Virus genome (UHGV): UHGV-0049545 | DNA from: a virus | Strand: one strand, 5' to 3' | Length of the DNA stretch: 59,013 nucleotides | Shown: piece by piece, positions 1 to 59,013 of the stretch | How positions within the stretch are numbered: the first letter of the stretch is position 1 | Layout: each line of letters opens with the position of its first letter | The notes under the pieces: model-generated | Databases searched by the model: none | What the model saw: only the letters and a program-made list of their open reading frames with translations | What the model was told of the DNA's origin: nothing | Made by a program: the position numbers and the translations under genes

Positions 1-80
1 AGGCGGCAAATGTTGTAGCCGTAAGTGTCACGACCGCGGGAGACAGACCAGGACAGTGCCAGACGTTTAAGATTTTTCAT
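1..80 (-). CDS. N-terminal 26 codons (MKNLKRLALSWSVSRGRDTYGYNICR...) of a leftward gene that runs off the window start; reads in frame into 59013..58656 if the ends are joined
   Basis: ATG at 80-78 preceded by GAGGT SD (complement of 88-84). The 54-nt 5'UTR and promoter are duplicated at 56535-56612. Confidence 0.45.
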   Translation of the reverse strand, partial: MKNLKRLALSWSVSRGRDTYGYNICR

Positions 81-84
81 TTTG

Positions 85-192
85 TACCTCGTTTATGTTG
101 TTTCGTTGTCTGCGTATCCCCGCCGGGTGAGATAAATGTAATATGCACACGGAACGAGTGCAACCCCATAACCGGATTTATTTCATTTTTGC
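85..192. repeat. Copy A of a ~105-bp direct repeat (copy B at 56541-56642) covering the leftward promoter, its upstream flank and a long 5'UTR
   Basis: Aligned by eye, about 90% identical. Sequence outside the block is unrelated. Confidence 0.8.
135..163 (-). promoter_or_regulatory. Leftward sigma70-like promoter PL1: -35 TTGCAC (163-158), 17-nt spacer, -10 TACATT (140-135)
   Basis: Read on the minus strand: TTGCACtcgttccgtgtgcatatTACATT. The spacer carries the CGTTCCGTG / CGTGTGCA core shared with the rightward promoters. Confidence 0.6.
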
Positions 193-402
193 TTTCCACG
201 TCACCCCAGGGCGCGCCGCCCCGCCGTCATCCAACCGGGATCAACACCCCTGCAACCCGCGCCACGCCTGGCTCGCGGGCCTTCCCTCCCATCGGCGCCA
301 TTCCAGCGAAACCAATAAAATCAATGACTTACAAAAATCGCACCTTTTTCGGGATCCATGGGGACGCCGAAATCCGGATTTTCTATAAAAATTTTGGACT
401 TC

Positions 403-670
403 CTTACTTGGGCGATCTAGCGGGCTGAAAATTTTTAGCGGTGCGCGCTTACTTGGCCGATCCAGCGGGCTGAAACCCGGCGGCGGGCCGCGCCAGCCGG
501 GTCGGCGCCATGGCCCGGGCCGGTGGCCATGCCTGGCGATCCTCGATGTAAAATCCCTGCGGCGCCACGGGGCCATCCCGCAAAAACCATGGCCGGAGCC
601 ATACATGTTCGGGTCTTACTTGGCCGATCTAGCAGGCTGAAATTTCTTACTTGGCGATCGCGGCAGGTTG
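403..670. repeat. Iteron array: 28-bp direct repeat CTTACTTGGCCGATCYAGCRGGCTGAAA at 403-430, 448-475, 615-642 and a partial copy at 646-670; each copy contains GATC
   Basis: Read directly. GATC at 414, 459, 626, 656, plus 353 and 538. A GC-rich 139-bp spacer separates copies 2 and 3. Confidence 0.8.
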
Positions 671-687
671 TCGTTCAGTGAAAACGA

Positions 688-716
688 TTGACACACGGAA
701 CGTATGCAACTACATT
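688..716 (+). promoter_or_regulatory. Early promoter P1: TTGACA (688-693), N17, TACATT (711-716), spacer ...CACGGAACGTATGCAAC
   Basis: Consensus -35, 17-bp spacer, reasonable -10. One of four near-identical copies. First gene ATG at 758. Confidence 0.7.
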
Positions 717-757
717 TCAGCGTGACCGATACGCAAATTTAACGACGGAGAATACCG

Positions 758-1135
758 ATGAACGACGCGATTATCCTGGATGACCTGACGCCGGCCATGA
801 TGACCATGGAGACGGACGTGGAACTGCCGTCAGGTATCCGGGCTAACAGTATCACTGGCAACCTGATCGGCCTCAAGCCGGGCGAGGTCTACGTTTATGC
901 GCAGGAGCTGGACAGCAGCAAGGCGCTGGTAGACCTGCAGACCGAAGCCACGGCGCTGCGCTACAAAATGCGTAACGGCGTGTCGTCTTCCCTGCGTAAC
1001 GCCAAACGGGCCTGCAATAGTCAGTTCTCACTGGAAACGGCGCTGGTCATGTACCCGTCGGGCCGTGCGTTTATCCAGGTGGCGATCAAGCGCGTTGATG
1101 ACGGCGCCGGCACCCCGGAAGACGACGAAGTTTAA
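758..1135 (+). CDS. hypothetical early protein, C-terminus ...PEDDEV
   Basis: First ORF downstream of P1; acidic C-terminal tail. Confidence 0.55.
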   Translation: MNDAIILDDLTPAMMTMETDVELPSGIRANSITGNLIGLKPGEVYVYAQELDSSKALVDLQTEATALRYKMRNGVSSSLRNAKRACNSQFSLETALVMYPSGRAFIQVAIKRVDDGAGTPEDDEV

Positions 1136-1194
1136 TTCTGTAGGACGCGGCACCTCTTTTTTGCCGTACCACCCTTTTCACCCGGAGACACCAC

Positions 1195-1644
1195 ATGACC
1201 ACGTCAGAAGCATTCGAAGAACTGGACCTTAGCGACGGCCGTGAAGCCACGATTGCTCGTCAGTACGGCTACGATGAGCAGCGCGGGTCCATCAGGGTTG
1301 AAAACCCGAATGGCGATATTGACGCTATCAGCCGGCTTACCCGTGATGATGCCATTGCGCTGATTGCTGCGCTGCAGCGGGCGTTCGATATCCCTGACCG
1401 CGCCGCCGAACTGGAACTGCTGCTGGAGATGCGCGAAGAGACGACCCTGAACCTCATGGAGAAGTCCGTCATGGCAGGCATCGCGAACATCATGTACGAG
1501 AACGGCCTGAAACGCGCCACCATCACCCCGCAGAACGTTATGTCCGGCTTTGTGCCATCGCTGTCGATCGACGTCAGCGTGCCGGGCGTCGTCATCTACA
1601 CCCTGAACGGAGAACCGCTCAATGGAAAACCCGACACCGAGTAA
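1195..1644 (+). CDS. hypothetical protein
   Basis: ORF with upstream GGAGA, same orientation as the operon. Confidence 0.5.
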   Translation: MTTSEAFEELDLSDGREATIARQYGYDEQRGSIRVENPNGDIDAISRLTRDDAIALIAALQRAFDIPDRAAELELLLEMREETTLNLMEKSVMAGIANIMYENGLKRATITPQNVMSGFVPSLSIDVSVPGVVIYTLNGEPLNGKPDTE

Positions 1645-1966
1645 TGCCGCGCTGGCGGTGAACCGCGTTGCGGCGCCGCGCAAACGACTCGACGCTGGCC
1701 CGGCGTTCCGCTCACTGGAAGACAAATACGCCGTCGCAATTTATGCCACCCATACAGGTTCGGCCATCGTAGGCAACCGCGGTACCGGCAATGTGCTGTT
1801 CAGCTTTGGCGATCATGCGCGAGCGAAGGGTGGAAAGGCCCAGGGGTCCGAACAGGTTAGCCAGATGATCCACTACATCATCGGGCTGCTGTACTGGGCC
1901 AACACCCACATGCCCACGCCGGAAGTCGCAGCCGTACTGGCTGACATCGCCGGCGAAAAACACTAA
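1622..1966 (+). CDS. hypothetical protein
   Basis: ORF overlapping the end of the upstream gene. Confidence 0.45.
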   Translation: MENPTPSNAALAVNRVAAPRKRLDAGPAFRSLEDKYAVAIYATHTGSAIVGNRGTGNVLFSFGDHARAKGGKAQGSEQVSQMIHYIIGLLYWANTHMPTPEVAAVLADIAGEKH

Positions 1967-1978
1967 GAAGGAAATCCC

Positions 1979-2284
1979 ATGTCAAATAAAGCCGACTATT
2001 TCGATATCCTTGTAGACCTGGCTCGCCAGGAGGCGGCAAAGGCTATCGAAAAATACCCGCAGCCGAATTACACCATGCTGAAATTCTCGGAAGAGGCAGG
2101 CGAGGTGATCAAGGGCGCAGTGCATTACGCGGAGGGCCGTGATACCTGGGTCCACGTCGAAGAAGAGATCGTGCAGACCCTGGCCATGCTAATCCGCTTC
2201 CTGCGTGAAGGTGATGGCGTCAATAAAATCTACCCGCCGAAAGACCTGCGCGATGCCATGCGAGGGAACCGTGATGCCTGTTAA
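1979..2284 (+). CDS. MazG-like nucleoside triphosphate pyrophosphohydrolase (all-alpha NTP-PPase)
   Basis: About 100 aa with an EEAGEV-type EExxE metal-binding motif typical of the MazG/HisE family; GAAGGAAAT SD. Confidence 0.6.
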   Translation: MSNKADYFDILVDLARQEAAKAIEKYPQPNYTMLKFSEEAGEVIKGAVHYAEGRDTWVHVEEEIVQTLAMLIRFLREGDGVNKIYPPKDLRDAMRGNRDAC

Positions 2285-2594
2285 CTATCGGATGGAATAC
2301 GCGCTGAAGGCGCGAGAGGCGATCGACGCGCTCGGCATTTCTGCCGTTATCAATATTCTGACGAAGCATATCGGCAAGCATTCTTCTGCTGAGATGACGG
2401 AAGCAGAGGTTATCGAAGCCACTAAAATTCTTGACTTTAAAATCACGCAGTCACTGGAATGGAATAACATCCGGGCAGAAGAATGGCGTAAAGAGCGTCA
2501 GGCGGCAGAGGAACGCGACCGCTGGAATGCACAGGTGGAGAAGCGCAAGGAAGACCGCCAGCGCCGCCGTAACGAAAAGAGAGCACGCGGATGA
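2274..2594 (+). CDS. hypothetical protein with K/R/E-rich C-terminus
   Basis: ATG 2274 behind GAGGGAACC SD. The longer ORF from 2205 would overlap the upstream gene by 80 nt. Confidence 0.45.
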   Translation: MPVNYRMEYALKAREAIDALGISAVINILTKHIGKHSSAEMTEAEVIEATKILDFKITQSLEWNNIRAEEWRKERQAAEERDRWNAQVEKRKEDRQRRRNEKRARG

Positions 2595-2923
2595 ATACCG
2601 AATTACTGCAGGCGTACGCGAAGACCCGCGCTGACCGTCTCGACCAGGTGCGCAGTAAGATCGCCATCCTGAACAACATTATCGCCGACATCGAGGATGA
2701 AGCGACCCGGGTGTATACCGAAGTCCTCGGCAACACGATGGTCGACCCTGACGCTGACGAAGGCGCCTTTGTCAAGGTCGATAAAGAGTATGCCGAAATG
2801 GCGGCAGACCTGCGTAGCGCCCGGGAGACGAACCGTGTGCTGCTGGCCCATCTAACCGCCGCCCTTGTGCGTGCGCCATTCCTGAATCTGTTTGCAAACG
2901 GAGATACCCCCAATGAAAGTTAA
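2591..2923 (+). CDS. hypothetical coiled-coil protein
   Basis: ATGA overlap with the upstream gene. Confidence 0.45.
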   Translation: MNTELLQAYAKTRADRLDQVRSKIAILNNIIADIEDEATRVYTEVLGNTMVDPDADEGAFVKVDKEYAEMAADLRSARETNRVLLAHLTAALVRAPFLNLFANGDTPNES

Positions 2924-3983
2924 AGGCTTTGAGAAAGTCATTATTCTGCATCTCGGCGCGCTCTTTGGCGCCGCAAACGCTGGCGAGAAGTCGGTAAAGA
3001 GCTTCCACCGCACGCTGCTGAACACGCCGAACATGGATGAAATGTCGGTCCATGAATTCGCCGCCGGCCGCGTGAGCGATCTGCTGGCGAAGCACGAAGT
3101 GAAAGACCCGATCGGCTATAAGACGATTGGCTTTGCGCCGTACGCGGACTATGTGGGCGGCAAGTTCGCCATGGGTATCCCCGGCACTAACGCGATCGTG
3201 CTGCAGGCCGAAAAGCGTGAACGCGTGCTGCCCGGCGTCAGCGTGCGCAACGAAGTGACGAAGCGTATGGACACCTGGCGCGAGAAAGAGATCGAAGGCT
3301 GGGAGCCGACCCGGAAAGACTGGGCGCAGCTGAAAGACGATGTCGAAGCCGAAATGCTGAAAACCGCGCCTATCCGCCCGACCCGCTACAACGTGATCAT
3401 CGCCGTCCCGTACGTCTATGTGTTCACCACCAGCGCCAAGACCTCCGAAGAGATCAACTCCCTGCTGCGTGCCGCATTCGGCACCTGGCCCGTGGAACCC
3501 CTGCTGATCAATGACTTCGTGCTGCGTCAGTCAATGGAGAAGGTCGTACGCGGCAACATCGATGGTGTCACCGGCGACGACTTCATCCACATCAAGCACG
3601 ATGACGGCGACGACGTGAAGTTCAAGGACATTGACATCCACAAGGACGAAGTGGTCCTCGACTACCTGGCGCGGCATTACACGGTTCGGGCGCTGAACAT
3701 GCGGATCGACGAAGGCGAGATGCGCCCGGGCGTGGGCAACGTGTTCTTCCGCCTGACCGACAAGGCGATCATCTCCGGGATCCACATCGGCGAGGCGGAC
3801 GTTGACGCCAACTATGAAGCCACCCTGGAACGCTACAACAATGACAGCGGCACGTTCCTGACCTACATGGCCAACCTGTTCCAGACGGTGCTGTCGCTGC
3901 AGGACGTCATTGACGTCTTTCGCGATAAGATGGACATCACGGTTGAGGTCGACGCGCAGCTGGAAGACGACGACGAGGTGTGA
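2913..3983 (+). CDS. rdgC: RdgC-like recombination-associated protein, C-terminus ...LEDDDEV
   Basis: The central region aligns by eye with E. coli RdgC: ...EKRERVLPG..., ...LKDDVEAEMLKTAPIRPTRYNVIIAVPYVYVFTTSAKTSEEINSLLRAAFGTWPVEPL versus RdgC ...[60 protein letters not shown]. ATG 2913 behind GGAGA. Confidence 0.55.
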   Translation: MKVKGFEKVIILHLGALFGAANAGEKSVKSFHRTLLNTPNMDEMSVHEFAAGRVSDLLAKHEVKDPIGYKTIGFAPYADYVGGKFAMGIPGTNAIVLQAEKRERVLPGVSVRNEVTKRMDTWREKEIEGWEPTRKDWAQLKDDVEAEMLKTAPIRPTRYNVIIAVPYVYVFTTSAKTSEEINSLLRAAFGTWPVEPLLINDFVLRQSMEKVVRGNIDGVTGDDFIHIKHDDGDDVKFKDIDIHKDEVVLDYLARHYTVRALNMRIDEGEMRPGVGNVFFRLTDKAIISGIHIGEADVDANYEATLERYNNDSGTFLTYMANLFQTVLSLQDVIDVFRDKMDITVEVDAQLEDDDEV

Positions 3984-3984
3984 C

Positions 3985-4212
3985 ATGGCAGGCCGTAAAC
4001 ACGCTAAACCGAATCCCCACATCGCCGAGCATAAACGCCTGCTTGGCGCTATGGCTGTCGGCGAGTCCTTCTTCGTGAGCGGCAAGCGGCCTGCGGACCT
4101 GGGCTACGTGCGGCGCCTCGGGTACCAGCTGGGGTATAAGCTGGCGATCCGCTGGGTGCTGCGCGACCCGATTTACGGCCGCATGGGATCCCGCGTCATG
4201 AGGGTGGGCTGA
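3985..4212 (+). CDS. hypothetical basic protein
   Basis: ATG 3985, coupled to the upstream stop via GAGGTGTGAcATG. Confidence 0.4.
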   Translation: MAGRKHAKPNPHIAEHKRLLGAMAVGESFFVSGKRPADLGYVRRLGYQLGYKLAIRWVLRDPIYGRMGSRVMRVG

Positions 4213-4213
4213 T

Positions 4214-4486
4214 ATGGGCTACCTGGCGAAGAAACGGACGGCGTACTGGCAGGACAAAAAGACGGGCCAGATCATCAAGACCCGTCAGCCCGAGTCCTAT
4301 ACGCCATGCCGCGAGTGGTTCATCTATTTCCGGGAAGTCCGGCTGCTGCATAACGCGGCCGCCGGGCAGGTCTGCGCAGAGGATGCCGGCACCTGCCTGT
4401 CGTACCTGGACGACCCGTACTGGACGGAAGTCGACCTGGAAACTTTCACCTACTGGGATTTGATTTATCGCAATCCTGACGTATAG
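4214..4486 (+). CDS. hypothetical protein
   Basis: ORF; last gene of operon 1. Confidence 0.45.
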   Translation: MGYLAKKRTAYWQDKKTGQIIKTRQPESYTPCREWFIYFREVRLLHNAAAGQVCAEDAGTCLSYLDDPYWTEVDLETFTYWDLIYRNPDV

Positions 4487-4534
4487 TGATCGGGACATGG
4501 GATGAATCTTCATGCTCGGTGTTCCACTGCATTA

Positions 4535-4567
4535 AAGCCCGGCGCGCTTTGCCCGGGCTTCTTTTTT
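4535..4567 (+). terminator. Rho-independent terminator ending operon 1 (AAGCCCGG-loop-CCGGGCTT, then TTTTTT)
   Basis: 8-bp GC stem plus a T6 run, immediately upstream of P2. Confidence 0.75.
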
Positions 4568-4582
4568 GCCTGCAGAAAGCGT

Positions 4583-4611
4583 TTGACACACGAATCGTGT
4601 TCAGCTACATT
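4583..4611 (+). promoter_or_regulatory. Early promoter P2: TTGACA (4583-4588), N17, TACATT (4606-4611); spacer ACACGAATCGTGT is a perfect palindrome
   Basis: Read directly; gene ATG at 4641. Confidence 0.7.
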
Positions 4612-4640
4612 TCTCAGGAGTCCACAAAAAGGAACATCCC

Positions 4641-5408
4641 ATGAAGAAGCACTTAATGTCGTTTGGCCGCTTTGACCAGAATCGAATCGGCAAACAGACC
4701 ATCTACATTTTCCCCCTCCCACACGGCCCGCGCTGCATCGTCCGCGTCGAATACGACCCGATCGAGGAAGAGACGGCGGTACGCATCCACAACACAGAGG
4801 AACGCAGCTGGCCGGATATCGCCGACTTCGTTCCGGACCTGTCAGAATGGTTCGGGCAGCTGTATCACGCCCTCTTCAACGAGCCGGACCCCCGCTTCAC
4901 CCGCAACGGCAAACAGGTCGTTTTTCCGGCCATCATCCTCGATGTAATTCTGCATGACCGCACCGACGGCAACGGGCAGGACGAAGGGTCCGCCGACCGC
5001 CTGGCGAAGATGCTGGAGGATTTCGACCTCATCGGTGCGCCGGCGCCACGCGATACTGTATGCGCGCTGATCATGTGCGTCATGCTGGAAGAGGAATACG
5101 CCGTCGGGTCGACCCGCTGTGACCTCTGGTGGCAGCGCTCATGGCTCCAGCGCGGCCTGCTGCGCTCCGGCCTGTGCAATCCCTACTCACACCCACGCCC
5201 GCCTCTCCGCGAGCTGGCCCAGGCGCCTCGCCAGTGGCACTGGGAACGCAATGGCATCGCGTCAGACCGTCCGGATGATAACTGGGCCATGATCGAGAAC
5301 TGCTTCAACCGGTCATTCCGTGCGGCGCTGGTAGTTGACGTGTGGCAACCGTGGGCGGTGAACGGCAACGCCCTGCAGCTGATCCGGGAAGAGGACATCG
5401 AAGTATGA
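4641..5408 (+). CDS. hypothetical protein, C-terminus ...EEDIEV
   Basis: ORF behind AAAGGAA SD. Confidence 0.5.
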   Translation: MKKHLMSFGRFDQNRIGKQTIYIFPLPHGPRCIVRVEYDPIEEETAVRIHNTEERSWPDIADFVPDLSEWFGQLYHALFNEPDPRFTRNGKQVVFPAIILDVILHDRTDGNGQDEGSADRLAKMLEDFDLIGAPAPRDTVCALIMCVMLEEEYAVGSTRCDLWWQRSWLQRGLLRSGLCNPYSHPRPPLRELAQAPRQWHWERNGIASDRPDDNWAMIENCFNRSFRAALVVDVWQPWAVNGNALQLIREEDIEV

Positions 5409-5812
5409 CCGCCAGCGCAGAAGACCGGGCAAAAGCGGACTGGCTGCGCCCGTACAAAGACCACCTGCTTTTCCCGGCGACCAGCATTGCTATCGAAGTG
5501 CATGGGCCGGAGAAGAAAGAGTGCCGGGATATCGCCGAGGCTATCGACATGATCGTAACGCTCATGCTGTGCATGAAAGAACACGGCAATGACAAGGCGG
5601 CGATCCAGTCCTGCGCGCAGGCGTTAAACCGCCGCGTGGAAGACCCGTACAACAAAGTTTTCCTGACAAAAGTAATGACGGCACTCATGCCCGACGCTGT
5701 CATCCGGACCCGGGTGAAAGAGATGGCCCAGCGGGACTGGAAATCCCAGCGTCAGATGATACGTGAAGGGGTATGGCCGGCGTGGATGATGGAGGACACC
5801 GATGGAAACTAA
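5405..5812 (+). CDS. hypothetical protein
   Basis: ATGA overlap with the upstream gene. Confidence 0.45.
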   Translation: MTASAEDRAKADWLRPYKDHLLFPATSIAIEVHGPEKKECRDIAEAIDMIVTLMLCMKEHGNDKAAIQSCAQALNRRVEDPYNKVFLTKVMTALMPDAVIRTRVKEMAQRDWKSQRQMIREGVWPAWMMEDTDGN

Positions 5813-6284
5813 CGGCCACAAAAACGCTATCCAGCAATCGGACCAGATGTTCTGTTCCTGGTGCGGGAAGACGTGGGATATTAATGACCCGTACCCGCCG
5901 GAGTGTTCGGAAGAACGCCATGCGACGACCGTTTGGTATACCGGAACCGTGAAAGGAAGTAGCGCCCGTTTTCCCGCGATACCACAAAACCTTCCACGCG
6001 ATGATTCAAATACGGCGCAGGCGTATTACCTGCAGCGCCGCGGAGTCGGCTTTGTGGTCTGGGCGAATGGCCCGAAAGAAGCGTATAACTACGCCGTACG
6101 CGTTGGGATGCGACCGACATACATGCGCCGCATCGATATCCCGGACCGCGCGTACGACGTGAAGACGCCGCGTGCGGAGATAAACCCGCTGACCCTGGAG
6201 CTGGTGCGCAGCCGTTACCCGAATTTCGGTGAGGTCATCACCCCAGTCCAGTTCGTGTCGCGACAGAAGGAAAAACGGAAATGA
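5802..6284 (+). CDS. hypothetical protein with N-terminal Cys4 (CxxC...C...C) motif
   Basis: ORF; putative zinc ribbon. Confidence 0.45.
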   Translation: METNGHKNAIQQSDQMFCSWCGKTWDINDPYPPECSEERHATTVWYTGTVKGSSARFPAIPQNLPRDDSNTAQAYYLQRRGVGFVVWANGPKEAYNYAVRVGMRPTYMRRIDIPDRAYDVKTPRAEINPLTLELVRSRYPNFGEVITPVQFVSRQKEKRK

Positions 6285-6604
6285 GCAGAGTTACCAACGT
6301 CGTAGTTATGTGCGATACCCTTACCGAGCATTACGGGGTATTCCTGCGGTCCGTTGACCGCTGGTTCCGGGAACATACCGGCACCAGTCTTCGTTCCGTA
6401 GGCCACATGGCCGGCGGCGATAAAAACATGGAATGCAGCGTCTCCATTGGTGCTTTCAACCACCTGGACGTGGATGGGTTTTTCAAAGCGCTCCCGGGTT
6501 TTGTCGAAACTAAACGGATGGACGCGGACAGCGGCTTCATCCTCGTAACCGCTACCACCCAGGAGAACGAAATCATCACATGGAGGCATCAAGTTGAGTT
6601 CTGA
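6281..6604 (+). CDS. hypothetical protein
   Basis: ATGA overlap. Confidence 0.45.
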   Translation: MSRVTNVVVMCDTLTEHYGVFLRSVDRWFREHTGTSLRSVGHMAGGDKNMECSVSIGAFNHLDVDGFFKALPGFVETKRMDADSGFILVTATTQENEIITWRHQVEF

Positions 6605-7307
6605 ATACGTTGACAACCTCATCGCGCTGAAAGCCCGGGAAGCGCATGACCTGAAAGAGATAGGCGACCAGTGGCGGACACCGGACTGGCTGTTCTTCGC
6701 GCTGGACAAGCTGTTCGGCCCGCTGGTGCTCGACCTGTTCACCGATGGCCAGAACGCCAAATGCCCGCGCTACTACACCGCCGAGGACAACGCGCTGCGC
6801 CAGGACTGGGCGGGCCGGCTGAAAAGGATACAGGCGGAACTGGAGGCCGAGGCGGAAGTGTACGACGTCGCCGATCACGTCCAGCGGGTATGGGGTTTCG
6901 CTAACCCACCGTACAGCCGTAACCGTGCGGCGGAAGTGCCGCTGACCGGCATGGTCAATATCATGGCCAAGGCGGAAGAGGAACGGAAGAAAGGCGCGGG
7001 TACGGTCTGGGTGATCAAAGCGGCAACCGCTGAAACATGGTGGCCCGATACCATCGCCACGCGCACCATATTCATCAAAGGGCGCATCGGTTTCGAACCG
7101 CCGGTATGGTTCAAAGCGAAGAAGGGCGCCGCTGGCGCAACGTCCGCGGGCTTCGGCGCCGCGATAGTCATCTTCGACCCGGAAGACGAAGAAAAACATG
7201 CCCCGGAGTACATCTCCCGGGAAGCGCTCATGGATATCGGGCTTCCATGGACCACGATGATGCAGGACGTCCGCGAGAAGTGGATCGCCCAGTGGGACGA
7301 GGTGTGA
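6594..7307 (+). CDS. phage-type DNA N6-adenine methyltransferase (Dam-like), TTG start behind GGAGG
   Basis: WRTPDWLFFALDKLFGPLVLDLFTD...CPRYYTAEDNAL and NPPYS match the phage N6A-methyltransferase family signature. Confidence 0.75.
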   Translation: MSSEYVDNLIALKAREAHDLKEIGDQWRTPDWLFFALDKLFGPLVLDLFTDGQNAKCPRYYTAEDNALRQDWAGRLKRIQAELEAEAEVYDVADHVQRVWGFANPPYSRNRAAEVPLTGMVNIMAKAEEERKKGAGTVWVIKAATAETWWPDTIATRTIFIKGRIGFEPPVWFKAKKGAAGATSAGFGAAIVIFDPEDEEKHAPEYISREALMDIGLPWTTMMQDVREKWIAQWDEV

Positions 7308-7308
7308 G

Positions 7309-7572
7309 ATGAAAGAAGTTCGTGTTCATAAACGTGAGGTCAAAACCATGAAATTAACCAAAACAGTAACCCGTAACGGCAAGATCACCGAAGTGAAAAC
7401 GTTCGACGTGGAAGTCCGCCGGGATGACCACGGCGTCAAACTATGGTGCGGCGATGACTGGTATCTGGACCAGAACAAAGTCGGGAAGACGATCAACCCA
7501 GACCCTTTCACCGAGGTCGTCTGGTCAGTCGGCGAAGAGGAAGGAAAGAATGCCAAAGCCAAACGTGTATAA
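7309..7572 (+). CDS. hypothetical protein
   Basis: Coupled via GAGGTGTGAgATG. Confidence 0.45.
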   Translation: MKEVRVHKREVKTMKLTKTVTRNGKITEVKTFDVEVRRDDHGVKLWCGDDWYLDQNKVGKTINPDPFTEVVWSVGEEEGKNAKAKRV

Positions 7573-7942
7573 CGATGGCGTAATTGGCGAGCAGGTAAGC
7601 CTGGCGGACGGGTATGACCCGGACGCCTGGTACTACCATCCCGTCTTCTTCCACGCCAGTAATAACTACGATGGGTCCAATCTCGACGCGCTGCTGGACG
7701 TATACAACCTGGAGCTGAACGGCTTCTACATGGGGGAAGGCTATCCGCGAGCGCTGGAAGTACCGCTGCGAGTGGCGTACGACAACGCGAATACGGACGA
7801 GATGCGCGCCTCTGTGCTGCGTACCTGGATGCCGCGCCCGACGTCGCTTAACGGGTCCGGCTGGTTCCTCCTGTATACGGCGCCGACGGAATTCGATGGT
7901 CCGTATGCCTGTTTCGCGAGGGTCAAAGATGGCCAGAAATAA
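7550..7942 (+). CDS. hypothetical protein
   Basis: ATG 7550 behind AAGGAAAG. Confidence 0.45.
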   Translation: MPKPNVYNDGVIGEQVSLADGYDPDAWYYHPVFFHASNNYDGSNLDALLDVYNLELNGFYMGEGYPRALEVPLRVAYDNANTDEMRASVLRTWMPRPTSLNGSGWFLLYTAPTEFDGPYACFARVKDGQK

Positions 7943-8102
7943 ATACGTGGCTATGTGTTGCTACTGCAAAAAGCCAGTGCCGGCCGGCGCCGGGTATCTT
8001 GAAAGGTCTGCGTCCGGAACGTGGACTACGATCCATGCCGATTGTGCGGTCAAAAGACGCGAAGAGAAGAAGGCGCAGAATGGCATACATAAACGGCTCT
8101 AA
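7929..8102 (+). CDS. small Cys-rich protein (CCYCKK...C)
   Basis: Short ORF, tentative. Confidence 0.3.
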   Translation: MARNKYVAMCCYCKKPVPAGAGYLERSASGTWTTIHADCAVKRREEKKAQNGIHKRL

Positions 8103-9264
8103 ACCGTTCCACTATTACAACGAGTGGGACGCTAAAACCGCAGCATGGTTGCGTGAATTAATAAAACGTGGCCATCTTCAAGAAGGAATCGTCGATGAAC
8201 GATCAATCACCGAAGTCGCCCCGGAAGACCTCAAAGGCTTCGCCCAACACCATTTCTTCGCCGGGATCGGAGGCTGGCCGCTGGCCCTTAAACTCGCCGG
8301 ATGGCCGGCGTATGCGCCAGTGTGTACGGGAAGTCCGCCGTGCCAGCCTTTTAGTGTGGCTGGAAAACGAGGCGGGCGGGACGACTCCCGTCACCTGGCT
8401 CCGGCCTTTCTCGACCTCATCGCAGAGCTGCGACCTCCAGCTATTTTTGGCGAACAGGTTAGCGCAGCAATTAAAGAACTGTGGCTCGATGCTCTATTCG
8501 TTGAGCTGGAAGACGAAGGCTACACCTGCGCATCGGCAGTATTGCCAGCGTGCAGCGTCGGCGCCCCGCACAAAAGAGATCGCCTTTTCTTTGGCGCTAT
8601 CGACCTGGCCGACCTCGTCAGCGACGGACTGGAAAGGCGGCTACGCGGGTGGGCGGATAAGGAATGGCAAACTATCCGTCGACCGGCTGGACGTGGCGGC
8701 GCAGCTGGCAACATATCCAACGCCGAACACCTGCAACGATCGCAGCCCATGTCCGGACTACGCGCGGGCGGGATGGTTCCGGGAGGACGGGACGAAGAAG
8801 CACATCCGCCTGCAGGACATTGCGGGGATGGCGGGCTGGCCAACGGTGACGACGATAGACAACAACCAGGTTCGCGGGGAGGCGGGCGCAGCGGGCCATC
8901 CGGATCGGTCGACGACCCTGGGCGGCGCGGTTCGTCTTGCCAGCTACCCGACACCGCTGACGGTACCGGACTCACCGGCATCGAGGGGGCAGCTATCGGG
9001 GAGCTACCGGAAGGGCATGGAGAAGTGTACGCCTGTTCCGGACTTCCCGATCAGGATCACGGCGCATGGTCAAATGCTGACTGGCTGCTATGCCGGGATG
9101 GGAAGTTCAGGCCCGTTGAATCCGGCACATTCCCGCTGGCTAATGGGGTACCCGCCCGAGTGGTGCGACTGCGCGGATACGGAAACGCAATCGTCCCTCA
9201 AGTCGGTGCCCAGTTCATCCGAAACTTTATGGTGGGAACTGTAGATTTTCTGGAAAACGTTTGA
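8080..9264 (+). CDS. DNA (cytosine-5) methyltransferase; motifs I (FFAGIGG), IV ([12 protein letters not shown]), VIII (HKRDRLFF) and X (GNAIVPQV) are in this frame, but the target-recognition domain and motif IX ([10 protein letters not shown]) are in the +1 frame (8591-9166)
   Basis: Motifs read directly in two frames. The annotated ORF reads through but is low-complexity G/R/D/P-rich over 8600-9160. Confidence 0.6.
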
Positions 9265-9289
9265 CACACAAAACGTGTGCAGCTAGTAT
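9261..9289 (+). promoter_or_regulatory. Early promoter P3: TTGACA (9261-9266), N17, TAGTAT (9284-9289); spacer CACAC-aaaac-GTGTG palindrome
   Basis: Read directly; overlaps the 3' end of the methyltransferase gene; next ATG at 9325. Confidence 0.7.
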
Positions 9290-9324
9290 TCTAATCGAAC
9301 AACAAAACAACCTGGAGATATACC

Positions 9325-10689
9325 ATGTCAGAGAATAAAGAAATGCCGGCCAAAAACAGAATCGTTCACCCGAGAACCGAACTCCGCTGGCCGCCCTTCC
9401 ATAGCAATTTATTGAATGAAGCGTTCCTGACCTCGGTTAAAGGCGTCTTCGATGAGATGCTTGGTCGTCTTTACTACGGCGCGGATAAGCGCAAAGGCTG
9501 GGCGGCAGCTGAACCATGGCGAGAATTGACCGAGCATGAATGCCGCACCTGCATTCGCGATTCAATAGCAAAAGGCAAGCTGATCGACGCGATGAACTAC
9601 ATCATGTTCGCGCATCTCAACGGACATAAACTCCTTTCGCTGCGTAACCCGTCCATTGACGAACAGGTCAGCATTGATTCGCAAATGCGTGACCAGCTGG
9701 CGAACGCGCTGGGCGTCACAGGCCGCAGCTGGGACGAAATGCTGGCCATGGCAGGCGCGGTGAATGCGCAGGCATTCGAACATGAAAAAACGATTGAGGC
9801 GATCGCGAAAGAACTAAAACTCGACCTGGATGCCCCGGCAGATACGATTATCTCCACCGTCCATTTCCTAGTTAAGCGCTGCCAGTCCGCCGTAACGGAA
9901 GTCAGCATTACCGGATGTACTGACCCGGATGTACTGGAGAACGTTGCAAAGATGATTAAGGCGAATACTCAACCGGCGGGCTTCGCGTGGGATGGTCGTA
10001 AAGTCGGTACGTCGCCCGCTATGGCCGCGCCGTACGGCGTTACGGCGTCTAAAAAACGGCAGCAATACGAATTGTCGATGGAAGCCGATGACTCCGGTAT
10101 CCCTTCGCCGCTGTTTATCTTCCGCAGCAAGAAAGATCGGGATGACTATCTGCCGCTGCTGCGCACCTTCCTCGGCGCGCTGGAACAGGCGGCGTACGGT
10201 AAAGGCCGTGAGCGTCACGCTAACGACCTGCCGTTTGTAGAACAGCCGATCCTGACCATGGCGCATATGCTGGACAGCGACGCCGGCCTGGCGCAGCAGG
10301 TTATCAAGAAAACCGTTGAAGCGCGGTCGCTGCCGACTAAACAGGCCCGGATCAATGAACTTCGCGGGACGCTGGTGTACGCCGCAGCGATGATCCTGTT
10401 CGAAGAGATGTATGGCAAGCCGGACGCGAAACCCAGTTCGACATCCCGTTCAGTGGTTCGGGTGAAAATTTCGGACCTCCAGCCCGGCATGGTTATCCGC
10501 TTCGACCGTGATTACATTGCGGTGGTAGAAGGGCTAATAGGCACTCAAATCGGTGACGACGGCAAGATTAACTTCTGGTGGTCCGTGCGACGTGAACGAC
10601 GCGGCGTACCCAGTAAAGGCGTTGTATTCGGGCATGACACAACGTTTAACGTGGACAATGACCCTGACGAGTTAGACGGAGCATTGTAA
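9325..10689 (+). CDS. hypothetical 454-aa protein
   Basis: Long ORF behind GGAGATATACC SD. Confidence 0.55.
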   Translation: MSENKEMPAKNRIVHPRTELRWPPFHSNLLNEAFLTSVKGVFDEMLGRLYYGADKRKGWAAAEPWRELTEHECRTCIRDSIAKGKLIDAMNYIMFAHLNGHKLLSLRNPSIDEQVSIDSQMRDQLANALGVTGRSWDEMLAMAGAVNAQAFEHEKTIEAIAKELKLDLDAPADTIISTVHFLVKRCQSAVTEVSITGCTDPDVLENVAKMIKANTQPAGFAWDGRKVGTSPAMAAPYGVTASKKRQQYELSMEADDSGIPSPLFIFRSKKDRDDYLPLLRTFLGALEQAAYGKGRERHANDLPFVEQPILTMAHMLDSDAGLAQQVIKKTVEARSLPTKQARINELRGTLVYAAAMILFEEMYGKPDAKPSSTSRSVVRVKISDLQPGMVIRFDRDYIAVVEGLIGTQIGDDGKINFWWSVRRERRGVPSKGVVFGHDTTFNVDNDPDELDGAL

Positions 10690-10907
10690 TGAAAGTCCTG
10701 ATGTCTGACCTCAAGCCGGGAATGCGGGTCATCATGAAGAACCGCATCGTCGAGATAGTCGACTTAGCGAGAACGCACCGCGCGGCAAATGGACGAACGG
10801 TATATTACTGGAAGTCCGTAAGTGAACCACCGCGCATGGGCCTTAACCATTTTGTCGGTTGCGGCGATTTGATCGTCGAAGTGGAGGACAAGCATGTCAA
10901 TGCGTGA
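10689..10907 (+). CDS. hypothetical protein
   Basis: ATGA overlap. Confidence 0.4.
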   Translation: MKVLMSDLKPGMRVIMKNRIVEIVDLARTHRAANGRTVYYWKSVSEPPRMGLNHFVGCGDLIVEVEDKHVNA

Positions 10908-11214
10908 AACATGCATGGCGATTGCCGCGAAATACGCCGCAATGCCGCCGGACCCGGATTACCCGCTCTATGGGGATATGGTCCGCTTCCGGGATAAATA
11001 CAATGGCCGGGAATACTCCGGCATCGTCCTCGGGCATTGCGATGGCATTCCGATTTTCTGGAAGCCATGGCGGGTGGAAGTGCGGGTATGCCACACCGAC
11101 GGTACCGTAGCGTTTCCACCGCTGCCGGTGATGCATGTGGAAAAAGACGAAATTATTAAAGTGACCCGCGCCGACGGCAGTGGGGAATGGACCAAAGAAG
11201 GGGAACACCCATGA
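10894..11214 (+). CDS. hypothetical protein
   Basis: ORF in operon. Confidence 0.4.
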   Translation: MSMRETCMAIAAKYAAMPPDPDYPLYGDMVRFRDKYNGREYSGIVLGHCDGIPIFWKPWRVEVRVCHTDGTVAFPPLPVMHVEKDEIIKVTRADGSGEWTKEGEHP

Positions 11215-11537
11215 AAGTTAAACCCGATATCATCATTGTCCACGGCCCAAAGGGCTGCGGCAAGACATGTAACAGGTACCGTATTGCCGACTATTTTGGG
11301 ATGAACGTTATCCGGGATGATCAGTGTTGCAGTGAATGGCCATGCCCTATTTCGCTGCGTAAATCGCAGAGGGTTTTGTACCTGTGTACGACGGAAGAAA
11401 TGTTTGACCCCAGGACCATCGAGCGTATGGGTCGGTATGTAGCGGAAGGTTGGGTCATCAGGGCAATCGCATATGATAAGGCAGCGGAGGATTACCAGGG
11501 CGCAATGCGTGAAATTTGCAGGGCCGGTCACAGATAA
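11211..11537 (+). CDS. small P-loop NTPase/kinase-like protein (GPKGCGKT Walker A)
   Basis: Walker A at residues 9-16; GAAGGGGAA SD. Confidence 0.5.
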   Translation: MKVKPDIIIVHGPKGCGKTCNRYRIADYFGMNVIRDDQCCSEWPCPISLRKSQRVLYLCTTEEMFDPRTIERMGRYVAEGWVIRAIAYDKAAEDYQGAMREICRAGHR

Positions 11538-11588
11538 ATACGCTGTGATGGCACCTGACCCGAATGGCTTAGACGAGGATTTTTAATT

Positions 11589-12302
11589 ATGAAAGCAAAA
11601 CCCGAACATATCGGCAAGATCCACCTCGTATTCGACGTGGAAAACCTGTCATGCAAGACCGACGGCTATCTTCTGTCATTCGCGTGCGTCATGTTCCACG
11701 CGGACGAAGGCTGGTTCCGCGAGTTCAGCGTTACGTTAGCCAAGGGTGCCAGTAGACGCCGCCCTGGCGATATTGACCCTGAAACGGTTAAGTGGTGGGT
11801 CAGTCAGGCGATGCAAAACCCGGAAGCCGCAATGGAAGCGTTTTTCGCGAAGGAGGATGCTGAACCTGTTTCGATCGATGACGCGCGTATCACCTTCATG
11901 AGCTGGGTACACCAGGCGCTTAAAGAATACATGTATTCCCCGGGTCAGGATGAACTGGGTTACATGGGCCTCTATCAAGCATGGGAAGAATTCCACCCGC
12001 AGGTTTGGGGGCATGCACCACGCGTGGATATCATCCAACTGGAAAACGGGCTGTTTGGCGGAGAGGGAAAAGGTCCGTGGGACTTTCGGGATGAAAACGA
12101 TACCCGCACGCTAATGAACCGATGGAAACGCCTGCGACCGGGAGAAGTCGGCTTGTGGGAACTCGCTGACGCACAGGCGGAAGCGCGCTGCCCGTTAGCG
12201 CAACACACTGCCATACGGGATGCCTACCGCCAGGCGTATATGGTGATTATCGATCATGGCTGGCTGGAAAGATTCCCTCGGCTAAAACCTGAACCTGAAT
12301 AA
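11589..12302 (+). CDS. DnaQ-like DEDDh 3'-5' exonuclease
   Basis: Exo I LVFDVEN and Exo III H-x4-D (HTAIRDAYRQAY). Confidence 0.55.
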   Translation: MKAKPEHIGKIHLVFDVENLSCKTDGYLLSFACVMFHADEGWFREFSVTLAKGASRRRPGDIDPETVKWWVSQAMQNPEAAMEAFFAKEDAEPVSIDDARITFMSWVHQALKEYMYSPGQDELGYMGLYQAWEEFHPQVWGHAPRVDIIQLENGLFGGEGKGPWDFRDENDTRTLMNRWKRLRPGEVGLWELADAQAEARCPLAQHTAIRDAYRQAYMVIIDHGWLERFPRLKPEPE

Positions 12303-12314
12303 CTTAAAAAACGT

Positions 12315-12343
12315 TTGACATACGATTCGTGTGCAACTAATAT
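12315..12343 (+). promoter_or_regulatory. Early promoter P4: TTGACA (12315-12320), N17, TAATAT (12338-12343); spacer ACGATTCGT palindrome
   Basis: Read directly. Confidence 0.7.
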
Positions 12344-12345
12344 TA

Positions 12346-12372
12346 CTCCCGAAGGCAACGACGGGAGTTTTT
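12346..12372 (+). terminator. Terminator-like hairpin CTCCCG-N10-CGGGAG + TTTTT overlapping the P4 start site and containing the SD of the 12377 gene
   Basis: 6-bp GC stem plus a T5 run. It would form in read-through RNA from operon 3 but not in P4-initiated RNA. Confidence 0.5.
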
Positions 12373-12376
12373 CATT

Positions 12377-12889
12377 ATGAGCCAGATTGTTCACCGGATT
12401 GACCAGCAGATCGTTTCGAACGTGGTTAACCGCCACCACCAGTGGTTCCAGTATTACTACGAACTGAAAGCCGCGGTTGCCGCATTAATGGACGGCGAAC
12501 GCGAATACGATATCAGCTGCAGCACCTTCTACGGACTGGAAGAACTGGGGCGCTATCGCGGAATTTGTCGGGTATTCCATATCCCATATGGCATTTATCG
12601 CAGCGGCCATAGATTAGCGGATAAGCCAACGGCCAAAACTGCACCACCGCGTTACCCGTTGCTTATGGAATGGGGATTTGTGCTGGACCGTAAGATCGTC
12701 AGCGCGAAAGAGTTCATTTCCGCCTATGAAACCGGGATGAGCGCCAGGGGGCGGCAGTTAAGCCCCGGGTATATGGCGGTAAAAGAATTCGCCATGATGA
12801 GCGAGCCACCGAATTACCGGGCGATTACCGATCACCTGGGCATTAAGTCAGTAATACGCATCACTTTTAACATGAACTACGAGGGTTAA
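12377..12889 (+). CDS. hypothetical protein
   Basis: ORF behind GGGAG. Confidence 0.5.
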   Translation: MSQIVHRIDQQIVSNVVNRHHQWFQYYYELKAAVAALMDGEREYDISCSTFYGLEELGRYRGICRVFHIPYGIYRSGHRLADKPTAKTAPPRYPLLMEWGFVLDRKIVSAKEFISAYETGMSARGRQLSPGYMAVKEFAMMSEPPNYRAITDHLGIKSVIRITFNMNYEG

Positions 12890-12892
12890 CCC

Positions 12893-13240
12893 ATGATCAA
12901 AGAAAGCGAGAAAGGTTACGAAGTACCGGTACCCGGCGCGCAGGAATGTATCCATGCCCGTACGCTGGAAGAAGCGGACGGTGTGCTGGCGGGCCTGCAG
13001 GGCGCTACGGAAAAAAGCAACCCGTACAGCGACCCAACTAACGGTACCGGGGCGAAATGCCGGGCATACTGGCGCTGGGAGGCGGGCCGTAAGAAGGCGG
13101 AAGAGTACATCGAGTCGTTGCCGCTGGAGGGCGACAAGACGAACCGCCGCACCGGATTTATCTGCTGCCTGCTGTCTGCGCTGTTCGTCATCGCCGCCAT
13201 CCTGGCAGCCATGGGCGTCCTGCCTAACTGGAGCCTGTAA
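12893..13240 (+). CDS. hypothetical protein with C-terminal transmembrane anchor
   Basis: C-terminal stretch FICCLLSALFVIAAILAAMGVL. Confidence 0.45.
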   Translation: MIKESEKGYEVPVPGAQECIHARTLEEADGVLAGLQGATEKSNPYSDPTNGTGAKCRAYWRWEAGRKKAEEYIESLPLEGDKTNRRTGFICCLLSALFVIAAILAAMGVLPNWSL

Positions 13241-13242
13241 CG

Positions 13243-13452
13243 ATGGCCAGTAAGCGCAGACTGCGCCGGAAGTCATGCGAAGGGAAGCAGCGTTATCCGG
13301 ACATCCCGTCCGCTATGGCAGGCATCAGGCATGTCCAGCGGACGTACGGGTACAGCGGGCCGATGGATGCCTACCACTGCAAACTGTGTGGCAAGATCCA
13401 CATCGGCCACCGGAAAGGAATTGGCTCACATCGCCCCATGGGGAGGAAATAA
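13243..13452 (+). CDS. small basic Cys/His-rich (zinc-ribbon-like) protein
   Basis: C12, C46, C49 and several His; very basic termini. Confidence 0.4.
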   Translation: MASKRRLRRKSCEGKQRYPDIPSAMAGIRHVQRTYGYSGPMDAYHCKLCGKIHIGHRKGIGSHRPMGRK

Positions 13453-13453
13453 G

Positions 13454-14137
13454 ATGCGCGCAAAAGACCGGCATATAAAGCCGCATTTCACGGTAAACGG
13501 GCAGATCTGGTTCGCCGAAAAAGACCTGGACCCGCAGTATTTTGAGTTCTCTAAACACCCGTGCGCCCGTGTGTGGTTCGGACCGGAAGGTATTCGTCGC
13601 CTGATCGACGTGTATAACTGGTGGAAAAAGAAAGACCCGGAAAACGCCCGGATAACCGATGCCATGTTGCTCCGCCATTGCGATGCTTACCAGTTGGTAT
13701 GCGGGTATGGCCGCGCGAAGTACGGCGTTGTGCTCCGCGACCCGGTGTCTATTTTCATCCGGTATCCGGGCAGCGTGCATAGCCGTAATTGGCTAAACAG
13801 GAAGATACCGCACATGTCAAAAGACCAACGTGCAAACGCTAAACACTATCTCTTATCGGGGTATTGCCGCGTATCTAATCAGCACATGATAATCTCGCGC
13901 ATAGACCGCCCGGACTGGAGAGAGGTCTTAGCGGTTCACTTCTGCCCTCACGACCCGGAAGAAGGGATGGATCGAACTTACTCGGACGGCGCCGCAGATT
14001 ACTATCGTCGCTGCCTGTCGAAAGACAAACTGACGTTGAAGGACAAGGCGTTATACCAAATGTTCCCGGGGTCCGGTGGCGGGCATAGTCACTTCATCCC
14101 GTTATGCGAGGAATTCGACGATGTTCAAAGTGCATGA
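13454..14137 (+). CDS. hypothetical protein
   Basis: ATG behind GGGAGGAAA. Confidence 0.5.
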   Translation: MRAKDRHIKPHFTVNGQIWFAEKDLDPQYFEFSKHPCARVWFGPEGIRRLIDVYNWWKKKDPENARITDAMLLRHCDAYQLVCGYGRAKYGVVLRDPVSIFIRYPGSVHSRNWLNRKIPHMSKDQRANAKHYLLSGYCRVSNQHMIISRIDRPDWREVLAVHFCPHDPEEGMDRTYSDGAADYYRRCLSKDKLTLKDKALYQMFPGSGGGHSHFIPLCEEFDDVQSA

Positions 14138-14420
14138 ATCTGTCATCCCCCACGATATCCAGCGGAAGATAAACGAGGCCCAGTGGGACTTCATGGCCAA
14201 TATGGTCGCCGATACGGTTGCCGCGTATGGCGAGTTAGCGAAGGCGAAGGGCCATGAACGGGTTAACGCAGTAGTGACCGGGCAAACGACTTGCCTGGTG
14301 GACATGGTAAACGCAAAAACGCTGGTGCGGGTCCACGTGTCCTGCCTCATGGATGAAATCACTATCGATGTTCAGAGTAACATCGGCCACCCCAAAAACT
14401 TCAAAGGAATTAAGGCATGA
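14121..14420 (+). CDS. hypothetical protein
   Basis: ORF. Confidence 0.45.
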   Translation: MFKVHESVIPHDIQRKINEAQWDFMANMVADTVAAYGELAKAKGHERVNAVVTGQTTCLVDMVNAKTLVRVHVSCLMDEITIDVQSNIGHPKNFKGIKA

Positions 14421-15181
14421 AACTGATCTACGTTGCCGGGCCGTACCGCCCGTACACCTGCGCCGACGGCACATGGGTAGGGACGTCAATGAACATCCGC
14501 AATGCGGAAGTAACCGCGGTCAACTTAGTAAATGAACTTGGCCATCTCGGCTTGTTCCCGGTGGTACCGCACCTGAACACGCGTGGCTTCGAAAGTCAGG
14601 TAAAAAAGAATAGCGACCAGTATTTCCTGGACGGAACGATGGCCCTGCTGGAGCGTTGCGATGCCGTGCTGCTGACCATGCCAAACGCGGACGAGGTGAG
14701 TAGCGGTACAAAGGCGGAGGTCCACCGCGCGTACCAGCTGGGCATTCAGGTATACCACAGTTTTGACTCGTTACGCCGGGCCGCACAGGAAAACCAGATA
14801 GTCCGGCTGCCGATTCCGCTGACCATCCCGGACCGTACCGGACTGCAGGGAATGTATGAACTCCTGCGCCGTAACGAAGAAGAAACCCACCGGCGTTTCA
14901 TACAAATGTCTCCGGGCGCAGGTAAGGCGTGGGATACCGATGGGCCTTTGACCGTACGTGATTTCACTAATATGGAAAAACGGGTCCTGGCGACCTTAAC
15001 TGAAACCCCTATCGAAGCGGTTAACCTTCGCCCCGGCGACACTTTAAGAAGTGGCGATGTCGTCAAGAGTATCGAACAGCTTGAAGGTCTAACCATTAAG
15101 GTAAACTGGAATAACGGCACATCTGAACGCTACCATTACGCAGAAATCTTCAAAGTCGTTATGCGGCGCGTGGGGGTGTAA
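14417..15181 (+). CDS. DUF1937/DUF4406-like (nucleoside 2-deoxyribosyltransferase fold) protein with a ~140-aa C-terminal extension
   Basis: MKLIYVAGPY...CDAVLLTMPNADEVSSGTKAEVHRAYQLGIQV matches the YxAGP...cDaVlllpgw.sS.Ga..E family pattern. Confidence 0.5.
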   Translation: MKLIYVAGPYRPYTCADGTWVGTSMNIRNAEVTAVNLVNELGHLGLFPVVPHLNTRGFESQVKKNSDQYFLDGTMALLERCDAVLLTMPNADEVSSGTKAEVHRAYQLGIQVYHSFDSLRRAAQENQIVRLPIPLTIPDRTGLQGMYELLRRNEEETHRRFIQMSPGAGKAWDTDGPLTVRDFTNMEKRVLATLTETPIEAVNLRPGDTLRSGDVVKSIEQLEGLTIKVNWNNGTSERYHYAEIFKVVMRRVGV

Positions 15182-15184
15182 AGA

Positions 15185-15385
15185 ATGCTGAATGACATCA
15201 TGTTAGCGGTGGTCTGGATTCTGGGTATGGCGCTCATGGCCGGCATAACGTCAGAGGACGAGTCAGTCGGTCGGTTCTTCGCGGTTATCTTTTGGCCGCT
15301 GGCGATAATGCTGGTCTTAATCCAGTGGGGATGGGACGAGTTCAAATACCGGATGCGCCAGCGGCGTAAACGCAAATCCCAGTAA
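15185..15385 (+). CDS. small membrane protein (2 TM helices)
   Basis: Hydrophobic; basic C-terminus. Confidence 0.4.
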   Translation: MLNDIMLAVVWILGMALMAGITSEDESVGRFFAVIFWPLAIMLVLIQWGWDEFKYRMRQRRKRKSQ

Positions 15386-15418
15386 CGAAAAAGCCCGGGA
15401 AACCGGGCTTACTTTTTG
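15386..15418. terminator. Bidirectional rho-independent terminator (AAAAAGCCCGGgaaaCCGGGCTTacTTTTT) between the converging rightward early and leftward late units
   Basis: 8-bp stem flanked by an A-run and a T-run. Confidence 0.75.
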
Positions 15419-15672
15419 CACTTGTCTATCTCGGCTCGCAGTAATATCTCATACCCCTGCCGTTGGTGCCGTTCCGCTCGCAGGGCGCGCATCTGGGCGT
15501 CGATCGGCGCACCGATGGGTAAGGAGTCCACCGCGAACGCCGGCGCGTCAGGCTGGCGGATATCGCACTTCTGCAGCACCGGCACTTTGACTTCCACGAC
15601 GGCCGGCGGCGTTTCGGTTCGGGCGGAACAGCCGACAAGCAGCATGGCCATGGTTACGATCAGCTTTCTCAT
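15409..15672 (-). CDS. o-spanin (Rz1-like outer-membrane lipoprotein), lipobox LLVGC
   Basis: Signal peptide plus lipobox; overlaps the i-spanin end by 4 nt. Confidence 0.6.
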   Translation of the reverse strand: MRKLIVTMAMLLVGCSARTETPPAVVEVKVPVLQKCDIRQPDAPAFAVDSLPIGAPIDAQMRALRAERHQRQGYEILLRAEIDKCKK

Positions 15673-16061
15673 TTTGCCCGCTCCTTCCGCAGCTCGGCGT
15701 CGAAGGCATCACTGGCCGCCAGGCAGACGTCAGTACCGGTGGTACGTTCCTGCAGGACTTCATTGGCCTTGCCGTATTCCTCGCCAGCGCCCCGCTGCGC
15801 GGCTTTCTCCAGATCGGCTATACGTTGCTTGTCTTTCTCGCTTTGTACCGCCATAGACGCGATGGCTGCGTTCTGTGCCTGCAGCTGGGAAGTCAGGTTG
15901 GCATTGTGCTGCTTCACGCTGCCCAGGGTTTTATTCAGGCTATCGATGGTCGGCTGATAATGGCGCTCGGCAAGCGTGTTATGCAGCCACACCAGAGCGA
16001 AGATAACAGCGGCGGCCATGATCGCCATCACTACAGTTTTAACGGTAGGTGTGAGCATCAC
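15669..16061 (-). CDS. i-spanin (Rz-like): N-terminal TM helix plus coiled coil
   Basis: TM helix MAIMAAAVIFALVWL followed by a periplasmic coiled coil. Confidence 0.6.
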   Translation of the reverse strand: MMLTPTVKTVVMAIMAAAVIFALVWLHNTLAERHYQPTIDSLNKTLGSVKQHNANLTSQLQAQNAAIASMAVQSEKDKQRIADLEKAAQRGAGEEYGKANEVLQERTTGTDVCLAASDAFDAELRKERAK

Positions 16062-16642
16062 ACACCCCCGTATTTTTTATATGCCTTCGCCAGTTTATCG
16101 TCGTACGCGTTTTTCTTATACGCCGGGCCGTTGTACAGCTGCGCCGCCTTCGACCAGTTCTTGCTTTTGATGGCAGACACGATGGCCGGCGATGCACGCA
16201 GGAAGCGGACCAGGGTATCCAGCTGCCCGGCCTCCGAGTATTGCGCGTTAACGAATGCCTGCAGCACCGGGTATCCGCAAGTCCTCCAGTGGTAGCCCAT
16301 GATCTGAAATGCGCCCCAGCTGGCCGCCTCCAGTGCGCTTGTGCGGTCAATCTCTTTGGCCGCCCGGTCCATGTCCTGATCTTCCTTGTTCAGCGACTGA
16401 TAGCTGCCCGGTTTGGTAGCCACCAGGTCAGGCCATTTCCGCAGCGCGCCATTAGCAACGCTAACCCCAAGGTTCTCTTTCAGGCGCTGATACATCACAT
16501 GCGGCTCGTACTGAACCTTTGGCCGTTTACCATCGATAAATCCGCTACCGTTACTCTCGACTTCTGCGAATGCCCGCAGCGCCGGCACGCTGATTCCGAT
16601 CTTCGCCGCGGCCTTCTGGTACTCGTCATCTGATAGCGACAT
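16058..16642 (-). CDS. endolysin (muramidase-type, GAFQIMG motif)
   Basis: Lies between the holin-like genes and the spanins; ...AASWGAFQIMGYHW... . Confidence 0.6.
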   Translation of the reverse strand: MSLSDDEYQKAAAKIGISVPALRAFAEVESNGSGFIDGKRPKVQYEPHVMYQRLKENLGVSVANGALRKWPDLVATKPGSYQSLNKEDQDMDRAAKEIDRTSALEAASWGAFQIMGYHWRTCGYPVLQAFVNAQYSEAGQLDTLVRFLRASPAIVSAIKSKNWSKAAQLYNGPAYKKNAYDDKLAKAYKKYGGV

Positions 16643-16654
16643 GATGCTGCCCCC

Positions 16655-16987
16655 TTACGACTTGAATAGTTGCATCACATTCCCCCGCGCCCTGAATATC
16701 GCGATGAAGACGATGCAGTTAATACCGACGGTCGCCCAGTCCACAATGGCCACGCGCCCCAGCACGAACTGGAACGGTGTCCACATGTAAAAGACCATCA
16801 GCAGCATGGCGATCACCCCGCCTGCTAAACGGTGTCTCGACCCGTTCCGCTGGAAGCAGAACAGCCGTACCACGATAGACAGGCAGAGTAAAACATTGAA
16901 GATGGCGAACGTATGAATGATGAAAAGGGATGCCGGGCTATCCGGCAATGTGGTAATGATGGTATCCGAAAACGGGAAGGTAGACAT
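16655..16987 (-). CDS. holin/antiholin-like membrane protein (3 TM)
   Basis: Three hydrophobic segments; sits in the lysis cassette. Confidence 0.5.
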   Translation of the reverse strand: MSTFPFSDTIITTLPDSPASLFIIHTFAIFNVLLCLSIVVRLFCFQRNGSRHRLAGGVIAMLLMVFYMWTPFQFVLGRVAIVDWATVGINCIVFIAIFRARGNVMQLFKS

Positions 16988-17409
16988 TATTTCGGTCCTC
17001 CGATATCAGACTTCACCAGCGCACTTTTCAGCCAGGCCAGAAGCCGGTCAAGTAGCGCCTTGGTAAAATCTTTCGTCGTGATGGCCATGAGGGTTTGGAC
17101 AGCTACCGCTGCCGCGATGAAGGCGCCCATTGCGGTAGGTGCATCACTGGCACCCGACGCAAATTTATGCACGCCCCATGTTATCAATTCAGCAGCCCAG
17201 TTCGCGCAGATAATTCCGAAAAAGAAACTCACCCCGCCGAATCCGGTTTTTGCGATTAACGTTAATTCTTTGGAAGATAGGACGAAGAAGATAGCTCCCC
17301 AGAAAGCCCCGATAGCGACTCCGGGGTCAAGTCCGGCCCACCAGCCGAGGGCGCCAACACTTACCGCGCTCGCGATAAGGCCGGTGCCGGTGGTAACTGG
17401 ATCAGTCAT
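16987..17409 (-). CDS. holin-like membrane protein
   Basis: Multiple TM segments upstream of the endolysin. Confidence 0.5.
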   Translation of the reverse strand: MTDPVTTGTGLIASAVSVGALGWWAGLDPGVAIGAFWGAIFFVLSSKELTLIAKTGFGGVSFFFGIICANWAAELITWGVHKFASGASDAPTAMGAFIAAAVAVQTLMAITTKDFTKALLDRLLAWLKSALVKSDIGGPK

Positions 17410-17430
17410 AAGAATAGTCCTGTGTGTTTA

Positions 17431-18192
17431 TCACACCGTGATGCCTTTTACGGCAGCACTGGCGCGCATTCGCTGAATAAGGGTCGAGAAATTAGCGTCG
17501 GAAAGATATTCCGAGATGATCGCCACCTCACAGACCTGCATCTTACCGGGAAACTGGCGATTGTACGTTGAACCAATCCGAAGAAAATCGCCCAGGTCCG
17601 CGGGGTTCAGCGCCGGGGCATTCACGCCGCTTGTGCCTGCTGTTAGGTTGTCCACGCGTCGGGTTCGGTCGCTATTCTTTACTCGCCCCGAAATCATGTA
17701 CCATTGGTTTATGGGTGACGCGACCGCTGTCTCTGCGGCCGCACCAGTAGAGACGCCCGCCACTTGTACCGCATGGTTGAAACGGGAGATCACGTTATTA
17801 TCAGTCGTGTTTGTTCCGGTGTCGAATCCGAGGGTCGTACCGATACAGAGACCCGAACCATCAGCGCGCGCAGACTGATAATCCGAGACGACCGCGATAC
17901 CTTTCTCCTCCAGCGGTTTCACGGTAGCGACGATTGTCATATCCGCGGAATTCTTGATCGACGTTGCCAGGTAGGCGACCTGTGCACCCGTAAGCTCGAC
18001 ATAGTTGGCGCCGTAGACCGGGGATCCTATCACGGAGAGCGCCGCTTTCCCCTCGATAAGGTTGCGTACGGATGTCTCGGCGTTCACGCCAAACGAGAAG
18101 TACCCTTCCCATGCGGCGGCAAACGGAACGGATAGTTTCGCTTTCGGCGAATCCCACAAGACCGCGTTCTTATTGGTAATACGAGTAGCCAT
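17431..18192 (-). CDS. hypothetical tail/fibre-associated protein
   Basis: Position between the tailspike and the lysis genes. Confidence 0.4.
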   Translation of the reverse strand: MATRITNKNAVLWDSPKAKLSVPFAAAWEGYFSFGVNAETSVRNLIEGKAALSVIGSPVYGANYVELTGAQVAYLATSIKNSADMTIVATVKPLEEKGIAVVSDYQSARADGSGLCIGTTLGFDTGTNTTDNNVISRFNHAVQVAGVSTGAAAETAVASPINQWYMISGRVKNSDRTRRVDNLTAGTSGVNAPALNPADLGDFLRIGSTYNRQFPGKMQVCEVAIISEYLSDANFSTLIQRMRASAAVKGITV

Positions 18193-18204
18193 TACTGCCT
18201 CCGA

Positions 18205-20100
18205 TTAATAGAAATCCTGCGGGATGGTGCCCACGCAAAGGGTAAGTCGGTCGAAAGTACAGGTGTCACCGACAGCACCGCCGGCCGTGTCAAGAACGGC
18301 ACGGACCGTTAGCGCGGACACGGTAGTCGGGATCGTGACAACGGTAGACTTCCATACGAATCCACCGCGGCCACCGGACGGAGTCCCGTATGGTCGGTTA
18401 TTGGTCACTTCCGCAATCTGAACCGACCCGCAGTTCCCCCGGGTAGAGGCAGTTGGTACCCACACCCGGGCAGAAAGAATAACCGTCCGCCCTTTAAGGC
18501 GTTTCACCAACGACGCGGGAAGCTGGATTGACGCGTAAGCCTCGACAGTTTCGGTCCTCACCAGCTTCATGCCGTAAGTACCGGATTCGAAATTCGTGGT
18601 GTCTTTCTCGGCGGTACAAGCCGTAAGAGACCAGCCATCGGGGGCGGCCCCTACCCATGCCGCAAAATCAGCATTGGGGAGAAGGTTTATTCCCGCCGTC
18701 AAGCCCGCCTTATGGTCCGATGGACCCGACGGCCAGACGAAAAGATTCTTGACCAGGTCAAAGATTTTGCTGTCACCCGTGGCGTTAGGGTGGATATTGT
18801 CCATATACCAACCAGTGGGCTTCCCGGCATTCTGGAACAGCTGGAAGACGTCCACCAGGCTAAAGCCAGAAGCGATGGCCGCCTGACGCGCACCTGCACT
18901 TCGGGTAGTGCCGTTGTCGTTATCCCGCAGGGGGTTCTGTGAAACGATGATGGCGCCAGCATTCGGATGACGCTGCAGCATCGTGTACATGACCGCCAGG
19001 TCCATGCCCATGTGCGTAGACGCTGGGACGTTATTGTCAGTATTGTGGCCGTGGTTCAGGATAAGCAGGTCCGCCTGACGCGGCGCATAGGCGGCCTCAA
19101 AATACTGGCCCATTAGGTACAACGGCTGGGTACCTGCGACGGCTGCATTGTAGAAATGCAGCGTCTTACCCGCCGATCCAACCTGGATTGTCTCCGGGCT
19201 ATTGTATGCCGTTGAGGACCAGGAGTAGTAGTTCACAGTATATGCAGGGTAATTAGCGGCCAGGAACTCCGCGAGCTTATGGGTCCACTTTTTAAACACG
19301 GTTCCGGTGGATGGGTCCGTATCCTGCGTAATCCCTGTAGAATCCGAGTTAATGATAATGCAGACATCTTCCAGCGCCGCGCGCATCTTAGAGAGCAAGC
19401 CATATGCTGCCGTTTGTGGCGGAAGGTCCACCGTCACCTCACCCGGGTCGGTCCCCCCGCCACTATCTTCGCCCGCGATGGGTACAGTGAAACCGATCGG
19501 GTCGGATAGCAAAAGTTGGTCATCCGGAAAGTTGGGGTCATTTTTGATTCCGAGGTTCCCGGATGACATCTCATTTAGGTCCAGTTGCACCATCGGTGAT
19601 TCAAAGCCCCCGTCTTTTCGGATACGGCTGTGAGAGAAACCGAGCGGGTCGGTGAATACGACCATGGCTTCGTCTTCACTATCGGTGATCAGCCCTTCCA
19701 GGTCGTCGATCCTGCTGGAAATGCCGTTATACGCAGCTGCAGTTGGCTCGGAGAGCTGTACGCCTTGATCATCAAGAACCGGTGTTAACGTTCCCGCAGT
19801 GTTCGAAAATAGAAGAACAAGGTTATTATCGTCTCCGTCTATTACTTTGACGATGTATCCTTCCGGGATCCGCCCTTCCGCGATGGCGGTTTGGGCTGCG
19901 GTACCTGAAACATAAATGCGGGTCATCTCGCCGACGCGATTTTTAACTTGCTTCGCGTAAGAAGGCATAGCGCCATATCCCGGGATAGTGACATCAGTGT
20001 TTATGTCTCCGGTCATCATGCTTCTTTGCTCTACTGCGGCCTGCGCCATATCTTCCGCAGAGGCTTTCATGGATAGGTACAACGGGTCCATATCTGACAT
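18205..20100 (-). CDS. tailspike/fibre protein with SGNH (GDSL) esterase domain and C-terminal carbohydrate-binding-like domain
   Basis: NSDSTG (GDS block) ... LILNHGHNTDNN (DxxH block); beta-rich C-terminus. Confidence 0.55.
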   Translation of the reverse strand: MSDMDPLYLSMKASAEDMAQAAVEQRSMMTGDINTDVTIPGYGAMPSYAKQVKNRVGEMTRIYVSGTAAQTAIAEGRIPEGYIVKVIDGDDNNLVLLFSNTAGTLTPVLDDQGVQLSEPTAAAYNGISSRIDDLEGLITDSEDEAMVVFTDPLGFSHSRIRKDGGFESPMVQLDLNEMSSGNLGIKNDPNFPDDQLLLSDPIGFTVPIAGEDSGGGTDPGEVTVDLPPQTAAYGLLSKMRAALEDVCIIINSDSTGITQDTDPSTGTVFKKWTHKLAEFLAANYPAYTVNYYSWSSTAYNSPETIQVGSAGKTLHFYNAAVAGTQPLYLMGQYFEAAYAPRQADLLILNHGHNTDNNVPASTHMGMDLAVMYTMLQRHPNAGAIIVSQNPLRDNDNGTTRSAGARQAAIASGFSLVDVFQLFQNAGKPTGWYMDNIHPNATGDSKIFDLVKNLFVWPSGPSDHKAGLTAGINLLPNADFAAWVGAAPDGWSLTACTAEKDTTNFESGTYGMKLVRTETVEAYASIQLPASLVKRLKGRTVILSARVWVPTASTRGNCGSVQIAEVTNNRPYGTPSGGRGGFVWKSTVVTIPTTVSALTVRAVLDTAGGAVGDTCTFDRLTLCVGTIPQDFY

Positions 20101-20146
20101 CTTGCTTACCCCTCTGTTATAATCGAGCCACTATACCATGGGCCAT

Positions 20147-20929
20147 TTAGTCCGTTAAACGCAAAATCCGTAACCGGGCCCGGTTTAACGACACTGCGGC
20201 AGGAGCGGAGTGTTTAGCAAATAACGAAACCCTATCGCCTAAAGAATAGCGGCGAATCAATTCTACACTAAGGCTAATCTGCGCAGCACTAACGGCAGGA
20301 CTAACTGCCCAACTAACATCATCACCATCTTGCGGAGTAATGCCAATCCCAACGGCTATCGGCGTGTTATCCGGGATTGCGTTAACTCCTGAACGGGATG
20401 GGCGAACGACCCCTTGAAGGAGGTAAACTCCGTCCTGTGGGATTATATACTCAGTATTGCTTGTTGCATCCCAGCCATCGGACGTGTCCGCTGATATAGC
20501 GGTCAGTGGAATCCGGGTCCACGCCGTATTATCGAAAGTCCACGTACCCGGGCCGGATACCTCCAAAAAAGGTTGTGCTGGTAATGTGACAACCGGGACC
20601 ACCCATGCAGACCCGTTGTAGCGATACGACATCCCATTCGACAGGTTGTACACCGACCAGCCGGCATTCGGAGCGTAAAAGACCCACGCCCCTTCGATAC
20701 GCGCGGCCAGTCGTCCTGCCTGGCCTGCGAAATCCCCCGTCGGGGATGTGCCGACGATGTATCGGGCGCCATCAGCTGTAACCGACGGGCTGTTCGCAAT
20801 GGCCAGTACCGCCGCCCCGACGACGGTGTCCAGTTTTTTCATGTTGGCATCCATTCCGGGCTTCCACCCGCTTTCGCCTAAATCCCATCCGTAGTTCATG
20901 CCCAGGTTCGGGGCCGTTTTCTGCGCCAT
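20147..20929 (-). CDS. tail fibre protein
   Basis: Gly/Ser/Thr-rich and beta-rich; position. Confidence 0.45.
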   Translation of the reverse strand: MAQKTAPNLGMNYGWDLGESGWKPGMDANMKKLDTVVGAAVLAIANSPSVTADGARYIVGTSPTGDFAGQAGRLAARIEGAWVFYAPNAGWSVYNLSNGMSYRYNGSAWVVPVVTLPAQPFLEVSGPGTWTFDNTAWTRIPLTAISADTSDGWDATSNTEYIIPQDGVYLLQGVVRPSRSGVNAIPDNTPIAVGIGITPQDGDDVSWAVSPAVSAAQISLSVELIRRYSLGDRVSLFAKHSAPAAVSLNRARLRILRLTD

Positions 20930-20931
20930 GG

Positions 20932-23217
20932 TTATGCTCCGTAAGTGAACCCATAACTATTGCCATAGCCCGAATCGCGAGACGGGATGACGACGTTAAA
21001 GGTGTGCTGAAAATTAGTGTAGTTGCGGCGACCGTCGCGCATGGTATAAATGCGGATCTCGTAGGTGCCAGTCGACAGGGCATCCACGGGGATGTTAAAC
21101 GACGTGCCGGTGATGCCCTGCTGCTGGTACACCCTTGCGCCGCTACGCCACAGCTCGATCGTCACCGCGGTTCCGTCTTCCGGAACGATATTTCCGGCGT
21201 CCCACGGTACCTGCGTGGCCGCATCCTGCAGCAGACGGTTTCGGTTGGCCCAGGTGACGGCCAGGTAAAGGCCATTGACGTTTACCGACGCTGGCCAGTA
21301 TGCACCGCCTATCTTCACATTGGCAACCGGGTACGGCAGCTCGTACCGCCCGCGCAGGGTGATGGTATCCGTCGGAACGTTATTAATGTCCATCTGGTCA
21401 ATGGAGGTCTGCATCACCGGCCGGTATTGCACCGTCTCGCCGAACGACCGCACGGTTTCGTCAGACGGGAATGAACTGGACCCGATGAAATAAACGATGG
21501 TACCCGCTGGCCAGTTACGCGGTTGTGTGTCCATCAGGCCGCGGGTAATGGTCGCCTGCTGCGAGACGTCAGAGAAATCCGTTAACTGGATGATCTCTTC
21601 GTTGGTACCATCCGTGAGAAGCGCAAAGCTGTTCGTCTCCATGTCCGCCAGGCGGTAGCTGGCCGACGTATTCAGCTTCATCAGGGAGGTGATTTCCGGC
21701 ACCAGCGCATCGGACAACGCGGATTTCGGCGTCAGCGGCCCAACGGCGACCAGCTGCCACGATTGACCGGCTTCCGTGGTGATGTAGGAGAACAGCTGGA
21801 CCGATTGCGCGTTATCGTTGCCGCCGGTAGCAATCTCCGTCGAGAAGCCCGCGAAGGTCGGCAGGACGTCTGCAGGCAGACCAGCAGCACGAATAAGATA
21901 CCAGAACGGGTATTCCCAGGTGTGGCGGTACGGGAACAGCGTCGCCGGTTGTGCCGGGTCGACCCAGCCGTTATCCTGCGAGCCGGCGAAGGTCGCCGAT
22001 GAGCGCGAGAAGACGTCCTCCACGATGCGCAGGGATATCGAGTCATCCCCGACCGCGGCAATGCTCACCTCTTCGACACGCATGATCATGTTCGAGATGC
22101 CGTGTCTTGGCCAGTTGAAGGTAACGTTCATCCCAGGTGCGATGGCCCACGCTTCGCGGTTCACCGTCACCTCGGCAGTACACAGCTGCGCGCTGGCCAC
22201 CTGCAGGTCACGTTCGGTAAGCCGGATGGCCAGGTTTGCGTCCCGCACGCCGACATACTCTTTTGTCGTGGACACGACGCGGCCCTGTGCCTCGATGTTA
22301 GCCGGATCCTGAACGGTGACAGTCTCGTACTCTTCGTTCTCCGGGTTCGTGTACTTCGTGCTTATCTCGTTGTACGTTTCGCCCAGCGCTTTCCGGGTAA
22401 AGGATTTCAGGCTGGCGTTATCCGGATTGATGGTCAGGGCCGATGGCTCACCAGCGCGAATAAGTTTAATCGTCCACAGCCCGGAACGCGGGTCGAGATA
22501 CGTCACGGCGTTAATGCACGACTTCACATCATCAATGAAGGTGTAGAGGTCTTTGTCGTCATCCCAGACGAAGGACAAGCCGAAGCCCTCGTTATACAGG
22601 GTCTGCGCGGCAGAAAGATACGCGGCGTCATCGATCGTGGATGGCGCGTACCCCAGACCCCATTCCGTATTCACCAGCCCTTCGCGGATGATGTGCGCCG
22701 GGTTCATGTTATCGCCAATGTAGCAAAGTTCAGGGTGCCAGTCGGCCCAGAAGCAGCTGACTTTGAACGACACGTCTTTCAGGTAGGCGTTGTTCCCGAT
22801 GTAGTGGTCATGCATCAGCGCGACCGCCAGCCCACGGTAATTCAGGCCGAGGTCCGGCACCGTAACCCGTGGCTTCCAGTTGTACCCTTTGGAGAGGAAC
22901 CAGGCGACAATGGCCGGCGCGGAATACGACCCATCGGAACCAACGCCGATACAGCGCTGCCCCCATCCGCCGAAGCCGATTTCCACCAGCCCTTTCACGC
23001 CGCCTTCCGAGGTATCCCCGCCAAACAGGCCGGTATTGTCCACCGCCACAAGCGCCTGTGACCCGTCGCCCGGGTTTTCCACGTTGCCGGACCAGGCGAC
23101 CTTATCGGCCCACCAGATCTCCTGCAGTTTGGCGATCGGCCCATGGCAAATGGCGAAATGCAGGCCGATGTTGTACTTATAGCCGACGACCGATTTTTTC
23201 TTGCTTTTCCCGCCCAT
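20932..23217 (-). CDS. central tail fibre / host-specificity-like protein (761 aa)
   Basis: Large beta-rich protein in the tail-tip region. Confidence 0.5.
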   Translation of the reverse strand: MGGKSKKKSVVGYKYNIGLHFAICHGPIAKLQEIWWADKVAWSGNVENPGDGSQALVAVDNTGLFGGDTSEGGVKGLVEIGFGGWGQRCIGVGSDGSYSAPAIVAWFLSKGYNWKPRVTVPDLGLNYRGLAVALMHDHYIGNNAYLKDVSFKVSCFWADWHPELCYIGDNMNPAHIIREGLVNTEWGLGYAPSTIDDAAYLSAAQTLYNEGFGLSFVWDDDKDLYTFIDDVKSCINAVTYLDPRSGLWTIKLIRAGEPSALTINPDNASLKSFTRKALGETYNEISTKYTNPENEEYETVTVQDPANIEAQGRVVSTTKEYVGVRDANLAIRLTERDLQVASAQLCTAEVTVNREAWAIAPGMNVTFNWPRHGISNMIMRVEEVSIAAVGDDSISLRIVEDVFSRSSATFAGSQDNGWVDPAQPATLFPYRHTWEYPFWYLIRAAGLPADVLPTFAGFSTEIATGGNDNAQSVQLFSYITTEAGQSWQLVAVGPLTPKSALSDALVPEITSLMKLNTSASYRLADMETNSFALLTDGTNEEIIQLTDFSDVSQQATITRGLMDTQPRNWPAGTIVYFIGSSSFPSDETVRSFGETVQYRPVMQTSIDQMDINNVPTDTITLRGRYELPYPVANVKIGGAYWPASVNVNGLYLAVTWANRNRLLQDAATQVPWDAGNIVPEDGTAVTIELWRSGARVYQQQGITGTSFNIPVDALSTGTYEIRIYTMRDGRRNYTNFQHTFNVVIPSRDSGYGNSYGFTYGA

Positions 23218-23423
23218 CAGTTATCTCCGTTGACGCGCTTCTCGGCGGCCTGGCAAGCACGTTCCGCCAGTGGGCAGCCGGTCGCCCGCATGACCTCTAC
23301 CGGAGTGCCGTTCTTAATGAAATCCCGAAAGTCCAGTCCGTGTTTTGCGAACCAGTCGCGAGCGCCATTAACGCAAAGACCCGCCGTCGGCAGGTCCGTA
23401 GGTAATACGCGGATGTCACTCAT
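23217..23423 (-). CDS. small tail-module protein
   Basis: ATGA overlap with the upstream gene at 23420-23423. Confidence 0.4.
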   Translation of the reverse strand: MSDIRVLPTDLPTAGLCVNGARDWFAKHGLDFRDFIKNGTPVEVMRATGCPLAERACQAAEKRVNGDN

Positions 23424-23647
23424 TTCTTGATCTCCGTTGTCCGTTGCCCGCCCATCCATAACAGGTTAGGCGATTTCACACGCACCGTCCCGAAGACTAC
23501 CGGGATAGACCGTCCGGCATCGACCGTCGGCACGTCGACCGTCTGCGGTGACTGGTTAGCGCTGGATGTTTTGGCCCGCGGAGTCAGGGCGTAACTGGCC
23601 AGCGACATCGCGACGGAAATGATTATGTAAATGACCCAATCTGGCAT
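23420..23647 (-). CDS. small membrane-anchored tail-module protein
   Basis: ATG 23647 behind AGGGGG SD; N-terminal TM helix. Confidence 0.4.
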   Translation of the reverse strand: MPDWVIYIIISVAMSLASYALTPRAKTSSANQSPQTVDVPTVDAGRSIPVVFGTVRVKSPNLLWMGGQRTTEIKK

Positions 23648-23655
23648 GGCGCCCC

Positions 23656-24504
23656 CTAGAACTGGTTTGCATTGAACGGGTTTTTGATAGGGATATTGGC
23701 ACATCCGCCATAATTATCCGCGTTATTAAACACGTTTTTACACGCATCGAAGGTGTGGAGGCAACCTTTCGATACCGAAACCGGACGGCCCGCGGTCATA
23801 TCCGCGATCGGCGCGATGATATTCAGCGTCCAGTTGCGGCCGCCGTTGTTCACCGCAGACGAGATCGCCCGGATTTCGGTCAGGCCGTTCTTCAACGTGA
23901 TGCGGAAGATGCCGCCAGCCAGGGTGGCTTCGGTCAGCCCTCGGTCCTCGCTTGTTAGCGTAACGGATACCGTCATCGAATTAGCGACCGCCGTGGACGA
24001 ACCGGTCTCCGAATGCAGCGACTTATCCGCTGAACAGGCGCGACCGTAAAGGGCGTGCGGGCATCCGCGCTGGTACTTACGCCGCAGACCGATGTTCAGC
24101 TGCGATGTGCTTATGGACTCGCAGGCCAGTTCCACCTCGGACGACTCTATCATGTTGCCGGACAGGACGCGCCCGGTCCAGATCATCCGCAGGTCATCAT
24201 CGCCAGCATGGCCGCGGTAGATATTCAGCGTCGTTACCCGGCTTGGCGCGCGGGTCACTACCAGTCCGGTAATATCAATATCCTCCCGTGCCGTCACCGT
24301 CAGCGTCTGCTTATCCAGTGATCCCGATGTAACGATATCGCTGTGCTTTATCGGGAAAGGTGTCCATGGGCGGCCTCCGTAGATAGTGAGGTCCAGGGCG
24401 GCGACATAACGGTACGCATTCGTCGCTGCATCCCCGTAAATGAACTCGTAAAAATACAGCGGTTTCCCGCTGTCAACGCTATCTTCCAGTTGAGGGTATG
24501 ACAC
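23656..24504 (-). CDS. tail tip / baseplate-hub-like protein (282 aa)
   Basis: Position after the tape measure and the 929-aa protein. Confidence 0.45.
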   Translation of the reverse strand: MSYPQLEDSVDSGKPLYFYEFIYGDAATNAYRYVAALDLTIYGGRPWTPFPIKHSDIVTSGSLDKQTLTVTAREDIDITGLVVTRAPSRVTTLNIYRGHAGDDDLRMIWTGRVLSGNMIESSEVELACESISTSQLNIGLRRKYQRGCPHALYGRACSADKSLHSETGSSTAVANSMTVSVTLTSEDRGLTEATLAGGIFRITLKNGLTEIRAISSAVNNGGRNWTLNIIAPIADMTAGRPVSVSKGCLHTFDACKNVFNNADNYGGCANIPIKNPFNANQF

Positions 24505-24507
24505 GTT

Positions 24508-27297
24508 TTACTCCTGGACTGTGATAAAGGCCGTCTGCAATTCGGCGATGCCGCGAGCACGCCATGTAAGTTCAATCGAATCACTGGCCTGCCGTACGCG
24601 GTACATCAGGCTGATCCGCATTATGTCCGTCTTCTTGAGCGCACTGAAAAGCTCGCGGTCCAGTGTGATTGTCGACACCCCGACTGACGTTGTAATGCCG
24701 GCCGCCGCTGCACAGTACATGGTGCCACTAAATGTCTCAATCATCAGCGCGATACTCGGGTCGTCAAGCAATATTTCTTCGTCAATGACCGCATTCCGCT
24801 CCACCCGTAACTGATTCGGTGCCGGCATATCGGCGGCCACCGTCAGGTCGTGGGACCATGATGGCACCCAGCAGGCCACCTGCGAGCCACGCAGCGCGTA
24901 GAATACCGCGAGGATGTCGATAACTTCATCATACGTGAATGCGGTCCACTGCGCCTGGAATGTACGGCGCCCGGCGTTCTCCGCATACCCCGGCGTAACA
25001 GCCGAGTTGTAATAGTCGATCAGGTCGTACTGCCAGGCATCGGCCACCGTGACTGCGGATACCCAGTTGGGCTTACGGGTGATGACCATGCGGGTATCGC
25101 CATTCCGTTCGAAGGTCATCCGCGTCATGTAGTTGGACGGCATCTGCGGCCAGGTTGGCCAAATCGCCGGGTTAAGCACCGCCGCCCGCCGGATATACGC
25201 CGCCCAGCGATGACCCTGTTCCGCGATAAACGAGATCAGGTCGGTGTACGATGATACGGCCGGCACGGTGAACGTGTCGGTCTGCGGCAGGATCGTGAAA
25301 CCGACCTGCGCTTCGATCGTGGTGGAAATCGCCCGGGAAGACGACAGGTCATTATTCAGCAGGCCATACTGCACCGGCATAACATCCGACCCTCGCGGTA
25401 CCGGGAACGTCAGCGAATCGCGCAGCATAACCGTCGACCCGGATATCCGCAGCACGTTAAGCAGCTGGCGTTCATCACCCGATACGAGGTAGAGCGCTTT
25501 CACTGCTCCCCAGGTAGCCGGCGGTTCTTTGTCCATGATCAGGGTGGTATCGCCGACTTTCCCGGCTACCCGCGTGCGGGATGCCATGTGCCACTGCGGA
25601 ACAAGCATTGGCCGCCACTGGCGCTTCCGGATGATTGCCTGGTACTGCGCAGCCTCGTCGGCGGTCGTCAGCGTATGGCGCATGGACAACGCCCGGCGCG
25701 GTTTAGTGCGACGGGACAAGCGCTGCTCTTTGCCACTGGCCGCCGTGATGATCTGCGTGGAAAATTCAAACGACTCGGTCATGCCGTCTTTCCAGTTTGG
25801 CTGCAGCGGCCACATAGACCGACCATAGATAAACCCGCCGGACTGGTCTGCCGATAGTCCTTCCGCCGAGTCCAGTAGCCCCGTGATCCACATCCGCGCC
25901 TTCGCCCGCGTGGCGGTGTAGTTATTGTTCGACTGCCCACACCAGTTATACAGGTCCACCATGGCATTCAGTAGCTCCGCATGCCAGCGCCCTTGCCATT
26001 TAAGGTTCGCCGGGTCCGGGCTGAATGTGCCGGCCATTACGCCGCTGGTCACGTAGGTAAAGTCGAACATCTGGACGCACTTTTCTACCACGCGCGCCAC
26101 TTCGGTAGACAGGCCACCGGCGGCATTATTGGGCCGCTGCAGCTTATCCACCGCGATCGCCGCCTGCAGCGCCACCGCCAGCAGCCCCGGCTCATAAACA
26201 GGCGTCGGGAATGAGCCGTCGGTATTCAGGCGGTTCGGGACGGTGAACCAAAGTTTAGGCAGTGTAGCCGTATCGCCCTCCTGGTACCCCAGAACGGCCG
26301 CTTTCCGGATCGCCGCGCTCCAGGCGTTTGCGATGCCCGGGTTCGACGGGATCCAGTTGCGGTCATTGGCGAACCAGCGTAGCGCATTCGTCGCGATGTT
26401 CCGCGCCTGCGTCTTGAGGCTGGAGTTATTCGTCAGTCGAGCGATATCCGCGGCATCCCGCATCGCCACCAGCTGATCGAGCGTGCCTCTTGAGTCCAGT
26501 GGGCCGCTCCATCCGAACGTATTGGCGGCGCCGTAATTCGTCGACCCGGGCGCGTCGAAATAGAACACCGGAACGAACAGGCCAGTCACCCGTGTCGGGT
26601 ATCTAGCGTTCCATGCTTCCTGCGCGGCCTGCATCAGCGTCAGCACGTTGCCCGTCGCCGTGGTATTTCCCTGTGCGGCCCATTGGCTCCCGATCTGCTT
26701 TCCGACATATGCCGGGGACCGCCAGCCATTATCCCCCGGGGTGAACTGCGTTATTACCGGCACGGCGCCGGGGGTATACCACAGGCCGCTGTATTGCATC
26801 GTGCCTTTGACCTGATTTACCGTAGCGTCCCGCCCTTTCGTCCAGGCATTCTCCCCCATCACATCGGAGCCGATCGAGAAGGCTTCATACGCATCGCGGA
26901 AAGCACGGTTTTCCGAGTCCGTATCGGTACTCGGCTCAATCTCCACCGTCGGGGCGATACGGTATGCGTCACCGGGCTGCACCACGTCGCCATTGCCCAA
27001 CGTGAAGTTATGGCGGACGCCGACAAGGTAGTGCGGAATAAACGGCCCTGTTTCTGACGACTGGCCACGGTAGAGATAGGAAATTGCCGCAGTCAGGATG
27101 CGATTGGCCAGCTGTACCGCCGCCGGGTGGGGAACGATACGGCTCGCCCGCAGAAGCCCCGTCACCATCCGGAACTGTTCCGACGACGTTCCCGCCGCCG
27201 GATTAATGCCCGATGCGTCAGTCGTCGAATCGGTAAGGCTGTGCGCTACCAGTCCATCGCTGCTGACCAGTGCATCATTGTCAGTTAAGCCCGCCAT
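24508..27297 (-). CDS. large distal tail protein (929 aa)
   Basis: Immediately downstream of the tape measure gene. Confidence 0.5.
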   Translation of the reverse strand: MAGLTDNDALVSSDGLVAHSLTDSTTDASGINPAAGTSSEQFRMVTGLLRASRIVPHPAAVQLANRILTAAISYLYRGQSSETGPFIPHYLVGVRHNFTLGNGDVVQPGDAYRIAPTVEIEPSTDTDSENRAFRDAYEAFSIGSDVMGENAWTKGRDATVNQVKGTMQYSGLWYTPGAVPVITQFTPGDNGWRSPAYVGKQIGSQWAAQGNTTATGNVLTLMQAAQEAWNARYPTRVTGLFVPVFYFDAPGSTNYGAANTFGWSGPLDSRGTLDQLVAMRDAADIARLTNNSSLKTQARNIATNALRWFANDRNWIPSNPGIANAWSAAIRKAAVLGYQEGDTATLPKLWFTVPNRLNTDGSFPTPVYEPGLLAVALQAAIAVDKLQRPNNAAGGLSTEVARVVEKCVQMFDFTYVTSGVMAGTFSPDPANLKWQGRWHAELLNAMVDLYNWCGQSNNNYTATRAKARMWITGLLDSAEGLSADQSGGFIYGRSMWPLQPNWKDGMTESFEFSTQIITAASGKEQRLSRRTKPRRALSMRHTLTTADEAAQYQAIIRKRQWRPMLVPQWHMASRTRVAGKVGDTTLIMDKEPPATWGAVKALYLVSGDERQLLNVLRISGSTVMLRDSLTFPVPRGSDVMPVQYGLLNNDLSSSRAISTTIEAQVGFTILPQTDTFTVPAVSSYTDLISFIAEQGHRWAAYIRRAAVLNPAIWPTWPQMPSNYMTRMTFERNGDTRMVITRKPNWVSAVTVADAWQYDLIDYYNSAVTPGYAENAGRRTFQAQWTAFTYDEVIDILAVFYALRGSQVACWVPSWSHDLTVAADMPAPNQLRVERNAVIDEEILLDDPSIALMIETFSGTMYCAAAAGITTSVGVSTITLDRELFSALKKTDIMRISLMYRVRQASDSIELTWRARGIAELQTAFITVQE

Positions 27298-27300
27298 TCA

Positions 27301-30300
27301 TCACCCCAGAATTTGTTTAACGGCCTGTTTGTTGGCCTTGATGAAGTTAAGGACTACTTTACTATTTTCCGGAGCACTTAGCCCAGCGGCGACAACCGAT
27401 GCCGAATCTATCGCATTGATGACCCGGATATCCTGCAGATTAGATGATCCGGAACCACTGCCGCTACCGCTACCCTGGTTCATTATATTATTCGGGTCAT
27501 CTTTGGACAGAATCTGTTCGCCTTTCTGCGCGATGATTGGCACCTCATCTGATTTAAGCCCGGGCAGACCGCCATCATGGAAGCGCGGCGCCCCGACAAA
27601 CAAAGACGGGCTGACGGAGTTTTTCCGCTGCTGGCCGCCCGTCGTTTTGCTGCCGACCATGCCACCGTTGTGTTTAGCCGCTACACCGCCCATGGACGTT
27701 GCTGCTGCACCGATGCCGCCGCCTATCCCCGCCAGGGAGTTCAGTATCATCTGCTGCAGGATCGCCTGCGCAATCTTCATCAGGAAGTCCGCGAAGAACT
27801 TAGTAACTGTAGCGCCGAGACTGCGGAACGCATCGCCGAGGGACATCGTGCCGCTAAGGACTTGGACAAGGCTATCCGTAACCGACTGTAGCCCAGTCGC
27901 CAGCCCATCCAGAACGCCCTGCACCACCGTACTATCCATCTGGGTGAATGTGCCGGTGACGTCATTCAGCCCCGCGCGGATCTGCGCAATTTTGGCCATG
28001 AGCGCCGCATAGTCTTCCGGCGACAACACATTGCGGAACTTCTGCGCCAGCTGGTCCAGGGTATCCGCTGACTGCTGCAGGTTCACGTTCATCGTCGTAT
28101 ACAGCTCGGACGTCTGCTTCACCGCCTCATCTTCGGAGATAATGCCCGCCTGACGCTTGGCGTTAATCTCGTCCAGCAGGTTTTTCTTCGTTTCCTGAAC
28201 CGCATTAAGCTGGTCTTCCACGCGCTTGATTTCTTCCAGCTTCGCCTGCGTGGTGGCGTATTCGAGATTTCGCTTGCGCAGGTCTTCGAACTTGCCCGCC
28301 AGTTCCGCCCCGCCCGAACCGAGTTTGTTCGCCTTGGCGATCAGCTGGTCATACTGCGTATTAACGGCCTGCAGTTTCGCCTGCAGTCGGTCGTCAAACG
28401 AGGCATTCGGGTCGACCTTTGACTGCTTGACGCCAACGGCATCATCCAGTTTTTCATACTGAGAGGTCAGCGCGGCCAGTGCGTTTTCCTCGCGCTTCGC
28501 CGCATTCGCCCTGCCCTTGCTGCCGTTTTCCATGGCGTTATAGGAATCCGTCTCGGCTTTCTTCCGCGCGGCCACAATCGCGTCGAGGCGCTTGATCATC
28601 GCCGCCCCTTCGTTACCGCCGATGCCCTTCGCACGCTGATACTGCGGCGCGAATTCCTCGTCAATGAGTTTCAGCCGGCCGGGAAGGTTTTTACGCTGCA
28701 ATGCTTTCTGCGCGGCAATGCCAGCCTTCTTGGCCTGTTCTTCCATCTTGGCCAGGTCTTTCGTCATGCCTTTGATGTCACGGTCACGCTGGGTGACACC
28801 GGTTTCGGGGTCCGCGGTGAACTGGAATTCAGGGTTCTGGATCGCCTTTATCATCTCGGGCAGTGTGGCGATCTGCCGTTTGATAGCGGCTACCGCCGTC
28901 TGGTTAATACGGATCATGTTGTTGTTCATGTCCGCCCATTTCTTCTCGACGTCATCCCAGACCTTGCCCGTGGACTCCAGGAAGTCGCGGTGTTCTTTCG
29001 TCAGGTCTTCGGCGAGGTTGTCCACCCAGCTCGCCAGTGTTTCTCCGACGCCCGGGATCAGGCGCAATACTTCCGCAATCCAGCCCATGATCATCTTCGT
29101 GGCGTCAGCGAATTGTGTCGTGACCGGGCGCACCCAGCCGATCAGGATGTCGTACAGCATCGTAGGGATTGACTCCCCGACAGCCAGTAGCTGATTGCCC
29201 AGGTTTTTGTAATCCCGGATGACCTCGTCAACGCCCTGCCGGAAGGTCGACGACTGGTCGTACATGATCGACCCGATGTCATACGCGATAAGCGCTGCGC
29301 CGACAAACGGGATAACGCGCAGAAGCCCGCGTAACGCGACGCCAAGGAGTCCGACCGCGCCTTCTGCGGTAGCAAGACCTGTCGCCCATGTCATAAGGCC
29401 CGTATAAACCGCCCGGATAAGCGTCACGCCCCCTTTCAGCACAGGCAACATTGTACGGATAGACCCGACTAACCCCAGGACCATCCGCGTTATTTTAAGG
29501 CCGGCCAGAACGCCGAGCACCGTGATAACCGTGTCCAGGTTGTCAATCAGGTAGACCAGTGTATCGGCCACGGTGCTAAATGCTGCCCCCAGTTTTACCG
29601 CGGCCTCCTGTCCGTCCGGGCTGTTAAGGAAGTCCGTGACCTTCTGCAGCAGGTTGACGTAGGCGTCGATATATCCTGAGTCCGCTAACGCCAGCTGGAA
29701 CATCGTCATGGCGTTACGGGTACGCGCTTCCATTGCGTCTACGCCTTTGCTTGCGGTTTCCAGTTGGGCATCAATAGCCTTGGCTTGTTCACGGGCGAAG
29801 TTGATAACCGCTTCACCTGAAACCTCGCCGTTTTCCATCGCCTTCATCAGCTGCGCCGTGGTCATGTTCATACCTTTTGCGAACAGCGCCACCGCCCCGG
29901 GTAAACGTTCGCCCAGCTGGCCGCGCAGTTCTTCGGCGTAAACCTGCCCTTTCGACAGCATCTGTTCCAGTGCGCGGAAAATACCGTTCATGTCATCCGC
30001 GGAGAGGTGGAAAACACGACCGGCTTTCGCCACGCTTTCGAATATGAATTTTGAGTCCTGCAACGACAGACCGACGGCTTTCGCCGCTACCGCGAACCGG
30101 GTATACGAGTTCGATACCACGCCGATATCAATGCCCAGTTTGTCCGACAGCCCTAGCATATATCGCCATTCGTCGTTAAGGGCCGCCTGGCTTTCCCCAA
30201 CAACGGTGGAGATCTTAACCAGGGCTTGCTGGCGCATCTTATACGCATTCACCGCACCGGACGCCTGATTAAGTGCGCCCTGCACACCAACATATGCCGT

Positions 30301-31614
30301 GGCCAGCCCCCGGACCTCGCCGCGGATACGCTGCAGCATTGATAACGTGGTTCGTCCCTCATCGCGGAAAAGAGAGAAGGCTTTTGAACCGTCGCGCGTG
30401 GCACCCGCGTTATTCCGCAATGCTTGCGTTAGGGAGTTTATAGAACTGGTGGTCTGACGGCTCGTAGAAATCAACGCTTGTTCTGCGCTGTTCAAATTAC
30501 GGGTATCAATGCCCGCCGCCCGCAAAGCCGATTGTGTCGTACGCGCAGCGGTCCCGGTATCCCGCAATGACCGGGCGGCCGCCGCAAGTCTCTGCTGTGC
30601 CGCCTGCATCCGGACCGACAATTCGCCGGTGTCCGTTGTAGCAGTTCGCATCTGCTGCGCTAAACCCTGTACCGCCCCCATTGCTGTGCGGTATTCCGCC
30701 CGCGCTGCCCGGATCGCTGCCACCTGCTGACGGTACATATCGATCTGCTGCGCCATGGCCGAAACGCTCTTATTCGCGTCATTCAGCTGGCGGATCTTAC
30801 CTGTGATATCGGTAATCTTTTTGCCGCTATTCGCTATCTCCGTCGCAAGGGTTGTCACCTGCTGCTGCAGGCCAGACAGCGTCCGGCGCGCAGCGTCTGA
30901 CGGGCTTACGATTTGCTGGATTTGCGACGCCAGCGGCCCCATCTGCGATGTGGTGGTCTGTACGACCCGGCCAAGGGTTGAATACCCTTTTGCCGCCGCC
31001 AGTGCCTGCTGCGCTTGCTGCTGCAGACCCTGTATGACTTTATTTTGGGCTGCCGCCGCAGGCGCGGTGGCGATGATGTTTTCCTGCTGCTGCAGTACCT
31101 TGTTAACGCTCGCCACGCTGTTAACGATACTGGACTGCGCGGCACCGAGATTTTTTGTCTCAATGCCGTATCGCTGCAGTTCTTTGGTAGTCCGGCTCAC
31201 CTGCGCCGCCCGCGACGCCTCGGTGCGCTCTGCACGCTCTACCTGCCGGTTAACACGGGCGAGTTCGGCTTCCTGTTTTTTCGTTACCTTCGCGGCGGAG
31301 TCATACGCTTGCTGCAGCTGCGCCTGCTTGGCCCGCAAGGCTTCCGTCTTTTGCGCCGCTTCAACCATCGTGGCATTCTGGCGTTTGTACAGCTCCACAA
31401 GGGCATTCAGCTTTAACAGCTGCTGCCCGGCCTGCTCAAGTTTTTTGTACGAGGCTTCCAGCTGACGCGTCGAGACTTCGCCCCGTTCTGCCGCTTTACG
31501 CTGGTCGTCCTGCGCCTTCGCCATTGCTTCAATCGCGGAGGCCACGGCTTTAAGGGGTTTCTGGCTGAAATCCCTCGCCCGGATCCTTAGTTCGACGTCT
31601 TTGCTGTTAGCCAT
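27301..31614 (-). CDS. tail tape measure protein (1437 aa)
   Basis: Size, A/Q/L-rich coiled-coil composition with a G-rich hydrophobic centre, position after G/GT. Confidence 0.8.
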   Translation of the reverse strand: MANSKDVELRIRARDFSQKPLKAVASAIEAMAKAQDDQRKAAERGEVSTRQLEASYKKLEQAGQQLLKLNALVELYKRQNATMVEAAQKTEALRAKQAQLQQAYDSAAKVTKKQEAELARVNRQVERAERTEASRAAQVSRTTKELQRYGIETKNLGAAQSSIVNSVASVNKVLQQQENIIATAPAAAAQNKVIQGLQQQAQQALAAAKGYSTLGRVVQTTTSQMGPLASQIQQIVSPSDAARRTLSGLQQQVTTLATEIANSGKKITDITGKIRQLNDANKSVSAMAQQIDMYRQQVAAIRAARAEYRTAMGAVQGLAQQMRTATTDTGELSVRMQAAQQRLAAAARSLRDTGTAARTTQSALRAAGIDTRNLNSAEQALISTSRQTTSSINSLTQALRNNAGATRDGSKAFSLFRDEGRTTLSMLQRIRGEVRGLATAYVGVQGALNQASGAVNAYKMRQQALVKISTVVGESQAALNDEWRYMLGLSDKLGIDIGVVSNSYTRFAVAAKAVGLSLQDSKFIFESVAKAGRVFHLSADDMNGIFRALEQMLSKGQVYAEELRGQLGERLPGAVALFAKGMNMTTAQLMKAMENGEVSGEAVINFAREQAKAIDAQLETASKGVDAMEARTRNAMTMFQLALADSGYIDAYVNLLQKVTDFLNSPDGQEAAVKLGAAFSTVADTLVYLIDNLDTVITVLGVLAGLKITRMVLGLVGSIRTMLPVLKGGVTLIRAVYTGLMTWATGLATAEGAVGLLGVALRGLLRVIPFVGAALIAYDIGSIMYDQSSTFRQGVDEVIRDYKNLGNQLLAVGESIPTMLYDILIGWVRPVTTQFADATKMIMGWIAEVLRLIPGVGETLASWVDNLAEDLTKEHRDFLESTGKVWDDVEKKWADMNNNMIRINQTAVAAIKRQIATLPEMIKAIQNPEFQFTADPETGVTQRDRDIKGMTKDLAKMEEQAKKAGIAAQKALQRKNLPGRLKLIDEEFAPQYQRAKGIGGNEGAAMIKRLDAIVAARKKAETDSYNAMENGSKGRANAAKREENALAALTSQYEKLDDAVGVKQSKVDPNASFDDRLQAKLQAVNTQYDQLIAKANKLGSGGAELAGKFEDLRKRNLEYATTQAKLEEIKRVEDQLNAVQETKKNLLDEINAKRQAGIISEDEAVKQTSELYTTMNVNLQQSADTLDQLAQKFRNVLSPEDYAALMAKIAQIRAGLNDVTGTFTQMDSTVVQGVLDGLATGLQSVTDSLVQVLSGTMSLGDAFRSLGATVTKFFADFLMKIAQAILQQMILNSLAGIGGGIGAAATSMGGVAAKHNGGMVGSKTTGGQQRKNSVSPSLFVGAPRFHDGGLPGLKSDEVPIIAQKGEQILSKDDPNNIMNQGSGSGSGSGSSNLQDIRVINAIDSASVVAAGLSAPENSKVVLNFIKANKQAVKQILG

Positions 31615-32304
31615 CGCTCAAGCCCTTAATCAGTTTTTTGTAGTGCGGGCCACCTTTCTTCCCGTTCATGACGGAGGCCAGTAGCGCCTGCAGTAACGTG
31701 CTTTCCGTCACCAGGTGCATATTCACACGGCGCCGGGCAATCTTGATTTCAGACCACAGGTACCCCAGCGGGTAACGGCGTGCGTCTGGGTGTCCCTGAG
31801 ACATCAGGAAGGACACGCCTTCCCGCAGCTCATTGTGAAACCGGATTACTTTTTCCCTTTTGCTGTAGACGCGGGTGTCCGGCTTGCCTTTGTCTCCCTC
31901 ATCAGGTCCATGGCCTTTCGTAGCATCTTTTTTATATCTTCAACGTCCGAGAAGGTCAGGCGGCCAACGGCTTTCAGCGCGTCAATCTGGGCGGTCAGCG
32001 GCAGGCGCTGGGCTTTCTCCAGGTTGGCTTCGTCATCCGCCGCCAGCGCGATAATGTGGGCTACCAGGCCGGGAGCATCGTTAATCAGGCCCATGGCGAA
32101 TTTGCCCATGGCCACGTAGGAAAGGTCGCTGCCGCCGTGGGTTTCATAGAGGTCGAAGAGCCCTTCCAGGTCGTCATAGTGAACGCGGACGATCTTCGAA
32201 ATGTCCTGGAAGGACAGGCCGCGGACCTCGAATGTCATATCGCCTTTTTTAGCGCGCTTAATGGTGATCTCTTCGGTATCCGGGGTGAAATCTGACAGTG
32301 ACAT
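31607..32304 (-). CDS. G-T fusion chaperone made by a -1 programmed frameshift near 31849-31861
   Basis: The -1 frame is open across the G stop and continues to 31607 (+81 codons), overlapping the tape measure start, as in lambda G/GT. Confidence 0.5.
31846..32304 (-). CDS. tail assembly chaperone G-like
   Basis: 152 aa between the major tail and tape measure genes; ends ...AKGKK on a slippery run. Confidence 0.65.
   Translation of the reverse strand: MSLSDFTPDTEEITIKRAKKGDMTFEVRGLSFQDISKIVRVHYDDLEGLFDLYETHGGSDLSYVAMGKFAMGLINDAPGLVAHIIALAADDEANLEKAQRLPLTAQIDALKAVGRLTFSDVEDIKKMLRKAMDLMRETKASRTPASTAKGKK
31849..31861 (-). other. Candidate -1 slippery sequence AAAAGGGAAAAAG (mRNA sense) at the last codons of G
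   Basis: Codons gca-aaa-ggg-aaa-aag-taa read directly. Confidence 0.5.
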
Positions 32305-32350
32305 GGGGTTTATCCTCTTCGTTGGTTGACGTCGTTAATGTAGCACGTCA

Positions 32351-32388
32351 GCAGAAAAGCATAAAAGAAAAGCGCCCGTAGGCGCTTT
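32351..32388 (-). terminator. Leftward partial terminator after the major tail protein gene (AAAGCGCC-cgta-GGCGCTTT then UCUUUUAUGCUUUUCU in the mRNA)
   Basis: 8-bp stem plus a U-rich tract on the minus strand. Confidence 0.55.
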
Positions 32389-32410
32389 CCGGTGTGACTG
32401 CGGTCTGCTC

Positions 32411-33550
32411 TTACGAGAAGGTCGCGGTTTGCGATACTGCGGACTTGCCGTTCGCCAGCGTTGCGGTAACTTTGGCGGTGCCGGCCGTCGCGCGGTTCAG
32501 CGTGGTGGTCGCCAGGCCGGTGCTCGCGGTAGACGCGCTCGCCGGGGTAACGGTAGCGCCTGTGTCCGTGGTGAAGTTCACGGTTTCGCCCTGAACCACG
32601 GTCCCGTTGCCGTCACGAACCGTAGCGGTAGCCACGATACCAGCGCCGCCGGACGCTGCCGAAGTGCTCGCCAGTGACACAGACACGGTACGCAGCGTCG
32701 CCGGGTCAACGGTTGCCGCGGACGGCAGCACGTCAATGTACAGGCGCTGGGTGATGTTGTTCAGCTGCAGCGCTTCGAACGAGAACGACATCACGTTCCA
32801 GTCGTCGCCTTTCAGTGCGTAATCCCCGTCCGGGCGCAGCGCCACTTTCGGGAAGTAGTAGTTTTTGTTGGTACCGACCGGGTTATCCGCGATGTAACGC
32901 AGGGCGCCGTAAATCTGATTGGTCTTGCCGATCACCATGTTGCGGTTCTGCGCAGCGATATCACACTGGATGATCATCTGCTTGTTGCCCGCGAACTCGG
33001 TGGAGTCCGGCTCGATGTAGATCCGGCCCTGCGCCAGGTCCAGCTCGTAGTTGCCAGCGGCGGTGACTACGGTCACGCCCGGCAGGGTGCTAATGTCACC
33101 TACGCCCGGGACGATTTCAGCGTCGCCATCCGCCACGCCCACCACAACGTTATCCACGTTGAACAGGCCCGTCGGGGTGTCGTCGCTGGTACCGATCTGG
33201 TAATACTTGCCACGCAGTACCGGCTTGAACACTTCCTTGACGCCGGTCTGGTCGGTCAGGGTCATGTTCACCAGGTCGCCAAGGAACCACAGCGCCAGGT
33301 TCTCTGCCGCGATGTTGTCGCAGGTGAAAGTCCCGGTCATGCCGGCTTCCAGCAGGACGGAGGCGTCTTTTACGCGCAGGCCGTAATCCGACGCATAGTG
33401 GTCCAGGTTTTCCGTATCCGTGGTGATCGTGAATTCCGGGCCGTTGCCGAAGTACATTTCGCCAGTCTTGCGGTTAGAGTTCGGCAAGAACTTATCGAAA
33501 TAGGTTTTCCCACGTCCGATCGTATAGTCGTTCTGGAAATCGCTTTGCAT
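32411..33550 (-). CDS. major tail protein (V-like) with C-terminal Ig-like domain
   Basis: Position; the C-terminal ~100 aa is a T/A/S/G-rich beta sandwich (Big_2-like), as in lambda gpV. Confidence 0.7.
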   Translation of the reverse strand: MQSDFQNDYTIGRGKTYFDKFLPNSNRKTGEMYFGNGPEFTITTDTENLDHYASDYGLRVKDASVLLEAGMTGTFTCDNIAAENLALWFLGDLVNMTLTDQTGVKEVFKPVLRGKYYQIGTSDDTPTGLFNVDNVVVGVADGDAEIVPGVGDISTLPGVTVVTAAGNYELDLAQGRIYIEPDSTEFAGNKQMIIQCDIAAQNRNMVIGKTNQIYGALRYIADNPVGTNKNYYFPKVALRPDGDYALKGDDWNVMSFSFEALQLNNITQRLYIDVLPSAATVDPATLRTVSVSLASTSAASGGAGIVATATVRDGNGTVVQGETVNFTTDTGATVTPASASTASTGLATTTLNRATAGTAKVTATLANGKSAVSQTATFS

Positions 33551-33563
33551 CTTTCATCTCCTG

Positions 33564-34067
33564 TTAGGGATTCCGAATATCTACTTTTAGTCCTACCCTA
33601 ATAGGCAGGAAGAAAAACGCCGTGTCCGATAGTCCTTCCTCGGGCGGACGAACAACCGGCTGTGCGAGTGTCAGTGTAGCAATCATTCCCTTCAACCGAT
33701 AGACCCCCGGGAATTCCGGGTTTCCGTTTTCATCCTTCGAGATGAGCATTGACAGCCGCTTTTCCACGACGGCCACGATGTCGTAGATCGGGTCCGTTGG
33801 ATTGCGCGCGTCGTCTGCGCACCACCCCTGAACCAGCAGCACCCAGTCATCCATCCGGACGGTCTGTTCCTCGTTAGCGAATTTCCCGTAGTCGGTTGCT
33901 TTCGCTTCCAGAATAGACAGGAATGGCATCTTTGCCACGTATTCCGCGCCGAATCGGTCCCGACCGCGGTACACCTTTCCCCGGAAGTCATACGGATACC
34001 CGTTATCCGGGGAAATGCCTTCCAGGAAATCCGTTAATGCTTTCAGCACATCGAGGCGCTTACTCAT
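33564..34067 (-). CDS. tail terminator (U-like)
   Basis: Gene order only. Confidence 0.4.
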   Translation of the reverse strand: MSKRLDVLKALTDFLEGISPDNGYPYDFRGKVYRGRDRFGAEYVAKMPFLSILEAKATDYGKFANEEQTVRMDDWVLLVQGWCADDARNPTDPIYDIVAVVEKRLSMLISKDENGNPEFPGVYRLKGMIATLTLAQPVVRPPEEGLSDTAFFFLPIRVGLKVDIRNP

Positions 34068-34684
34068 GATAACCTCTCGAAATTACGGAAAAACTCCGTC
34101 GCCACCATGTCAGCAATTTGCGGCCCGACCTTCTCGGCCACCTCCGAGAATACCTGGTCTACCGAAGGGCCATACAGCAACGCTACCTTGCCCGGGACCA
34201 GCCATGATTTATGCTGCGTCCGTTTATTCGATAACGACTCCCCGGCGGAAAGTCTTACGGCAAGGCCGATGTTGTAGTTGTCTTCGGAAAGGCTGGCGCC
34301 TTTTTTCAGCCTGACGAGAAAAGCGTTTTTCAGGTACGTGGTCTTACCACGCTTCACCCGAACAGACACCCCTTCCTTTCGCCGGCTGTTCACGACGCTG
34401 TTACTCGTCACGAACCGGGCCAGGGAGGTTGCCCGTTTACGTCCGGTGATGGTGGCTTCGAGGTTGGTTCTGGTGGCGCGCTTGGTGACTTTCAGGCGGT
34501 CGGGGTTGAGATACCCGGATGGGAAGGCCACCTCGTTCAGCATGTTTTTCTTGACCAACGACATGCCGGTGCGCGATGCGACGGTGTTGATGGCCATCTG
34601 CATCGCCAGTTCGGTTATTTCCGGAAGCCGCTTGAGGTAATCACGCAGCTCCAGGTCGCCCACGGAAATAACGTTAACGGCCAT
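34064..34684 (-). CDS. tail completion (Z-like)
   Basis: Gene order only. Confidence 0.4.
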   Translation of the reverse strand: MAVNVISVGDLELRDYLKRLPEITELAMQMAINTVASRTGMSLVKKNMLNEVAFPSGYLNPDRLKVTKRATRTNLEATITGRKRATSLARFVTSNSVVNSRRKEGVSVRVKRGKTTYLKNAFLVRLKKGASLSEDNYNIGLAVRLSAGESLSNKRTQHKSWLVPGKVALLYGPSVDQVFSEVAEKVGPQIADMVATEFFRNFERLS

Positions 34685-35049
34685 CAGTTCTTCCTCGACA
34701 CCTGCCAGATCACTTCGACCGGACCGGCAATCGGTTCCTGCGTCTGCAGCACCAGGCCAACGTTGCCGTATCCTTCCGCCGTGATGATAATCACGTCACC
34801 GCCTTCCAGCGTGACGCCTTTCGCCTGCAGCTCGTCCTGCATAAAAACGATTCGCTCGATGCCATCGATAATCTGGGCGTAACCGCCGCTATCCAGATCG
34901 CCGACCAGCTGCATCTTGTTGTGCCAGCGAACGCTAAGACCGTCGACGATGACTTCCTGCGAATAGCTTTCATACCGCGCAGATACAGACAGGGACGCGT
35001 GAACGTCCCTGCGTGCCTTCGCTTTGATTGCCGCGAAGTTAGAGGCCAT
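34684..35049 (-). CDS. head-tail joining (FII-like)
   Basis: ATG 35049 behind AGAGGT; the longer ORF would overlap the upstream gene. Confidence 0.4.
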   Translation of the reverse strand: MASNFAAIKAKARRDVHASLSVSARYESYSQEVIVDGLSVRWHNKMQLVGDLDSGGYAQIIDGIERIVFMQDELQAKGVTLEGGDVIIITAEGYGNVGLVLQTQEPIAGPVEVIWQVSRKN

Positions 35050-35050
35050 A

Positions 35051-35320
35051 TCAGACCTCTTCGTCCGCTGCGCCAGCCTTACCGCCTTTTTTGGTGGTGG
35101 CCTTCGCGTCAGACTTTTCTTCCTGCGCAGGCGCTTTTTCTTTCGCCGCCTGGTCTTCCGCATCGACTTCGATGATCGGACGGTCAAGGGCGCCCGGGTT
35201 CATGCTGTTAATGGCGTCCAGCTCTTTCTGGGTGAAGTTGAAGATTTCACCGATCGCCGGGCGGATACGCTGGCCGTCGCGGAAAACGATGACCGTCTGG
35301 ACTACTTTACGTTGTGGCAT
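35051..35320 (-). CDS. hypothetical head-module protein in the lambda FI position, C-terminus ...AADEEV
   Basis: ORF. Confidence 0.4.
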   Translation of the reverse strand: MPQRKVVQTVIVFRDGQRIRPAIGEIFNFTQKELDAINSMNPGALDRPIIEVDAEDQAAKEKAPAQEEKSDAKATTKKGGKAGAADEEV

Positions 35321-35330
35321 AATCTCTGTC

Positions 35331-35361
35331 CTTTAAATTGGCCCGCCATTATTGACGGGCC
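35331..35361 (-). terminator. Leftward hairpin (GGCCCG-N10-CGGGCC + AAUUUAAA) after the major capsid gene
   Basis: 6-bp GC stem; weak U tract. Confidence 0.4.
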
Positions 35362-35370
35362 TGCAGGTGG

Positions 35371-36435
35371 TTACGGAACGACGGTCAGCAGGAACGACGC
35401 ATTCGGGTCTGCCGGGACCATCAGCGGTGCGCCCTGAGTCATCAGGTATTCCACGCTCGGATCCTCTTCTTCCCACATTTTCGGGAAGTATTCCAGCGCC
35501 CGATAGCCGGCCGCTTTATCCATGATTGCACCGAAGCACTTAACGCCTTCGATCGCAGACGAGATGCCCATGATGGCCTTCTGGTTCATCAGGTACTGTT
35601 CCTGATTTTTCCAGTCGCGGAATTTCTGAGTATTAACCCAGAAACGCATACGGCCGGCTCCGTTGATACCTACCAGTTCACCCATGAGCTGAACGCCTTC
35701 GACATCGTCCCACAGACGGGTCAGGTTAGAGTCGGAACCTCGGATATTGCCATCCATCAGGCCGTCTTTGCCCCACAGGTCTGCGCCGCCGACTTTAACG
35801 AACTGGTCCCATGCGTCGCCGCCGAACACGTAATCGCGGATCACCGTGCCGGAAAGGGACTTATCGGACACCAGGCGCTGACCATCGCGCAGGTCGGCGA
35901 TCATGTCCATCAGGGTAACGCCGGGGGCGGTCCAGTCGGAAGTCATGGTCAGCGCCGCATCACGGCCAAAGTCTACGCGGGTTTTCGGGTAATCCTGCCC
36001 TTCCACGTCAACATAGCCGTACTGCGCAGCCTGCGCGGCCATCCACTCCCAGGTGTTTTCATGCATCGCGCGGTGCTTCATCAGCAGGAATGCGATAACG
36101 CGGTCACGACGCTGCTCGTTAGAGAGGCTACCGGTACCGAGCGCTTCGCCTGGTTGACGCGGAACAACCATGTTCGGGTCGATGACGTGCTTCGGTTTCA
36201 CGTAAGCCGGTTTGAAGGTCTTGGTGTTGTAACCCTGTTCCTTGATCACACGGCCTTGCGCGGTAGGTGCGACAAACGGCGCGACGCGGGTAACGTCCTG
36301 GATGACCTTATCAAACGCGATCTGGTCTTCCTCGAAGTTAATCTGGCGCGGGAACCACTGCAGGAAGAACGCCGGCAGGGACTTAACCTTGCGTTGCACT
36401 CCCATCAGGACGGTAGTTTCGTACAATCCAGCCAT
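35371..36435 (-). CDS. major capsid protein (lambda E-like)
   Basis: 354 aa; sits after the decoration-protein gene in lambda order. Confidence 0.7.
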   Translation of the reverse strand: MAGLYETTVLMGVQRKVKSLPAFFLQWFPRQINFEEDQIAFDKVIQDVTRVAPFVAPTAQGRVIKEQGYNTKTFKPAYVKPKHVIDPNMVVPRQPGEALGTGSLSNEQRRDRVIAFLLMKHRAMHENTWEWMAAQAAQYGYVDVEGQDYPKTRVDFGRDAALTMTSDWTAPGVTLMDMIADLRDGQRLVSDKSLSGTVIRDYVFGGDAWDQFVKVGGADLWGKDGLMDGNIRGSDSNLTRLWDDVEGVQLMGELVGINGAGRMRFWVNTQKFRDWKNQEQYLMNQKAIMGISSAIEGVKCFGAIMDKAAGYRALEYFPKMWEEEDPSVEYLMTQGAPLMVPADPNASFLLTVVP

Positions 36436-36447
36436 TTCTGCTGCTCC

Positions 36448-36837
36448 TTAGTACAGGTTGCCGATGTGGATGTTCGTACGTTCGAACACCGCCTGACGTT
36501 TCAGCAGAGTGTCGACTGCTGCCGGCCATACGAGTGCTTCGTGGTTGAACACACCACCGATGTAATACGGTGCGTAGGTTCCCACGACACCAGCTTCGTT
36601 AGCGATACCGATGGCCGTCGCTTCCGGGGCGTCCGGAGTGGTCGGGTCAAACGGTACCAGTTTGCCAGCTGCGTTTTTGGCGATGACCTGATAACGCGCA
36701 AACGCGACTGCGACTTCACCGCCGTCGGTTACGATATCAGCTTCACCAGCAAACAGCTGAGTGGGTTCCCACGAACCGAGGTCGCCGTTGCCAGCGAGAT
36801 AGTTCGGGAGGCTTGCCATCAGGGAGATCAAAGACAT
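36448..36837 (-). CDS. head decoration protein (D-like)
   Basis: 129 aa immediately upstream of the capsid gene. Confidence 0.55.
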   Translation of the reverse strand: MSLISLMASLPNYLAGNGDLGSWEPTQLFAGEADIVTDGGEVAVAFARYQVIAKNAAGKLVPFDPTTPDAPEATAIGIANEAGVVGTYAPYYIGGVFNHEALVWPAAVDTLLKRQAVFERTNIHIGNLY

Positions 36838-36849
36838 GTTAGTCGCCTC

Positions 36850-37260
36850 TTACTTAGTGAACGAGTCGCCAGCTACAGCGGCCATCGCAGCCATCAGGCC
36901 ATCACCTTTGCCGGGTTCAGCCTGCTGTTCGTTTTCCGCACCCATATTCGGGTGGTCGGCGTTATCCATCACCGTCTTGAACGGGCTGTCCGCCCCTTTT
37001 TCCGGCTGATTGGTGGCCGCCGCTGGTGCCGGAGCCTGCTCGACTGCAGAAGCGCCCAGCATGGTTTCAGCATCGGCAACACTCATTGCGGTATTGAACG
37101 CAATATGTGACGCCAGCTTTGAACGGCCTTTCGCCGCTTCGCATCCCAGAATACCGGAAATGCGATTACGTTCCGCCGTAGTCGCTGCCGCGGTCGCCGT
37201 GGCCGTTGCTTCGGCTGCTGCATCTTGACGGGCAGCGTCCATTTGTTCTTGGGTAAACAT
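36850..37260 (-). CDS. nested in-frame scaffold gene (Nu3-like, 136 aa) from internal ATG 37260 with AGGAG SD
   Basis: Internal Met311 is preceded by AGGAGCAAACGCG; the C-terminal domain is helical and A/Q/E-rich. Confidence 0.4.
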   Translation of the reverse strand: MFTQEQMDAARQDAAAEATATATAAATTAERNRISGILGCEAAKGRSKLASHIAFNTAMSVADAETMLGASAVEQAPAPAAATNQPEKGADSPFKTVMDNADHPNMGAENEQQAEPGKGDGLMAAMAAVAGDSFTK

Positions 37261-38190
37261 CGCGTTTGCTCCTGGTTGTTCATCCGAGCCACCGGACGGC
37301 CCGTTTAGGAATTCAGCCACTGCCTTAGCCGGCGTTGTGACCGCATCTATTAGTCCGAGGGCCAGTGCTTCTGGGGCGTTATAGCATAATGCCTCGGTGT
37401 CACGCACGACTTTCGGATCTAAATTTCGGTTTTGTGCGACAAGATTGACGAAGTCTTCACGCATGGTGTCGACATCTGCCTGCCAGCGGGCCTTTGTCTC
37501 ATCGGAAAGCGATTCGAACGGGTTGCCGTCGGCTTTGTGCGCACCGGATTTAATAATACTAACCTTAACGCCGAAGTCTTCCAACATCTTACTGATATCG
37601 ACGTGCATCGAGATAACCCCGATGGACCCGGCGCCGCCCGACGGGATGACCGCCATTTTCGTCGCTGCGCTGCCCAGGGCGTACGCTGCAGAGTACGCGT
37701 TGGAGTCCACGACGGAGAACGATGGCTTCACTGCGCGTGACGCGAAAATCTCGTTCGCCAGCTCAAAACATCCCGCTGCTTCACCGCCGTTAGAGTTCAC
37801 GTCGAAAATAATAGCTTCCACGTCAGGATCTGCCAGTGCGGCGTTCATCTGCGAGCGGATGAAATTGTAGCCTGTCACGTAGCCATAGTAATAGCCGCCA
37901 TAGCGGTTAATCAGGGAGCCGTGGATCGGGATGATGGCGAAGCCGCCGGAAAAGGCGAAAGGTTTATTTCCGCTCGACGGCGCCATGCCGTACGCTGCGC
38001 ATAAATTGCGATTGCGCTCCGCGGCGATACGTTCTTCGGCATCGAGGTCAAAATCGTCCTCATCGGCGCTCATCTGGAACACCGACTGGATATTCAGCAG
38101 GAAGTTGGTGTCGCTTTCACGGACAGCTACCGGCGACCCGTTCATGCGCTGAACCGCTTGCATTAAGCTGGATCGAACATGTGCATTCAT
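36850..38190 (-). CDS. prohead protease, S49/ClpP family (lambda C-like), with A/T/Q-rich scaffold-like C-terminus
   Basis: GGEAAG... serine-peptidase S49 region; position after the portal gene. Confidence 0.75.
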   Translation of the reverse strand: MNAHVRSSLMQAVQRMNGSPVAVRESDTNFLLNIQSVFQMSADEDDFDLDAEERIAAERNRNLCAAYGMAPSSGNKPFAFSGGFAIIPIHGSLINRYGGYYYGYVTGYNFIRSQMNAALADPDVEAIIFDVNSNGGEAAGCFELANEIFASRAVKPSFSVVDSNAYSAAYALGSAATKMAVIPSGGAGSIGVISMHVDISKMLEDFGVKVSIIKSGAHKADGNPFESLSDETKARWQADVDTMREDFVNLVAQNRNLDPKVVRDTEALCYNAPEALALGLIDAVTTPAKAVAEFLNGPSGGSDEQPGANAMFTQEQMDAARQDAAAEATATATAAATTAERNRISGILGCEAAKGRSKLASHIAFNTAMSVADAETMLGASAVEQAPAPAAATNQPEKGADSPFKTVMDNADHPNMGAENEQQAEPGKGDGLMAAMAAVAGDSFTK

Positions 38191-39851
38191 TGGTTCTGTT
38201 CCTTATCAGGGTTATCGGTCGCCGACGAGGAAGATGATGTCGTCTCTGCGCCTTCGACAACTTTACCTGAAAAATCCAAATCCAGCGATTTAATCAGATT
38301 TTCTTCCCGCGCGCGCTGCTCAAACACCGAACGGAAATCGCCACCCAGGCGCGCAATTTCGGCTTCGTACGTTGACAGGCCATTCTTGATACGCAGGATC
38401 GCGGCTTCGGTTTCTTTCTTCTCGTCAATCTGGCCACGGCTGGCACCGATCCATTCAGCGTTGCAAATCGCATCACGGAACATCGGGTCGTAAAAGTCAC
38501 GCCAGGTCTTGCCCGGTGGCAGCGGCACATTGCCGGCGTTAATCTCTTCTTCCAGCCACAGCGTATAGACCATGGACGCGAAACGGTCGGCTACCAACTT
38601 CTTACGGCTCTCCATGAATTTCCACGTTTCCGCCATCGACGCACGCGCAGAACTGTAGTTCGTCTTCGTGTAGTCGCGGCTGAACTGCTCATAGGAAAGA
38701 CCGAGAGCCGCGGCGATATTGCGCAGCAGCGATTCTTCATAGTCGGTACCGACGCCGCCGGGTGTGCCGGCTGGTTTCAGGTTGAACTTCGTTCCCGGAA
38801 AGAGGTGCGGGACTTTAACGCCGTCGATCGTGATGTTCTTCGACGCGGCGACATACTCGGCCATACTCGCCATGTAGGCATTGAAGTATTCCGAAAAGGC
38901 GGTCTGCCCCATGCCCAGTTGCGAGAAGACTTCATGCGTCGGCAGCTCGGATTCGATAACGGCGGCATACGTCGCATTAACGATGGCATTCTGCAGGGTG
39001 ACTTCCTGGAAATTGCGGGTCATCCGCATCTGCTTCAACGCCGACACCATCTCGCTGATACCACGGGTCTGCCCGGGCAGCAGCTGTTCGATGATGTGGA
39101 TAATGCGCCGGCGGCCCCAGTCGAATCGCGCAGGCTCGCGCTTCCAGCGCCACTGGCCTTCAATGTTGGTGTAGTCTCCCGGGAAGGCTTCGCGGAACCA
39201 GTACGCCTGCGGGGCGCCATACTCGTCAATCTCGACGCCCTTACGGATCCGGTCGGTATCCGTCTGCATGTCCGGATTCGACAGACGGTAGGGCGAGATG
39301 AACTGAATGGCGGTACCGAATGGGCGGCGGCCTAACGCGCCACGTCCGGTAGACTTGACCCACTCGGCAGACCCCAGCACTTCCCCGGTCATCAAAAATC
39401 CGCCGACCGCGAGGCGAACCAGGCCGGTAAACGTATTGACGCGCCGGGCGTCGAACCAGTTTTCCGGTGACTCTGCCGCCATATTGAACCGCGATTCGAC
39501 GATAGACTGGAATTCCTCTGCCCAGCCGTCCGGGGCGCCAAGCACCAGGGAATTCGGTTTGGCGTTCAGCTTGTACTGCGACCCGACAATGCTGTCACGG
39601 TGGATCGCCACGGCGCCAAAGGCGTAGCCGTCGTTCTGCACCATGTCCTGCGCGCGGGCATCGGCCATGTCCTTATCGCGGGCGATCTGCTGGTCAGGCG
39701 AGATTATCGCAGGATTCCAGTTGAAGGTTTCTCGGGTGTTTCGTTCAGCGCCCTCAAGGCCGCCGCCCGCTGCAGGTTTCGCCGGAGAGGCGTCGACCGT
39801 AGCAACCGCGGTTTTCTTGCGCGCGCGAGCGGCTTTCTTGACTTCGCTCAT
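38187..39851 (-). CDS. portal protein (lambda B-like)
   Basis: Size and position; ATGA overlap with the W-like stop at 39851-39848. Confidence 0.7.
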   Translation of the reverse strand: MSEVKKAARARKKTAVATVDASPAKPAAGGGLEGAERNTRETFNWNPAIISPDQQIARDKDMADARAQDMVQNDGYAFGAVAIHRDSIVGSQYKLNAKPNSLVLGAPDGWAEEFQSIVESRFNMAAESPENWFDARRVNTFTGLVRLAVGGFLMTGEVLGSAEWVKSTGRGALGRRPFGTAIQFISPYRLSNPDMQTDTDRIRKGVEIDEYGAPQAYWFREAFPGDYTNIEGQWRWKREPARFDWGRRRIIHIIEQLLPGQTRGISEMVSALKQMRMTRNFQEVTLQNAIVNATYAAVIESELPTHEVFSQLGMGQTAFSEYFNAYMASMAEYVAASKNITIDGVKVPHLFPGTKFNLKPAGTPGGVGTDYEESLLRNIAAALGLSYEQFSRDYTKTNYSSARASMAETWKFMESRKKLVADRFASMVYTLWLEEEINAGNVPLPPGKTWRDFYDPMFRDAICNAEWIGASRGQIDEKKETEAAILRIKNGLSTYEAEIARLGGDFRSVFEQRAREENLIKSLDLDFSGKVVEGAETTSSSSSATDNPDKEQNQ

Positions 39852-40117
39852 CTGAAAATAAACCTCGCTGGGCGACTCGGCGTGCCGAAGAAGGCTCTGC
39901 ACGGGTCGGGTGAGTTAATTGCGTTCTGCAGTCGCAGAATATACGCCCACAGGCTCTGGCGGTTGGCCGCCGTATACTCTACGCGTTCGCCGTTCTGATC
40001 CACCACAACACGCACCGAACCACCGACGTTCAGCTGGTTATAGGCGTCCATAGCGTCATTCAGCCATTGTTGGTACTTGGCTCGGCATTCATCTGGGGTC
40101 ATGGTGGTCATCCTCAT
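39848..40117 (-). CDS. head-tail joining protein W-like
   Basis: 89 aa between the terminase and portal genes. Confidence 0.5.
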   Translation of the reverse strand: MRMTTMTPDECRAKYQQWLNDAMDAYNQLNVGGSVRVVVDQNGERVEYTAANRQSLWAYILRLQNAINSPDPCRAFFGTPSRPARFIFR

Positions 40118-42189
40118 GCTAACATTTCGGCCAGTTGCGCAAAACTATAACCTGTATCTGGTTTTTCTGCGATGGCCTCCTGTTTATCTATTGTGACCAC
40201 CAGCGGGTTTTTATCCCACTCGTCCGCCCAGACGGGCGGGTTATCCCAGTCTATTGCTTCCATCGCGAGGACACGCCCGCTGATACACATCCCGATCAGA
40301 TAGTAACTCAAGTCCCACGTTTCATTTCGGGTACCCTGCGGGCATTGCCAGCCTTTTTCGTCGCGATGCTCGGCGCACATCTCGCCATACGCGTAGTCCG
40401 GAAGCCACGTAGGGAAATGATACATGCCTTTTCCGGGAACCGTTACATCCAGTCGGCCGTTAAGCATGTCTTTCACCATATTCGAGTTTATCATCAGCAC
40501 CGGGACGTCGCCGCGCGCGATCGCGTTTTTGTCCTTCCGGTTAGAATCCGGCGTCGCGATATGGGTACGCGGGCTTTTCGGCATCGGGTCGCCTTTGACC
40601 AGAATGAATCGCCCGTTTTTCCCCTCGCGGCGCAGCTTACGATAATACTCGTACGCATTGGCCGTTACGCCTGCTGCACCGCCGGAGTCACAGGCTGTCA
40701 TCTTGACCTGCATCACGCGACTAGGGTCATCGGCCAGCGGATAGGTCTTCATCATGACCTGCTTCTCGATCAAATCCCAGTCCTCCAGGTACGCCGCCGG
40801 GCTTAACTTCTCCCGCTCGCCGTCTATATCGAGACGTTCGGATTTGATGATGTTGAACCGGTCAATCAGGTAAATATCGAACGGGTACCCCGGCGCCACG
40901 CCGAATACGGCCACTTCAAAGCGGTGTTTCTGGACGTCCACCGTCGCCGCCAGGAAACGCACGGCGGGTGGTACTGTTTTTTCCGCCCACGGCTCGGCCC
41001 GCGCTTTCAACATTTCCGGAACACGAACCGACTCGATCGACTTCGGCACATAGGGTTCGCCCATGTCGTTGTTCCAGAATTTTTTCAGTGACTCTTCCGA
41101 CATCGTGCGCTCATAGTCGTCGGACGCATCGAGGTAGTTCAGCACCAGCGTCTGCCATGAGATAAACGCCGCCGCCGTTCCGCGTAGCCAGAAGGACGCG
41201 AATGTCGCCCGAAGCGGCTCGCCGACCAGTTGCCCTTTCTCGTTTACCGTACATCCTTCCGGTACCCACATGCCCCACAAATTCATCTCGTACTTCTCTT
41301 CCGGCGCGATTTCGCAGCCGCAGCATGGGCAGACCATTCGGGCCGTTTCTGCTTTTTCCAGGTTCGTGAGCGTTCGCCCATCTGCGGACTTGGTGTCCCA
41401 CTTCATCAGCTGGAACGTTCCTTCGAAATACTGGTCGCAATGGGGGCATGGCCATTTCCAGCGCCGGCGGTCGCCGCGGTTGTAAAGTCCGACGATGCCG
41501 TCGCACGGCGGCGCTTCATGCGGCGTTTTCTTGATCCAGTTTGGGTCTTTTACCGGGCGGGACGGCGACGATTCTGCCGCGCACATGGCAAACGACCCGA
41601 AGGTCGTTGTACGTTTTGACGCGAGGTCAAAGGCGTTACCATCACCGCCGATGTCATCGTCTATACGGTCATAGTCGGTGATGATAATACGGCCCACTGG
41701 CCTCCCCGCCAGTTCCGTAACCGATGGGTAACTAAGCGTCAGGATGATCCCGGTGGTGTAGTGTTTGTCGAATTTGTTATCGGCATCACGGTTCTTCATC
41801 AGCATGGCGCCCACTTCCGGACTGTGCCGGTGGAGTCGGTCCACGCGTCGCATGGAGAAGTCGCGTGCGGCGGTAGAAGTCGGGCAGAACACCATGATAT
41901 CCATGGGATCCACTTTCACCGAATAGGTAATGCCGTTGAGGATCAGCGCATCCGTTTTCCCGCTCTGCGCCGGGCCGACAAACGCCATTTTGTTGTAGTG
42001 GCGGCTGTTCAGCGTGTTCATCGGCTCGACCATGTATGGTGTGGTCATGTTGAGCCAAGGCCCGACATATGCGCCGGGCTGGTTCACGTAACGGTATTTG
42101 GCGGCCGCCTCGGCGACCGTCATGCGCATTGGCGGCCGCAGCTGGCTGGCGACCGACCGGATGATGTGGTTTAACGATTTAAACTTCAT
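40114..42189 (-). CDS. terminase large subunit (lambda gpA-like)
   Basis: ATG 42189 behind GGAGGAAG; size and order. Confidence 0.75.
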   Translation of the reverse strand: MKFKSLNHIIRSVASQLRPPMRMTVAEAAAKYRYVNQPGAYVGPWLNMTTPYMVEPMNTLNSRHYNKMAFVGPAQSGKTDALILNGITYSVKVDPMDIMVFCPTSTAARDFSMRRVDRLHRHSPEVGAMLMKNRDADNKFDKHYTTGIILTLSYPSVTELAGRPVGRIIITDYDRIDDDIGGDGNAFDLASKRTTTFGSFAMCAAESSPSRPVKDPNWIKKTPHEAPPCDGIVGLYNRGDRRRWKWPCPHCDQYFEGTFQLMKWDTKSADGRTLTNLEKAETARMVCPCCGCEIAPEEKYEMNLWGMWVPEGCTVNEKGQLVGEPLRATFASFWLRGTAAAFISWQTLVLNYLDASDDYERTMSEESLKKFWNNDMGEPYVPKSIESVRVPEMLKARAEPWAEKTVPPAVRFLAATVDVQKHRFEVAVFGVAPGYPFDIYLIDRFNIIKSERLDIDGEREKLSPAAYLEDWDLIEKQVMMKTYPLADDPSRVMQVKMTACDSGGAAGVTANAYEYYRKLRREGKNGRFILVKGDPMPKSPRTHIATPDSNRKDKNAIARGDVPVLMINSNMVKDMLNGRLDVTVPGKGMYHFPTWLPDYAYGEMCAEHRDEKGWQCPQGTRNETWDLSYYLIGMCISGRVLAMEAIDWDNPPVWADEWDKNPLVVTIDKQEAIAEKPDTGYSFAQLAEMLA

Positions 42190-42748
42190 CGTCTTCTTCC
42201 TCCGCGAACCGTCTTTCCAGGGTATTCGCGAGGTCATCCAGTATTGAATCCACCGATGACTGCACCACGTTGCGCTGCGCTTCGGTAAGCCCTACCTGCC
42301 GCGATAATGTGTCGGGGATCAGCAGCAGACTCATTCGCAGCGTTTTGATTGCTTCGCCGAATACGCTGACCACGTCTTCCGTTGGCCACAGGTTCCCTGC
42401 GCGCAGGTCATACTCCTGCTTCGCGCGCTGGCCGTTCCAGAACTCCTTCGACAGCTCTTTGGGCAGGTCTTTGAAGTTCATGCGGCGCAAATACGTCTCG
42501 ACGTCGTACAGTGGTTTCACCAGGTACGGCGCGACTTCGTGGACCGCGTAAATTGGGTACCCGCCGCGCTCCCCGACGGGTGGGATATCCATGATCTTCG
42601 GTGTGATGTCCCGGCGCTCCATGCGGAACAGCTTCGCCAGTTGCGTTATGTTGCACCCCTGAAAAATCATCGCCTCGGTATCAGCGTCCGGCGCATTCGA
42701 TCGCCGATTGCGGGTCGCCAGCGGGGCGGTCTTAGTCGTCTTCGTCAT
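42179..42748 (-). CDS. terminase small subunit (Nu1-like HTH), C-terminus ...EEEDDEV
   Basis: N-terminal ...CNITQLAKLFRMERRDITP... HTH; position. Confidence 0.5.
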   Translation of the reverse strand: MTKTTKTAPLATRNRRSNAPDADTEAMIFQGCNITQLAKLFRMERRDITPKIMDIPPVGERGGYPIYAVHEVAPYLVKPLYDVETYLRRMNFKDLPKELSKEFWNGQRAKQEYDLRAGNLWPTEDVVSVFGEAIKTLRMSLLLIPDTLSRQVGLTEAQRNVVQSSVDSILDDLANTLERRFAEEEDDEV

Positions 42749-44303
42749 CCCATAGCTCCGTTTTCTTAGCCTTCATGCGCTTAGTTATGCGGCCTTTGAT
42801 GCGGTTTAGCAAATCAAAAAAAGCATCTTGCACATCACCCTTAGTATTTAGCGCTTCGATGACGGTGCCGTCGACAGTGTCGATCAGCTCCTTGGTTTTC
42901 GGATGGCGGATCATCGCTTTCATCTGGTAAACCGTTACCGGGTGCTTCTGGCCCTGACGCGCCAGGCGGCCATTGAATTGCAGAAACCGTTCAAGCGACC
43001 ACGGGTTATCGACGTATACGATGATGTGACCACCGTGCTGCAGGTTAAGTCCATGGCCGGCGGACTGTGGGTGCGCCGCCAGTAGCTTTATCTTTCCGGC
43101 ATTCCACTTCTTAATCGCCTTGCCGTCATCATCCATGACGACCAGACCCCTTTTCCCGAACCGCTCCTGCAGGCGGGCCAGGGTCGGCTTAAAGTGATAG
43201 GCCAGGAAGACGTTTTCCCCCTCCAGGGTGCTGTCAAGTAACTCTTCCAGCGCATCGAATTTCAGGTCGTGAATTCGATAAGCATCTTTCTGCTTCACCA
43301 CTTTGTCGTCACTGGTGATCCCGACGATTTTGGTGTCGTAGATAAATCCGGACGCCAGCTGCAGCAACTTGTCCTGCAGGGCCGCCGCCTGCTCGGCTTC
43401 AATCGTCACCGGGTCATCCAGATATTCGTCGAATTCGTCGGGCATGATTTCGACAAGGGATTCTTCTTCCATCTGGCGGTACAGGTCCGCGGAATGCGGG
43501 TCTAGTTCTACCGGTAGCGGTACCAGCGTTGGCTTTTCGACGTCAAGATAATCTTCCGCCTTCATCACCATGACGATGTCGGAGATTTTGCGGATGATTT
43601 CTTCCTCGGCACCATTGCGTAACTTGAACTTGAAATTGTACTTGTTTTGGATGAAATAGTTTTCCTGATACCCGGTGATCGTGGTGCCAAAGCGCTCGCC
43701 TTCGTCCAGCAGGTACGTCTGCGCGAAAATGCCCATGTACCCTTCGGCGGCAGGGGTGGCAGTCAGCTCCACCAGGTAGTTTATGTACGGCCGGCAGCGG
43801 CGTAGCAGCTTGAACCGTTGCGAGGTATGCGACTTGAACATGCTGGACTCGTCCAGGATAACCATGTCGTATGGCCATTTCTTTTTGAACAGTGTACACA
43901 GCCACGCGAGGTTATCCACGCTCACCGTGTAGAAATGGCAGTCCTCGCGTGCGGCGCGCTCGCGTTGTGCTGCATCGCCATCGATGACCGATATCTTCCA
44001 GAAACAGAGGTGCCCCCATTCCTCGAATTCGCTTGGCCAGCCCACTTTCGCAACGCGCTTTGGCCCGACGATCAGCACTTTGTTAACTTTCCCGTCGACG
44101 ATACGGTCCAGTGCGGCAGTGGCGGCCATCACGGTCTTGCCCAGTCCAAGGTCGACGAACAGGCCACAGAACGGCGTGTCTTTGATGAAGTCGACGCCGT
44201 CGTCCTGATAGCCGTGCATGTCCGACCGCTGGTGAATCACGTTGCGCTGGCAATACGCGATTGCCTTACTCAAAGGCGATAAGGTAGTTCTTAAAGTCTT
44301 CAA
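42732..44303 (-). CDS. SNF2/DEAD-family helicase, C-terminus ...WDDEDD
   Basis: Walker A DLGLGKT, DESS box. Confidence 0.75.
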   Translation of the reverse strand: MKTLRTTLSPLSKAIAYCQRNVIHQRSDMHGYQDDGVDFIKDTPFCGLFVDLGLGKTVMAATAALDRIVDGKVNKVLIVGPKRVAKVGWPSEFEEWGHLCFWKISVIDGDAAQRERAAREDCHFYTVSVDNLAWLCTLFKKKWPYDMVILDESSMFKSHTSQRFKLLRRCRPYINYLVELTATPAAEGYMGIFAQTYLLDEGERFGTTITGYQENYFIQNKYNFKFKLRNGAEEEIIRKISDIVMVMKAEDYLDVEKPTLVPLPVELDPHSADLYRQMEEESLVEIMPDEFDEYLDDPVTIEAEQAAALQDKLLQLASGFIYDTKIVGITSDDKVVKQKDAYRIHDLKFDALEELLDSTLEGENVFLAYHFKPTLARLQERFGKRGLVVMDDDGKAIKKWNAGKIKLLAAHPQSAGHGLNLQHGGHIIVYVDNPWSLERFLQFNGRLARQGQKHPVTVYQMKAMIRHPKTKELIDTVDGTVIEALNTKGDVQDAFFDLLNRIKGRITKRMKAKKTELWDDEDD

Positions 44304-44637
44304 AATTGTCCACCCATGTCACGTTAGCCCCTTTGGCTTTCATCTGCCGATGGCGGTTGCGCTGCTGCAGCGTTGGTTCTTCGCCAGGGCGCTTGAATTC
44401 CACAAAAAGCACAACGCCGTTCCGGATAAAAACGCGATCCGGAACGGCCTTTTTCCCGGGTGCCGTGAACTTCGACACCCACCAGCCGCGGCCCTGCGCA
44501 TACTCGCAGCAGCGGCATTCGACCTTCGATTCCCTGACGACAGGGGTTGTCCATTCTGGCATTAGCGGTTTCTCCGTGTAGGGAACACCGACCATCTTGG
44601 CCTTCGGTTTAACGCCTGTTCCGTCATGGTGGACCAT
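44266..44637 (-). CDS. VRR-NUC domain nuclease
   Basis: ...PDRVFIRNGVVLFVEFKRPGEEPTLQQ... . Confidence 0.65.
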   Translation of the reverse strand: MVHHDGTGVKPKAKMVGVPYTEKPLMPEWTTPVVRESKVECRCCEYAQGRGWWVSKFTAPGKKAVPDRVFIRNGVVLFVEFKRPGEEPTLQQRNRHRQMKAKGANVTWVDNFEDFKNYLIAFE

Positions 44638-45092
44638 TTAACGTTCCCCGGTTCGTAATTCCCGTCATTGTCTATTCGGTCAATCGTAAGCCCGGGTTTC
44701 CATGTGCTGCCCACGTCGTCCTTAAAGGCCGAATAGCTTTCCCGCCAGCGGTCACAAACGGTTATCCCTCTTGCACCGTAGTAACAGTAATCCGGGTCGG
44801 TTTCACGGTGACATCGCGCCTTCATGGAACGCCAAACGTCATATAGCTTTTCCCCGCACCCACCGTGTTTCGTTTTCATGGTCCGCATACGATCTCGGGA
44901 AGATTCACGTCGCAAACACCCGCAGCTTTTCTTTCGGCCAGCTTTCAGCTCACGGGTACCAGCTAGTGTTTTTTGACCACATTCGCATTTACAGACCCAT
45001 TTTCTCGGGTTAAGCCGGGATGACGGGATGTCGGATAGGCAAATAACCGTAAGTCGGTTGAACGTTTTACCTGATAAGTCGTTGTTTTTCAT
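44562..45092 (-). CDS. HNH-family endonuclease with zinc ribbon (free-standing, between PolA and VRR-NUC)
   Basis: GKTFNRLTVI...WVCKCECG...CGC and ...IDRIDNDGNYEPGNVKW. Confidence 0.55.
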   Translation of the reverse strand: MKNNDLSGKTFNRLTVICLSDIPSSRLNPRKWVCKCECGQKTLAGTRELKAGRKKSCGCLRRESSRDRMRTMKTKHGGCGEKLYDVWRSMKARCHRETDPDYCYYGARGITVCDRWRESYSAFKDDVGSTWKPGLTIDRIDNDGNYEPGNVKWSTMTEQALNRRPRWSVFPTRRNR

Positions 45093-45097
45093 GGGGA

Positions 45098-47140
45098 TTA
45101 GTCCTTCCTATAAAAGTATCCGGACCATCCGGCGGCGCCAAGCGGTAATCCGGGCGCCCATGGCAGTTCAGCCGCCATGCAGCTGATCAGGTCAGCAAGG
45201 GTTAACGGGCTATCTTCCGGGACTTCGGTGACGATCTCATCGTGGATATGCATGACGATCTTAAAGCCCATCCGGTGTGCCTTCTTCATCCCTTCGGCGA
45301 GGACGTCACGCGCCAGGGCCTGGACGATGTTTTCCACAAGTTTCCCACCGTGGCTGAACACCTTGCCCCAGGACGAACCATTAGCTTTTTCGATTTTTCC
45401 TTCGTACTGGAAGTTCAGTGTGGTGTACTTCTCGCCTTTACGTTTACCGCTCTGAACCGTCATCTGGCGTTCTACGATGCGCGGGCGGAAGTAGTACATC
45501 TTGCGGCCTGACGGTAGCTTAATAGTCAGGAATGGCTTTGTGTATTCGATGGTCAGACACTTCCACTTCACCGGGCGATGCGTACGGATAACCTGGAAGA
45601 CACAGTTTTCCAGCTGTTTCCATGCCTCCACGATTTCCGGGCAAAGTTCACGAAACGCTTTCACCGAATCCGCGGCTTCTTTCTGGGTCATGTGAACGCC
45701 CATGTTCTCCGCGTATCCCCACAGCCCGGTTTTCTTCCCATCGTCGCCAAGGTGGCCGCCACCAAGGCGATAACCTGCACCGAGTGTGGCGGGTTTCGCT
45801 TTAGTACGATGAGGGATTGTCTCCTCGTATGGCAATCCGAGCCAGTGGGCCGCAAACGATCGATACAGGTCATGTTTTATAGCCAGCGTATCCATGAACC
45901 ATTTGCAGTCTGTCAGCCACCCGATCACGACCGATTCGATCGAAGCAAGGTCGGCAACGATAAACTTGTGACCGGGAGAGGGGATAAACGCAGACCGGAT
46001 GCAGCCGACAAGGGCATCCATCGGTTCCCCGGCGAACAGCGCCAGGTTATCCAGTTCCCTGTTCGCGATGAACCGGTTCGCGATAGTGAGGTCTTCAACG
46101 GCTTCCAGGAATTTTGGAGTACGTGGCAGGTTTTGCGTCTGGATCTTTCGTCCCGCCCAGCGGTTCGTCCGGCTGGCACCGGCGAACTGCAGAGAGTAGC
46201 GGAATCTACCATCGTGGCCCGCCGCATTTTTCATCGTCCGGTATTTGGCAACCGAGTTTTTTGCGCTATTAAGCCGGAGGCTAAGAATGGGAATGGCTTC
46301 GCTATCAATGCCGTTCTCTTCCTGCTCCCTGATAACCTTCTCGACCGTGTCTTTTCTAAGGTCGTCAAACGGATAGCCGCGTTCGCGTAACCACGGGAGC
46401 AATTGTGAGACGGAATTAGGGTTTTGAAGGCCGGTCAGGTCTTTCATCTCTTCGATGATTTGCGGTTTGCGCATGTCCGCCAGGTCCAGTGCGGCCTGCG
46501 CGAATTCAGTATCGATCATTACGCCGCGGTCATTGATAAGCTGGTCAAGCGCGTATAAGTCCCACTCCTGCGGCAGTATGGGGTACTTGATGAGCCGATT
46601 TTTAATCAGCATTTCAGTTTCGACGTCGCGAACGTTATACCGACAGAACCCCCACCACTCTTCGGGATCCGTTAGCTCGTTACGCCACTCAAAAGGGTTA
46701 TTTTTGGTGACGCGTTGAGGCATGCAGAACATCCGTATCAACCGCTTGCCATCCGGGTCTTTCAGCTGGTCTTCTTTCAGCCCAATCTGCTTACCTACCT
46801 GCAGAAGATCGCCAGCAAAGCCCAGCATGTAGGCCAGAACCATCGTGCATCGCCAGGATTTATACGGGGTTTTCAGGCCAAGAACTCGGCGGGTCATCAC
46901 CCTTTCGAATTGCGCGTTGAAAGCCCACTTCTCCACGTGGGGGTCAAGCAGCGCTTCTTTCAGCTCTGCCGGCATCTTCGCGCCACGGGATAGGTCGGCA
47001 TGCTGTACCTTGCCGTTGTTAACAGAATATGCTGCCATCAGGATTTTAGCATCCGGGCAGCGTGAATAACGGTCCAGGCCTTGCTTCGTCAAATCGACGC
47101 GCGCCCGGCTTTCGTAGTCAAGGTTAATAATATCGGCCAT
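45098..47140 (-). CDS. DNA polymerase I family (PolA) with 3'-5' exonuclease motifs
   Basis: Exo I LDYES; palm motifs. Confidence 0.85.
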   Translation of the reverse strand: MADIINLDYESRARVDLTKQGLDRYSRCPDAKILMAAYSVNNGKVQHADLSRGAKMPAELKEALLDPHVEKWAFNAQFERVMTRRVLGLKTPYKSWRCTMVLAYMLGFAGDLLQVGKQIGLKEDQLKDPDGKRLIRMFCMPQRVTKNNPFEWRNELTDPEEWWGFCRYNVRDVETEMLIKNRLIKYPILPQEWDLYALDQLINDRGVMIDTEFAQAALDLADMRKPQIIEEMKDLTGLQNPNSVSQLLPWLRERGYPFDDLRKDTVEKVIREQEENGIDSEAIPILSLRLNSAKNSVAKYRTMKNAAGHDGRFRYSLQFAGASRTNRWAGRKIQTQNLPRTPKFLEAVEDLTIANRFIANRELDNLALFAGEPMDALVGCIRSAFIPSPGHKFIVADLASIESVVIGWLTDCKWFMDTLAIKHDLYRSFAAHWLGLPYEETIPHRTKAKPATLGAGYRLGGGHLGDDGKKTGLWGYAENMGVHMTQKEAADSVKAFRELCPEIVEAWKQLENCVFQVIRTHRPVKWKCLTIEYTKPFLTIKLPSGRKMYYFRPRIVERQMTVQSGKRKGEKYTTLNFQYEGKIEKANGSSWGKVFSHGGKLVENIVQALARDVLAEGMKKAHRMGFKIVMHIHDEIVTEVPEDSPLTLADLISCMAAELPWAPGLPLGAAGWSGYFYRKD

Positions 47141-47206
47141 GGTGTCCTCTTATGAGAAAGCCCGCACTAGGCGGGCTTCCGGTTTCAATGCCCGACGGGC
47201 TGGGGG

Positions 47207-47827
47207 TTAAACGTCGTCGTCTTCATCGCCGGCGTCGTCGTCTTCCCAGTCTTCGTCGTCATCCCACGCGTCGGAGGTATCAACACGACCTTCGCCGAAC
47301 GGTTCGTCATCTTTACGCTTCAAAACGGAGATCAGGTTAGCGTTTACGCGTTTGCCGTATTTGTTATCCTGGGTCCAGGGTCGGATAACCATGGACACCC
47401 AGCAACCGCCGTAAATCTCTTCTTCAATCTCAGCCTTAGTCGTTAATTCCTCGCGCTCGATGTTAAAGACTTCGGGCTTTTTGCTTTCGCGCGCAGAGAG
47501 AACCCACATGCCAGCGCATTCCGGTTTGTCCGGGAAATCAACATCGCCGTCTTTCAGGAACAACATGGCCGGCGCCACTTTGAGCGGACCAGCTTTGTGG
47601 TTCTTTTTGGCGACTTCGATCTGCTCTTTCAGCAGCTGGTAAATCTCTTTGTGCGTTTTCTTCGGCAAAAGCCCGACGATACCGTATTTCGGCTCGCCTT
47701 CGCCGTCTCCGCCGTATGGGGCGCCCAGGTGCGGATATGAAGCGCGTACGTTGGAAACTTTGATGTGACCGCTCTTATACAGAACGCCGTTTTTAACTTT
47801 CTTCGCAGGAACTAATTTTTCAGCCAT
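47207..47827 (-). CDS. DUF2815-family single-stranded DNA-binding protein, C-terminus ...DDAGDEDDDV
   Basis: OB-fold family that co-occurs with DUF2800 and PolA. Confidence 0.6.
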   Translation of the reverse strand: MAEKLVPAKKVKNGVLYKSGHIKVSNVRASYPHLGAPYGGDGEGEPKYGIVGLLPKKTHKEIYQLLKEQIEVAKKNHKAGPLKVAPAMLFLKDGDVDFPDKPECAGMWVLSARESKKPEVFNIEREELTTKAEIEEEIYGGCWVSMVIRPWTQDNKYGKRVNANLISVLKRKDDEPFGEGRVDTSDAWDDDEDWEDDDAGDEDDDV

Positions 47828-47841
47828 TTCTCTACTCCGGG

Positions 47842-47877
47842 TTACGAATTTACGGGTTTACCATCTTACCGATTTAC
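47842..47877 (-). repeat. Five TTAC tetranucleotides at exactly 8-bp phase (47842, 47850, 47858, 47866, 47874); in the mRNA, GUAA(A)xxxx x5 immediately 5' of the SD/ATG of the SSB-like gene
   Basis: Read directly. Confidence 0.8.
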
Positions 47878-49223
47878 ACTTCATCGTCGTCATCTTCGTC
47901 GTCATAGGCGCCGGAATATTTCTGATCCAGTGGTGGCCGCTTATCAGTCAGCGGTACCAGGGTCGGCTTACCTTCCGGCTTCCATACGACGCTTTCGATG
48001 ACCATTGGCGCGCCGGCGCGTGACAGTCCAAGTTTATCCCGAAGGACTTCTTCCATCTGCGCCGGCGAGCGCAATTCCGTTTTCATATAGTCTTTTTCGT
48101 CAAGGCCAAGGAAATCATACAGCTCCCTGGCCTTTTCGACATTGGTATGTGCACGGTTAGAGCGTGATTCCACCAGCTTATGCCCGGGAACCGGCTTACC
48201 GTCTTTCGCGGCCCGCTCCAGCTCCAGGTCCAGGCGGGCGAACCAGTTTTCAATCACTTTGCGGTAAGGCAGTATCTTGGCCATCTCGGCAACGGACAGA
48301 TCGCCGAACTTCGCCTTCCGCATTTTGTATTCGTCCGCCAGGGCGGCGCGTAACTGCGACATCTCATAGTCTCCGAATTCAGTGTCCAGGAATTCGAGGT
48401 CGGCACCGACGGCGCATTCCATCATGTACGCCACAGCTGCGCAATTATGCGCGGCCCGGCACCACCGGCACCCTTTCAGCGTCGCCTTGCGTTTGGCTTT
48501 GAGTGACCAGGCGGCCGCTGCACGCTCGCGGATGAACTCGGCGAAGTCAAGCAATTCGTCGACCGTCACTTCCCAAACGTCGAAATGCTCAAGCCTCGGT
48601 TGTGCGATCCGGATGATGACCCGGTCAAACTCGTACTCATCGCTGAATGCGCGGTACGCCCCGTATGCATAGAGCAACGCCTGGGGGTTGCCTTCCGCGA
48701 AAACCTGGACGCCGGTTCCGTATTTCAGGTCGGTAACAATCAGCACTCGATCGCGAATGATGATGTTATCCGCGGTACCGCCCTGCGGGAGAAACGGCAC
48801 TACTTCGGCATCCGGGTCTTCCTCCAGCTCGTCAGCGTTGGCCGGCGGCATCAGGTCTGTGAACCAGACCCGGATTTCCGTCAGCATCATGCCTTCTTCG
48901 AACCGACACCAGTCAACATAATCCTGAACATAGTCGATCATGGAGCGGGTGACGACAATCTCATGCCGAACGCCTTTTTCCTCGACGACCTGCGTAGTTC
49001 CGATAAGATGCGTCGGTCGGATGTCCGTTTTCAGCCACTGCTCGGCGATGCCATGGGCGACGGTTCCTTCCGCCGCTTCATAGCTGCACTCGTCCTCTTC
49101 GAAAAGGTTGGCCAGCAGACTTCCGCCGCAGGCCGTCCACATCGCAGAGGCAGACGGCGCGAAAATAGAATGTCCGCCGCCGGCAAACTCCTGCATAACA
49201 CGAACCAGGAAAGACTTACTCAT
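47874..49223 (-). CDS. PD-(D/E)XK nuclease, DUF2800/Cas4-like with C-terminal Cys cluster, C-terminus ...DDEDDDDEV
   Basis: ...CRWCRAAHNCAAV... four-Cys cluster. Confidence 0.65.
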   Translation of the reverse strand: MSKSFLVRVMQEFAGGGHSIFAPSASAMWTACGGSLLANLFEEDECSYEAAEGTVAHGIAEQWLKTDIRPTHLIGTTQVVEEKGVRHEIVVTRSMIDYVQDYVDWCRFEEGMMLTEIRVWFTDLMPPANADELEEDPDAEVVPFLPQGGTADNIIIRDRVLIVTDLKYGTGVQVFAEGNPQALLYAYGAYRAFSDEYEFDRVIIRIAQPRLEHFDVWEVTVDELLDFAEFIRERAAAAWSLKAKRKATLKGCRWCRAAHNCAAVAYMMECAVGADLEFLDTEFGDYEMSQLRAALADEYKMRKAKFGDLSVAEMAKILPYRKVIENWFARLDLELERAAKDGKPVPGHKLVESRSNRAHTNVEKARELYDFLGLDEKDYMKTELRSPAQMEEVLRDKLGLSRAGAPMVIESVVWKPEGKPTLVPLTDKRPPLDQKYSGAYDDEDDDDEV

Positions 49224-49566
49224 CCGGGTAGCCTTTTATGGCACGTAAAATTCGTTCAACGCCTACTTCATCGATTGTCTTTTTAACCGCCATTGCGCCG
49301 GCCCTTCCATAGTTGTTCCGTTTCAGGTTATAGCGGGATTTCGCTAACAGGTCGAAACGGAAATCGGTGAAACGGTATCCGGATCCAACGTGGGTGACGA
49401 CGAAACGGAATTCCCCATTAATCCGCCGGCCGTTCTGGCCACGCGCGGGGGAAGTTACTCTGAATAAGGGGTTACGGTCGCCGATTTCAAAGCGGAACTC
49501 TGCCCACATAGGGACTTCCTCCTCGCCTTTAATTGTCATCGCTATCGCCGTTCCAAACTTATTCAC
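49216..49566 (-). CDS. hypothetical protein
   Basis: ORF; first gene of the leftward replication block. Confidence 0.45.
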   Translation of the reverse strand: MNKFGTAIAMTIKGEEEVPMWAEFRFEIGDRNPLFRVTSPARGQNGRRINGEFRFVVTHVGSGYRFTDFRFDLLAKSRYNLKRNNYGRAGAMAVKKTIDEVGVERILRAIKGYPDE

Positions 49567-49580
49567 AATAACCTCTCTGC

Positions 49581-49603
49581 TAAAACGGCCCCCGCAGGGG
49601 CCG
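49581..49603 (-). terminator. Leftward terminator-like hairpin (CGGCCCC-N4-GGGGCCG + UUUUA) after the 49621 gene
   Basis: 7-bp GC stem; short U-run. Confidence 0.4.
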
Positions 49604-49620
49604 AGTTACACGATCGAAGA

Positions 49621-50013
49621 TTAAACGTCGTCTTCTTCGGAGTTGCCTTCGTCCTCTTCCGGTTCGGCCAGTTTGGCTTCACACAGGTCAAAGATCGCGT
49701 CGAAGTGTTCTTCTTTCGCTTCGGCGATTTTGGCCAGGCCGAATTTCGCGGTGATCTTTTTGGCTTCCGGGGCGCCAAAGCGGTCTTTCACCGCTACAAC
49801 CGCAGCGACTACTTCGTCTTTGGTGTGTTTCGGCTTGTCTGCCGCAGCAGTGGATTTGCCTTTGGCGGTGGTTTTACCTTTGGCGGTGGTCTTACCGGCG
49901 CCAGCGTCTTCACCTGCTGCAGCGGAAGAAGCGCCGCCATTAGCCAGCAGCTGTTCCAGCAGGGAGTTGGTTTTTTGTTGTTCGGCCAGCAGCTGTTCAA
50001 AAATACCTGACAT
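49621..50013 (-). CDS. hypothetical low-complexity K/A/T-rich protein with tandem KTTAKG repeats, C-terminus ...EEDDV
   Basis: ORF. Confidence 0.45.
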   Translation of the reverse strand: MSGIFEQLLAEQQKTNSLLEQLLANGGASSAAAGEDAGAGKTTAKGKTTAKGKSTAAADKPKHTKDEVVAAVVAVKDRFGAPEAKKITAKFGLAKIAEAKEEHFDAIFDLCEAKLAEPEEDEGNSEEDDV

Positions 50014-50047
50014 AGTTAAATCCTCGTTCGGTTAATTTGGGTTTGTC

Positions 50048-50094
50048 GTGTTGACGGTTTGGAGTATGGCCATTGCTGCATCGCGTGTCAACAC
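50048..50094. promoter_or_regulatory. Inverted repeat GTGTTGAC...GTCAACAC (31-bp spacer) in the divergent 49621/50243 control region; candidate operator. A TTGACAC... -35 reads on the minus strand at 50094-50088.
   Basis: Read directly. Confidence 0.45.
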
Positions 50095-50242
50095 TTTCGC
50101 AAAAATATTTTCGGTGCATATTGGTTTTTTCGGGGATCATTGTGGAATGGCTCAGGGTCGCCGGGAATCGCCCCCTTTACTTTGTAGCAGCGCGAGACTA
50201 ATATCCGTTTTACTTACACGCACACACACGCGAGGACCATCT

Positions 50243-50524
50243 ATGAAATTTCCACCGTGGGCTATTAAAGACCACTCCCTGAGACCGCGTTACCTCGCTG
50301 GTATCGCTGCCCTGGAGGTAGACCCGGACGGCAACCTTACCAAACTGGCGAAGGCGGCTGGCGTAAATTACGACACTATGATCTGGAATATCCGCAACAC
50401 CGTTTCCGGGCAGATGGCCGTCAAAATTTGTGAGGCCGCTAAAACTTCTGGCATCCGACCACATTGGTTCACTAACCCGGACTGGATAAAAATCGACCCG
50501 GATACAGGGGAAATTCTTGAATGA
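50243..50524 (+). CDS. putative HTH DNA-binding regulator (Cro/YdaS-like, 93 aa)
   Basis: ...DGNLTKLAKAAGVNYDTMIWNIRN... HTH; ATG 50243 behind GAGGACC. Confidence 0.45.
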   Translation: MKFPPWAIKDHSLRPRYLAGIAALEVDPDGNLTKLAKAAGVNYDTMIWNIRNTVSGQMAVKICEAAKTSGIRPHWFTNPDWIKIDPDTGEILE

Positions 50525-53109
50525 ACTACTGGAACGAATACGGAATAGCGCTGTGGGAAAACGGCTTCACCGTCGTTCCCATCATTCCGCCTGACTCGCC
50601 CAGGCCAAAAGCAGGAAAACGGCCTGCGTTCGAAGACTGGCAGAAAATCGAGAACACCCGTGGCCAGATTAACGGTTTCGCGAAGAAATACGCGTCATCC
50701 GGCATCGGCATCCTGACCAAGCACACCCCGGCGGTAGACATTGACGTCTACGACAAAGACGGGGTTAAGCACATGATGGCCATTGTCGAAAAGAAAATCG
50801 GCGCCGGCCCGGTTCGTGTTGGCCGTCAACCTAAAAAACTGGTGCTTTGCCATACCGACGAGCCGTTCAAAAAGGTCAAGTCCGCCACCTGGGAAGATGA
50901 CTTCGGCCAGCGCCATGCCGTCGAAATCCTCGGTGATGGCCAGCAGTTCGTCGCCTTCGGTATACACCCGGATACGCGCAAGGAATACACATGGATCACC
51001 GATGATACCCCTGTGAACTGCGCGGCCGCCATGGACCTGCCTGAAATCACGCTGGAGATCGCCCGCGATATCGCCGATGCGTTCGACGCCTATGCCGAAA
51101 AACAGGGATGGATGAAAGTCGCACGGGCCATTAACGGACGGGCGGCGGAAGGCGAAGCGGACGATGACGACTGGGCGGCAATGGCCACCGTCACCAAGTG
51201 GGACGGCACCTACGACGAGCTGCGCGATATCGTCATGAAATACCCTGACCCGGAGAACTATGAAAACTGGATCCGGGTAATGGCAGCGCTGCAGGTGTCA
51301 TGCCGCGATCAGGATGAAGCGAAAGAGATCGCCCGCGACTGGTCCATGCAGGCGGATAACTATGACGAGTCGGAATTCGAGTACAAGTGGGAAAAAGGCT
51401 TCACCCATGATGCCCAGACGCTGGTGACAATCGGCACCATCATCAAAACGGTCCACGAAATCGAAGAGAAGGAAGCCCGGGAACAGGTTTCCGAGTTCAC
51501 CGAGGCATTCAACGAAGTCACCACCATGGCGGACTGGAAAGCCTGGGCAGACGACTTCCGTAAGCTGCGGGTTTTCGGCATTGAGCGCCAGCCGACTATT
51601 GACGCGGCCAAGAAAGCCTACAAACGCCTGAACGAAAGCGCGCTGACCAACAAAGCCGTTAAAGAGTACCTCAGTTTCGACTTTTCCCGTGCGGATACAC
51701 CTAACTGGCTGAAAGAATACGTTTTTGCACAGGCCCAGGACGCCTTTGTCAGCCGGAAAACCGGGGTTTTACTGTCAAAAGGCGCCTTCGATTCGTCCCA
51801 TGGGCGTGATATCGGCGACGTGGAAGGCGGTTTATCACCGAATAAGTTCGCCACGGACGTCGTAAAAATCCCGATTATTCACGACGTTATGTACTATCCG
51901 GAGATGCATGGCGGCATGCAGGAGACGAAATGGACGCAAAAAGAAGGTCTTTTGGGGCCGGAATTCTTCTATGACGACTCCGGATTGCTACGTTTGAACA
52001 CGTTTTCGCCTGAAAGCATCCCAAAAGCAGCGGAAAAACTGTCAAAACTGGACAAAAAAGCCATTTCTATCGTCAAAGACCTCTTTATCGTGCTGTTTCC
52101 TGACACGAAAGAGCGGACGTACGTCATGGACTGGCTGGCGCACATCGTCCAGCACCCGACAAAGCGCATCAACTATTCGCTGCTCATCCGCGGGGCGCAC
52201 GGTTCGGGTAAATCCACGATCGGGGTGCTTATGCGCGAAATGCTGGGGGCGCAGAACATCGGGTACGTCTCTAACTCCGTGATGAATGGCCGTTTCACCG
52301 ACTGGGCGGAAGGCCACATCCTGAAAATCGTGGAAGAGGTGTATGACAAAGGCGATCGGTACAGCGCCGTCGATAAGCAGAAGGAATTTATCTCGAACGA
52401 CCGCTTCCAGGTGGAAGGGAAAGGCGTCAAGCCGCGTGACGTGGTGAATACCAGCTCGAAATTAATGTTCACCAACCACATCAACGCGCTGCCGCTGGAC
52501 GAGAACCAGCGCCGCTACCTGGTCGTCTCCACGCAGGCAGAAAACCATCTCGATATGGACCGCGTTTACGGGTCGGCAAAGGAACGCGAGAAGTTCTTCT
52601 CTAACGTCTATAGGGCTATCGAAAATCACGGTCCTGCCATTAAGAAATGGTTCCTCGAATGGGAGATCTCCCCGGACTTCAACCATAAGGGCCATGCCCC
52701 GCAGGACACCCGTGCTTTCCAGGTAATGATGGAGGCTTCCAGCGACGGCGTCGGCGAGATGTTAGCCACCATGATCAGGGAGAACGAGACACTGGGCGTG
52801 TGCAAAGACATTATTTTCTCGCCCGCTTTAAAGGACGCTTTTATGGAGATGCCGGACGTCGAAATGCCGAAGACGAACCGACTAAAAAACCTCCTCCTGG
52901 ACCTCGGTTTTGAGCCGGGTGGACTGCTAAAAATCGATGGCGTTACCGGCCGGTGCTTCACCAGAAGAAACGTGAGAGCGGCAAAAGGTGAAGACGGAAA
53001 GCTAAACACTGAATGGGCGCGGAAAACGCTAAACGCCCACAATGAACTTGTTGAATCGAAAATCGGGAAACACAAAACCGCGTTCGATGATGAAGACGAT
53101 GAGGTTTGA
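50521..53109 (+). CDS. primase-helicase: N-terminal bifunctional prim-pol domain plus D5-like P-loop helicase (GAHGSGKST), C-terminus ...DDEDDEV
   Basis: Domain motifs read directly; 862 aa. Confidence 0.8.
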   Translation: MNYWNEYGIALWENGFTVVPIIPPDSPRPKAGKRPAFEDWQKIENTRGQINGFAKKYASSGIGILTKHTPAVDIDVYDKDGVKHMMAIVEKKIGAGPVRVGRQPKKLVLCHTDEPFKKVKSATWEDDFGQRHAVEILGDGQQFVAFGIHPDTRKEYTWITDDTPVNCAAAMDLPEITLEIARDIADAFDAYAEKQGWMKVARAINGRAAEGEADDDDWAAMATVTKWDGTYDELRDIVMKYPDPENYENWIRVMAALQVSCRDQDEAKEIARDWSMQADNYDESEFEYKWEKGFTHDAQTLVTIGTIIKTVHEIEEKEAREQVSEFTEAFNEVTTMADWKAWADDFRKLRVFGIERQPTIDAAKKAYKRLNESALTNKAVKEYLSFDFSRADTPNWLKEYVFAQAQDAFVSRKTGVLLSKGAFDSSHGRDIGDVEGGLSPNKFATDVVKIPIIHDVMYYPEMHGGMQETKWTQKEGLLGPEFFYDDSGLLRLNTFSPESIPKAAEKLSKLDKKAISIVKDLFIVLFPDTKERTYVMDWLAHIVQHPTKRINYSLLIRGAHGSGKSTIGVLMREMLGAQNIGYVSNSVMNGRFTDWAEGHILKIVEEVYDKGDRYSAVDKQKEFISNDRFQVEGKGVKPRDVVNTSSKLMFTNHINALPLDENQRRYLVVSTQAENHLDMDRVYGSAKEREKFFSNVYRAIENHGPAIKKWFLEWEISPDFNHKGHAPQDTRAFQVMMEASSDGVGEMLATMIRENETLGVCKDIIFSPALKDAFMEMPDVEMPKTNRLKNLLLDLGFEPGGLLKIDGVTGRCFTRRNVRAAKGEDGKLNTEWARKTLNAHNELVESKIGKHKTAFDDEDDEV

Positions 53110-53121
53110 AACGGTCGAAAT

Positions 53122-53146
53122 AAAAAGGGGGCGAAAGCCCCTTTTT
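53122..53146. terminator. Bidirectional terminator AAAAAGGGGGCgaaaGCCCCTTTTT between the primase gene and the 53146 gene
   Basis: Hairpin flanked by an A-run and a T-run. Confidence 0.7.
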
Positions 53147-53673
53147 CATTTTGTGATGCTGAATGGGTACCGGGCGTTCAGGTGGTTTACGGTCAGTGTT
53201 ACGCTAGGGTAAAAAAGTTGAAGGGCGGGGAGCGTAGTATCCACCTTTGCAACACTTTTACGGGATAGCGTCCCTTGTGGGAGGAACGTTTTAGCTTCCA
53301 CAGCCCGCAAGCTCATGCCGTGTGCCTTCGCGGAAATGACGATTTCCATGAAAATGCGATATCTAAGCGCCCGTATGTACGCTTCTACCTCTTCCTGGTC
53401 CAGGTGGTATTGTGGCATAACGCGGCTCGATGCTACTGTGCGGGCGTTGAAGCCATTCCGCATTGAAACTTTTATTTGAAATAGCAGACCTTCCGATACC
53501 GCAAGTCTTATGACTGATTCAAGGCCATAGCGGTCCATGTCCACCCCCCGTTTAATCCTATCCAGGTCGCGTTTGCGTCTGGTCTTGGGCTGGCTATCGG
53601 CGGCCGTAAATTTCAAATTTTTTAGCGCGGAAATTATCTCATTTCTGACGGCTAAAACCACTGGATGTCTCAT
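53146..53673 (-). CDS. hypothetical protein next to the repeat-rich noncoding region (start uncertain: 53673 ATG or 53760)
   Basis: ORF. Confidence 0.4.
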   Translation of the reverse strand: MRHPVVLAVRNEIISALKNLKFTAADSQPKTRRKRDLDRIKRGVDMDRYGLESVIRLAVSEGLLFQIKVSMRNGFNARTVASSRVMPQYHLDQEEVEAYIRALRYRIFMEIVISAKAHGMSLRAVEAKTFLPQGTLSRKSVAKVDTTLPALQLFYPSVTLTVNHLNARYPFSITK

Positions 53674-53953
53674 GATAACCTCGGTGTTGTGATTCTTGGT
53701 CAAATTTTGGCACGATGTACAACACTTTTCAACCCTAAAAATGTTGACTTTTATGTACATTTCCGGCGTTTTTGTTGTAGGTCTTGGTCAAGGTAACAAT
53801 CCAACCTGACGGCAATACCATGTTATACAAAGGAAAATCACCAAAAAAAGTAACATAACAAACCGACCTTTACTCGGCGCCGTTATTATAAATAAATACA
53901 CACTCGTTCTTTGTGAATTTTATTCGACTTACTGTATATTATCCCTTTTATTT

Positions 53954-54052
53954 GTTACCTTTGTTACTTTAAGAGAATAACAGTAGAAGAAACAGTAAGA
54001 TAGCGAGGAAACAAAGTGGGTAACAAAGGCGGTAACGAAGATGCTCGTTACC
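53954..54052. repeat. Cluster of GTTACC/GGTAAC hexamers (53954, 53963, 54019, 54031, 54047) with AACAGTA(A/G) repeats, next to a very AT-rich stretch 53880-53950
   Basis: Read directly. Confidence 0.7.
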
Positions 54053-54794
54053 TGACAGCTGCATCAGCACTGGTCCGGCTGCACCAGAGCACCGCCCCAA
54101 AATGTAATGCAATCAATCGGTTGCGGGGCTAAAACGGCCTTTAGGGCACCACCCCTGGAACGCAAAATCACGTCTGCCCTACGGGCAAAACTCGAAAAAA
54201 CGCCTGTAAATCATGAATTTCCGAAGTGGGGCTATGGGGATTTCGCCGCATTTTCTTCCACCGCGGCTCTGCGCACCCCCGGCACACCGGACCCCCTCGG
54301 AAGTACCTTTTTGAATTCGATCCGGATTCCTTCTCCAGCGCCACGGAGACGGGCGCAGCCTCGATCATGGTACACCCCTACAGCATACCCCCACGATAGC
54401 CGCGCCTGACCCCCATAGCGGCGGCATAATCGGCATACCTCCACCCGGTCACACGGTCACATAGCCACCCCGACACAAAAACACCCCCGATCACTACGAT
54501 CAGCGGCCTCATTGAACCTGCATCATGTGCATTGATACGGTCACACCCGGACAGCGCCTATAACACCCGCCCCGTGTGCAATACAGCAAGACCACAGCAC
54601 GCTATAACACCCCCGCCACTATGCCGGGGTGCACCTATAACATGTGCAAATAAACGGGCTTTAAAACGCTGTGTAGGACGGCGTAAAGGGGGGAGTCTTT
54701 GCAACTGGTCGGGTGCAACTTCTTTTCATCCACTGGCCACGCCAGCGGCCTTAACGATGGTCCGCGATCCTTTGGTTCGGGTTTATCGCAGACG

Positions 54795-54820
54795 TAAAAA
54801 AGCCCGCTCAACGGCGGGCC
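54795..54820 (-). terminator. Leftward rho-independent terminator ending the 59013->54847 operon (GCCCGC-N6-GCGGGC + UUUUUU)
   Basis: Stem plus a T6 run on the minus strand. Confidence 0.7.
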
Positions 54821-54846
54821 TTTTGGGGAGGGAATACGGCGGGCGG

Positions 54847-55170
54847 TTAATCATTCATGGTGCATAGGGGCGATTCTTCCAGACACTCACCCATCACGTG
54901 ATCGTAATTGTCGACCGTGTCCGATGGCATGCCGACATAGTAAAAATCCACGGTCCCGGGGATAGCCGCGAAGATGTAAGCCTGCGATACCGCCCACAGA
55001 TCCGCCGCCGTCATAGGGTCGCCGTCAAAGTCGGCCATCTCCGCCTCAGCATGCGCGATCATTGCATTGTTGCGGATATCGTCCGGCGTCGCCCCGCTCA
55101 CCGTTACCACAATCGGATCGGACGGGTCGCGCATATCATTACAGATCAGAATTGTCAGACGTTTTTTCAT
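54847..55170 (-). CDS. hypothetical protein
   Basis: ATG 55170 has the best SD; the longer ORF runs to 55197. Confidence 0.4.
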   Translation of the reverse strand: MKKRLTILICNDMRDPSDPIVVTVSGATPDDIRNNAMIAHAEAEMADFDGDPMTAADLWAVSQAYIFAAIPGTVDFYYVGMPSDTVDNYDHVMGECLEESPLCTMND

Positions 55171-55480
55171 TTTTCTTACCCTTGTTAAGACCTTCATTCA
55201 GTAGCGCGCGGAACTGCGCGGCGTGCTGTTCCCGCCCGGCTTTCTTGGCGCGTTGTAGTGCCCTGATCACCCTCGGGTCATCCCTAAGCGGTTCACTTTT
55301 GGCGTCCCTGTAACCTTCCATAACGCCGATATGATAGGCCGCCATTACCGCCTCTCTGATTTGCCCGCGCATATCTTCCACGTCATCCGCGCTATTCACC
55401 GTAGCGACCGGCTTTTGTAGGTTATCGTCCTTGTACAGCAGGACTACTGACCCTTTCACGTCCGTTTTAAAGTTACTCAC
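55139..55480 (-). CDS. hypothetical protein
   Basis: ORF. Confidence 0.45.
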   Translation of the reverse strand: MSNFKTDVKGSVVLLYKDDNLQKPVATVNSADDVEDMRGQIREAVMAAYHIGVMEGYRDAKSEPLRDDPRVIRALQRAKKAGREQHAAQFRALLNEGLNKGKKNEKTSDNSDL

Positions 55481-55683
55481 ATCTCACCCCCTACACCGTC
55501 CAGCGGTTCCCCGCGCTTACAGCTGATCGCGAACAATGCCGCCTTCTCCGGGAACTGTGCAACGGACTTGATGCAATCGCTATACGACAAATCGCCGTCG
55601 ATCACGTAGTCATCACAATCGGACGCCAGCGCGCCCGGGTTAACCGTGCACAGGGTTACAACTAAAAACCATACGGAAGCCAT
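55477..55683 (-). CDS. small secreted Cys-containing protein (signal peptide MASVWFLVVTLCTVNPGALA|SD)
   Basis: ATG 55683 behind AAAGGGG; signal peptide. Confidence 0.5.
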   Translation of the reverse strand: MASVWFLVVTLCTVNPGALASDCDDYVIDGDLSYSDCIKSVAQFPEKAALFAISCKRGEPLDGVGGEM

Positions 55684-55696
55684 GATAAAACCCCTT

Positions 55697-55822
55697 TTAC
55701 TTTTTGAATTTACGACCGCTTGCGCGGAGTTTACGACGGTATTCACAGGAAATGACGATAACCATTGCGGCGAACATCACCGCCGGAAAAATGATTTCCA
55801 CGACATCACGGAAAGCGAACAT
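55697..55822 (-). CDS. unlisted 41-aa membrane peptide MFAFRDVVEIIFPAVMFAAMVIVISCEYRRKLRASGRKFKK
   Basis: ATG 55822 five nt after AGGGGG; single TM helix plus basic tail; below the ORF-track size cut-off. Confidence 0.35.
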   Translation of the reverse strand: MFAFRDVVEIIFPAVMFAAMVIVISCEYRRKLRASGRKFKK

Positions 55823-55831
55823 ACATACCCC

Positions 55832-56089
55832 CTAGAAAAAAGATTTAAGTAGCGCCGGTAAAACCGGATTTTTGCGAATAGTTAGCACTTTGAGACGGTC
55901 CCGCCCCTCAGTGGTCCAGATAGTGACCGTCCAGGCGCGGGCCTTGTCATCCCACGATAGATCGGCATCCACCCGCGTAAAGCGAAGATCGCCCGCCGCT
56001 TTAAAGCCTTTTGCCGTGATATGCCCGATCCACTTCTCCGCCGCGTAGCGAGCTTGCGCCCGGCGAATATCGTTAGCCCGCATATTCAA
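55832..56089 (-). CDS. hypothetical protein
   Basis: ORF. Confidence 0.45.
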   Translation of the reverse strand: MNMRANDIRRAQARYAAEKWIGHITAKGFKAAGDLRFTRVDADLSWDDKARAWTVTIWTTEGRDRLKVLTIRKNPVLPALLKSFF

Positions 56090-56534
56090 TCCCCGCGATG
56101 CAGTGGAAAGGCAGCGAATGGTTATAGTGGGTATCGCGGGTCAGGCCGTGGCGCATATCCCACAACGCATTAAGGCGCATTAAAGCCGGGTAGATCTTTA
56201 TATCGGCCTGAGAGGCGATTAGGGTCATCCCGCCCGCCGTAGTGATTTTGACGGGCTTCACCATAAGCGCTTTACCGGATACCGCTTTCACCCCGGCGGC
56301 GTCCTTGCGTGCGACTGCTTTCCAGTCACGCAGTGATTTAACAGTTTTCTTCACCTGGCGGCGGTAAACGCTGTTACCGCGTACAGACCACAGGGATCGG
56401 AGGATATGCGCATAAAACGCCACCTTTGCGGCGCTGTATTCGGCGTCCGTTGCGTAGTCAGCGCGGTGTACGTGTGACGGGCGGCGGTTATCGGCGACGG
56501 CGTTAATTTTTGCGGTAATTTCGTCATGTGACAT
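56073..56534 (-). CDS. hypothetical protein (MSHDEITAKINAV...)
   Basis: ATG 56534 behind GAGGT, downstream of PL2. Confidence 0.5.
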   Translation of the reverse strand: MSHDEITAKINAVADNRRPSHVHRADYATDAEYSAAKVAFYAHILRSLWSVRGNSVYRRQVKKTVKSLRDWKAVARKDAAGVKAVSGKALMVKPVKITTAGGMTLIASQADIKIYPALMRLNALWDMRHGLTRDTHYNHSLPFHCIAGIEYAG

Positions 56535-56540
56535 TTTGTG

Positions 56541-56642
56541 TACCTCGTTTGTTGTTGTTTGCGTATCCCCGCCGGGTGAGATAAATGTAATATGCACACG
56601 TAATGAGTGCAACCCCTTAAACCCGATTTATTTCATTTTCGC
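56541..56642. repeat. Copy B of the ~105-bp promoter/5'UTR direct repeat
   Basis: Aligned with 85-192. Confidence 0.8.
56584..56612 (-). promoter_or_regulatory. Leftward promoter PL2: TTGCAC (56612-56607), N17, TACATT (56589-56584)
   Basis: Copy B of the duplicated promoter block; minus strand reads TTGCACtcattacgtgtgcatatTACATT. Confidence 0.6.
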
Positions 56643-56660
56643 GGTTCGGGTATGAGCGCC

Positions 56661-56686
56661 AATAAAAAAGGCGGCTTATCGCCGCC
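56661..56686 (-). terminator. Leftward terminator (GGCGGC-ttatc-GCCGCC + UUUUUU) right after the 56676 gene and just upstream of PL2
   Basis: Stem plus a T6 run on the minus strand; the stop codon lies in the loop. Confidence 0.65.
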
Positions 56687-56888
56687 CTTCTTTGATCCAG
56701 TCTAACAGGGCGTCGCCCTGGTCCTGTGAGGGCCAGATAAGCCCACAGCAGACTCCGCCCGCCACCGTGTAAAGTATCGGGCGGAACAGGCCGCCACCGT
56801 CACCCGCGATTATGGCGATCACGGTAAAGCCAGCGATCAGGCCACACGCGGAGAACTTTACGACGGCCTTTTTTGCGTCGTTATTCAT
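56676..56888 (-). CDS. small membrane protein
   Basis: Two hydrophobic segments. Confidence 0.45.
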   Translation of the reverse strand: MNNDAKKAVVKFSACGLIAGFTVIAIIAGDGGGLFRPILYTVAGGVCCGLIWPSQDQGDALLDWIKEGRR

Positions 56889-57076
56889 GATTTCGACGCC
56901 CCCTTACATTCAACGATACAGAAAGAATCACGGCGCAACGTTTTATCAGCGAAGATCCCGCTGTCGCCGTATCGCTCGACCCATTCTTGCGCGCGTTCAC
57001 GCGACCAGGTGATGCAATGCACTGCAAGCGCGTTATTCTTCTCAATCACTTTAAATTCCATATTCATCACTCCCAC
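56885..57076 (-). CDS. hypothetical protein
   Basis: ORF. Confidence 0.4.
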   Translation of the reverse strand: MGVMNMEFKVIEKNNALAVHCITWSRERAQEWVERYGDSGIFADKTLRRDSFCIVECKGASKS

Positions 57077-57819
57077 GGCCCGACGATATCCAGCGGATGA
57101 TCGCCCACGGCGTTCAGGTGCCCGGACCTCATCCAGACGTTATATCCACGCGGCCGCATCACCCCGCGAAACATCTTCCAGGCGCTACCCTTGCATGGGA
57201 ACGTATACGGAACGGATCCGTTATCAATGCTGTCAATAGTCACCCGCGTGCCGTTGCGCGTGACATAGTCGCCGGGGGCGGTAATAACAGTCGGCGCGGT
57301 CTCGCCTTTCTTGTAAACGTCTGCCCTGGCTGCCAGCGCATCGGAGGCGGCCCGGAGGGCCTCCGCCTTGCTGTTGAATTCTTGAGGTTTAGCGCCTGCT
57401 ATTTCCACACAAAAGAGACCGCCGCGCCCGGTAGACCAGGACACTCGCCCTACTTGCTCGCCGCGAAACATGAGGGCGGCGACTACGCCCATAGCCGGGC
57501 GGCATTCAACGACAGCCCAGCAAGCGCCCGCCGATACGACTCCCCGGCGGTCCGCCTGCCCATCGTTTGCCGTGAGCGCTTTTGCGTAATTATCGAGGTC
57601 GTCGGGGTGTTCCTGTCTCAGCGCTTCCCGCATATCTGACAGGGTGTTACCCGTAGCCGGGACCCTCCGTCCTGCCTGGTCAAAAAGGGCTTTCACCTGA
57701 TCGCCGGGCATCACCGCGATCCGGTCATTCCAGGCATCAGCGCGGCGGCTAACCTCATCAGATACAAGATTGCCAGTAGCGAGCGCCGCATATTCATGCG
57801 ATTCTATTTTGAGTTTCAT
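57067..57819 (-). CDS. paralogue 1 of the MK(L/I)KIE(S/T)HKYA family (250 aa)
   Basis: Conserved 5' ~30 nt. Confidence 0.5.
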   Translation of the reverse strand: MKLKIESHEYAALATGNLVSDEVSRRADAWNDRIAVMPGDQVKALFDQAGRRVPATGNTLSDMREALRQEHPDDLDNYAKALTANDGQADRRGVVSAGACWAVVECRPAMGVVAALMFRGEQVGRVSWSTGRGGLFCVEIAGAKPQEFNSKAEALRAASDALAARADVYKKGETAPTVITAPGDYVTRNGTRVTIDSIDNGSVPYTFPCKGSAWKMFRGVMRPRGYNVWMRSGHLNAVGDHPLDIVGPWE

Positions 57820-57821
57820 AA

Positions 57822-58187
57822 TTAGGCCCCCACGGTTTTTATTGAGATAACGCGAACATTTACAGGCGGTAAAATCGACCCATCTAACAGCGGCCCCCCA
57901 GTGTTACGGGCTTTAATGTTAGCGATCACGTTTTTAAGATGTTCGTATGAATCCACGGTCCCGGAATAGCGGCGATTCAGGCCAGCGAAACGAGGATCGT
58001 TATAATACGCCTCCACTGTTACGACCCGGCGGAATGGAAGCGCTTTAGGGAATAACGCCGCGCGGGCCTCGTTTACAGACGTAACCGACGGGGCGCGGAG
58101 TACAGCCGCGCGGGATGAATTTTTGCCCGTTAAATAAACGCGATTTAATTCCGGCGCATATTTATGCGATTCAATTTTAATTCTCAT
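57822..58187 (-). CDS. paralogue 2 of the MK(L/I)KIE(S/T)HKYA family (121 aa)
   Basis: Conserved 5' ~30 nt. Confidence 0.5.
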   Translation of the reverse strand: MRIKIESHKYAPELNRVYLTGKNSSRAAVLRAPSVTSVNEARAALFPKALPFRRVVTVEAYYNDPRFAGLNRRYSGTVDSYEHLKNVIANIKARNTGGPLLDGSILPPVNVRVISIKTVGA

Positions 58188-58201
58188 GGCCTGTACTCCC
58201 G

Positions 58202-58456
58202 CTATTCGTTTTCGTCCGTGACCGTTTCGATCACCGCTATAACGTTATAATCTCCCGGATAAAAGGGGTATTTCTTGAGGTCTTCAACGTCCAGATCACC
58301 CGTTTGGTCGGCGTACCATTCTTTTTTGGCGGCCAATACCGCGGCCTCTTCATCGTCCGCCATTACGCGGCGGACACTGGTAATCGAAGCGTCATAGCTG
58401 TCAGAAAGGACAACGGCAAACCGTTTCGGCGCATATTTATGCGTTTCAATTTTCAT
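58202..58456 (-). CDS. paralogue 3 of the MK(L/I)KIE(S/T)HKYA family (84 aa), acidic C-terminus
   Basis: Conserved 5' ~30 nt. Confidence 0.5.
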   Translation of the reverse strand: MKIETHKYAPKRFAVVLSDSYDASITSVRRVMADDEEAAVLAAKKEWYADQTGDLDVEDLKKYPFYPGDYNVIAVIETVTDENE

Positions 58457-58458
58457 GA

Positions 58459-58659
58459 TCAGGCACCTTGCAAAATTAAAGTGAAAATATTATTGGAACA
58501 ACCGATCAAACGTCCGGTTTTACGTTCACGCAAATAAATAGTCATACGACCAAAACACGGACGGCGTTCAATTCGGCAACGTTTTAAAACGCGGCGGACG
58601 TCCGCCCCGATATAAACGCCTATGATGAAATAGCCAATAAAAATTATGGTCATCATCAT
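58459..58659 (-). CDS. small hydrophobic protein
   Basis: Short ORF; weak. Confidence 0.3.
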   Translation of the reverse strand: MMMTIIFIGYFIIGVYIGADVRRVLKRCRIERRPCFGRMTIYLRERKTGRLIGCSNNIFTLILQGA

Positions 58660-59013
58660 TCGACCTCGCTTACATACCAGCCCACCGTTTCACCCCGGCG
58701 GCGCCCTTTTGCGATATAATCGCGCTCAACCTCCAGCCCGATAGCCTCAGCAATGCGGATCATGCAATCAAGGCCGCACGCACCATCAAGTGAAACGCGC
58801 TCGCCTTTTTCGTGGTAACTCATGCCGTAAAAACAATTATCATGGTTAGCAGGGCGCGGCGCACCTTCCAGCGGGAAAACGTAGCTGGCGCGATCTTTCA
58901 GCGCCAATAATTCAGGCTGATAGTTAGCCTCGATCCACTGGGCAAATACGGTGCCCAACATATCGTACCCGCCGCCCATACATTTAAAGCGGTCCCCGGT
59001 TGACGTGTCATCC
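58656..59013 (-). CDS. hypothetical protein; frame is open upstream to the window end and in phase with the 80..1 fragment
   Basis: No stop between 58979 and 59013; codon phase matches. Confidence 0.4.
   Translation of the reverse strand, partial: DDTSTGDRFKCMGGGYDMLGTVFAQWIEANYQPELLALKDRASYVFPLEGAPRPANHDNCFYGMSYHEKGERVSLDGACGLDCMIRIAEAIGLEVERDYIAKGRRRGETVGWYVSEVE

Follow-up and report, generated by a model that had tools for sequence, protein, structure and literature searches.

Autogenous translational control of a phage ssDNA-binding protein (SSB) is textbook material and, to our knowledge, is understood in detail essentially only for gp32 of phage T4, with the gene V protein of phage f1 as a case of cross-regulation. 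The gene V protein of f1/M13 is a phage SSB that acts as a translational repressor via leader RNA, and the way in which a sequence-independent SSB chooses its own mRNA is still debated. Regularly spaced short repeats in an mRNA leader are familiar from the Bacillus trp leader, in which phased (G/U)AG repeats are bound by TRAP, one per subunit, and the period mirrors the geometry of the protein. Furthermore, the gp2.5 family of phage SSBs is a widely used model SSB and recombineering/annealing protein.

In the operator of T4 gene 32, a pseudoknot precedes more than 40 nt of unstructured RNA that includes UUAAA/UAAA repeats and the ribosome-binding site, to which gp32 binds cooperatively (PMC535899). 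Repression of the gene II mRNA by the gene V protein of f1/M13 is mentioned in the same paper (PMC535899). SSBs of the gp2.5/Enc34 type are regarded as sequence-blind.

We analyzed a stretch of 59,013 nt (UHGV virus genome UHGV-0049545, hereafter, the window), which represents the nearly complete genome of a Klebsiella Chi-like siphovirus (family Casjensviridae). It shares 96-97% identity with phages Seifer, KPN N137, Soft and others, and its SSB has more distant homologues in Casjensviridae phages. In the leader of the SSB gene, TTAC starts on the plus strand at positions 47842, 47850, 47858, 47866 and 47874, and in the mRNA sense (minus strand) GUAA starts at 47877, 47869, 47861, 47853 and 47845, with a step of exactly 8 nt. 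Thus, the perfect 8-bp phase of the five TTAC motifs, which the first-pass annotation had pointed out, was confirmed by direct reading. The features of the locus are as follows.

47838..47877, minus strand: five phased octamers, from direct reading, with period 8 also found by Tandem Repeats Finder
47877-47870, minus strand: octamer 1, GUAAAUCG
47869-47862, minus strand: octamer 2, GUAAGAUG
47861-47854, minus strand: octamer 3, GUAAACCC
47853-47846, minus strand: octamer 4, GUAAAUUC
47845-47838, minus strand: octamer 5, GUAACCCG
47874..47876, minus strand: UAA stop codon of the DUF2800 nuclease gene, within octamer 1 (GUG UAA), from direct reading
47835..47838, minus strand: Shine-Dalgarno (SD) sequence GGAG of the SSB gene, 7 nt 5' of the AUG, from direct reading
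47825..47827, minus strand: AUG start codon of the SSB gene; the N-terminus MAEKLVPAKK aligns with Enc34 ORF6 (PDB 5ODJ) from residue 1
47207..47827, minus strand: SSB gene, 206 aa, PF10991 (Enc34_ssDNA-bd, formerly DUF2815), Pfam E = 7e-30
47874..49223, minus strand: DUF2800 (Cas4-like PD-(D/E)XK) exonuclease gene, 449 aa, Pfam PF10926, E = 5.8e-70
50063..50091, minus strand: sigma-70-like promoter match TTGACA-17-CATACT, a consensus match only
47152..47178, minus strand: terminator-like hairpin AAGCCCGC-cuagu-GCGGGCUU, then UCUCAU, between the SSB stop and the start of the DNA polymerase gene

In the mRNA sense, the full leader reads GUG-UAA-AUCG GUAAGAUG GUAAACCC GUAAAUUC GUAACCCG-GAG-UAGAGAA-AUG. 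Octamer 5 is followed by GAGUAGAGAA and then by the AUG, and its last base is the first G of the SD sequence GGAG; in the relatives, the array likewise adjoins GAGG or GGAG. The distance from the nuclease stop (TAA, 47876-47874, minus strand) to the SSB ATG (47827-47825) is 46 nt, as previously noted, but the array does not fall entirely within this gap, as had been claimed, because the first GUAA lies partly outside it: its G is the last base of the final Val codon of the nuclease and its UAA is the stop codon. A stop codon is located within the first repeat also in the Chi-like, Enc34 and Providencia relatives.

When all 4-mers were scanned at periods of 5-15, the array was the only run of five, and also the only run of at least four, in the 59-kb window; the expected number of five-unit runs per window is 2.8e-4 (analytic), and none was obtained in 200 first-order Markov simulations. 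Tandem Repeats Finder placed the period-8 array at 47848-47877. No other 40-nt stretch with more than three GTAA was found on either strand of the 59-kb window and, therefore, the claim that no other region shows such periodicity holds, with the 4-mer scan and the GTAA count in agreement. A mini-ORF, AUG GUA AAC CCG UAA, in units 2-4 (47862-47876, minus strand) was considered and set aside: it is present only in the Klebsiella group, is not kept in the Chi-like relatives and is probably incidental.

The SSB is a gp2.5-type OB-fold protein that ends in an acidic tail (..GDEDDDV). It is 78% identical to Enc34 ORF6 (5ODJ, E = 2.8e-103; 5ODK/5ODL, E = 3.9e-93), and in the alignment all the DNA-contact residues named for ORF6 (Y30, Y37, K46, R112, W150, N154 and Y156) are identical in the SSB of the window. 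At least eight proteins of the window share this type of acidic tail, most of them ending in V, including the nuclease, the SSB, the primase/helicase and the SNF2 helicase:

Acidic-tail genes: 47874-49223 (minus strand), 47207-47827 (minus), 50521-53109 (plus), 49621-50013 (minus), 42732-44303 (minus), 42179-42748 (minus), 2892-3983 (plus), 758-1135 (plus)
Tails: ..DDEDDDDEV, ..DEDDDV, ..FDDEDDEV, ..SEEDDV, ..WDDEDD, ..EEEDDEV, ..EDDDEV, ..PEDDEV

By analogy, these tails look like a shared docking peptide for one hub; in T7, the acidic tails of gp2.5 and gp4 bind the polymerase.

In nearly all related loci, the nuclease gene directly precedes the SSB gene. The sigma-70-like match at 50063..50091 is the only promoter-like match upstream of the operon, and no promoter-like site was found between the nuclease and SSB genes; thus placed, a transcript likely starting at 50063..50091 would carry orf130, orf116, the nuclease gene, the array and the SSB gene. 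Downstream, E21, pAEv1812, FoX4, phiAxp-2, JS26 and Bacata have a hairpin with a T-run at the corresponding place after the SSB gene, the FoX4 copy being annotated as a terminator, which suggests attenuated read-through into the polymerase gene. With the promoter upstream of the operon and the hairpin after the SSB gene, the array would be an internal leader in a polycistronic mRNA, and the SSB gene would be the last highly expressed gene. Within orf130 (49621-50013, minus strand), whose small product is rich in lysine and alanine and matches no Pfam family, we observed an 18-nt tandem repeat (49850-49896, 2.6 copies) encoding repeated KGKTTA. Elsewhere in the window, after the primase gene, positions 53675-54100 form an AT-rich (GC ~0.44) non-coding region of ~400 bp with seven GGTAACAA-like boxes in both orientations, including three of the four exact copies in the window, and with a period-12 repeat at 54010-54040; this region may be the replication origin or the main regulatory region.

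For the comparative analysis, SSB-homologue loci were taken from viral contigs and GenBank phages and the sequence upstream of each SSB start was read, yielding 51 non-redundant leaders whose SSBs are 37-100% identical to the SSB of the window. Across the 51 leaders, lag-8 self-identity was 0.391 vs 0.267 in shuffles (z = 13.2) and lag-16 self-similarity reached z = 8.6, whereas the control leaders, those of other ORFs in the same loci, displayed only the codon period of 3. The 8-nt phasing is therefore kept in related phages, with lag-8 and lag-16 peaks over leaders of SSBs with identity down to 37%. An iterated position weight matrix (PWM) derived from these leaders yielded 148 units with the consensus GTAAACCG and the position frequencies G(.76) U(.78) A(.92) A(.96) A(.71) C(.54) C(.86) G(.57). 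The units are spaced by 8 nt in 51 cases, by 9 nt in 21 and by 7 nt in 13. GTAAA and CGTAA are ~20-fold enriched over the locus background, and TAAA/GTAAA are 9- to 20-fold enriched in the leaders of the family. The number of copies varies from 3 to at least 8 (L028, L054), and the arrays are found in phages of Klebsiella, Salmonella, Providencia, Proteus/Escherichia, Aeromonas, Pectobacterium, Xanthomonas, Achromobacter and Xylella. Leaders of these relatives read, in the mRNA sense:

Chi-like Salmonella phages: GUAAACCC GUAAAACC GUAGAAA GUAAACCC GUAAAACA GUAAACC GAGGA
Providencia phage PibeRecoleta: GUAAAACC GUAAAACAA GUAAUCCA GUAAAACC GUAAAUU GAGGA
SAP012-type (L028): at least eight GUAAAACM units
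L054: five perfect GUAACUCC units
Aeromonas phage pAEv1812: GUAACCAG GUAAUCCGU GUAAAACC GUAAACC
Pectobacterium phage MA12 (L038): CGAAACC / CGAAAACC units
Xylella phage Bacata: CGAA each 7-8 nt
Achromobacter phage phiAxp-2 and Xanthomonas phage FoX4: CCG(U)UAAA / CCGAAA units

What is conserved in the repeat is its pattern rather than its sequence. At least two units are present in about three quarters of the 51 leaders and at most one in 14 of the 51 (by PWM); the leader of JS26 is only 20 nt long, and Enc34's own array is degenerate. The array of the window has at least three G-U-A-A-A-C-C-G units with 7-9-nt spacing, in sense orientation and no more than 90 nt upstream of a PF10991 gene, and so fits the definition of the family. 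Among close Klebsiella relatives, one of the 46 sites of the leader is variable, compared with 25/300 at the 3' end of the nuclease gene and 17/300 at the 5' end of the SSB gene; this low variability of the leader reflects purifying selection. Other weak PWM chains in the window (53051, plus strand; 33732 and 30925, minus strand) are located in coding sequence, have low scores and were taken as chance.

The array is attached to the ribosome-binding site of the SSB gene. In three loci (L071, L083 and L095), other ORFs are inserted between the nuclease and SSB genes, and there the array is directly 5' of the SSB SD sequence, not after the nuclease stop. Chains of at least three units occur 39 times in SSB leaders vs once elsewhere in 550 kb, both strands included. 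The leader is unstructured, as the first-pass annotation had assumed (MFE z = +0.54 for the window; family mean z = +0.33, p = 0.03), and no significant structure was found in the 101 nt around it; with this fold score, a structured riboswitch or pseudoknot was ruled out. A known RNA family was ruled out as well, Rfam giving no match in the whole window at the gathering threshold and, at E <= 10, two implausible matches only for the locus. There is no GC-skew inflection or AT-rich stretch at 47.85 kb. Taken together, the attachment to the SSB ribosome-binding site, the low variability, the lack of structure and the lack of promoter, AT-rich or skew signals point to an RNA-level element that acts on the initiation of SSB translation. 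We conclude that the array is a genuine cis element, strongly conserved and not a product of chance.

The period of 7-9 nt together with the conserved core implies a periodic binder. In the crystal of Enc34 ORF6 with (dT)35, a monomer holds T1-T8 and the phosphate of T9, with base-specific hydrogen bonds at T3, T7 and T8, the sequence preference being undetermined according to the authors, whose model is a contiguous filament, with the DNA of one monomer meeting that of the next end to end (PMC5686142). The binding assays of ORF6 were with DNA only, 'RNA' occurring 0 times in the text (PMC5686142). For T7 gp2.5, a site size of 7-8 nt, a cooperativity of ~110 and sequence-dependent binding are given, and the Enc34 OB fold likewise occludes 7-8 nt (PMC10359462). 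The SSB encoded directly downstream, with its footprint of 7-8 nt, therefore covers a stretch as long as one period of the array. However, gp2.5 is reported to favour GC-rich ssDNA (PMC10359462), to which the A-rich motif is not an obvious fit, and this preference counts against the reading of the array as an operator. Further points against it are that part of the family has at most one unit, that T7-like gene 2.5 leaders have no conserved array and that the leader has neither a pseudoknot, which in T4 is the nucleation site, nor another nucleation structure. The excess lag-8 identity is 0.20 in leaders of SSBs with the ORF6-type long N-terminus (n = 35) vs 0.02 in those of short-N-terminus DUF2815 proteins (n = 54; p = 3e-8), so that period 8 is confined to the long-N-terminus SSBs, with the contrast being one between two clades and confounded by phylogeny. 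The neighbours found with the array in distant loci are the SSB, the nuclease and the polymerase (in most loci, not all), and neither orf116 nor orf130 was detected in the distant loci that keep the array. The most conserved PWM positions, A3, A4 and C7, share their cyclic spacing with the contacts T7, T8 and T3, but this match was not counted as evidence because the within-array profile is flatter (0.64-0.89) and a chance match is expected in about 1 case in 7.

We take the array to be an RNA element that acts in cis from the 5' leader of the SSB mRNA. On the comparative and structural-footprint evidence, from which we infer binding of the SSB to RNA and repression, we propose, with confidence that is about evenly balanced, that its most likely role is that of an autogenous translational operator. 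According to this proposal, once ssDNA is saturated, free SSB would build up, each monomer occluding 7-8 nt and binding cooperatively. One SSB monomer could then occupy each GUAAA(N)CC octamer of the unstructured leader, and the phased preferred sites would give the SSB mRNA an advantage over bulk RNA. The cooperative SSB lattice is predicted to spread across the adjoining SD sequence and AUG, blocking 30S binding, and when replication yields ssDNA, SSB would be drawn off and translation would resume. The unoccupied array may also serve as an unstructured enhancer, which is compatible with the operator role, and, more speculatively, termination of nuclease translation within the first unit could briefly clear the 5' end of the lattice. 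The T4 gp32-like translational operator suggested by the first-pass annotation thus stands in part, the phasing being conserved, the leader unstructured and the array specific to the SSB ribosome-binding site; the parallel fails at the pseudoknot, which is missing here. It is also possible, albeit a more tentative proposal, that gp2.5/Enc34-type SSBs read an RNA octamer, with one OB-fold monomer per GUAAACCG, the period copying the crystallographic footprint, and the copy number (3 to at least 8, changed by slippage) determining the set-point of the SSB.

An alternative that we consider unlikely, but that has to be taken into account, is a translational enhancer or standby site, in which A-rich, structure-free repeats recruit the 30S subunit (e.g., via S1) or keep the ribosome-binding site open, so that the SSB, needed stoichiometrically, is translated far above the nuclease encoded on the same mRNA. 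The leaders are indeed A-rich and slightly less structured than shuffles, direct repeats of a non-self-complementary unit cannot form hairpins, and the terminator-like hairpin after the SSB gene fits a last gene with high output. Such an enhancer, however, requires neither an 8-nt period nor a conserved G-U-A-A-A-C-C with C at position 7, we know of no S1 site with an 8-nt period, and no other gene of the window, the structural genes included, has an array. This function is compatible with an operator, and the leader of T4 gene 32 is both enhancer and operator. The array could also be a binding ladder for a different oligomerising protein, as the first-pass annotation allowed for, either an RNA-binding factor common to all the hosts or some other conserved replication protein of the phage, which appears distinctly unlikely. 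Oligomeric RNA binders, TRAP on (G/U)AG among them, typically recognise short repeats in phase, and that the SSB is the binder is something we infer. However, the array-carrying phages infect gamma- and beta-proteobacteria and Xanthomonadales, so that a host factor would need to be universal, and by inspection, the units are unlike the targets of Hfq (ARN triplets), CsrA (GGA in loops) and Rho (~12 nt spacing); RNase E sites were likewise rejected by inspection, as the units do not fit. Among the phage proteins, the absence of detectable orf116 and orf130 from distant array-bearing loci argues against these two, and a matching footprint is known only for the SSB.

A DNA-level element, be it origin iterons, a loading site for a primase or a helicase or a transcription-factor operator, is very unlikely, even though the replication module contains the array and origins typically have direct repeats. 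With a length of only 40 bp, the array occupies the space between the stop codon and the SD sequence and tracks the SSB SD sequence when the neighbours change. An 8-bp spacing sets successive sites on different faces of the duplex. Moreover, there is no promoter-like site nearby and no inflection of the GC skew at this position; the array is neither in an AT-rich non-coding region nor independent of the ribosome-binding site, whereas origin iterons would be expected to be both, with an unwinding element close by, and the region at 53675-54100 is a better candidate for an origin or regulatory region. Finally, it is hardly credible that the array is a stop-codon barrier, with UAA in all three frames ending the ribosomes that leave the nuclease frame, or a product of neutral replication slippage. 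The commonest variants, GUAAA, GUGAA, GUAGA and CUAAA, all keep a stop triplet, and the near-perfect arrays of L028 and L054 indicate recent slippage. Nevertheless, whole arrays consist of CGAAA, GGAAA or GCAAC units without stops (MA12 L038, L050 and Bacata), and a neutral origin fails to explain why the period, motif and position are kept down to 37% protein identity along with the low variability in close relatives.

No earlier description of the array was found in the literature, whether by topic or by the literal repeat sequence. If the proposed autogenous operator is real, SSB autoregulation would have evolved a second time, independently and with a different SSB fold; the circuit would be widespread in Casjensviridae-type phages and convergent with T4 gene 32, with a hairpin + UAAA variant in more distant DUF2815 phages. 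The recognition problem would apparently be solved by phasing a short preferred motif at the SSB's own site size rather than by a pseudoknot, and the system could reveal base-specific RNA/ssDNA preferences in the gp2.5 family. Because a 1.56-Å structure of a 78%-identical homologue with 8-9 nt exists, this hypothesis is directly testable. In practical terms, the array can guide annotation of the translation start of SSB genes across a large phage family, whose members include therapeutically interesting phages of Klebsiella and Salmonella, and it could become a compact, tunable part for translational control.

Compared with the known systems, the array shares most with the T4 gene 32 operator. 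Each occupies the 5' leader of the gene for a phage SSB, contiguous with the SD sequence and the AUG, and both comprise ~40 nt of unstructured RNA with repeated (U)UAAA-like motifs, here five GUAA(A) in 40 nt. In both, the repressor, proposed in the present case, is a cooperative, monomeric, lattice-forming SSB with a site of ~7-8 nt (PMC535899), and the logic, again as proposed here, would be the same, namely, that SSB free of ssDNA stops its own synthesis. In contrast to gene 32, however, the proteins belong to unrelated families (gp32 vs the gp2.5/PF10991 type), there is no 5' pseudoknot because the upstream sequence is the coding end of the nuclease gene, without a significant fold, and the octamers are strictly phased with a conserved ...CC(G) tail, whereas gene 32 has irregular UUAAA runs. 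The gene V operator of f1/M13 differs further in that it controls another gene (gene II) through a single G/U-rich site, with a protein of another family and no phased array. With TRAP, the array shares short phased repeats in an mRNA leader and the proposed binding of one subunit per repeat, but TRAP is a closed 11-mer ring, binds triplets 2-3 nt apart, is ligand-activated and acts on other genes, whereas the proposal here is that OB-fold monomers form an open lattice of 8-nt period and act on their own gene. The TAACTGA heptamer repeats of Beggiatoaceae and cyanobacteria, which are intergenic and present at ~169 loci genome-wide (PMC4679880), are also short tandem direct repeats upstream of genes with a suspected post-transcriptional role, but have a 7-nt unit of another sequence and are tied to no gene family or protein of known footprint.

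The leader of T7 gene 2.5 (L100 315-345, between promoter phi2.5 and gene 2.5) contains GAGAAACCAAACGAAACCUAAAGGAG, with two copies of GAAACC; these copies resemble the CGAAACC units of some Casjensviridae arrays. The array as a general feature of gp2.5 genes was rejected, as the T3-, K1F- and KP32-type relatives are without T7's GAAACC copies, and no conserved array was found in T7-like gene 2.5 leaders. Leaders of the short-N-terminus DUF2815 genes of metagenomic phages (L181-L260; 64 nt upstream) contain 2-5 (U/G)AAA motifs at 5-7-nt spacing that extend up to the SD sequence, with 2.68 such motifs per leader vs 0.28 in controls. They resemble the array in the protein family, the position and the A-rich composition, but differ in the spacing, which is not 8 nt, and in having no GUAAACCG octamer. 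Many of them have, by eye, a GC-rich hairpin upstream of the motifs, with no difference from controls in upstream folding energy (p = 0.17), and those with the hairpin have a layout even nearer to that of the T4 gene 32 operator. These observations suggest that UAAA-type leaders are general to this SSB family and that the octamer lattice is the Casjensviridae version. By analogy, the array would work like the operator of T4 gene 32, yet outside that family.
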